Shown: positions 1 to 64,000 of the stretch, piece after piece
How the letters are laid out: every line of letters begins with the position of its first letter
How positions within the stretch are numbered: the stretch's first letter is position 1
Assembly (NCBI RefSeq): GCF_003334765.1
Contig: NZ_QOWT01000002.1
Length of the DNA: 64,000 nt
Direction: 5' to 3' (one strand)
Origin: Escherichia coli
GTDB taxonomy: Bacteria; Pseudomonadota; Gammaproteobacteria; Enterobacterales; Enterobacteriaceae
Translations under genes and position numbers: made by a program
Notes under the pieces: generated by a model
What the model saw: the letters and a program-made list of their open reading frames with translations, nothing else
What the model was told of the DNA's origin: nothing
Databases searched by the model: none

Positions 1-14
1 TGATTCTCGTGCAT
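1..14 (-). CDS. nuoE: NADH-quinone oxidoreductase subunit E, first 14 nt only (cut by window edge)
   Basis: Reverse complement of 1-14 is ATG CAC GAG AAT CA = M-H-E-N, matching the NuoE N-terminus as I recall it; start lies 2 nt downstream of the nuoC stop codon (17-19) on the minus strand. Confidence 0.5.
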
Positions 15-16
15 AA

Positions 17-1819
17 TTAGCGGTCCACATCTGACATAACAAAATCGATACTGCCCAGATAAACAATCAGGTCAGACACCAGGCTGCCGCGGATCGCCGC
101 CGGAATTTGCTGCAAATGCGCAAAGCTCGGGGTACGAACACGGGTGCGGTAACTCATGGTGCTGCCGTCGCTGGTCAGGTAGTAACTGTTGATCCCTTTG
201 GTCGCCTCAATCATCTGGAAAGATTCATTGGCAGGCATCACCGGACCCCACGACACTTGCAGGAAGTGGGTGATCAGGGTTTCGATATGTTGCAGCGTGC
301 GCTCTTTCGGCGGCGGCGTGGTCAGCGGGTGATCCGCTTTGAACGGGCCTTCCGGCATGTTGTTGAGGCACTGCTCAAGAATGCGCAGACTCTGGCGCAG
401 CTCTTCCACTTTAAGCATTACGCGGGTGTAGCAGTCAGAAACGCCACCACCCACCGGGATTTCAAAGTCGAAGTTTTCATAGCCAGAATAAGGACGCGCC
501 TTACGCACGTCGAAGTCGATCCCGGTAGCACGCAGGCCCGCGCCAGTGGTGCCCCACTCCAGCGCCTCTTTCGCGCCATAGGCGGCAACGCCCTGGGAAC
601 GACCTTTCAGAATGGTGTTTTGCAGCGCCGCTTTCTCGTAAGACGCCAGACGTTTCGGCATCCAGTCGAGGAACTCACGCAGCAGGCGATCCCAGCCGCG
701 CGGCAGGTCGTGCGCTACGCCGCCAATACGGAACCACGCCGGGTGCATACGGAAACCAGTGATTGCTTCCACCAGATCGTAAATTTTCTGACGATCGGTA
801 AAGGCGAAGAACACTGGCGTCATTGCGCCGACGTCCTGAATAAAGGTCGAGATATACAGCAGGTGACTGTTGATGCGGAACAGTTCGGAGAGCATAACGC
901 GAATGACGTTAACGCGATCCGGCACGGTGATCCCGGCCAGTTTCTCTACCGCCAGCACGTAAGGCATTTCGTTAACGCAGCCGCCGAGGTATTCGATACG
1001 GTCAGTATACGGAATGTAGCTGTGCCAGGACTGGCGTTCGCCCATTTTCTCCGCACCACGGTGGTGGTAACCGATGTCTGGTACGCAGTCGACAATCTCT
1101 TCGCCATCGAGTTGCAAAACGATACGGAAAGCCCCGTGCGCCGACGGGTGGTTCGGACCGAGGTTGAGGAACATGAAGTCCTCGTTTTCGGTGCCGCGCT
1201 TCATCCCCCACTCTTCCGGTTTGAAGGTCAGGGCTTCCATCTCCAGATCCTGTTTGGCTTTGGTCAGCTCAAACGGCGAGAATTCGGTAGCGCGCGCCGG
1301 ATAATCTTTACGCAGCGGGTGACCTTTCCAGGTTTGCGGCATCATGATGCGTCGCAGGTTCGGGTGACCGTCGAAAGTAATGCCAAACAGATCCCAGGTT
1401 TCACGCTCATACCAGTTAGCGTTCGGGAACAGTTTGGTGAAGGTCGGTACGTGCAGGTCGTTTTCTGCCAGCGCCACCTTCAGCATGATGTCGCGGTTAC
1501 GATCGATAGAAATCAGATGGTAGAAAACGGAAAAATCCGCGGCAGGTAACCCTTCGCGGTGTGTGCGCAGACGTTCGTCCATGCCGTGTAAGTCAAACAG
1601 CATGACGTAAGGTTTCGGCAGTTTCTTTAAGAAATCGCCAACTTCCAGTAATTGTTCACGCTTGATCCACACAACGGGAACCCCGGTGCGAGTCGCCTGA
1701 ACAGTAAAGGCATCCGGCCCAAAACGGTTGCGCAGTTCGCCAATCACCGGATCATCAAGATGATCGCGGGTCTGCCAGGCGGGTTCTTGCGCGGTTAAGT
1801 CGGTCATATTGTTCACCAT
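17..1819 (-). CDS. nuoC: NADH-quinone oxidoreductase subunit C/D (fused NuoCD)
   Basis: 600-aa ORF; translation matches E. coli NuoCD throughout. The reference start may be the second ATG (MTDLTAQEP..., at 1805-1807), giving 596 aa. Confidence 0.95.
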
Positions 1820-1912
1820 TGCAAATGGTCCGTGGTGACTGTCGGCGCAGTAAGCTTCGCGAAATAGATTTAGGAATAAGCGAAGAAAAATCCCTTTGCC
1901 GACAGGCGCAAA

Positions 1913-2575
1913 TTAAATCTCGTCAGGTGTACGCAGGTTAGTTACGGCAATGCGTTCACCGCGCTTGCGTTCGCGCTCTGATTGCATATTGGCGCGATAA
2001 ACGCCCTGATCGCCAACCACCCAGGAGAGCGGACGACGTTCTTTGCCGATAGATTCCTGCAACAGCATCAGTGCCTGCATGTACGCTTCAGGACGCGGCG
2101 GGCAGCCCGGGATATACACATCAACCGGGATGAATTTATCGACGCCCTGCACAACGGAATAAATATCGTACATACCACCAGAGTTGGCACAGGCACCCAT
2201 TGAGATAACCCATTTTGGTTCCAGCATCTGGTCATACAGACGCTGAATAACCGGTGCCATTTTGGTAAAGCAGGTTCCTGCAACCACCATCAGGTCAGCC
2301 TGACGCGGCGAAGCACGCAATACTTCTGCGCCAAAACGCGCCACGTCATGCACCGCGGTAAACGAAGTCACCATCTCAACGTAACAGCAGGAAAGACCGA
2401 AGTTATACGGCCAAATTGAGTTTTTACGACCCCAGTTAACCATGTCATTGAGCTTGCCCATAAACACGTTTTTGTTAACTTCTTGCTCCAGAGGGTCGGT
2501 TACGATCTCCTGCTTTTGCAGGGGGTAACGGTCGTTCTCACCGTTGGGATCTATGCGGGTGAGCGTATAATCCAT
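1913..2575 (-). CDS. nuoB: NADH-quinone oxidoreductase subunit B
   Basis: 220-aa ORF matching NuoB, with the conserved Fe-S binding CCxxE and GCPP motifs. Confidence 0.96.
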
Positions 2576-2590
2576 CTTAATGCCTCGCGG

Positions 2591-3034
2591 TTAGCGTTGA
2601 CGATTAGCGATACTGTTCGTTTCCGGGTTCATACGCTCGCGGCGTGAACGCGCGGGCGTCCAGTCCAGCGCGCCAATACGCACCAGATAAACCAGACCTG
2701 CCAGTAACACAAAAATAAAAATTGCAGCTTCCACAAAGCCTACCCAGCCGCTTTCGCGGATAGAGGTTGACCATGCGAACAGATACAGCGCTTCAACGTC
2801 GAAGATAACGAAGAACATGGCCACCAGATAAAACTTGGCGGACAGGCGTAAGCGGGCGGAGCCGACCGAGTCGATACCGGATTCAAACGGCACGTTTTTC
2901 GACCTCGCGCGTGCGCGACCGCCTAAAAACCAACCGCCTACCAGCATCAGGCAACACAGGCCAATGGCAACGATAAGAAAGATAGCGAATGCCCAGTGAT
3001 GAGCGATGACTTCAGTGGATGTTGACATACTCAT
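2591..3034 (-). CDS. nuoA: NADH-quinone oxidoreductase subunit A
   Basis: 147-aa hydrophobic ORF matching NuoA; first gene of the nuo operon with a long upstream leader/promoter region. Confidence 0.95.
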
Positions 3035-3581
3035 TGCTTACTCATCAAAAGTAGCGCCAGATTCACTGCTCTTCACGGCAGATGGACGCCACATCGATTC
3101 ATGGGGAGGAATAAAAAAAACCTTACAATCACTGTAGAAATTCTTTTATACAGCTAATTGATGTGGTTTTTTACTCCTTTCTATAACCTTTTGTCAACTT
3201 TAACAAAAGTTTCTTCACATTAGTTTACATAATATCAACACCATTAGCATTTAATGCCCTTTCACCCCAGATCCTTGACGACTCCAGGATAATTAGATGT
3301 TGTTGAATCGTGTCCGTTGTGAAGCAATGGAAAAAATACGGGTCTATTTTGACAGGAATTTGTGTCGATTCCTCCCCCCAAAAGAGAGTATTTTCTTGAT
3401 CTGTGACACGCTTTTGTCATTCCATAACAAAAACGCAGCAACAAATTTACGTATTTTTTAACATCATTGTAGCAGGTGATTTTTTTCAGGCGATTATTTG
3501 TGCGTTCGGGACGTGAATCTCTGGTGGTTGAAAAATGAACAGTTTTGTACGTTCTGCACTATGCGATGAAGGATTTTTACT

Positions 3582-3628
3582 AAAAAAAAGCCGCTGGGGT
3601 TTAAAACACCCCCAGCGGCTCGTTTTTT
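3582..3628. terminator. Bidirectional rho-independent terminator downstream of lrhA
   Basis: A-run 3582-3589, GC-rich hairpin gccgctgggg...ccccagcggc at 3590-3619, T-run 3623-3628; about 37 nt 3' of the lrhA stop. Confidence 0.75.
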
Positions 3629-3664
3629 ACACTATTGTCTCAGGAATTATCTATCGTCCGTCGA

Positions 3665-4606
<942 letters not shown>

Positions 4607-5522
4607 TTATCACTTACTGGCGGCTCATACTGAGCTGGTTAATGCTGTGCACACACAAACAAGCAATTCCATTTGTAATGTGCCTCCCTGGCAGTTTCAT
4701 CCGGAACCCGGACGAAAGTAAAAATGCATATGAGTTGCACTAAAAAAGCGACTCACATTGTTCCGTTATAATGCCTGAAGTAGATCACAGAATATATCTT
4801 CAGGGATCGCATATCTATTAAGTTACTCACTCTTTTCTATTTATGACATGCGCGTGTTTGTATAAATGTAAATGTGAGTCCTTGTTCCACTCTCGTGCAG
4901 CATCGCTGGTCATACGCGAACACGTACCAACAGCAATGGTGAGGCGGCATCAAGAGCAGGGATCCGTCATTTATCCGAGCATTTTACCCCAAAAACCTTT
5001 TATTTATAAGGGTCATTGCGAATTATCTGATGCAAAGTTATGTTATGTTAGGCAAAGTAATCTTCTATTATTAATAAGCACATCAAAACCTTTTTGAATA
5101 TTAAATAATAATTAATTAGCATCATCCTCATTCATTAATTCCGCTTAACAATAGTTTCACACCTTGCCCCCATTGCGACACCTCGGAAATCATCACGCAG
5201 TTAAACTCTCCGTAATGAGGAAATATCATCATCGCGTTTCATTAGTGAATTCTTAAATGAGGCATTTTCACACAATTATCTTACAGATAAAAAAACCAGA
5301 CTTACAATTAAGAATCAGAACAATTCACTATATAACATTGCATGTAAAGCATATACACCTCATTATTTTGTCATTATTAAGTTATTAACAGCACAATCGA
5401 GCCTTCCCCTCTGGCAAAATCTTATTCTGCAGACCTTCAAAACACCGTCCTGGGGGAGTACATTGTTCTAAGCTGACTTCCACGGCAGGGAGTGGCGATA
5501 ACAGCAAAAAAGGTCAAGATTC

Positions 5523-6740
5523 ATGTCCCCCATTGAAAAATCCAGCAAATTAGAGAATGTCTGTTATGACATCCGTGGTCCGGTGCTGAAAGAAGCAAAA
5601 CGCCTGGAAGAAGAAGGTAACAAGGTACTGAAACTGAACATCGGCAACCCAGCCCCGTTCGGTTTTGACGCGCCAGATGAAATCCTCGTTGACGTGATAC
5701 GCAACCTGCCTACCGCTCAAGGGTATTGCGATTCCAAAGGTCTTTACTCCGCGCGTAAAGCCATCATGCAGCACTACCAGGCTCGTGGCATGCGTGATGT
5801 TACCGTGGAAGATATTTACATCGGCAATGGTGTATCGGAGCTTATCGTTCAGGCAATGCAGGCATTGCTGAACAGCGGGGACGAAATGTTGGTTCCTGCA
5901 CCAGATTACCCACTCTGGACCGCGGCGGTTTCGCTTTCCAGCGGTAAAGCGGTGCATTATCTTTGCGATGAATCCTCTGACTGGTTCCCGGACCTCGATG
6001 ATATTCGCGCTAAAATTACGCCTCGTACGCGTGGGATCGTTATTATCAACCCAAATAACCCAACCGGCGCGGTATATTCCAAAGAGCTTTTAATGGAGAT
6101 TGTGGAGATTGCACGTCAGCATAATCTCATTATCTTCGCCGATGAAATTTATGACAAAATTCTCTACGACGACGCTGAGCATCACTCAATTGCGCCGCTG
6201 GCACCTGACCTGCTGACCATTACCTTTAACGGACTGTCGAAAACGTACCGCGTTGCAGGCTTCCGTCAGGGGTGGATGGTGTTGAACGGGCCGAAAAAAC
6301 ACGCCAAAGGCTACATCGAAGGTCTGGAAATGCTGGCTTCAATGCGCCTGTGTGCTAACGTTCCTGCGCAACACGCCATTCAGACCGCGCTAGGTGGTTA
6401 TCAGAGCATCAGTGAATTTATTACCCCTGGCGGTCGTCTTTATGAGCAGCGTAACCGCGCGTGGGAACTGATCAACGATATTCCGGGCGTTTCCTGCGTG
6501 AAACCTCGTGGTGCGCTGTATATGTTCCCGAAAATCGACGCCAAACGCTTTAACATTCACGACGATCAGAAAATGGTGCTGGATTTCCTGTTGCAGGAAA
6601 AAGTTCTGTTGGTGCAAGGGACGGCATTCAACTGGCCGTGGCCGGATCACTTCCGCATTGTCACGCTACCGCGTGTCGATGATATCGAGCTGTCTTTGAG
6701 CAAGTTCGCGCGTTTCCTTTCTGGTTATCATCAGCTGTAA
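5523..6740 (+). CDS. alaA: Glutamate-pyruvate aminotransferase AlaA (PLP-dependent, class I aminotransferase)
   Basis: 405-aa ORF matching AlaA/YfbQ; contains the class I aminotransferase SKTY lysine motif. Confidence 0.95.
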   Translation: MSPIEKSSKLENVCYDIRGPVLKEAKRLEEEGNKVLKLNIGNPAPFGFDAPDEILVDVIRNLPTAQGYCDSKGLYSARKAIMQHYQARGMRDVTVEDIYIGNGVSELIVQAMQALLNSGDEMLVPAPDYPLWTAAVSLSSGKAVHYLCDESSDWFPDLDDIRAKITPRTRGIVIINPNNPTGAVYSKELLMEIVEIARQHNLIIFADEIYDKILYDDAEHHSIAPLAPDLLTITFNGLSKTYRVAGFRQGWMVLNGPKKHAKGYIEGLEMLASMRLCANVPAQHAIQTALGGYQSISEFITPGGRLYEQRNRAWELINDIPGVSCVKPRGALYMFPKIDAKRFNIHDDQKMVLDFLLQEKVLLVQGTAFNWPWPDHFRIVTLPRVDDIELSLSKFARFLSGYHQL

Positions 6741-6752
6741 TCTTAATTTCAC

Positions 6753-6775
6753 TGCCGGAGATTGCATCCGGCAGC
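6753..6775 (+). terminator. Possible stem-loop terminator after alaA (weak U-tract)
   Basis: Inverted repeat ctgccgga/tccggcag with a 7-nt loop immediately 3' of the alaA stop; no clear T-run follows. Confidence 0.35.
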
Positions 6776-6823
6776 GTTATCCCGCCACAATGACCTGATG
6801 ATGTCATCATACGTAAGGTCACT

Positions 6824-7423
6824 ATGAAACAGAGCCATTTTTTTGCCCATCTCTCCCGCCTGAAACTCATTAACCGCTGGCCGCTCATGCGCAACGTGCG
6901 GACGGAAAATGTGTCCGAACACAGTTTGCAGGTAGCGATGGTCGCCCATGCGCTGGCAGCTATCAAAAATCGAAAATTTGGCGGTAATGTCAACGCCGAA
7001 CGTATCGCTTTACTGGCGATGTACCACGATGCCTCAGAAGTGCTCACCGGCGATCTCCCTACTCCGGTGAAATACTTCAATTCGCAAATCGCTCAGGAGT
7101 ACAAGGCTATTGAAAAAATCGCTCAGCAAAAACTGGTCGATATGGTTCCGGAAGAGCTGCGGGATATCTTTGCGCCGTTAATTGACGAGCATGCATATAG
7201 CGATGAAGAAAAATCGCTGGTGAAACAGGCAGATGCACTGTGTGCATATCTGAAATGTCTGGAAGAACTCGCGGCCGGAAATAATGAATTCTTGCTGGCA
7301 AAAACGCGACTGGAAGCGACGCTTGAAGCGCGTCGCAGCCAGGAGATGGACTACTTCATGGAAATATTTGTTCCCAGCTTCCATCTTTCGCTCGATGAGA
7401 TTAGCCAGGATTCACCGCTGTAA
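6824..7423 (+). CDS. yfbR: 5'-deoxynucleotidase YfbR (HD-domain)
   Basis: 199-aa ORF matching YfbR; HD-domain His/Asp residues present. Confidence 0.95.
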
Positions 7424-7439
7424 GCAGCCGGAGTCTGCG

Positions 7440-7482
7440 TCGCATCAGGCAATAAGCGCCGGATGCGACATCAGGCTCTTGT
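7440..7482. repeat. REP-like palindromic element between convergent yfbR and yfbS
   Basis: gcgtcgcatcaggc...gccggatgcgacatcaggc resembles the REP consensus and forms a stem (gtcgcatc/gatgcgac). Confidence 0.55.
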
Positions 7483-9314
7483 CAAAACGGAAACAGCATC
7501 GGGATCATCACCACACAAACCGCCATCACGATAATGGTGAACGGTACCCCCAACTTCACAAAGTCACTGAAGCTGTAATTTCCCGGACCTAAAACCAGTG
7601 TGTTAACAGGTGAAGAAACCGGTGTCATAAAGGCGGCGGATGCTGCCATCGCCACGACCATCGCGAATGGATAAGGCGACACCCCCATCGTTTTGGCAGC
7701 AGCCAGCGCAATCGGAGCCATCAACACCGCCGTCGCGGTATTAGAGATAAATAGCCCAATAACCGCCGACAAGACAAACAAACACCCCAGCATCATATGT
7801 GGCCCGTAACCACCGCCAATGTCCATCAGCCCTTTCACCGCCAGCGCGACACCTCCCGTTTTCTGTAATGCCACAGCAAACGGCATCATCCCAACGATCA
7901 AAATAATGCTTGGCCAGTGAATGGATTTATAGGCGCTTTCAGCATCTATACAGCGGAATTTCCCCATCAGCAGGCAGGCGATGATAGCGGCAACAGGATT
8001 AGGAATTTCATCTGTCAGCATTAACGCCACCATTAGCACCAGACAGAAAATGGCATGGGGTGCCTGGCTGTGCGCGGGTGATGCTTCACTCACCTCTTCC
8101 GGTAAGTTCAGCGCTACGAAGTCGCGGCCCTGTTTGGCCAGCATACCGATCAGTTTCCAGTTACCCACAACCAGGATGATATCGCCCAGCAGCAGAGGCT
8201 CATCCGCCAGCGAACCTTCCAGCGCCACGCCATTGCGCTTTAGCCCCACCACATTCAGTCCGTAGCGGGTACGAAAACCAATTTCGCGCACCGATTTACC
8301 AATCAGTTCTGACTCAGGAATTAATGAAATCTCTGCCATGCCCACATCAAGGGCCTGGTCAGAAAAATACTCGCCGCGCAGTACCATCGGCTCCAGCAAT
8401 TGCTCACTACAAAATTGCCGGAGATCGACATCAGCCGCAGACATATCAATAAGCAAAACGTCACGCGCGCGAAATTCAGAAACCCCATTAACGTTCACGA
8501 TAACGCGACGAAAACGCCGCCAGCGTTCAACACCGATGACGTTAGCGCCATAACGCTCACGTAATTTGAGATCATCCAGCCGTTGACCAATCATTGGCGA
8601 TCCGGGGCGAATAGCCAGACGTCGCGCACGCCCGGTCAGTCGATATTCACGGATAAGATCGCGAAAGGTTCGACGCGTCCAGCCTTCGCGCTGCGGGGTC
8701 TGGGTATCCCCTTTCAGCATGAAACGCATCACTAACATATACAAAATACCCAGCACCAGCACGACCAGGCCAATAGGTGTTACGCTAAAGAAACTGAAGC
8801 CGTGATAGCCTTCACGCAGCAATTCACTGTTGACTACCAGGTTCGGCGGCGTCGCCACCAGCGTCATCATGCCGCTAATCAGCCCGGCAAAACTTAACGG
8901 CATCATCAGACGTGACGGCGACGTTTGCATACGCATGGCAACGCTTAACACCACGGGAATAAAGATAGCGACAACGCCGGTTGAACTCATAAACGCGCCA
9001 AGCCCCGCGACGGTCAGCATCAACAAAACCAACATTTTGATTTCACTATTGCCCGCAACTTTGACCAGCCATGTTCCCATTACGGTGGCAACACCGGTAC
9101 GGACCAAACCATCGCCAATAATAAACAAGGCGGCAATCAGGACAACGTTAGGATCAGAAAAGCCGGAAAATACTTCTGGGACTGTCAGCGTTCCGCTTAA
9201 TGCAAACGCGACAATAACAAACAAAGCGACCGCATCCATACGCACTCTGCCCGTCGCAAACAAGACGATGGCAACGGCCAGTAATGAAAGAACCCAAATC
9301 AATTCACCGTTCAC
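7482..9314 (-). CDS. yfbS: Putative anion transporter YfbS (two membrane halves flanking tandem TrkA-C/RCK_C-like cytoplasmic domains)
   Basis: 610-aa ORF matching YfbS; hydrophobic N- and C-terminal blocks with a charged central region; start codon is GTG in this reading. Confidence 0.92.
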
Positions 9315-9356
9315 AACTTATCCTTGTTAATTGAGGGGGATGACTTGATTCTGCCA

Positions 9357-9381
9357 TAAAAAAGCCCCGACGAGACGGGGC
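9357..9381 (-). terminator. Rho-independent terminator downstream of yfbT
   Basis: Hairpin gccccgacgagacggggc at 9364-9381, followed on the minus strand by a U-run (A-run 9358-9363 on plus). Confidence 0.7.
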
Positions 9382-9400
9382 TAAATCATGATCAGGTGTT

Positions 9401-10051
9401 TCACTGAATAATAACATCGCCATTTGGCTGTTTGGTCACAGTAATTTGCTCCAGACTGTGGAGGACCAAATCGACCTCATTCAGGCGCGGGGTATCTGCC
9501 GGAGCGTTAACCGCAATGACATGACAACCCGCCGCCAGGCCAGAAAGCACGCCAGCGGGAGCATCTTCCACCACCACACACTCCTGCGGCGCAAGCCCCA
9601 GCAGCTGCGCGCCTAACAGATACGCATCAGGTTCTGGTTTTCCGCGCTTCACTCGCTCAGCGGTTACAAACACCTCTGGTGCGGGAAGCCCAGCTATTTT
9701 ATGGCGCGCTCGCGCTACCGGCATGGAGCCAGAAGTCACAATGGCCCACGGAATACCTGCTTTATTCAAATGACTGAGTAAGGCGATTGCCCCCGGAAGC
9801 GCGGTAATACCTTCGGTTTCCGTGGCCTCGATGTGCTCCAGACGCGTAAACTCGGCGGCAATATCAGCCTCGGATTTGCCCGCCATAAAATGGCGCAGAG
9901 AGGTGATCGCCTGTTTACCGTGAATGAAAGCCAGCACCTCTTCCGGCGCTAACCCATGACGTCTGGCCCAGTTGCTCCACGCCCGTTCTACCGCAGGCAG
10001 GGAATCCACCAGCGTTCCATCAAGATCAAACAGAAAACCTTTGCACCGCAC
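9401..10051 (-). CDS. hxpA: Sugar-phosphate phosphatase HxpA/YfbT (HAD superfamily)
   Basis: ORF matches YfbT; HAD motif DxDGTLVDS near the N-terminus. The ORF extends to an ATG at 10067-10069 (222 aa); the reference-like 216-aa form would start at the GTG at 10049-10051. Confidence 0.9.
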   Translation of the reverse strand: MRCKGFLFDLDGTLVDSLPAVERAWSNWARRHGLAPEEVLAFIHGKQAITSLRHFMAGKSEADIAAEFTRLEHIEATETEGITALPGAIALLSHLNKAGIPWAIVTSGSMPVARARHKIAGLPAPEVFVTAERVKRGKPEPDAYLLGAQLLGLAPQECVVVEDAPAGVLSGLAAGCHVIAVNAPADTPRLNEVDLVLHSLEQITVTKQPNGDVIIQ

Positions 10052-10061
10052 GCGGGCCTCC

Positions 10062-10634
<573 letters not shown>

Positions 10635-10638
10635 TCAA

Positions 10639-11094
10639 TTACAAATCATCAAGGAAAGTTTTATCCAGTTGTTTGAAGGCGCGCTTAAGCGTGTCAGCTA
10701 ATGCCTGGTAATCAGGCTTGCCTTCAACGGGTGCCAACACCTGTCCAGACTCCTGCAATTTACCGCGAACTTCATAAAACCAGTTAAGGATTGCAGGGGG
10801 TAATGGCGTGACAGAACGCTTGCCCAGCCACCACAATCCCTGCATGGGTAAACTTAAGGCGAACAGGGCAGTGGCAACTGCCGGCCCAAGCTGACCGCCC
10901 AGGGCAATCTGCCAGCAGAGAGTAAATACGGCGATCGGCGGCATAAAACGGATCGCATAACGCGTCATCTTGATAACGCGATTTTCGACAAAGACCGGGG
11001 CAAGGCGTTTTTCCAGCGGCCACGTCTTTGAGTAATGCTGTCCCCGGCGAAACAAGCTAAAAAAATTAACAGAACGATTATCCGGCGTTGACAT
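10639..11094 (-). CDS. yfbV: UPF0208 inner-membrane protein YfbV
   Basis: 151-aa ORF matching YfbV; two predicted transmembrane segments. Confidence 0.92.
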
Positions 11095-11431
11095 GCTTCA
11101 CCTCAACTTCACATATAAAGATTCAAAAATTTGTGCAAATTCACAACTCAGCGGGACAACGTTCAAAACATTTTGTCTTCCATACCCACTATCAGGTATC
11201 CTTTAGCAGCCTGAAGGCCTAAGTAGTACATATTCATTGAGTCGTCAAATTCATATACATTATGCCATTGGCTGAAAATTACGCAAAATGGCATAGACTC
11301 AAGATATTTCTTCCATCATGCAAAAAAAATTTGCAGTGCATGATGTTAATCATAAATGTCGGTGTCATCATGCGCTACGCTCTATGGCTCCCTGACGTTT
11401 TTTTAGCCACGTATCAATTATAGGTACTTCC

Positions 11432-12634
11432 ATGTCGAGTAAGTTAGTACTGGTTCTGAACTGCGGTAGTTCTTCACTGAAATTTGCCATCATCGATGCA
11501 GTAAATGGTGAAGAGTACCTTTCTGGTTTAGCCGAATGTTTCCACCTGCCCGAAGCACGTATCAAATGGAAAATGGACGGCAATAAACAGGAAGCGGCTT
11601 TAGGTGCAGGCGCCGCTCACAGCGAAGCGCTCAACTTTATCGTTAATACTATTCTGGCACAAAAACCAGAACTGTCTGCGCAGCTGACTGCTATCGGTCA
11701 CCGTATCGTACACGGCGGCGAAAAGTATACCAGCTCCGTAGTGATCGATGAGTCTGTTATTCAGGGTATCAAAGATGCAGCTTCTTTTGCACCGCTGCAC
11801 AACCCGGCTCACCTGATCGGTATCGAAGAAGCTCTGAAATCTTTCCCACAGCTGAAAGACAAAAACGTTGCTGTATTTGACACCGCGTTCCACCAGACTA
11901 TGCCGGAAGAGTCTTACCTCTACGCCCTGCCTTACAACCTGTACAAAGAGCACGGCATCCGTCGTTACGGCGCGCACGGCACCAGCCACTTCTATGTAAC
12001 CCAGGAAGCGGCAAAAATGCTGAACAAACCGGTAGAAGAACTGAACATCATCACCTGCCACCTGGGCAACGGTGGTTCCGTTTCTGCTATCCGCAACGGT
12101 AAATGCGTTGACACCTCTATGGGCCTGACCCCGCTGGAAGGTCTGGTCATGGGTACCCGTTCTGGTGATATCGATCCGGCGATCATCTTCCACCTGCACG
12201 ACACCCTGGGCATGAGCGTTGACGCAATCAACAAACTGCTGACCAAAGAGTCTGGCCTGCTGGGTCTGACCGAAGTGACCAGCGACTGCCGCTATGTTGA
12301 AGACAACTACGCGACGAAAGAAGACGCGAAGCGCGCAATGGACGTTTACTGCCACCGCCTGGCGAAATACATCGGTGCCTACACTGCGCTGATGGATGGT
12401 CGTCTGGACGCTGTTGTATTCACTGGTGGTATCGGTGAAAATGCCGCAATGGTTCGTGAACTGTCTCTGGGCAAACTGGGCGTGCTGGGCTTTGAAGTTG
12501 ATCATGAACGCAACCTGGCTGCACGTTTCGGCAAATCTGGTTTCATCAACAAAGAAGGTACCCGTCCTGCGGTGGTTATCCCAACCAACGAAGAACTGGT
12601 TATCGCGCAAGACGCGAGCCGCCTGACTGCCTGA
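11432..12634 (+). CDS. ackA: Acetate kinase
   Basis: 400-aa ORF matching AckA ([20 protein letters not shown]...). Confidence 0.97.
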
Positions 12635-12708
12635 TTTCACACCGCCAGCTCAGCTGGCGGTGCTGTTTTGTAACCCGCCAAATCGGCGGTAACGAAAGAG
12701 GATAAACC

Positions 12709-26018: not shown

Positions 26019-26588
26019 TTATGCGCCCTGCCAGCGGGCAAAGAGATCTTCAGGAAGGGTTATCGCAAACTGGTCAAGAACACGATTAACCGTCTGATTT
26101 ATCACATCATCAAGGGATTGCGGGCGATGATAAAACGCCGGAACGGGAGGCATAATCACCGCACCGATTTCTGCCGCCTGAGTCATTAAACGCAGATGGC
26201 CTAAGTGCAATGGTGTTTCACGCACGCAGAGCACCAACGGGCGACGCTCTTTCAGCACCACATCTGCCGCACGGGTCAGTAAGCCATCAGTATAGCTATG
26301 GACAATGCCGGAAAGGGTTTTGATTGAACAGGGTAAAATCACCATCCCCAGCGTCTGGAAAGAACCGGAAGAGATGCTGGCGGCAATATCGCGCGCATCG
26401 TGCGTGACATCGGCTAATGCCTGCACTTCGCGCAGAGAAAAATCCGTTTCGAGGGATAAGGTCTGGCGCGCTGCCTGGCTCATCACCAGATGCGTTTCGA
26501 TATCTGTGACATCGCGCAGAACCTGTAATAAGCGCACGCCATAAATCGCGCCGCTGGCACCGCTGATGCCTACAATGAGTCGTTTCAT
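26019..26588 (-). CDS. ubiX: Flavin prenyltransferase UbiX
   Basis: 189-aa ORF matching UbiX. Confidence 0.96.
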   Translation of the reverse strand: MKRLIVGISGASGAIYGVRLLQVLRDVTDIETHLVMSQAARQTLSLETDFSLREVQALADVTHDARDIAASISSGSFQTLGMVILPCSIKTLSGIVHSYTDGLLTRAADVVLKERRPLVLCVRETPLHLGHLRLMTQAAEIGAVIMPPVPAFYHRPQSLDDVINQTVNRVLDQFAITLPEDLFARWQGA

Positions 26589-26682
26589 AAATAGTTGCCC
26601 TGTCAGACTTGCAGGCAGACTTTGCAGGATTTCGGCGGGAGTTGCAAGTCAGGGTGCCAGACCGGCACCCTCAGCGAAGGCA

Positions 26683-28200
26683 TCATCCTTCGTTATGCAT
26701 TTCGAGATTTTCCACTTCGTTCTGACGTTGCACTGCTTTGGCGTCATCATTACGTAACGTATCGAGGAAATCGAGGTAGCCCTGATCAACATCTTTGGTG
26801 ACGTAGACGCCGTTGAACACCGAGCATTCAAACTGCTGGATATCCGGATTTTCAGCGCGAACGGCGTCGATCAGATCGTTCAGATCCTGGAAAATCAACC
26901 CGTCAGCACCGATGATCTGGCGAATTTCATCAACTTCGCGACCGTGAGCGATCAGTTCCGTGGCGCTCGGCATATCAATACCATAAACGTTCGGGAAGCG
27001 AATTTCCGGTGCCGCAGAAGCGAGGTACACTTTCTTCGCTCCGGCTTCGCGTGCCATCTCGATAATCTGCTCAGAAGTGGTGCCACGGACGATGGAGTCG
27101 TCGACCAGCAGGACGTTTTTATCGCGGAACTCGGCGCGGTTGGCATTCAGTTTACGGCGCACGGACTTACGACGCAGCTGCTGGCCCGGCATGATAAAGG
27201 TGCGGCCAACATAGCGGTTTTTAACGAAGCCCTGGCGGTACGGTTTGCCCAGAATACGAGCAATTTCCAGCGCGATATCACACGAGGTTTCTGGGATCGG
27301 GATCACCACGTCGATATCCAGATCTTCCCATTCGCGGGCAATTTTCTCGCCCAGTTTCGTGCCCATATTCACACGCGCGCTGTAAACGGAAATTTTGTCG
27401 ATAAACGAGTCCGGGCGGGCAAAGTATACATACTCAAACAGGCACGGATTGCTGACCGGATTGTCAGCACATTGACGGGTAAACAACTGCCCTTCTTCAG
27501 TGATGTAAATCGCTTCGCCCGGCGCGACGTCACGCAGGAAATCAAAGCCCAGCGTATCGAGCGCTACGCTTTCGGAAGCGACCATATATTCTGTACGGTT
27601 CTCGTCAATATCACGTTTTCCCAGTACCAGCGGACGAATCCCGTTTGGATCGCGGAAAGCAACCATACCGTGGCCGATAATCATCGCCACACAGGCATAC
27701 GCGCCGCGGATTAAGCGGTTTGTGGCAGCAATGGCAGCGAAAATATTGTCGGCTTCCAGCGGGTAGTGGCGGAAGTTGTCCAGCTCGCTGGCGAAGATAT
27801 TAAGCAGAATTTCCGAGTCGGAAGTGGTGTTGATGTGGCGGCGTTTTTCTTCAAACAGTTTTTTACGCAACTCGTGAGCGTTGGTCAGATTGCCGTTGTG
27901 GGCAAGCGTAATGCCATACGGGGAGTTAACGTAAAACGGCTGCGCTTCAGAGGCGCTGGAGCTGCCAGCCGTGGGGTAACGCACATGACCAATGCCCATA
28001 TTGCCCTGCAAACGCTGCATATGGCGAGCTTCAAATACATCGCTCACCAGCCCGTTCGCTTTACGCAAACGGAAGCAGTTATTGGCATCTATGGTGATGA
28101 TGCCGGCGGCATCCTGACCGCGATGCTGAAGCACCGTTAAGGCATCATAAATCGACTGGTTAACCGGCATAACACCGGCGATACCGACAATACCGCACAT
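26683..28200 (-). CDS. purF: Amidophosphoribosyltransferase
   Basis: 505-aa ORF matching PurF; N-terminal MCGIVGI (catalytic Cys after Met). Confidence 0.97.
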
Positions 28201-28236
28201 ACGTCTTTTTCCTCGTTAAGCCACATCTCAGAGCAC

Positions 28237-28725
28237 TTACGCTCTGGGCAAGAAACTTGACGAGCTTTGCAGATAATCAAAAAACCATCTGATGATAAAA
28301 CTGAATTGCGGGATCAGCTGTGATTTGCTCCAGTCTTCGCTTTTCGACACCCCGGTAAAGGAGTCGAGAAAGAAGAGAATGGCAGCAACAATCAACACAC
28401 CGCGCAACGCACCGAAACAGACGCCCAGCACCCGATCGGTGCCTGACAACCCCGTTTTCTCCACCAACTGGCCTATCACGAAGTTCACGATAGCACCAAC
28501 GATCAGGGTAGCGATAAACAGTACCGCGATGGCAATCCCATTTCGAACCAGTTCGTCTTCAAAGCCCGTAAACCAGACTGACAGGTAAGTGTAGTAATGA
28601 CTGGCAACAAAGAAAGCACAACCCCATGTCACCAGCGATAACGCTTCACGAACAAAGCCGCGGATCAGGCTAACCAGAGAGGAAAAAGCAATCACCGCGA
28701 TTATGGCGTAATCAATCCAGACCAT
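28237..28725 (-). CDS. cvpA: Colicin V production membrane protein CvpA
   Basis: 162-aa hydrophobic ORF matching CvpA; immediately upstream of purF in the same orientation. Confidence 0.95.
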   Translation of the reverse strand: MVWIDYAIIAVIAFSSLVSLIRGFVREALSLVTWGCAFFVASHYYTYLSVWFTGFEDELVRNGIAIAVLFIATLIVGAIVNFVIGQLVEKTGLSGTDRVLGVCFGALRGVLIVAAILFFLDSFTGVSKSEDWSKSQLIPQFSFIIRWFFDYLQSSSSFLPRA

Positions 28726-28781
28726 ATGTGTCCCACGATTTTACGCCCTGTCATCCTGTTCGGGGCGCATTCTAACAGAAA

Positions 28782-28797
28782 AAGAAAACGTTTGCGT
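28782..28797 (-). promoter_or_regulatory. PurR operator (PUR box) of the cvpA-purF operon
   Basis: Plus strand aagaaaacgtttgcgt is the exact reverse complement of the PurR consensus ACGCAAACGTTTTCTT; about 57 nt upstream of the cvpA start. Confidence 0.85.
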
Positions 28798-28889
28798 AGG
28801 GATTTCCTTCCCGCGCATCAATAAAAATGGCGCTGAAAAAATATTCAACGCCATCGACTTTTTATGCCTTTGCGGCATCGGGCAATGCG

Positions 28890-28976
28890 TGTCGGATGCG
28901 GCGTAAACGCCTTATCCGACCTACGGTTCTACCCCTGCGTAGGCCTGATAAGACGCGCCAGCGTCGCATCAGGCAA
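28890..28976. repeat. REP pair (BIME) between cvpA and dedD
   Basis: gtcggatgcggcgtaaacgccttatccgacctacg followed by inverted copy gtaggcctgataagacgcg...gtcgcatcaggc: classic REP palindromes. Confidence 0.85.
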
Positions 28977-28983
28977 GACCGTA

Positions 28984-29646
28984 TTAATTCGGCGTATAGC
29001 CCATTACCACGCCACTTAAGCCAGAAAGTTGCTTCAACTCACCCAGCGAACCTTTCAGCTTATCTTTCGAGGCATCCGGCCCAACCAGAATACGGGTAAT
29101 TTTACCCTGCACTGGCGTGGATGGCGACGTATAAACCCGATAACCGGCACCGCGCAGCTTACCGACAATCTCATTCACTTTATCGGCATTTTTCAGCGCA
29201 CCCAGTTGCACAACATAGGCTTTACCCGTCGGTGCAGCTTTTTCTTCCACGACCGGCTTCGGTTCTGGCTTCGGCGCAGGTGGTGCTTCAACCTTTGGTT
29301 TAGGCGGCTCCACCGGTTTCGGCTTCGGTGGGGCGACCGGTGCAGGTTCCGGTTCAAACTCGGTGTTATTGGCTGCAATAGTGGCCGGATCGAGCGACGG
29401 TGCTGCGGCATCACCTGCCCGCACCTCTTCCGCTGCGCCTTCCGGCGGCTGCGTCGGTAACGCCTGGGTGGCGGCTGGCATCATATCAGGCTCATCACGA
29501 TCGCCCGCTTTCGGCACCAGCGGGATAGCCGCGAACTCATCCTGATAATGTTTTTTCTGCCCGTCCAGCAGCCCTGGAAGTACAATCACCCCCAGCGCCA
29601 CCAGCACGATCGTGCCCACTAACCGATTCTGAAACTTACTTGCCAC
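28984..29646 (-). CDS. dedD: Cell division protein DedD (SPOR domain)
   Basis: ORF matches DedD; 220 aa from the GTG at 29644-29646 (the ORF extends 6 codons further, to 29664); N-terminal TM helix, Pro/Lys/Ala-rich linker, C-terminal SPOR domain. Confidence 0.9.
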   Translation of the reverse strand: MASKFQNRLVGTIVLVALGVIVLPGLLDGQKKHYQDEFAAIPLVPKAGDRDEPDMMPAATQALPTQPPEGAAEEVRAGDAAAPSLDPATIAANNTEFEPEPAPVAPPKPKPVEPPKPKVEAPPAPKPEPKPVVEEKAAPTGKAYVVQLGALKNADKVNEIVGKLRGAGYRVYTSPSTPVQGKITRILVGPDASKDKLKGSLGELKQLSGLSGVVMGYTPN

Positions 29647-30904
29647 CGCTTCTCCTCGCGTCAATCACTTCCATGACATGTGCGACCGTGTGGAAAGAAC
29701 CACACACCAGCACGGTGTCTTCCGCTTTAGCGTCCGCCATTGCGGCATCCCATGCCTGCGCAACGCTATCAAATGATTTGCCGTTACCCAAATGCTCAAG
29801 CAGTTGTTCTGCCGTGGCACCGCGCGGCCCTTCCAGTGGCGCACAATACCAGTCATCAACCACGCTTTTCAACCAGGCCAGAGTTCCGGCAATATCTTTA
29901 TCATGTAGCATACCGATAACCGCCAGCACGCGCCCGTTTTTCGGTAGCGCTTTCATACGCCCGGTGAGATATTCCGCCGCATGTGGATTATGCGCGACAT
30001 CAAAAATAACGCGTGGCGACTCGCTCACAATCTGGAAACGTCCCGGCAAAATTGCGCTGGCAATCCCGTCGCGAATGGCATTTTCACTGACTTCCAGCCC
30101 GCTGGCACGCAGTGCCGCCAGCGCTGTTGCGGCATTCGGTTGCGGGACAAGCGGCAACGGCAGATTTTCCAGCGTGCCGTGAGCATCGCTAAACGCCCAG
30201 TCATGATCGGTGACGGAATAGTTCCACTCAACGCCCCGACGTTGTAACAGTGCACCTTTTTCCTGCGCCACATCAGCAATGGTAGAAGGCATTTCCGGCT
30301 CACCGACAATTGCCGGTTTTTCGCTGCGGAAGATGCCTGCTTTCTCGCGACCAATACTTTCGCGATCTGGACCCAGCCAGTCGGTATGATCCAGCGCAAT
30401 ACTGGTTACTACCGCGACATCGGCGTCGACAATATTGGTTGCGTCCAGACGACCGCCCAGCCCTACTTCCAGAATCACCACGTCAAGTTGTGCCTGCTTG
30501 AACAGCCACAACGCCGACAGCGTACCGTACTCGAAATAGGTCAGGGAAATATCACCGCGTGCCGATTCAATCTCCGCAAAAGAGGCGGTGTGGGCCGATT
30601 CCGGCAATTCCTGGCCCTGCACACGTACGCGCTCGGTATAACGCACCAGATGAGGCGAACTGTAGACGCCCACTTTGTACCCTGCCGCCATCAGAATCGA
30701 CTCCAGCGTACGGCAGGTGGTGCCTTTGCCATTCGTACCCGCAACGGTAAACACAAATGGCGCTGGTTTCAGGACGCCAAGACGCGCCGCGACCAGGCTC
30801 ACGCGCTCAAGGCCGAGATCGATAGTTTTACTGTGCAGGTTTTCCAGATAAGAAAGCCACGAAGCCAGAGGCGACGCGGCTTGAGGAGTGCGTTTGATAA
30901 TCAT
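29636..30904 (-). CDS. folC: Dihydrofolate synthase / folylpolyglutamate synthase
   Basis: 422-aa ORF matching FolC; 3' end overlaps the dedD start by 11 nt. Confidence 0.96.
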   Translation of the reverse strand: MIIKRTPQAASPLASWLSYLENLHSKTIDLGLERVSLVAARLGVLKPAPFVFTVAGTNGKGTTCRTLESILMAAGYKVGVYSSPHLVRYTERVRVQGQELPESAHTASFAEIESARGDISLTYFEYGTLSALWLFKQAQLDVVILEVGLGGRLDATNIVDADVAVVTSIALDHTDWLGPDRESIGREKAGIFRSEKPAIVGEPEMPSTIADVAQEKGALLQRRGVEWNYSVTDHDWAFSDAHGTLENLPLPLVPQPNAATALAALRASGLEVSENAIRDGIASAILPGRFQIVSESPRVIFDVAHNPHAAEYLTGRMKALPKNGRVLAVIGMLHDKDIAGTLAWLKSVVDDWYCAPLEGPRGATAEQLLEHLGNGKSFDSVAQAWDAAMADAKAEDTVLVCGSFHTVAHVMEVIDARRSGGK

Positions 30905-30973
30905 GGTATCCGCTGATTCGTTACGGTGAGAATAGCAAAAGGGCAGAGCCAGTGGCCCTGCCCTTATCAGTTA

Positions 30974-31888
30974 TCAGGCCTCAGGTTCCTGATCCGGTAC
31001 CGGGGGTACCACTACGCCTTCACGCGGCGCTTCAGGATTCGGCGCTGGCAGATTCATCAACTTCGCCAGAATGCTCGCCAGTTTCAGGCGCATTTCCGGA
31101 CGACGGACGATCATGTCGATCGCGCCTTTCTCGATCAGGAATTCACTGCGCTGGAATCCAGGCGGCAGTTTTTCGCGAACGGTCTGTTCGATAACACGCG
31201 GACCGGCAAAGCCGATTAACGCTTTCGGTTCAGCGATGTTGAGATCGCCCAGCATGGCGAAACTTGCAGAAACACCGCCCATCGTCGGGTCGGTCAGCAC
31301 GGAGATGTACGGCAAGCCGCGCTCCTGCATTTTTGCCAGTGCCGCAGAGGTTTTCGCCATCTGCATCAGCGACATCAGTGCTTCCTGCATACGTGCGCCA
31401 CCAGAGGCGGAGAAGCAGATCAGCGGGCAGTTATCTTCCAGCGCCTGCTCAACGGCACGCACGAAACGTGCACCCACAACAGACCCCATTGAACCGCCCA
31501 TAAAGGCGAACTCGAATGCCGCAGCGACAACCGGCATTCCATACAGAGTGCCTTTCATCACCACCAGCGCATCTTTTTCGCCGGTTTCTTTCTGCGCAGA
31601 TGCCAGACGGTCTTTATACTTCTTGGAGTCACGAAACTTCAGCACATCTTTCGGCTCAAGCTCGCTACCCAGCTCCACAAGGCTTCCTTCATCTAACAGG
31701 CTATGCAGGCGATTACGCGCTGTCATACGCATGTGATGGTCACACTTCGGACAGACCTCAAGATTACGTTCCAGCTCAGCGCGGTATAAAACCTGACCGC
31801 AGCTATCACACTTAGTCCACACCCCTTCAGGAATGCTCGCCTTGCGGGTGGGAGTAATGTTGCTTTTAATTCGTTCAATCCAGCTCAT
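30974..31888 (-). CDS. accD: Acetyl-CoA carboxylase carboxyltransferase subunit beta
   Basis: ORF matches AccD; 304 aa from MSWIERIK (ATG 31886-31888); N-terminal Cys4 zinc finger CxxC...CxxC present. The ORF remains open 28 codons upstream of this ATG. Confidence 0.95.
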
Positions 31889-32043
31889 TAGGGACCTTTC
31901 TGTCTGAACCTGGTTCGATGCCAGTTTTATCTTTGGGGACGCATAATGCCATTTTTGCCCCCAACAGACCATGAATGTTGCACATTAAAACATAACAGCC
32001 CGAAACTTTGGATAAAAAAGTGGTCGAACCGCGGAGTTACTTT

Positions 32044-32703
32044 TTATTTTGCGGCGCGTGCCGCAGCGCGTTTGTGACGGATTATTTCGATGACGCCCGG
32101 CAAAATAGAAACCACAATAATCCCGACGATCAGCAGCTTAAGGTTATCCTGAACCATCGGGATTGTACCGAAGAAATAGCCTGCGTAGGTAAAAAGCAGT
32201 ACCCACAACAGTGCGCCGATCACGTTATAAGCGGCGAAATGACGGTACGACATGTGGCCCATTCCCGCAACAAACGGGGCGAACGTTCTGACGATCGGCA
32301 CAAAACGGGCGAGAATAATCGTTTTGCCGCCATGTTTCTCATAAAACTGATGGGTTTTGTCGAGATAACTGCGACGGAAAATTTTCGAATTGGGATTACT
32401 GAACAACTTTTCACCGAACAACCGCCCGATAGTGTAATTGACCGCGTCACCCACAATCGCGGCGATCAGCATCAGCACCACCATCATATGGACGTTGAGA
32501 TCGTTGGTTTCCAGTGATGCCAACGCTCCGGCAACAAACAGCAATGAATCACCCGGTAAAAACGGCGTTACCACCAGACCGGTTTCACAGAACAAAATTA
32601 AGAACAAAATGGCATAAACCCAGACGCCGTACTCCGCGACCAGCTCTGCCAGATGCACGTCAATGTGCAGGATAAAATCGATGAGGAAATAAATCAGGTC
32701 CAT
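32044..32703 (-). CDS. dedA: DedA-family inner-membrane protein
   Basis: 219-aa ORF matching DedA. Confidence 0.95.
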
Positions 32704-32785
32704 ATTTGCCTATGCCTTGTACTCGTCATCTTTCAGGCTGTAACTACGTTGGCTACAGCCTGAAATGTTCCGAGCATTATTCTCG

Positions 32786-33598
32786 TTAGTCCGCCAGAAA
32801 TAGCGGGCCCATTGGCGGTTTTGGAAGATCATACCGGTCAGGGTAATCCACCGCGACCAGATACAGCCCTTCCGCTTTTGCCGTTGCTGCCGCCAGCGTT
32901 CTGTCCTTTGCCGCCAGCAACTCTGCTATCCAGCTCTCCGGCTGGTTGTGGGCACCGACTTCCATCAGGCTGCCGACAATATTCCTGACCATATGATGTA
33001 CAAAAGCATTCGCTTTAATATCTACCACCACATAAGGACCGTGACGCGTGACATTAATATGCATAACGTTGCGCCACGGGGTTCGGGACTGGCACTGCAC
33101 CGCACGGAACGAGGTGAAATCATTCTCGCCCAGCAAGCATTGCGCAGCCCGATGCATCCGTTCAGCGTCCAGCGGTTCGTAAAAATGGGTTACCCCTTTA
33201 CTCAGTACCGCCGGGCGCAGCCGATGATTGTAGATGATGTAGCGATAACGGCGAGCCGTGGCGCTAAATCGGGCATGAAAATCATCAGGTACAGCTTTAA
33301 CCCAACGCACAGCGATGTCACCAGGTAAATTCGCATTTACGCCCAAGGTCCACGCCGCGTCTTTGCGCAGCGCGGTTGTTTCGAAATGCACAACCTGCCC
33401 GGTACCGTGTACCCCTGCGTCAGTACGCCCGGCGCAGAAGACGGTGATGGGTTCGTTCGCCACCTGGGAGAGCGCCTTTTCCAGCTTCTCCTGCACACTG
33501 CGGACTTCGTTCTGCCGTTGCCAGCCGTAATACTTACTGCCGTCGTACTCAATGCCCAGCGCAATTTTATAAACTGGCGGTTGTTGCTGGTCGGACAT
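32786..33598 (-). CDS. truA: tRNA pseudouridine(38-40) synthase
   Basis: 270-aa ORF matching TruA; start codon overlaps the usg stop by 1 nt (TAATG). Confidence 0.96.
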
Positions 33599-34611
33599 TA
33601 GTACAGATACTCCTGCACCAGTTTCTCGGCGATTTTTACTGCCATCAGCGCGCCGCCAAAGCGAACGTTATCGGCCACCGACCAGAACTGGACTTGCTCC
33701 GGCATACCGTAGTCATTACGCACGCAGCCAACAGAAAGATGCGGCGTACCCGAAGCATCACCTACCTGAGTTGGGAATTCGTTCTCTTCAGAGAGCACAA
33801 TATCTTCGCCTTGAACAAACGCATCACGCGCTTCTTCTGCTGCCAGTGGACGCAGAGCTTCAAAGTTGACCATCTGGGCATGACCGTAGAATACCGGTGC
33901 CTGGACGACGCTAGCCGAAATCATCAGCCCTTCGTCCTGCAGGATTTTGCGTACTTCGTCAACGATACGACGTTCTTCACGCACGCTACCTTCGCTATCC
34001 GGCAGTAACGGCAGCATGTTGAACGCCAGCTGACGCCCGAAGAAATCTTCTTCGTCAATCGGAATGCCGTTGAGCAATTTCGCACTCTGCCCCGCTAACG
34101 CATCGACCGCTTTTTTGCCCTGGGCGGAGGCTGAAATCAGGCTGGTAACGCTGATACGTGATAAACCGCCCTGATCGATTAACGGTTTCAGTGCCGCCAG
34201 CAGCTGGCTGGTCAGACTGTCTGGTACGGCGATGACATTCCGGTTCCGGTAATCTGTCAGTACAAACGGGTTTACTTCCGGCACCACCAGCGGTACGTCG
34301 GGTTCGAGAGCAAACAATCCACTGCTGTCGATCACCAGGCAACCTGAGTTGGTCGCTTCTTCAACCCAGGCAGCGGTAGCTTCTTTGCCTGCGACAAAAA
34401 ATGCCAGCTGCGCCTGCGTCCAGTCGAATTCAGCGGCATCCTGCACGGTGATTGTCTTACCACCAAAGCGCAGTTGTTCGCCTGCGCTTTCGTTACGTGC
34501 CAGTGCATAAATTTCCCCAACCGGGAACTGACGTTCAGCCAGCGTTTCAAGCAGGGCTTCGCCCACAGCGCCAGTTGCGCCCAGGACGGCAATGTTCCAG
34601 CCTTCAGACAT
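33598..34611 (-). CDS. usg: USG-1 protein (aspartate-semialdehyde dehydrogenase homolog)
   Basis: 337-aa ORF matching Usg; N-terminal GATGAVG Rossmann motif. Confidence 0.95.
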
Positions 34612-34676
34612 GGTGGTTTACTCCAGAAATAGCAAAGCTCCCTGCCAATGTTACAGCAGAGAGCATGAAGAAGAGA

Positions 34677-35813
34677 TTAACGTGCCGGATGATGAACGGC
34701 GTTAAAACCCAGTTTACACAGCAATGATGCCGCACTGGCGTCATCACAAATTACATACAGAGATGACCATTCACGGCGCTCAAGATAGTTTTTGCGCAGT
34801 TTATCGAACTCACCCGGTATCCCGGCGACTTTACGCAGCGGTGCGTCATCGCGGCGCACATCATACACCAAATGCACCAGCCTTTTCAGCGTCGGTTGAT
34901 CGAGCGGGCCATGCAGCGTAATGCGACCAAACTCTGGCGCAGGCAGTAATGTATCCAGCGCAACGTGCTGTTCATGCCCAATAAACTTGCTATAAGCTTC
35001 AAACACTTGCGTAGTACCGCGTGCTTTACCTTCCAGGGTATAGCCTGCGATATGCGGCGTGCCGATATCCACTTTTTTCAGCAGCTCGACGTTGAGTTCC
35101 GGTTCGCCTTCCCAGACATCCAGCACTACGCTTAACTTCTGGCCTTCATTCAGGCAGGTCAGCAACGCAGTATTATCGACGACTGCGCCACGGCAGGCGT
35201 TAATCAGAATCGCTCCGGGCTTCAGGCTACGGATCAGTTTTTCATCCGCCAGATGTAGCGTTTTGTACGGACCATCTTTAAAGAGTGGCGTATGGAAAGT
35301 CAGAATATCCGCGCGCTGGACTAACTCATCCAGCGAGCGGAAATCACCCTCATCCCCACGGTCGGCGCGAGGCGGATCGCAAAGTAAGGTTTTAATCCCT
35401 AACGCTTCCAGTCGCGCCTGCAATCGACGTCCAACGTTACCAACGCCCACGATCCCCACCGTACGGTCGTACAGTGAAAATCCATCGCGTTCGGCAAGCA
35501 TCAGCAGGGAGGAGAAAACATATTCCACCACCGCAATCGCATTACAGCCAGGTGCAGCGGAAAAACCAATTCCCGCCTGCTTCAACCATGCTTCATCGAC
35601 ATGGTCGGTCCCCGCAGTGGCAGTGCCAACAAATTTAATGGGTTTTCCTGCCAGCAAAGATTCATTCACTTTCGTGACCGAACGCACCATCAGCGCATCC
35701 GCGTCTGCCAGTTGAGCGACGGGGATTGGACGCCCGGGAACCGCGGTCACCTCACCCAAACGGCTAAATAAGTCGCGGGCATAAGGCATATTTTCATCAA
35801 CAAGGATTTTCAC
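34677..35813 (-). CDS. pdxB: Erythronate-4-phosphate dehydrogenase
   Basis: 378-aa ORF matching PdxB; GTG start; 2-hydroxyacid dehydrogenase NAD motif GIVGVGNVG. Confidence 0.96.
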
Positions 35814-35911
35814 GTTTGTGTTACCTGTATGAGACGAGAGTTAACCGGACAAGTGTGCCATAATCTCGCGGCCAGGCATACTTGCGAAGATTTCAGGTAT
35901 AAGGATACGTA

Positions 35912-38085
<2,174 letters not shown>

Positions 38086-38244
38086 TTACTCCAGAATGCA
38101 GCGCAAGGCGAGGAGTATCCCCGTCTCATCTCTCTGGTTTCAGGGTTACGGTGCGTTGGCAGGATTTAACGCGTACGTCTTTTCAGAAGGAAATCGACAA
38201 AGCGGGAAGTTTGCCTGGAACTGGCGGCGATTGTCAATGATGTG

Positions 38245-38271
38245 AAAAAGGGAACCATCAGGTTCCCTTTT
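38245..38271. terminator. Hairpin terminator between fabB and yfcJ
   Basis: gggaacc-atca-ggttccc hairpin flanked by an A-run on one side and a T-run on the other. Confidence 0.6.
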
Positions 38272-38289
38272 GCGTTAGTGCCGGAGGCC

Positions 38290-38340
38290 GCATTGGCGCG
38301 TAACGTCGGATGCGACGCTGGCGCGTCTACTCCGACCTAC
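38290..38340. repeat. REP-like element downstream of fabB
   Basis: gcgcgtaacgtcggatgcgacgctggcgcgtctactccgacctac resembles the REP consensus. Confidence 0.5.
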
Positions 38341-38346
38341 TGCGAA

Positions 38347-39567
38347 TTAATCTTTCAGCTTGCGCATTACCAGCGTGGCGTTGGTGCCGCCGAAGCCGAA
38401 GCTGTTAGACATAACGGTGGTCAGTTCGCGATCGGTCGTTTCGGTCACGATGTTCAGACCCGCAGCCTGCTCGTCCAGCTCTTCAATGTTGATGCTCGGG
38501 GCGATAAAGCCGTGTTCCAGCATCAGCAGAGAGTAGATAGCTTCCTGTACGCCAGCAGCGCCCAGAGAGTGACCGGTCATGGCTTTGGTTGCAGAAATCG
38601 CCGGGCTCTTATCGCCGAACACTTCACGGATAGCTGCCAGCTCTTTCACGTCGCCAACCGGAGTCGAAGTACCGTGGGAGTTCAGGTAATCGATTGGGGT
38701 ATCAACGCCATGCATCGCCATCTTCATGCAGCGTACTGCGCCTTCGCCAGACGGAGCAACCATGTCTGCACCATCAGAGGTTGCGCCGTAGCCAACGATT
38801 TCAGCATAGATGTGAGCACCACGCGCCAGCGCGTGTTCCAGCTCTTCAACCACTACCATACCGCCGCCGCCAGCGATAACGAAACCGTCACGGTGAGCGT
38901 CGTAAGTACGGGAGGCTTTTTCCGGGGTGTCGTTGTATTTAGTAGACAGCGCACCCATTGCGTCGAATTCGCAAGCCATTTCCCAGCACAGCTCTTCGCC
39001 GCCGCCAGCAAACACGATGTCCTGTTTGCCCAGTTGGATCTGCTCTACTGCGTTACCGATACAGTGTGCGGAAGTCGCACACGCGGAGCTGATGGAGTAG
39101 TTAACGCCATGAATTTTAAACGGGGTGGCGAGGCAGGCAGAAACGCCGGATGCCATCGCTTTGGTGACCACATACGGGCCAACCGCTTTCAGGCCGCGCG
39201 GGCCGCGCATTGCGTCAGCGCCGAACACCTGGAAACGCGGGGAGCCGCCGCCGGAACCTGCAATCAGGCCAACGCGCGGGTTATTCTGGTAAGCTTCCGG
39301 AGAGAGGCCCGCATCAGCGATTGCCTGCTCCATAGAAAGGAATGCATAAATGGATGCGTCGCTCATAAAACGCACAACTTTGCGGTCAATGAGGCCAGTG
39401 GTATCCAGTTTTACGTTGCCCCAGACGTGGCTACGCATGCCGGAATCCTTCAGCTCCTGAGAGAAAGTGATCCCTGAACGTCCTTCACGCAGAGATGCCA
39501 GGACTTCCTGCTGGTTATTACCGATGCTGGAAACAATGCCCAGGCCAGTAATCACTGCACGTTTCAT
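38347..39567 (-). CDS. fabB: 3-oxoacyl-ACP synthase I (KAS I)
   Basis: 406-aa ORF matching FabB. Confidence 0.97.
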
Positions 39568-39614
39568 TCAATACCTCTGTAAGTCGCACATAGAGTAAGT
39601 TTCGAATGCACAAT

Positions 39615-39632
39615 AGCGTACACTTGTACGCC
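39615..39632 (-). promoter_or_regulatory. FabR operator in the fabB promoter
   Basis: Near-palindrome agcgtacacttgtacgcc (minus strand GGCGTACAAGTGTACGCT) about 50 nt upstream of the fabB start; matches the remembered FabR site shared by fabA and fabB. Confidence 0.7.
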
Positions 39633-39650
39633 GAACAAGTCCGATCAGCC
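39633..39650 (-). promoter_or_regulatory. FadR activator site in the fabB promoter
   Basis: Minus strand reads GGCTGATCGGACTTGTTC, closely resembling the fabA FadR site (AACTGATCGGACTTGTTC) and the FadR core TGgTCnGAC. Confidence 0.7.
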
Positions 39651-39659
39651 ATTTAATAG

Positions 39660-41732
<2,073 letters not shown>

Positions 41733-41750
41733 TCTGCTCTCGCAGTGTTT

Positions 41751-41833
<83 letters not shown>

Positions 41834-41852
41834 CTGCTCCAGACGCCGCAAC

Positions 41853-42131
41853 TTACTGCTGTGACGCCTGCTGAAACAGGTTTTCCCACATATCGGTCAC
41901 CAGCGCCTGGTCACGCGGCGACAATTCACCAGCACCAATGGCTTTTTCCAGACTCTGGCTAACGGTCGTATGCACCGCCTGAGCGGAGTGGTCATCACCA
42001 CTTTCCAGTTCTGCGATGGCTAATGTCAGGTGGCCACGCAAATACCCACTGGCAAACAACTCATCATCACTGGCATGGTCAACCATACCGTCGATTAATG
42101 CCAGAATGCGTGATTCAAACTCCGCGATCAT
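41853..42131 (-). CDS. yfcL: Uncharacterized protein YfcL
   Basis: 92-aa ORF matching YfcL. Confidence 0.9.
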
Positions 42132-42164
42132 CTTCTTTCCTCATTGTAAAACGTGGCGCTGGCT

Positions 42165-42713
42165 TCAGTTGAGCGCTTCCGGCCACGGGAACTGTTCCGC
42201 CGTAAGTTCCGGCGTGTGATAATAATTTTGTAGTGCTTTAATGAAGCGTGCCGGACGTTCCGGAATGCCATTTGTCAGATAATCCATCACCTGCGCATGT
42301 ACTCGCCGTTGAAACACCACACGATCCGGTTCGAAATCCCCTTCCAGATTGTCGCAACTGACGTTAAACGGATATCCCGCCGCCACACAGAACAACCAGT
42401 CGAGCGCCTGCGGCTTCACTTCAACATCTTCAAACTGGCTTTGCGTTTGGGCATCGCGTCCGTCCGGGCAATACCAGTAGCCGAAATCAACCAGCTCACG
42501 GCGCGCTTTCCCGGCAATACACCAGTGCGAAATCTCATGAATTGCGCTGGCATAAAAGCCATGAGCAAAGACGATTCGGTTATACGGTACTTCCGCATCA
42601 GCAGGAAGATAGATCGGTTCGTCGTCGCCTTTAATCAGACGGGTATTAAAATCATCGGCAAAGCAGCTATTAAAAATTTCAATCAACTGCTCGTAGTGGT
42701 GTGTACTGTTCAT
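42165..42713 (-). CDS. epmC: Elongation factor P hydroxylase EpmC (YfcM)
   Basis: ORF matches EpmC; 182 aa from MNSTHHYEQLIEIF (ATG 42711-42713); start overlaps the yfcA stop by 1 nt. The ORF extends 62 codons further upstream inside yfcA. Confidence 0.9.
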   Translation of the reverse strand: MNSTHHYEQLIEIFNSCFADDFNTRLIKGDDEPIYLPADAEVPYNRIVFAHGFYASAIHEISHWCIAGKARRELVDFGYWYCPDGRDAQTQSQFEDVEVKPQALDWLFCVAAGYPFNVSCDNLEGDFEPDRVVFQRRVHAQVMDYLTNGIPERPARFIKALQNYYHTPELTAEQFPWPEALN

Positions 42714-43522
42714 TAGTTCATCCCCAACCAGTGGAGGATCTCCTGTCCGTGGCTGTCGTAAAGTAATTTGGCACTCATCACCGCCGAGACGATAACAATC
42801 ATCGGGCGGATCAGCTTTTGTCCTTTGCTCAACACCAGTCGTGAACCCATGCGCGCGCCGAGGAACTGCCCCACCAGCATGACAAAGCCCGTCGCCCAAA
42901 TCACTTTGCCGCCGAGAATAAACAGCAGTAAACCGCCGATGTTTGACGTTGCGTTGAGTAATTTGGCGTGAGCCGTGGCTTTGGCGAGGTTAAATCCGCA
43001 CAGCGTAACGAAGGCCAGCGCGTAAAACGACCCGGCAGCCGGGCCAAAGAATCCATCATAAAAACCGACGCAGCCACCGGCTATTAACGCGAAGGGTAAA
43101 CCGTACATCCGGCGCTGGCGGTCTTCTTCACCTAGCTTTGGCATCAGCAAGAAATAGAGGCCGATACAAATTACCAGAATGGGCAAAATCTGCCGTAAGA
43201 CATCAGCCTGAACGTATTGCACCAGCAGTGCGCCGCTCATTGAGCCGACAAAGGTCATGGCGATATTGAGTTTCTGATCGCTTAAACTAACCACTTTGCG
43301 GCGAATAAAGTAGATAGTAGCGGAAATAGAGCCGCCGCAGGCTTGCAGTTTATTGGTTGCCAGCGCATTAGCGGGAGACATCCCCGCTGCCATCAATGCC
43401 GGAATGGTGAGTAACCCACCGCCACCGGCAATCGAGTCGATAAATCCCGCCAGCATGGCGACAAAAAAGAGAACTCCCAGCAACAGCGGGGAAACCATAA
43501 ACAGGCTATTAAACGTTTCCAT
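42713..43522 (-). CDS. yfcA: TauE/SafE-family membrane protein YfcA
   Basis: 269-aa polytopic ORF matching YfcA; start overlaps the mepA stop by 1 nt. Confidence 0.93.
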   Translation of the reverse strand: METFNSLFMVSPLLLGVLFFVAMLAGFIDSIAGGGGLLTIPALMAAGMSPANALATNKLQACGGSISATIYFIRRKVVSLSDQKLNIAMTFVGSMSGALLVQYVQADVLRQILPILVICIGLYFLLMPKLGEEDRQRRMYGLPFALIAGGCVGFYDGFFGPAAGSFYALAFVTLCGFNLAKATAHAKLLNATSNIGGLLLFILGGKVIWATGFVMLVGQFLGARMGSRLVLSKGQKLIRPMIVIVSAVMSAKLLYDSHGQEILHWLGMN

Positions 43523-44346
43523 TAGATCACGTGCTCATCCAGTAGCGCCTGGCAGGAAGGCGGCAACGGAGGCGGTGTCTTCTTCTCAGGCTTTGTTGTT
43601 CCCGGTTTTGGAGGTTCAAACCAGCTTTGCAGTTCTGCCCCGCAACCATCGCCTGATGGCGGTAAAGGTTGATCTTCACACTCCAGACTATCGGCAGGGC
43701 AACGTAATCGTACATGCATATGCGCGCGATGCTGGAACCAGGGTCGCACTTTGCGCAACCAGTCGCGATCGGTGCCCGCATCAAGGCAAAGTTGTTGTTT
43801 AATCGCCGGATTAACAAAAATGCGCGTGACGTCTTTGTCCTGGGCGGCGAGTTTGATCAAGCTGAAAATTTCTGGCTTCCACAGCGTGGAGACAACGTGT
43901 TTACCGTCGCGGGAAACTAAGTCCAGTGCTTGCGGGCGCAAGAGCTGCGCGGAGGTCCAGCGAGTTTTCGGCAGTTGCAGAAAGATATCGACATCCAGTC
44001 CGGTCTGGTGGCTGGCATGACCGCCGTTGAAACGCCCACCAGCGGGCATCCCCATATCGCCAATCAGCACCGTACCCATGCCCAGATTGCTCACCTGGCT
44101 ACTCAGACGCTGGATAAACATCACCAGATCCGGGTGACCGAAATAGCGACGCTGATCGGTACGCATGACCTGATAATGTTCGGACTGTATCGGCAGCGTG
44201 TCAGCGCCGACAATACAGCCATTAGAAAAACTGCCTATCGATTGTGCGCTACCCGGCACAGGTTGGGTTATTTTTTGCCACGGCGTCGCTGCCAGGCTGG
44301 CGCTACTGGCAAGCAGAGCCAGCAGCGCAATCGCGGTTTTATTCAT
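43522..44346 (-). CDS. mepA: Penicillin-insensitive murein DD-endopeptidase MepA
   Basis: 274-aa ORF with signal peptide matching MepA. Confidence 0.95.
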
Positions 44347-44349
44347 TTT

Positions 44350-45435
44350 TTACCAGCGTGGAATATCAGTCTTCACATCGGCATTTTGCGCCCGTTGCCG
44401 TAACAGGTGATCCATTAAAACGATCGCCAGCATCGCTTCTGCGATCGGCACTGCGCGGATCCCGACACAGGGATCGTGACGGCCTTTGGTGATCATCTCA
44501 ACTTCTTCGCCAAAGCGGTTAATGGTACGACCCGGCACGGTAATGCTGGAGGTCGGTTTCAGCGCCATATGGGCAATGATTTGCTGCCCGCTGCTGATAC
44601 CGCCGAGAATGCCGCCCGCATGGTTGCTCTGGAAACCGTCTTTGGTGATTTCATCGCGGTTCTGGCTGCCGCGCAGCGCCACCACGTCAAAGCCGTCGCC
44701 AATTTCCACGCCTTTCACCGCGTTGATGCTCATCAGCGCATGGGCGATGTCAGCATCCAGGCGGTCAAAGACCGGCTCGCCAAGTCCGGCAGGAACGCCA
44801 CTGGCAACAACGGTGACTTTAGCGCCGATGGAGTCGCCCTCTTTTTTCAGCGCACGCATCAACTCGTCTAACGCGTCGATTTTGTCGGGGTCCGGGCAAA
44901 AAAACGGATTTTGCTCGACCTGCGACCAGTCTTTGATATCCAGCGGAATGTCGCCCATCTGGGTCAGGCAGCCACGGATTTCAATACCAAATTTCTCGGC
45001 GAGATATTTTTTGGCAATAGCTCCTGCCGCCACGCGCATGGCGGTTTCGCGGGCGGAAGAACGTCCACCGCCGCGATAATCGCGCAGACCGTATTTTTGT
45101 TCGTAGGTGTAATCGGCATGGCCTGGACGGAAAACGTCCTTAATCGCACTGTAATCCTGAGAGCGCTGGTCAGTGTTTTCGATCAACAAGCCAATGCTGG
45201 TGCCGGTAGTAACGCCTTCAAAAACACCGGAGAGAATTTTGACCTGATCCGGCTCGCGGCGCTGGGTGGTATAGCGCGATGTCCCAGGGCGACGACGGTC
45301 GAGGTCATGTTGCAGGTCCGCTTCCGTCAGCGGAATGCCTGGCGGAACACCATCGACGATGCAGCCGAGCGCCAGCCCGTGCGATTCGCCGAAGGTGGTT
45401 ACGCGAAAGAGTTGTCCAATTGTGTTTCCAGCCAT
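44350..45435 (-). CDS. aroC: Chorismate synthase
   Basis: ORF matches AroC; 361 aa from [10 protein letters not shown] (ATG 45433-45435). Confidence 0.96.
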
Positions 45436-45469
45436 CACGGCTCCGTTATTGTTGTGTTTGCGTGTTTAC

Positions 45470-46402
45470 TTAATCTTTATAAATCGCGAAATGTTCTCGT
45501 GCGGCAATAAGCTGCTCTTTGGTGAGCATAAACACACCATCGCCGCCGTTATCAAACTCCAGCCAGGTGAACGGAACATCCGGATATTGTTCCATAAGAT
45601 GTACCATGCTGTTGCCGACTTCACAAATCAACACGCCATCATCAGCAAGGTAATCTGCCGCGTTACCGAGAATGCGACGCGTCAGTTTCAGGCCGTCAGT
45701 GCCAGATGCCAGGCCCAGTTCCGGCTCGTGGCGGTATTCGTTTGGCAGGTCGGACATATCTTCCGCATCGACATACGGCGGGTTAGTGACAATCAGGTCG
45801 TACTGCACTTTCGGCAAGTCGCGGAACAGATCGGAACGAATCGGAATGACGTTGTGGATCAGACCGTGTTCTTCGATGTTCTGTTCAGCAACCGCCAGCG
45901 CGTCTGGAGAGATATCCACCGCGTCGACTTCTGCATCCGGGAAGGCATAAGCACAGGCAATGGCGATGCAGCCGCTACCAGTACACATATCTAAAATATG
46001 CTGCGGTTGCTTGCTGATAAGTCCGGCAAATTTATTGTTGATCAGTTCACCAATCGGCGAGCGCGGCACCAGCACGCGTTCATCGACGTAAAATTCATGG
46101 CCGCAGAACCACGCTTTGTTGGTCAGGTAAGCCACCGGAATGCGTTCATTGACGCGGCGGATCACGCGTTCAACAATACGGTGTTTTTCGCTGGAGGTCA
46201 GACGCGCGGTGCGCATATCTTCCGGAATATCCAGCGGCAGGTAGAGCGAAGGCAACACCAGCTGTACGGCTTCATCCCACGGGTTATCGGTACCGTGACC
46301 GTACCAGATATTTGCCGCGCTGAAGCGGCTCACCGACCAGCGCAACATGTCCTGAATGGTTTGCAGCTCATTTACTGCTTCATCAACGAAAATTTTATCC
46401 AC
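45470..46402 (-). CDS. prmB: Ribosomal protein L3 glutamine N5-methyltransferase PrmB
   Basis: ORF matches PrmB; 310 aa from the GTG at 46400-46402 ([13 protein letters not shown]...); NPPY methyltransferase motif present. The ORF is open a further 111 codons upstream without a recognisable protein. Confidence 0.9.
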
Positions 46403-46567
46403 GTATTCCTCCAGGGCATGATCGCAATAATTTCGGCGGCTAGTTTGCCATGAAGATGACGATAAATCAGCATTCACGCGCGGTGAGTGAGGAAAAATAC
46501 GTTTAAAACGATCGATTGCGCTACGAGTCGGGTAAACTGTAGGAAAATTAGAAATAGAGACAGATAA

Positions 46568-47119
46568 ATGAAAAAGAAAACAACACTTAGCGAGGAGGAC
46601 CAGGCTCTGTTTCGCCAGTTGATGGCGGGGACTCGCAAGATTAAGCAGGACACGATTGTCCACCGACCGCAGCGTAAAAAAATCAGCGAAGTGCCGGTGA
46701 AACGCTTGATCCAGGAGCAGGCTGATGCCAGCCATTATTTCTCCGATGAGTTTCAGCCGTTATTAAATACCGAAGGTCCGGTGAAATATGTTCGCCCGGA
46801 TGTCAGCCATTTTGAGGCGAAGAAACTGCGCCGTGGCGATTATTCGCCGGAGTTGTTTTTGGATTTACACGGTCTGACGCAGCTGCAGGCCAAGCAGGAA
46901 CTGGGGGCGTTGATTGCCGCCTGCCGCCGTGAACATGTGTTTTGCGCCTGCGTGATGCATGGGCACGGGAAGCATATTTTGAAGCAACAAACACCGCTGT
47001 GGCTGGCACAACATCCGCATGTGATGGCCTTTCATCAGGCACCAAAAGAGTATGGCGGTGATGCGGCGTTGTTGGTGTTGATTGAAGTCGAAGAGTGGCT
47101 GCCGCCGGAGTTGCCCTGA
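46568..47119 (+). CDS. smrB: Smr-domain ribosome-rescue endonuclease SmrB (YfcN)
   Basis: 183-aa ORF matching SmrB; C-terminal Smr domain. Confidence 0.93.
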
Positions 47120-47152
47120 GGAGTTGAGCGCGTTGCGCCAGGTACGGGTAAT

Positions 47153-47174
47153 GGCAGGGGCGAATGCCCCTGCC
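47153..47174. terminator. GC-rich hairpin between convergent smrB and yfcO (no strong U-tract)
   Basis: ggcagggg-cgaat-gcccctgcc perfect 8-bp stem. Confidence 0.45.
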
Positions 47175-47189
47175 TGGTGTATCTAAGGG

Positions 47190-48011
47190 CTACAACTCAT
47201 TCAGTATGTACTGGAACCGGCAAGTAGAATCGATTGGCTGCATACTGCTGGTATCAACACGCACGACCATATCGTGTAACTGTTTGTCCGTTATAGGGTG
47301 TCGATTTGGCGTGACCGAGACTTCCGCCTTGTCACATCCCGACGCGGTAAAAGTTATCATCTGTGCAACCCAGCGGCAGTAACCACCTGTTTCATTCATC
47401 TGCGTACTGTCGCACAACTTCCCATCTTTCATCAAATACGTTGAAAGCGTTTTCTCAACCACACCGCCCGTCGACTGCAGGGTGAGCAGTTTTGACTTAC
47501 TGACATAATTCTCATTCCATGAAACGTCATAAGGTTGAACAGAAACGGATGGACAAATCGTGTCGTGACTATCAGGCCCCTGATACGTCACGCCCCCTGG
47601 AGAGGCTTCAGAGTCATTCATAATAACCAACCATGGACAAGAAAAGTAAGATTCAATCTCTGCAGAGACAATAACCTCAAATGTATAATACCCGCAGTTC
47701 CACCCAGACGGTAATCCAGGACAACTTGCTTTGTTGATATTTTGATGGTAGCCAATCAGCTTAACCGAAGGGGCAGGAGGAGGACCACTCCAGCTCACAT
47801 TTTGCAATATTTCCCCAGTCATGAGCCATTGACTACTTTTATATTCACCAACGTACACTGCGGATGGCATCATTATTTTTAAATTAAAAGTCGCAATATT
47901 ACGCGAATCACCGTTGTAACCGTAGTAAACGTCAACGCTATGCCCGGCAGCCATAGCTTCTGTAGTAGCAATAAGCATGACCAGAGCGAACAACCATCGT
48001 AGTATTTTCAT
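47190..48011 (-). CDS. yfcO: Fimbrial-operon protein YfcO (DUF2544; candidate tip adhesin)
   Basis: ORF matches YfcO; 273 aa from the ATG at 48009-48011; signal peptide; last gene of the yfc fimbrial operon. Confidence 0.9.
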   Translation of the reverse strand: MKILRWLFALVMLIATTEAMAAGHSVDVYYGYNGDSRNIATFNLKIMMPSAVYVGEYKSSQWLMTGEILQNVSWSGPPPAPSVKLIGYHQNINKASCPGLPSGWNCGYYTFEVIVSAEIESYFSCPWLVIMNDSEASPGGVTYQGPDSHDTICPSVSVQPYDVSWNENYVSKSKLLTLQSTGGVVEKTLSTYLMKDGKLCDSTQMNETGGYCRWVAQMITFTASGCDKAEVSVTPNRHPITDKQLHDMVVRVDTSSMQPIDSTCRFQYILNEL

Positions 48012-48012
48012 T

Positions 48013-48552
48013 TTAAATATACTCAAATGTCGCAGTTAAAGAGGCGGTAAATTCACCGATCGTCACATCACGGCCGCTTTTCGCCTGTAGCCAGGCTCTG
48101 AAATTGATATCGTTATTGCCATTGGTTAGCGCAAAGGTCGCCCCATTTGTATTGTTGATGGCAACCTGCATTCCGTCGGTTTTTTCCATGCCAATTCCCA
48201 CTCCCTGAGCGGTTGATGACGTATCCAGTGCCAGAAAACCGGGTTGTTCGCTGTCTTCTACCCCCGTGAGCGTGACTTTTACGTTGTATCCCGCCGGCCC
48301 TTTGCAATCTTTCAGCTTAAAGACTACGGGTACACGAGCGGACTGGCCTGCAACGTTCAAATCCTGACGACTGACCGTGGGAAAGCGCACCTCTGCCAGA
48401 TATTGGCCATCCACCACCAGCGCACAGGATTTACTTAATAAATTACCGGAGAAATGCAGATTATTATCTGCCGCGAATAACGTGCTACTCATTGCCAATA
48501 TCAGCCCCGCTAACAGGACGTAACCACCGGACTGAATCATTGATTTATTCAT
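48013..48552 (-). CDS. yfcP: Fimbrial-like subunit YfcP
   Basis: 179-aa ORF with signal peptide matching YfcP; FimA-like C-terminal beta strand. Confidence 0.92.
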   Translation of the reverse strand: MNKSMIQSGGYVLLAGLILAMSSTLFAADNNLHFSGNLLSKSCALVVDGQYLAEVRFPTVSRQDLNVAGQSARVPVVFKLKDCKGPAGYNVKVTLTGVEDSEQPGFLALDTSSTAQGVGIGMEKTDGMQVAINNTNGATFALTNGNNDINFRAWLQAKSGRDVTIGEFTASLTATFEYI

Positions 48553-49037
48553 TGATAATCCACCCGTAATGTTGCGTAAGCCGAAAAATTCGTATCGCTT
48601 AACACAGCATCACTCGCTTTTACCGGTACGGCCTCCAGCTTCGGCTTTTGCGTAAAATCAGTGGCGTTGATAGCAAGCGGAGTATTGAGTTTAAAACGCT
48701 GACCATCGTGCTGAAGCTCGATACCAAAACCGGGTACATCAGTTTCAATTGCTGCATCATTAAAACTGGTTTGTGTACCAGTCCAGGTGAGGGTCATCTC
48801 CCAATCTGGATGACGGGTCGTCGAGTCACAAGTGAGTTCATATGGCACCTCTTTACGACCATAGTTGCCGTTGATGTCGTCGATAATGAGATCGCGAAAT
48901 TCGACTTCAATGGTTTTACCACCGCTGATGCTACAGGTTGGCGGTGACAATAATGTCCCGTGAAAGGTGATGTCTTCATCAGCAGCATGAGCTATGGCGC
49001 TACTGACACAAAGCAGGGTTAAGAAAGTCTTTCTCAT
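48549..49037 (-). CDS. yfcQ: Fimbrial-like subunit YfcQ
   Basis: 162-aa ORF with signal peptide matching YfcQ; start overlaps the yfcR stop (ATGA). Confidence 0.92.
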   Translation of the reverse strand: MRKTFLTLLCVSSAIAHAADEDITFHGTLLSPPTCSISGGKTIEVEFRDLIIDDINGNYGRKEVPYELTCDSTTRHPDWEMTLTWTGTQTSFNDAAIETDVPGFGIELQHDGQRFKLNTPLAINATDFTQKPKLEAVPVKASDAVLSDTNFSAYATLRVDYQ

Positions 49038-49546
49038 TGATAGTCCACCACCATGGTCAAACTGGCGTTAAACTCGCCCGCAGCAAGTTGCGCCCCGCTT
49101 GCCTTCACAGGTACAGCCTTCAACTGTGGCTGGTTATTGATATTAAATGGCGTCCAGCTATTTTCACCGACGGCAAACAATGAGTTATCGGCGCTATTTT
49201 CTATCCGAATGCCCAGCCCGGTGATATTGGTACTGAGTACCGTTTCGCCGTTAATCGTTGAGGTATTGCCCTTAAGTTGCATCCGCAAGTCGTTAGCAAG
49301 ACTGTTTGTGCAGTTCAACGTGTATTTCGCATCTTGCCGATAATTGGTGCCATCAACGTTATCAGCAATCATATTGCCGAACTCTACCTGGCTGCCCTTG
49401 ATTGAACAGGGTGGCGGAGCATCGACCAACACGCGCAGAATTAAATCCACGGGTTTACTACCAGCCATAGCAGATAAACTACAGACACTGCATACCAGCA
49501 GCCCTGCGCCCACTACAAACTTTTGACTCATAACTCCCCCCGTCAT
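49034..49546 (-). CDS. yfcR: Fimbrial-like subunit YfcR
   Basis: 170-aa ORF with signal peptide matching YfcR. Confidence 0.92.
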   Translation of the reverse strand: MTGGVMSQKFVVGAGLLVCSVCSLSAMAGSKPVDLILRVLVDAPPPCSIKGSQVEFGNMIADNVDGTNYRQDAKYTLNCTNSLANDLRMQLKGNTSTINGETVLSTNITGLGIRIENSADNSLFAVGENSWTPFNINNQPQLKAVPVKASGAQLAAGEFNASLTMVVDYQ

Positions 49547-50298
49547 CAGCCTTTGCGGCTCTGCTCTTCATCCACCTGGCAGCTGTTGCCATTGCACTGG
49601 AAGAACAGCGGCATCCGTGCGCCAAAGTCGTTGACGTAAGTCAGCACCGGTACGCTATCCATTTTCACATTCAGCGGTACCGTGGTTTTCGGCTCAATGA
49701 CCAGAGGCGAGAACCCTGCAGCTGGATTACCGTTTTTCTGCGCACTGGCGTTGCTGATAATCACGTAGTACGGCGTTGGGTTATTGACGGTAAATGCCTG
49801 ACCGCTGCGGGTGAGCGTCACCTTGTGCTGCCACGGACTTTTCATACTGACCTTTTCCAGCGCCTTTGGTCGCCAGAACAACTTGATACGCGTTTGCAGC
49901 GCGATTTGCAGGGTATTGGGTTTGTTTGATTTTGGCGGGATCTCGCGCACGTTAAAGTAGAACATGCTTTCACGATCGGCTGGCAATTTGTTGATATCCG
50001 GCATTCCCTGCACTTTTACCTGCCCGTTCATCATTGAATCGATGCGTTGCACTGGCGGCAGCACAGTTAACGGCGAGGTGATCTTGTTACCCTTTTCATC
50101 TTCAATCCAGCTTTGAGCCAGATAAGGGAGTTTCGGATCGTTATTACGCAGCGTCACGCTGATTGATTTGTCGCTTTCATTAAATATCAAACGGGTACGA
50201 TCTGGCGTTACAGACGCCAGGGCAGACAAACTGGTAGCGCTAAGCAGTAACGCCAGCGTCATAGCACCCAATTTGGCAGAGCAAAGTAAATCAGACAT
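49546..50298 (-). CDS. yfcS: Periplasmic fimbrial chaperone YfcS (PapD-like)
   Basis: 250-aa ORF with signal peptide matching YfcS. Confidence 0.93.
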   Translation of the reverse strand: MSDLLCSAKLGAMTLALLLSATSLSALASVTPDRTRLIFNESDKSISVTLRNNDPKLPYLAQSWIEDEKGNKITSPLTVLPPVQRIDSMMNGQVKVQGMPDINKLPADRESMFYFNVREIPPKSNKPNTLQIALQTRIKLFWRPKALEKVSMKSPWQHKVTLTRSGQAFTVNNPTPYYVIISNASAQKNGNPAAGFSPLVIEPKTTVPLNVKMDSVPVLTYVNDFGARMPLFFQCNGNSCQVDEEQSRKG

Positions 50299-50317
50299 GG
50301 ATCATTCCTTAATCACG

Positions 50318-52963
50318 TTATTGGTTAGCTGAAACAGAAACAGGGGGATCGGTGGGTGTCACCTGTTGCGTCTGCTCCTGAATGACAGGCTTTATGTCAT
50401 CAGGAACAACCGGCGCGACGTTGCCTTTATGCTGGCATGGCAGTAACAAGCCGTTAAACAGATCGGCAGGCAGCGGGTCCGGCAGGTTGATATCGCAATG
50501 CGCAACACCACTCCAGAACACACTCATATGTTCGCCAGGTTTCACCCCAGCCAGATAGACACTACCGTCATCATCGACAAGGCCCACTGTCTGCTCGTTA
50601 TCATTTTTTACTTCTGCGCCAAACGGTGGATGGCTGCCATCTTGTAAACGCAGCACCGCCATCGCTTTTTGACCACTGATGACGGCAAATTTGCGGTAGC
50701 CAATGGCTCCTTCAGTTAGCGTGGCTTGCACCACCGACTGGGTTGCTTCGGCGTTTTCCGGCAATTTGTTGAGGTCGATATACGCCTGATTGCGATAATA
50801 ATTGTTAACGTCAGAAACGACGGCTTTACCAAACATATTGGTATAAACAGCAGCCCCGTTACCTTCCACCGGAACATCGGCAACGCCATCGGCATCAATC
50901 AGCAGGCGTGTCCCGCCCATATTCTGGGTACGGTGAAGTGCGCCGCCGTGGGTAGTAAGCGTTGCGCCGCCCTGTAACGACAAGCCCGCAGAGGTGTATT
51001 GCCCTTCATGGTAGTTCGCACTGAGGTCAACCTGCGCCAGCGAACCATCATGGCTGTAGTAGCCATCAACGCTGGTGTGTTTGTCACTGGTGCCGATGTT
51101 CAACTGATAGTGAGTCGCGTCATCGACACGGCTAAAATAACCGACCTGGCTGCTGTCCGTCCCACTGCCATAGTTGCCGTTATAGCTAACGGTACTGTTG
51201 TCGCCCCACGGCATACTGAGCGAAATGTACATGCCCTTATCCGCCCGGTTGTCATACTCGTAGCGGTAGCCAGTCAGGGAAACGCTCATATTACGAATGC
51301 TGCCCATATTGAAATAGTGGGAGAGCATGATGTTGTAGTTTGTCTGCTCCTCACGATCCCAGTAGGTATGGCGGGTATAGTTGAGATAAACCGAAACACC
51401 CGCATCGCGGAAGTTCTGGTTATAAGTGGCGGTGTACATCTCTTTGTCGTTGCCCGTACGGACCATTTCGCTGTCACTGGCATCCAGATACTCGCTCATG
51501 GTCATAAAGTTCTCTTCCGAGAAGCGATATCCAGCGAAAGTGACGCGGCTGTTGAGCTGGTCAAAGTCTTTGGAATAACTCACACGGAAGGAGTTACCGT
51601 CCAGCGAACCTTTGCCATAAGCGGTGTCTTTATCCAGTTTGGTATGCGAATGAGTAACATCAAACGCGACCGCGCCGAAGGTAGACAAATCGCGACCGAC
51701 GCCCAGCGCCGCAGACTGATAGTTTTCATCACCCAGCGCACCGCCATATAACGACCAGCCGTTAGCGATGCCCCAGGAGGCTTCAGCACCAGAGAAAAAT
51801 CCCCCCTCGACATGGTGGCCCCACTCTTGCGGACGTCCCATCATGATCTTATAGCGAACCTGGCCTGGGCGAGTGAGGTATGGCATCGAGGCGGTGCTGA
51901 TGTCATATTCCTGCACCTGGCCGTTCTGTTCTTCAATGCGAATATGCAACGTACCGGAGACGGAATCACCAAGATCCTGAATACGAAACGGTCCAGCCGG
52001 AACCTGCGTTTCGTAAATCACACGCCCCATCTGGCTGACGGTCACTTTTGCTGTGGTGTGTGCCACGCCGGAAATGTCTGGCGCGTAGCCGCGCAGATTG
52101 GGAGGCAACATTTGATCGTCAGTGCTGACACTGCCACCAACATAATTAAAACCGTCGAAAATATCGGAATTGAGGTAATCTTCGCCCAGCGCCAGTTTGG
52201 CTTTTAATGACGGTAACGCCCGCCAGGCATAATAGCGACTCCACTCCCATTTTTTTTGTGTGTCATCGCCGCCAAATTCATCGTCATCATCATTACTGCG
52301 CGTATGTTGATAGTTGGTCTGCCAGTCAGCGCGCATACGCCATGGCCCCAGGTTAACCCCGACCGTCCCGTTGCCGCTGATCTCGTTACTGTCATCGCCG
52401 CCATTTTCTTCGTGTCGTGTTTGCGCAGTGATGCTGTAGTCCGCAATGATCCCGGAGATGCCATCATCCCAACGAGAAGGTGGATCCCAGTCGGGCCAGG
52501 TATATTCGAGGTAAGCCTGCGGTAGTGAAATGACTAATGCGGACTGGCTTAAATCAGCCTTAATTTCCACGCCTTCCAGTTGACCGGGCTTCAGGCATTT
52601 ACCATCGTGGCTCCATTGCAGATTTTTCGCCACGTCTTCTTTTAAACCAAACTGCGCCACCAGTTCCGGTGTCAGACAAGCATAGCTTTTGCTAACGTCA
52701 TCTTCACCAGCATACCAGTAAATATCGTACTCTTCCGCCAATGGCTGTTTATTTAGTTGAACCTGTAAATTGTATTTTCCGGGCTCAACATACCCCTGGC
52801 TGGAAAAACGCTTCAGATCAATTTTTGTGTCGCCTTTTAATTCCAGAAAACGGGAATCAAACTGAATGTCGTCTTCAGCCCAGACACTGCTATAACTCCC
52901 TGACATTGCCAGCGCAATGCACCACGGAAGAATCCGTAATCGAAAAAGAGAATGGTCAGGCAT
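50318..52963 (-). CDS. yfcU: Outer-membrane fimbrial usher YfcU (PapC/FimD family), apparently intact
   Basis: Uninterrupted 881-aa ORF with a signal peptide and usher-like sequence throughout. From memory, the K-12 MG1655 reference annotates this gene as a disrupted pseudogene (yfcT/yfcU); here the reading frame is continuous. Confidence 0.88.
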   Translation of the reverse strand: MPDHSLFRLRILPWCIALAMSGSYSSVWAEDDIQFDSRFLELKGDTKIDLKRFSSQGYVEPGKYNLQVQLNKQPLAEEYDIYWYAGEDDVSKSYACLTPELVAQFGLKEDVAKNLQWSHDGKCLKPGQLEGVEIKADLSQSALVISLPQAYLEYTWPDWDPPSRWDDGISGIIADYSITAQTRHEENGGDDSNEISGNGTVGVNLGPWRMRADWQTNYQHTRSNDDDDEFGGDDTQKKWEWSRYYAWRALPSLKAKLALGEDYLNSDIFDGFNYVGGSVSTDDQMLPPNLRGYAPDISGVAHTTAKVTVSQMGRVIYETQVPAGPFRIQDLGDSVSGTLHIRIEEQNGQVQEYDISTASMPYLTRPGQVRYKIMMGRPQEWGHHVEGGFFSGAEASWGIANGWSLYGGALGDENYQSAALGVGRDLSTFGAVAFDVTHSHTKLDKDTAYGKGSLDGNSFRVSYSKDFDQLNSRVTFAGYRFSEENFMTMSEYLDASDSEMVRTGNDKEMYTATYNQNFRDAGVSVYLNYTRHTYWDREEQTNYNIMLSHYFNMGSIRNMSVSLTGYRYEYDNRADKGMYISLSMPWGDNSTVSYNGNYGSGTDSSQVGYFSRVDDATHYQLNIGTSDKHTSVDGYYSHDGSLAQVDLSANYHEGQYTSAGLSLQGGATLTTHGGALHRTQNMGGTRLLIDADGVADVPVEGNGAAVYTNMFGKAVVSDVNNYYRNQAYIDLNKLPENAEATQSVVQATLTEGAIGYRKFAVISGQKAMAVLRLQDGSHPPFGAEVKNDNEQTVGLVDDDGSVYLAGVKPGEHMSVFWSGVAHCDINLPDPLPADLFNGLLLPCQHKGNVAPVVPDDIKPVIQEQTQQVTPTDPPVSVSANQ

Positions 52964-53044
52964 ACACGTTTTTATCCGTTTTTATTCTTGTTCGGTCAAA
53001 ATCCATTTAAATACCCCATAGCAGTGTCGCTATGGGGGTATGCC

Positions 53045-64000: not shown

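Follow-up and report, generated by a model that had tools for sequence, protein, structure and literature searches.

Stem-loops located in 5' untranslated regions (5' UTRs) can shape the stability and processing of mRNAs, as exemplified by the 5' hairpins of ompA and by structures that obstruct RNase E scanning. A hairpin that is followed by an AU-rich stretch is a typical context for this ribonuclease. Stem-loops play a different role in the CopA/CopT and RNAI/RNAII pairs, where kissing loops nucleate the pairing of sense and antisense RNAs. Features in the spacer between the yfbV and ackA genes of Escherichia coli can be compared with both of these RNA systems, and also with class II promoters activated by FNR, with palindromic operators of the LacI/CRP type, and with closely spaced divergent promoters.

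The ackA-pta genes control acetate overflow and acetyl-phosphate signalling, and they are frequent targets of metabolic engineering and of adaptive mutations. The FNR site upstream of ackA, the control by the sRNA SdhX at the ribosome-binding site, and the transcription start sites (TSSs) of the region are already published. What is new here is a predicted stem-loop, conserved and covarying, that appears to be confined to the long forms of ackA mRNA. Our analysis also assigns the known FNR site, relative to a mapped TSS, to the canonical class II position, and shows that ackA mRNAs have either long or short leaders. If the stem-loop affects mRNA fate, acetate control would include an isoform-specific post-transcriptional layer beside that of SdhX. 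The locus is, in addition, a cautionary case in which a promoter-adjacent dyad is not the operator, the true operator being a different dyad that overlaps it.

The yfbV/ackA spacer and its palindromes

The divergent spacer separating yfbV from ackA is 337 bp long (Table 1) and exhibits 99-100% identity in 5425 of 5426 complete E. coli genomes. It agrees with the annotation of strain MG1655, where it corresponds to NC_000913.3 2,413,133-2,413,469. Positions given herein are those of the window, which is the entire 64-kb stretch of DNA that was analysed, and they equal the NC_000913.3 coordinate minus 2,402,038. We take U00096.2 coordinates to be the window position plus 2,400,060, an offset derived from the ackA coordinates of that sequence version. 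The divergent layout of the two genes is kept in Enterobacterales, Vibrionales, Pasteurellales, Aeromonadales and Shewanella.

An initial annotation of this DNA had flagged two dyads approximately 90-170 bp upstream of ackA, and by measurement these lie 88-170 bp from its start codon. The first, called IR1 here, had been described as atgccatt/aatggcat and is indeed present (11262-11269 and 11287-11294), with the end (given as 11293) and the spacer (given as 16 nt) each off by one. Its arms form a perfect 9-bp repeat with a spacer of 17 nt, and they are flanked by an outer pair, TTGAGTC (11237-43) and GACTCAA (11296-302). The second, IR2, had been located correctly (atcatgca at 11315-11322, tgcatgat at 11337-11344), with arms that extend to a perfect 9 bp (CATCATGCA at 11314-22 and TGCATGATG at 11337-45). 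The inner symmetry noted within this element, tgcaaa (11319-24) and tttgca (11330-35), likewise exists as described. A third copy of CATCATGC had been overlooked; it is direct relative to copy 1 and inverted relative to copy 2.

The frequency of such repeats was assessed by using 2000 dinucleotide-preserving shuffles of the spacer, wherein perfect 9-bp inverted repeats with spacers of 3-25 were counted. At least one repeat was observed in 3.7% of the shuffles and at least two in 1.1%, and an 8-mer occurred three times within 70 bp in 0.2%. Given that the 64-kb window contains 57 perfect 9-bp inverted repeats (approximately 0.3 per 337 bp), such repeats are not rare in real sequence. One reading is that neither palindrome is more than a chance or neutral feature of AT-rich spacer DNA, which would be consistent with the occurrence of perfect 8-9 bp inverted repeats at about 0.3-0.5 per 337 bp across the window, and with the lack of any sign that IR1 is under selection for pairing. 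However, two 9-bp repeats arise in only the small fraction of shuffles just given, and the covariation and retention of IR2 in 34 species from five families, described below, are strong counter-evidence for that element. We regard a chance origin of both palindromes as highly improbable, although IR1 on its own may have arisen in this way.

The explanation that we prefer considers IR1 and IR2 to be unrelated features of a multi-promoter spacer that is transcribed in both directions, with IR2 probably representing a stem-loop that is under selection for base pairing and is kept by compensatory changes. Taken as a whole, we judge this explanation to be probable, if only slightly so.

Table 1. 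Features of the yfbV/ackA region, numbered by position in the window
Feature	Position	Strand	Details
yfbV	10639-11094	minus	
P1, distal ackA promoter	-35 TTGTCT 11173-78; -10 TATCCT 11197-11202; TSS 11208	+	18 bp between hexamers
ackA-pta TSSs	11208, 11295, 11388, 11392	+	2,413,246, 2,413,333, 2,413,426, 2,413,430; SMRT-Cappable-seq
yfbV-yfbU TSS	11252	reverse	NC_000913.3 2,413,290; SMRT-Cappable-seq
yfbV promoter	11252-11286	-	-35 TTGCGT 11286-11281, 16 bp, extended -10 TGG CATAAT 11267-11259
IR1 left arm TATGCCATT	11261-11269		minus-strand reading AATGGCATA; most of the yfbV extended -10; contains TSS 11267
ackA-only TSS	11267	+	2,413,305; SMRT-Cappable-seq
IR1 right arm AATGGCATA	11287-11295		-35 to -43 of the yfbV promoter; last base is ackA-pta TSS 11295
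IR2 5' arm CAUCAUGCA	11314-11322	+	
IR2 loop	11323-11336	+	A-rich in Enterobacteriaceae
IR2 3' arm UGCAUGAUG	11337-11345	+	FNR box begins with the last 6 bases
FNR box ATGAT-GTTA-ATCAT (ATGATGTTAATCAT)	11340-11353		FNR ChIP peaks, sequence, TSS position
Third CATCATGC copy	11366-11373	+	can pair with 11338-45 in E. coli
P2, FNR-dependent ackA promoter	-10 TACGCT 11376-11381; TSS 11388	+	second TSS 11392
ackA	11432-12634	+	ATG at 11432; pta also in window

Promoters, the FNR operator and IR1

The E. coli TSSs used here come from SMRT-Cappable-seq (Yan et al. 2018, supplementary file 4). Three of the mapped starts are accompanied by fitting sequence elements, namely those of P1, the yfbV promoter and P2. 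P1 is conserved across the order in the Enterobacterales alignment, and directly after its TSS is a 5'-terminal stem-loop, GCC-UGAA-GGC, at 11209-18. P1 transcripts have a 223-nt leader that carries both palindromes. In agreement with this distal start, the ackA::gfp fusion described by Miyakoshi et al. (Vogel lab) for E. coli begins with GCCTGAAGGCC at window position 11209. The yfbV promoter has both sigma-70 hexamers, proper spacing, and a mapped TSS located 7 nt after the -10 hexamer (6 nt between), and the distance from the P2 -10 hexamer to TSS 11388 is likewise 7 nt. The ackA TSSs at 11267 and 11295 are weak, have poor hexamers upstream, and both reside within IR1.

A promoter scan of positions 11000-11500 returned just two low-scoring sites, both on the minus strand. 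RpoD gSELEX led Shimada et al. to predict an ackA promoter, CTGAAA-16-TAGACT, which no Cappable-seq TSS fits. An RpoN gSELEX peak has also been reported for the spacer, and despite this peak the spacer carries no promoter-like sigma-54 element; the TGGCA motifs of IR1 were considered for this role (GG-N10-GC, TGGCAC-N5-TTGCA) and were rejected because GC is missing at -12 on either strand. A 53-amino-acid upstream ORF (11262-11423, and an AUG at 11340) was also rejected, as it is interrupted by stops or frameshifts in other genera in an alignment judged by eye.

Transcription is not limited to one strand. For U00096.2 2,411,203-2,411,785, which is window 11143-11725, Huang et al. (2020) reported an abundant RNase III cluster of double-stranded RNA (dsRNA) that is of the divergent 5'-overlap type, and Miyakoshi et al. 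noted for Salmonella a yfbV TSS that lies inside ackA. The dsRNA cluster and this antisense start in Salmonella imply that both strands are transcribed across the palindromes.

The initial annotation had proposed that the dyads are operators for dimeric transcription factors. This proposal was correct insofar as the spacer is regulatory and a dimeric factor does have its operator there. This operator, however, is the FNR box centred at -41.5 of P2, and neither of the flagged dyads. The box matches 8 of the 10 positions of TTGAT-N4-ATCAA with the TGAT/ATCA core intact, and this core (TGAT-N4-ATCA) occurs once in the spacer and three times in the 64-kb window, versus 1.23 expected. Its centre at 11346.5 corresponds to the class II position relative to TSS 11388, and the gap between the box and the -10 element (TACGCT, TA..CT) is 22 bp in 33 of 34 species. 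The box extends past the end of the flagged dyad and overlaps the right arm of IR2 by just 6 bp.

Published data place FNR itself at this location. FNR peaks from ChIP-chip (Grainger 2007) and from ChIP-seq (Myers 2013) both map to window 11344-50, the ChIP-seq peak being located at 2,411,404-410. In fnr- cells, ackA and pta drop approximately 10-fold, to 0.11 and 0.10, respectively, as given in the literature of the Myers 2013 study. The class II assignment for the box draws on its core match, its centre and its fixed distance from the -10 element, with binding and dependence taken from these reports. The position given by Myers 2013, -74.5, must refer to a different TSS. We could not reconcile this value with the Cappable-seq TSSs; it would imply a start near 11421, where we see no good promoter. 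A parallel adaptive +T insertion observed in experimental evolution by Herron and Doebeli (REL606 2,356,984) maps to TCAT^AAATG at window 11353/54, where the -35 region of P2 coincides with the 3' edge of the FNR box.

In Erwiniaceae and Budviciaceae, an FNR-like box approximately 91-94 nt before the ATG and the -10 element are kept, and an IR2-like stem is absent. FNR-box searches in Vibrio, Pasteurellaceae, Aeromonas and Shewanella yielded no comparable module. The sole match from a literature search with the FNR box sequence was one engineering primer, and the part of the ArcA ChIP supplementary lists that was accessible includes no ackA or yfbV site.

The symmetry of IR1 is largely accounted for if this element is a family-restricted sequence built of core promoter parts. 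In addition to the overlaps listed in Table 1, its right arm is directly upstream of the yfbV -35 hexamer. Over nine pairs in 20 Enterobacteriaceae, IR1 pairing is 68.6% versus 68.4% in shuffles (268/500), with just three double-changed cells. Pairing that equals the shuffles, and the different folds adopted by this stretch in other genera, led us to reject IR1 as an RNA hairpin.

A symmetric regulator could instead recognize IR1 as DNA, binding TGCCA (11263-67) and TGGCA (11289-93) and thereby occluding the -10 element of the yfbV promoter and the region that adjoins the -35 element, which would repress this promoter. The perfect 9-bp arms, the approximately 60-75% conservation of both cores in Enterobacteriaceae, and the manner in which IR1 straddles the mapped yfbV promoter are consistent with such a site, and the absence of covariation is what a protein site would also show. 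However, the half-site centres are 26 bp, or 2.5 helical turns, apart and are thus on opposite helix faces, and conservation is asymmetric, with the best-conserved bases being those of the spacer block CTGAAAA..GCAAAAT and of TA(G/A)A(C/A)T at 11294-99. Moreover, conservation of the left arm is explained by the yfbV extended -10 element and that of the right arm by the adjoining -35 element and TSS, IR1 is missing outside Enterobacteriaceae, and factor binding at this site was not found in the searchable literature. We consider an IR1 operator to be unlikely and favour an origin of the symmetry in promoter elements.

A predicted stem-loop in the long ackA leaders

The right arm of IR2 belongs to a block, GCATGATGTTAATCATAAATGTC, that is invariant in the Enterobacterales alignment. 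In species that bear the block ATGA[TC]GTTAATCAT, the partner of this arm is located 10-15 nt upstream, and a stem of 8-11 bp is predicted in 34 of 34. The sample comprises 20 Enterobacteriaceae together with Serratia, Yersinia, Rahnella, Hafnia, Brenneria, Pectobacterium, Acerihabitans and Photorhabdus, and thus covers five Enterobacterales families (Enterobacteriaceae, Yersiniaceae, Hafniaceae, Pectobacteriaceae and that of Photorhabdus).

Each sequence was anchored on its own minimum-free-energy fold, and the register of IR2 was fixed on the conserved core with gapless extension. In this register 84.8% of cells are paired, compared with 15-52% for slid registers. There are 27 double-changed cells versus 13.0±2.8 in shuffles (0/500), a comparison in which the shuffles ignore phylogeny and the sequences are related; the covariation score is 0.246 versus 0.160 shuffled (0/500), again with phylogeny ignored. 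Pair 1 changes from AU to GC, pair 7 from CG to UA or GC, pair 8 is found as CG, GC or AU, and pair 9 as four Watson-Crick types. The stem reads CATCATG-CA/TG-CATGATG in E. coli, with -TG/CA- in Serratia and -CCTG/CAGG- in Kluyvera, and the outer end is CGTC/GACG in Mangrovibacter versus CATC/GATG in E. coli. With the Pectobacterium arms (CATTGTGTC/GGTATGATG), pairing is kept only by means of four G:U pairs. The sequence of the outer 7 bp is well conserved in both arms. Conservation does not extend to the loop sequence, and among the 34 species the arms span 28, 29, 30, 31, 32 or 34 nt. Even within E. coli the loop is polymorphic, with A9 in REL606 and A8 in this window. The inner TGCAAA/TTTGCA dyad is specific to Escherichia and exhibits no covariation.

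The variable span, the unconserved loop and the compensatory changes together argue for a base-paired nucleic acid, and not for an operator with fixed spacing. Most likely, IR2 acts in RNA, as a predicted leader stem-loop of the long ackA-pta mRNAs. It is transcribed in the three long-leader ackA mRNAs (TSSs 11208, 11267 and 11295) and is outside the short P2 mRNA (11388). As would be expected of a leader stem-loop, it is downstream of mapped TSSs and exhibits compensatory substitutions, the latter in a fold-anchored register and among related sequences. Most of its pairs are of the Watson-Crick type (218/252). Among pairs 0-8, read in the plus-strand sense, there are 17 G:U versus 7 A:C combinations in lineages that are related and not independent, an excess that mildly favours the ackA-sense RNA as the strand on which IR2 may act. 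Mean stem energies are alike on both strands (-11.7 versus -12.4 kcal/mol). The E. coli leader folds only marginally better than shuffles when examined as a single sequence (z = -1.93), and RNAalifold retains the IR2 stem, with all of the remaining helices derived from invariant columns. An Rfam 15 scan of 10900-11600 yielded only a chance match (snoR66, 19.1 bits versus a threshold of 43, E = 0.36), and no published description of the IR2 stem-loop was found in the searchable literature or in Rfam. Judged from these comparisons, IR2 looks like an ordinary, hitherto undescribed mRNA-leader hairpin, and not a new operator.

Could IR2 nevertheless be a DNA operator, bound by a dimeric transcription factor with one subunit on each arm and overlapping the P2 FNR site? 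The dyad is perfect over 9 bp and rare in shuffles, its arms are well conserved over their outer 7 bp, and relative to P2, a regulated promoter, the element covers -74 to -43, where it overlaps the class II FNR site and extends upstream of it. However, IR2 exhibits neither the fixed half-site spacing of an operator nor symmetric sequence conservation that is free of a need for complementarity. The span differs among species, from 28 to 34 bp, and even within E. coli, by 1 bp; the inner pairs vary yet remain complementary, and left-arm variants such as that of Pectobacterium pair only via G:U. Furthermore, the hairpin is lost in Erwiniaceae and Budviciaceae with the FNR box and -10 element still in place, and the binding data that we found for this region in the literature concern only FNR (centred at 11344-50). 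An operator function for IR2 thus seems unlikely.

Resemblances to the sites of other factors were also considered. TGCAAA-N5-TTTGCA is similar to a TyrR box, the IR1 spacer contains sequences that resemble PurR and Cra half-sites, and GTTAATCATAAATGT is similar to an ArcA direct repeat, but all of these candidates were rejected due to misfits of spacing or half-sites.

In a related reading, the left arm of IR2 would assist P2 at the DNA level, for example as a second FNR half-site or as an alpha-CTD/UP-like contact upstream of the class II activator, with the symmetry being a by-product. Contacts by alpha-CTD at class II promoters are expected around -66 to -58, which is where the A/T-rich loop is located relative to P2. 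The left arm contains ATCAT, an FNR-like half-site, and the FNR motif call of Grainger 2007 extends leftwards into the IR2 loop. Against this reading, there is no matching second half-site 9 bp from the left arm, and it leaves unexplained both the compensatory changes at pairs 7-9 and the complementarity that is achieved only through G:U pairs in Pectobacterium and Brenneria. We regard it as very unlikely.

The three CATCATGC copies raise yet another reading, wherein they form an attenuator-like switch. Competition between 1:2 and 2:3 pairing would then control a terminator farther downstream, with the U7 run at 11398-11404 as its end. The inner dyad and the third copy do provide E. coli with an almost isoenergetic alternative to the IR2 stem, with the winner set by the transcript ends, and RNAalifold predicts a long-range helix (AAAUGUCAG/CUGACGUUU) that terminates in the U run. 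However, the copy 2:copy 3 helix is no better than shuffles (68.7% paired versus 68.8%) and includes no double changes, the third copy is Escherichia-specific and degenerate in other genera, and the long-range helix derives from invariant columns without covariation. A terminator scan of 11000-11500 found no terminator-like site, and the U run is within the short P2 leader that starts at 11388. IR2 itself does not qualify as an intrinsic terminator, as the next sequence is UUAAUCAUAAAU and the alternative helix lacks covariation. An attenuator at this location is therefore extremely improbable.

Returning to the leader stem-loop that we favour, its evolution can be rationalized as follows. The FNR half-site in DNA would constrain the 3' arm of IR2, and because the bases of this arm are shared with the upstream half-site, the 5' arm and the inner pairs would evolve to stay complementary. 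We infer that IR2 may be a structural element on which the fate of the long-leader isoforms depends. For example, it could block 5'-end-dependent access of RNase E to the AU-rich UUAAUCAUAAAUGUC downstream, or it could mark a processing site. Among candidate roles, a contribution to long-isoform stability or processing would be preferred over sense/antisense duplex formation, and the latter over a DNA-level contribution to P2.

A more elaborate proposal is that IR2 is an active regulatory RNA, either in the form of two complementary hairpins, one in the long ackA leader and the other in an antisense RNA that runs towards yfbV, or as a dual-use element. In the former version, the hairpins would nucleate a sense/antisense duplex that RNase III then cuts. 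In the latter, a combined DNA/RNA element would couple the fate of the aerobic long-leader ackA mRNA to the same bases that FNR reads anaerobically. We consider this proposal, in either version, to be quite unlikely.

Comparison with described systems

Among DNA arrangements, the spacer is most readily matched to class II FNR promoters, with which it shares the TGAT/ATCA core, a ChIP-seq peak, a centre at -41.5, FNR activation of ackA-pta and retention across Enterobacterales. It differs in the outer bases of the ackA box, which are A and T where the consensus has T and A. This likeness concerns the box that neighbours the flagged dyads, and not the dyads themselves. Similar to operators of the LacI/CRP type, the dyads have perfect symmetry within a divergent promoter region. 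Unlike such operators, IR2 has variable spacing and evolves by compensatory change, and IR1 has half-sites that are 2.5 turns apart and asymmetrically conserved.

The interleaving of the yfbV TSS at 11252 (-) with the ackA TSSs at 11208, 11267 and 11295 (+) within 90 bp is reminiscent of closely spaced divergent promoters, and the IR1 arms coincide with the -10, -35-adjacent and +1 positions of promoters on opposite strands. However, the centre of IR1 at 11278 is the symmetry centre of no single TSS pair.

With the kissing-loop systems, IR2 shares a location that yields abundant RNase III-dependent dsRNA from divergent overlapping transcripts, as well as a palindrome that folds on both strands into hairpins with complementary loops and mostly Watson-Crick pairs. 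In contrast to those systems, the sequence and size of the IR2 loop are not conserved, and the TSS of the antisense partner is reported for Salmonella only. The similarity to 5'-UTR stability stem-loops is that IR2 appears to be a simple conserved hairpin within a long leader, is followed by an AU-rich single-stranded stretch, and is present in only some of the promoter isoforms. Compared with these stem-loops, IR2 is set back from the extreme 5' end, with the nearest TSS 19 nt upstream, and it has a 3' arm that doubles as the half-site of a DNA operator.

The distal ackA promoter

The distal ackA promoter (P1), which produces a long leader, is kept across Enterobacterales. Transcripts from P1 begin with a short GC-rich stem-loop whose stem varies by genus, being GCC-UGAA-GGC in E. 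coli and GGCC/GGCC or CCGGCC/GGCCGG elsewhere. A dyad that covers the A/T-rich region and the P1 -35 element is also evident. Its counterpart in most other genera is ATGACAA...TTGTCAT. The sequence is strongly conserved, and the dyad could be considered a candidate operator or UP-like element. Overlapping the P1 spacer and -10 element is a second arrangement that resembles the 7-2-7 form of a NarL/NarP heptamer pair. In other genera, conservation is limited to its right half, where the P1 -10 element also starts.

Features of the yfbV-ackA spacer and ackA 5' region
Feature	Window position	Sequence or detail
Direct repeat	11097-11113	TTCAC-CTCAAC-TTCAC
dsRNA cluster S-188	11143-11725	entire spacer and first 290 nt of ackA
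Dyad	11155-11177	GACAA-N13-TTGTC
P1, including stem-loop	11173-11218	TTGTCT-18-TATCCT, TSS 11208
Heptamer-like pair	11183-11199	TACCCAC-TA-TCAGGTA
Kluyvera genomosp. 1 insertion	between equivalents of 11243 and 11244	127 bp
A run in IR2 loop	11322-11329	A8
+T insertion in evolved E. coli B	11353-11354	
Potential pairing partner	11354-62	AAAUGUCAG
Leader block	11392-11417	CTGACGTTTTTTTAGCCACGTATCA; T7 run at 11398-11404
pta-only TSS	12448	NC_000913.3 coordinate 2,414,486

The FNR-box edge and the short leader

Two E. coli B populations acquired an identical +T insertion during experimental evolution (Herron and Doebeli 2013). This insertion falls within the -35 region of the FNR-dependent promoter P2, at the 3' edge of the FNR box, where it would move the box by 1 bp and turn TAAATG into TTAAAT. 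The short P2 leader contains a nearly invariant block that is able to pair, in long transcripts, with the segment starting at 11354, and no covariation was found for this pairing.

Length variation, synteny and additional transcripts

The loop of IR2, the stem-loop whose 3' arm overlaps the FNR box, varies within E. coli, with A9 in REL606 (L082 52-60) compared with A8 in the window. A larger change is present in Kluyvera genomosp. 1 (L008), wherein an insertion extends the spacer to 464 bp from about 337. The size and partial self-complementarity of this insertion suggest that it may be a small repetitive intergenic element. The divergent yfbV-ackA pair is syntenic far outside Enterobacterales, in Vibrio, Photobacterium, Aeromonas, Pasteurellaceae and Shewanella (loci L043-L080), and no FNR-box/hairpin module was found upstream of ackA in these groups.

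Published data place an RNase III-dependent dsRNA cluster over this region, which therefore implies substantial antisense transcription across the ackA 5' region. Furthermore, a pta-only TSS reported by SMRT-Cappable-seq (Yan et al. 2018) lies within the ackA coding sequence, and would mark a putative internal promoter by which pta is uncoupled from ackA.

The yfbV-proximal repeat

A direct repeat located at the yfbV end of the spacer is almost invariant among Enterobacteriaceae. It has the form of a cre-tag, the CreB site described for ackA. Given that the same bases, when read on the minus strand, constitute the yfbV Shine-Dalgarno region (GAGGTG), their conservation may reflect translation signals rather than CreB.

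Follow-up and report, generated by a model that had tools for sequence, protein, structure and literature searches.

No kind of junction is commoner in bacterial operons than the stop/start overlap. In the termination-reinitiation systems of Huber et al. (2019, 2023; PMC6728339, PMC10666635), overlaps of -1 or -4 nt support reinitiation in native E. coli pairs, and a spacing of ~20-40 nt abolishes it (PMC10666635). [quoted passage not shown]

In this study, we analyzed a 64,000-nt stretch of E. coli DNA (hereafter the window) that carries the aroC-mepA-yfcA-epmC string, an E. coli operon that is already known and textbook-annotated. The cluster is named in earlier work (PMC11878033), aroC is a known target of the sRNA GcvB inside the operon (PMC9299463, PMC11878033), and mepA, yfcA, epmC and yfcL belong to one co-expression subnetwork (PMC11356199). 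The literature on the locus that we searched does not discuss its stop/start overlaps or their phylogenetic spread. A preliminary description of the window had read the overlap of yfcA with epmC as a hint that their products are functionally connected. We find instead an ordinary operon, compacted in one lineage, and consider it likely that its layout results from compaction, in a single family, of a gene order passed down within Enterobacterales, with termination-reinitiation at the tight junctions, and not a common YfcA-EpmC pathway.

Gene order, junctions and ends of the operon

All genes of the cluster lie on the minus strand, and the locus is 100% identical in sequence to the MG1655 record. 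The first gene, prmB (45470..46402), is annotated in that record by RefSeq as coding for the ribosomal protein L3 glutamine methyltransferase, its translation was checked, and it is separated by 34 nt from aroC (44350..45435), the gene for chorismate synthase by annotation and by an NCBIfam equivalog match (NF003793/TIGR00033, E 1.8e-153). The aroC stop codon (TAA, 44352-44350) is followed by a 3-nt spacer, AAA (44347..44349), and by the ATG (44346-44344) of mepA (43522..44346), which encodes a periplasmic penicillin-insensitive murein DD/LD-endopeptidase with a signal peptide; MepA has a full-length Peptidase_M74 match (PF03411, E 3.5e-93) and matches the NCBIfam equivalog NF006947 above its cut-off. 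At a TAATG overlap (43520..43524), base 43522 belongs both to the mepA stop (TAA, 43524-43522) and to the ATG (43522-43520) of yfcA (42713..43522). YfcA is an inner-membrane TauE/SafE (TSUP) protein with a full-length Pfam TauE match (PF01925, E 1.3e-48, model positions 1-237 of 237), and the NCBIfam equivalog that it matches, NF007909, is named 'hypothetical protein'. A second TAATG overlap (42711..42715) joins the yfcA stop (TAA, 42715-42713) through base 42713 to the ATG (42713-42711) of epmC, also called yfcM (42165..42713), which encodes the EF-P beta-lysyl-Lys34 hydroxylase (Pfam EpmC, PF04315, E 2.3e-81). EpmC also matches PDB 3WTR/4PDN over residues 1-181 (E 1.4e-127), and its 2-His-1-carboxylate metal site (H59, H63, E98), whose role has been described (PMC4231759), is invariant in 36 diverse homologues. 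The last gene of the cluster, yfcL (41853..42131; PF08891, by annotation), follows after 33 nt and has its own Shine-Dalgarno (SD) sequence. The co-directional junctions aroC/mepA, mepA/yfcA and yfcA/epmC thus measure +3/-1/-1 nt, with agreement between the sequence, the ORF list and the RefSeq annotation. The preliminary description had given these junctions exactly, its identification of AroC, MepA, YfcA and EpmC matches the profiles, and its view of a single unit fits the tight, co-directional packing of the genes.

Our promoter and terminator scan found no consensus promoter or convincing terminator within the gene string; nor did the minus strand give a sigma-70-like site, even ahead of prmB, and terminator-like matches inside yfcA are no commoner than in shuffled sequence. 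Past yfcL, and only there, RNA folding shows hairpins of REP/BIME type between the convergent genes yfcL and mnmC, in a region (41733..41852) that folds at -53.6 kcal/mol (z = -3.8 vs shuffles) and is probably the 3' end of the transcription unit. The hairpins appear to be REP elements from a reading of their letters (GCCGGATGCGGCG...), not by tool assignment: the inverted-repeat finder returned no REP hairpins in the region where folding shows them, and Rfam gave no matches in 41000-47500.

Start codons and translation at the tight junctions

The strength of SD pairing differs along the string. The SD of prmB is the strongest (-9.3 kcal/mol), that of yfcL reaches -6.3 kcal/mol, and epmC has a duplex of -5.5 kcal/mol, with a GGGGA SD-like motif within the 3' end of yfcA, ahead of the TAATG; 'GGGGATGAACtaaTGAAC' at this junction is kept in core Enterobacteriaceae. 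Upstream of mepA (-2.8 kcal/mol vs a random mean of -2.7) and yfcA (-3.1 kcal/mol), the duplexes are not above random background, which makes it plausible that both genes are translationally coupled to the gene before them by termination-reinitiation. Since mepA and yfcA lack an SD of their own, we infer that most of their translation probably comes from ribosomes that have finished the preceding gene and start again in place, and epmC would probably be served by reinitiation plus its weak internal SD (GGGGA). The products of the four or five downstream genes are housekeeping proteins without a functional relation: AroC is a biosynthetic enzyme of the cytoplasm, MepA a murein endopeptidase of the periplasm, YfcA a TSUP protein of the inner membrane, EpmC an EF-P hydroxylase of the cytoplasm and YfcL a small protein. 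The squeezing of the intergenic spacers to +3/-1/-1 nt in Enterobacteriaceae probably serves to set relative expression levels and to save space.

This depends on the annotated starts being the true ones. The overlaps would be annotation artefacts, and nothing would be coupled, if translation of yfcA began at its in-frame Met9, with 23 nt between it and mepA, or if epmC began further downstream. An in-frame ATG is indeed present at yfcA codon 9 in E. coli and most Enterobacteriaceae, and the N-terminal 8 residues of YfcA are variable and have no counterpart at the homologous start (MEWF...) of other families. However, among the 26 Enterobacteriaceae loci with the -1 geometry Met9 is not always kept, codon 9 being ACG, TTG or TCT in several (L016, L020, L022, L029, L031), whereas 26/26 have the ATG that overlaps the stop of mepA. 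The annotated start of epmC is residue 1 of the crystallized protein (3WTR/4PDN), and RefSeq agrees with the annotated starts. Given the conserved overlapping ATG of yfcA and the match to the EpmC crystal N-terminus, we reject the artefact reading as extremely improbable and regard the annotated start codons of both genes as credible.

Conservation of the gene order

Our Enterobacterales sample comprised the best 80 loci from a contig scan with a diverse EpmC alignment, all 80 of them from Enterobacterales. Among these best 80 loci, yfcA adjoins epmC in 77 of ~79 informative loci and in 7/7 sampled families, a far wider distribution than the restriction to Escherichia that, according to the preliminary description, would have told against its proposal. 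The yfcA/epmC overlap itself occurs only in Enterobacteriaceae (26/77 of these loci), where the mepA/yfcA T[AG]ATG overlap is kept in 26 loci as well. In the other families (Erwiniaceae, Yersiniaceae, Pectobacteriaceae, Hafniaceae, Morganellaceae and Budviciaceae), 5-236 nt separate yfcA from epmC; the median is 62 nt in those 29 loci outside Enterobacteriaceae where mepA is present too, and published work finds coupling largely gone at spacings of this order (PMC10666635). The aroC-mepA gap is 2-5 nt in most Enterobacterales loci, and yfcL adjoins epmC in 78/80 of the best 80 loci, its linkage to epmC occurring in two orders and once as a fusion with EpmC.

Genes leave the string independently of one another. 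All 12 Morganellaceae loci that keep yfcA lack mepA, yfcA is gone from the locus in Rouxiella, and both mepA and yfcA are gone in Arsenophonus, with epmC staying in each of the latter two. The string is also split between mepA and yfcA by a 4.5-kb insertion in Hafnia and by rearrangements in Serratia marcescens and Edwardsiella ictaluri, and in these split strings yfcA remains with epmC-yfcL. The yfcA-epmC junction is one of the most persistent within Enterobacterales.

Outside the order the linkage ends. A TauE gene was found near epmC in 0/9 non-Enterobacterales epmC lineages, where flanks reached at most 8 kb and two of the flank sets were contigs of ~1.2-2.7 kb. In these lineages epmC has pdxB, xni, or an NAD-kinase-like gene (Alteromonadales) together with yfcL as neighbors, or has none. 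Metagenome EpmC representatives often lay on contigs of too little length to inform on this point (L084, L086-88). Approached from the other side, by a degenerate-motif DNA scan, YfcA-like metagenome genes of <60% identity, which are homologues of unproven orthology, had epmC downstream in 0/59 loci and mepA upstream in 0/50, while Enterobacterales-type yfcA genes in metagenome contigs were followed by epmC in 26/26. Because loci were anchored on epmC or on the YfcA motif, a partner relocated elsewhere in the genome is scored as absent. No recurrence of the adjacency in distant lineages and no independent origin was seen (9/9 lineages and 59/59 loci without it), which argues for only one evolutionary origin.

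YfcA and EpmC as candidate partners

The persistence of yfcA-epmC within Enterobacterales could mean that the two genes, perhaps with yfcL, form a true functional module, in which YfcA would import, export or process a small molecule of the EpmC reaction, either a requirement of EpmC or a reaction product, and the overlap would enforce matched synthesis. In support of this are the adjacency in all seven families, the 26/26 metagenome genes, and the fact that yfcA stays with epmC-yfcL when mepA is lost or the string is split. EpmC also requires cell-filtrate components that have not been identified (PMC4231759), and interacting proteins are enriched among overlapping pairs (PMC10666635). Nevertheless, the linkage has a single origin and is absent outside Enterobacterales from the epmC and YfcA sides alike, only one family has the overlap, gaps elsewhere reaching 236 nt, and Rouxiella and Arsenophonus keep epmC without an adjacent yfcA. 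EpmC hydroxylates EF-P in vitro as purified protein with a protein-free filtrate (PMC4231759), a reaction in which no membrane protein is present and soluble components suffice. Hydroxylation affects EF-P function little (PMC11388002), which makes a dedicated transporter seem unlikely, and our literature searches found no paper linking yfcA and epmC and no experimental papers on E. coli YfcA, yfcA phenotypes or a YfcA/EF-P connection. We consider a module of this kind very unlikely. A variant, in which yfcA-epmC-yfcL is a functional trio, YfcL and a BacA-fold YfcA provide or control helper components of EpmC (a cofactor or electron donor) and the overlap matches their synthesis, strikes us as very unlikely, too.

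Another possibility is that the real partner of YfcA is MepA or the cell envelope, that its substrate is lipid-linked or periplasmic and murein-related, as a BacA/UppP fold would suggest, and that the tie to epmC is incidental. The AF2 model of YfcA (pLDDT 84) finds its only PDB relatives in BacA/UppP (6FMT and 5OON; TM 0.54-0.59, probability 1.00), all other structural matches having TM below 0.35; the model reproduces a likeness to the BacA fold that had been predicted earlier (PMC4602095). Both have a membrane fold with an internal duplication and with helices that are re-entrant or broken (PMC4602095), and the predicted fold of YfcA aligns with BacA over ~266-282 columns. They differ in that identity is 15-16% and that YfcA, in TauE/SafE, belongs to another Pfam family. 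Searched by sequence, YfcA has no PDB match at E<=1, BacA included, and so we do not place it in the BacA/UppP family, the likeness being one of fold only; a transporter-like inverted repeat resembling the BacA fold does not imply the same chemistry.

In favor of such a partnership, the 1-nt mepA/yfcA overlap is kept in 26 loci, yfcA has no SD and therefore probably depends on mepA translation, and outside Enterobacteriaceae yfcA lies nearer mepA (median gap 8 nt) than epmC in 22/29 loci. In H. influenzae, HI_0197 is confirmed as mepA, and the adjoining HI_0198 is probably annotated as a YfcA/UPF0721-family protein. Yet 12/12 yfcA-keeping Morganellaceae loci lack mepA, the string splits between mepA and yfcA in at least three lineages, and no mepA lies upstream in the 50 YfcA-like metagenome loci. 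A partnership of YfcA with MepA or the envelope is, in our judgment, quite unlikely.

We return, then, to family-specific compaction of an inherited gene order. The linkage arose once, in Enterobacterales, and the overlap later, in Enterobacteriaceae, and the overlap is for that reason no basis for a role of YfcA in EF-P modification and should not serve to assign one. The functional hint of the preliminary description is not supported in view of this distribution, the retention of epmC where yfcA has gone, the activity of EpmC in vitro and the ~70% of close E. coli pairs that are not complex partners; we infer that a functional YfcA-EpmC link is absent. As it stands, the locus is of little import, and the useful outcome is a negative one. 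Were the minority functional reading true, it would bear on two small problems: what the orphan TSUP protein YfcA has as its substrate, and which cofactor or partner the unusual hydroxylase EpmC depends on.

Comparison with other overlapping genes and with known reinitiation systems

Overlaps are frequent in the window itself: of 46 adjacent gene pairs with both genes on the same strand, nine overlap, the extent being 1 nt in five, 4 nt in three and 11 nt in one. Two of the pairs, usg/truA (1 nt) and folC/dedD (11 nt), resemble the yfcA/epmC pair in that stop/start overlap joins genes without a common pathway, although both are two-gene junctions, whereas aroC-mepA-yfcA-epmC has three consecutive tight ones. 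For consecutive junctions the analogue in the window is the yfcS-R-Q-P-O fimbrial string, with four in a row of the overlap kind, its genes differing from those studied here in being functionally related.

Altogether, the locus resembles the termination-reinitiation systems described for E. coli in its co-directional TAATG overlaps and +3 spacer, in the lack of an SD at the downstream mepA and yfcA starts, and in a geometry of the -8 to +6 class; it differs from them in that its coupling is predicted, from geometry and SD energies. With products in three compartments and no known complex subunits, it falls in with the majority of close E. coli pairs, those without a known complex.

Junctions and translation of the aroC-mepA-yfcA-epmC string

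The segment that holds the string (41700-45600) matches E. coli K-12 MG1655 at 100% identity and occurs in all but one (5,425) of the 5,426 complete E. coli genomes; as an already known locus, it is of low interest. RefSeq annotates, all on the minus strand, prmB (45470-46402), aroC (44350-45435; NCBIfam equivalog match), mepA (43522-44346; NCBIfam equivalog and Peptidase_M74 matches), yfcA (42713-43522; Pfam TauE/SafE match over the full profile), epmC (42165-42713; PF04315 match) and yfcL (41853-42131; PF08891), beyond which lie the convergent mnmC and, after it, fabB. The junctions of +3, -1 and -1 nt reported in the preliminary description agree exactly with our reading of the sequence: aroC/mepA is TAA-AAA-ATG, a gap of 3 nt, and mepA/yfcA and yfcA/epmC are each TAATG, overlapping by 1 nt, with looser junctions on the outside (prmB/aroC, 34 nt; epmC/yfcL, 33 nt). 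The annotated starts are reliable, since the yfcA ATG that overlaps the mepA stop is kept in 26/26 Enterobacteriaceae loci with such geometry, several of which have replaced the in-frame Met9 of yfcA, and the N-terminus of EpmC fits that of the crystallised protein (residues 1-181 match YfcM; 3WTR/4PDN).

Termination-reinitiation is the most likely mechanism of coupling. Overlaps of -1 or -4 nt allow efficient reinitiation and spacings of 20-40 nt abolish it (PMC10666635), and mepA and yfcA lack ribosome-binding sites of their own, given that the anti-Shine-Dalgarno duplex energies before their starts (-2.8 and -3.1 kcal/mol) are close to the random mean of -2.7 kcal/mol; the values are -9.3 for prmB, -5.8 for aroC, -5.5 for epmC and -6.3 for yfcL. 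Ribosomes would pass from aroC to mepA and on to yfcA in this way, and epmC, which has a weak ribosome-binding site (GGGGA) within the 3' end of yfcA, would be reached by reinitiating ribosomes only in part. Within the operon, the sRNA GcvB targets aroC (PMC11878033, PMC9299463), and one co-expression subnetwork holds mepA, yfcA, epmC and yfcL (PMC11356199). The convergent yfcL/mnmC spacer, which follows yfcL, is taken up by two stable hairpins of the REP type (BIME; 41733-41852; fold of -53.6 kcal/mol, z = -3.8).

Gene neighbourhoods within and outside Enterobacterales

The genome collection was scanned with a diverse EpmC alignment, and gene order and junction geometry were read by tblastn with in-frame extension. 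Among the best 80 loci, which span seven Enterobacterales families, yfcA adjoins epmC in 77, and the linkage therefore extends beyond Escherichia. The overlap itself (-1 or -4 nt) occurs in 26 of these best 80 loci, only in Enterobacteriaceae; elsewhere the two genes are separated by 18-78 nt (Erwiniaceae), 62-236 nt (Yersiniaceae), 17-23 nt (Morganellaceae), 5-74 nt (Pectobacteriaceae), 87-132 nt (Hafniaceae) or 30 nt (Budviciaceae). Outside Enterobacteriaceae, yfcA lies nearer to mepA than to epmC in 22/29 loci (median distances of 8 and 62 nt). The genes of the string are lost independently of each other: all Morganellaceae loci are without mepA, Rouxiella has lost yfcA from the locus (aroC-mepA-epmC), and Arsenophonus has lost both mepA and yfcA (aroC-epmC). 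A 4.5-kb insertion splits the string in Hafnia, and rearrangements split it in Serratia marcescens and Edwardsiella ictaluri; each time mepA is parted from yfcA, which remains with epmC-yfcL, a pattern that speaks for rather than against a yfcA-epmC link. The insertion in Hafnia paralvei (locus L065, 786-4813 in its own coordinates) carries a PRK10519-family duplicate, an isoaspartyl dipeptidase gene (iadA), a HypT-like LysR regulator and an opposite-strand racemase, and yfcA-epmC-yfcL must therefore have its own promoter in this species.

From the side of yfcA, a degenerate DNA pattern of the YfcA motif YDGxxGPxxGSFxA retrieved 120 metagenome loci. Those with an Enterobacterales-type YfcA (at least 60% identity; n=35) have epmC in 26/26 cases with sufficient downstream sequence and mepA in 22/23 with sufficient upstream sequence. 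The 84 loci with YfcA-like genes (28-58% identity), which are putative orthologues in an arbitrary sample, have epmC downstream in 0/59 and mepA upstream in 0/50, and the nearest of them have mixed neighbours (Lon-like protease, thiE, rhodanese, aldehyde dehydrogenase). For putative orthologues in such a sample, the dichotomy is clean.

Nine epmC lineages outside Enterobacterales (two Alteromonadales-type, Halopseudomonas xiamenensis, Legionella pneumophila, Maricurvus, Spartinivicinus and three uncultured contig sets, two of these of ~1.2-2.7 kb contigs) likewise have no TauE-family gene, mepA or aroC within the flanks covered, up to 8 kb (0/9). Here epmC is followed by pdxB, xni-pdxB, a NAD-kinase-family gene and yfcL, or nothing, and several of the junctions overlap by 4-11 nt, such that EpmC would be "coupled" translationally to unrelated genes that differ between lineages. 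The pdxB arrangement is found in Halopseudomonas, Maricurvus and two uncultured lineages (L085 5495-7263; L093 8001-9773; L095 8001-10680; L086-L088), an xni-like (5'-3' exonuclease) gene intervening in some of them and overlaps of 4-8 nt being frequent; E. coli pdxB lies ~6.4 kb away (34677-35813). These arrangements suggest an old regional synteny of epmC, yfcL, mnmC, fabB and pdxB.

The epmC-yfcL linkage (41853-42713) is broader than that of yfcA-epmC. It holds in 78 of the best 80 Enterobacterales loci, and two Alteromonadales-type genomes (L089 8001-10149; L092 8001-10024) have epmC, a NAD-kinase-family gene, yfcL, three flgO genes, convergent mnmC and fabB. The NAD-kinase-family gene in these two encodes 380 aa and overlaps epmC by 4 or 11 nt. 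Distant members of this family (PF01513/PF20143, below NCBIfam cut-offs) adjoin or lie near epmC in the Alteromonadales-type genomes and Maricurvus (L089 8717-9859; L092 8560-9702; L095 11204-12370), a suggestive position given that EpmC is stimulated by NADPH yet does not bind it (PMC4231759). A single Enterobacteriaceae NCBI record (P0015) contains a 286-aa in-frame EpmC-YfcL read-through fusion, which may be a real loss of the stop codon or a sequencing error.

Overlap as a guide to YfcA function

The preliminary description is supported in part: it read the string as one coupled unit, which is probably right, with reinitiation as the likely basis, and it took the yfcA/epmC overlap as a functional hint, which is a weak inference. 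The two genes became neighbours once, in Enterobacterales, and were compacted into an overlap later, in Enterobacteriaceae; at this locus EpmC occurs without YfcA and YfcA without EpmC. Since overlaps also commonly join unrelated genes, the case for a functional YfcA-EpmC connection is weak. Of the 46 pairs of neighbours on the same strand in the 64-kb window, nine overlap (1 nt in five pairs, 4 nt in three and 11 nt in one), and in the yfc fimbrial operon four tight junctions follow one another; as a pattern, the overlaps are no more than expected by chance. Across E. coli, 707/2,987 unidirectional pairs (24%) lie within -8 to +6 nt, and subunits of one complex make up 30% of closely spaced pairs vs 7% of distant ones (PMC10666635), which together make an overlap no more than a slight statistical hint. 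The window also holds its own controls against inferring function from overlaps: usg/truA (1 nt) and folC/dedD (11 nt) are pairs without shared function.

Biochemically, beta-lysyl-EF-P is hydroxylated in vitro by purified EpmC when Fe(II), NADPH and a filtrate essentially free of protein are supplied, so that a membrane protein is not required, although the reaction still depends on unidentified small components (PMC4231759). EF-P hydroxylation is itself optional, with scant measurable effect on EF-P function (PMC11388002). Our literature search found no experimental work on E. coli YfcA, and a PDB sequence search with YfcA gave no match at E<=1, and hence no solved TauE/SafE structure at the sequence level. 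In the AlphaFold (AF2) model of YfcA (pLDDT 84, pTM 0.83), the sole convincing solved relative is BacA/UppP (6FMT, 5OON; TM 0.54-0.59), which reproduces an earlier prediction (PMC4602095). Through this likeness, at the fold level and from a predicted model, of YfcA to BacA, an undecaprenyl-pyrophosphate phosphatase, the adjoining mepA, a murein endopeptidase gene, is no weaker a candidate partner of YfcA than epmC, although the mepA-yfcA link is likewise not conserved outside Enterobacterales.
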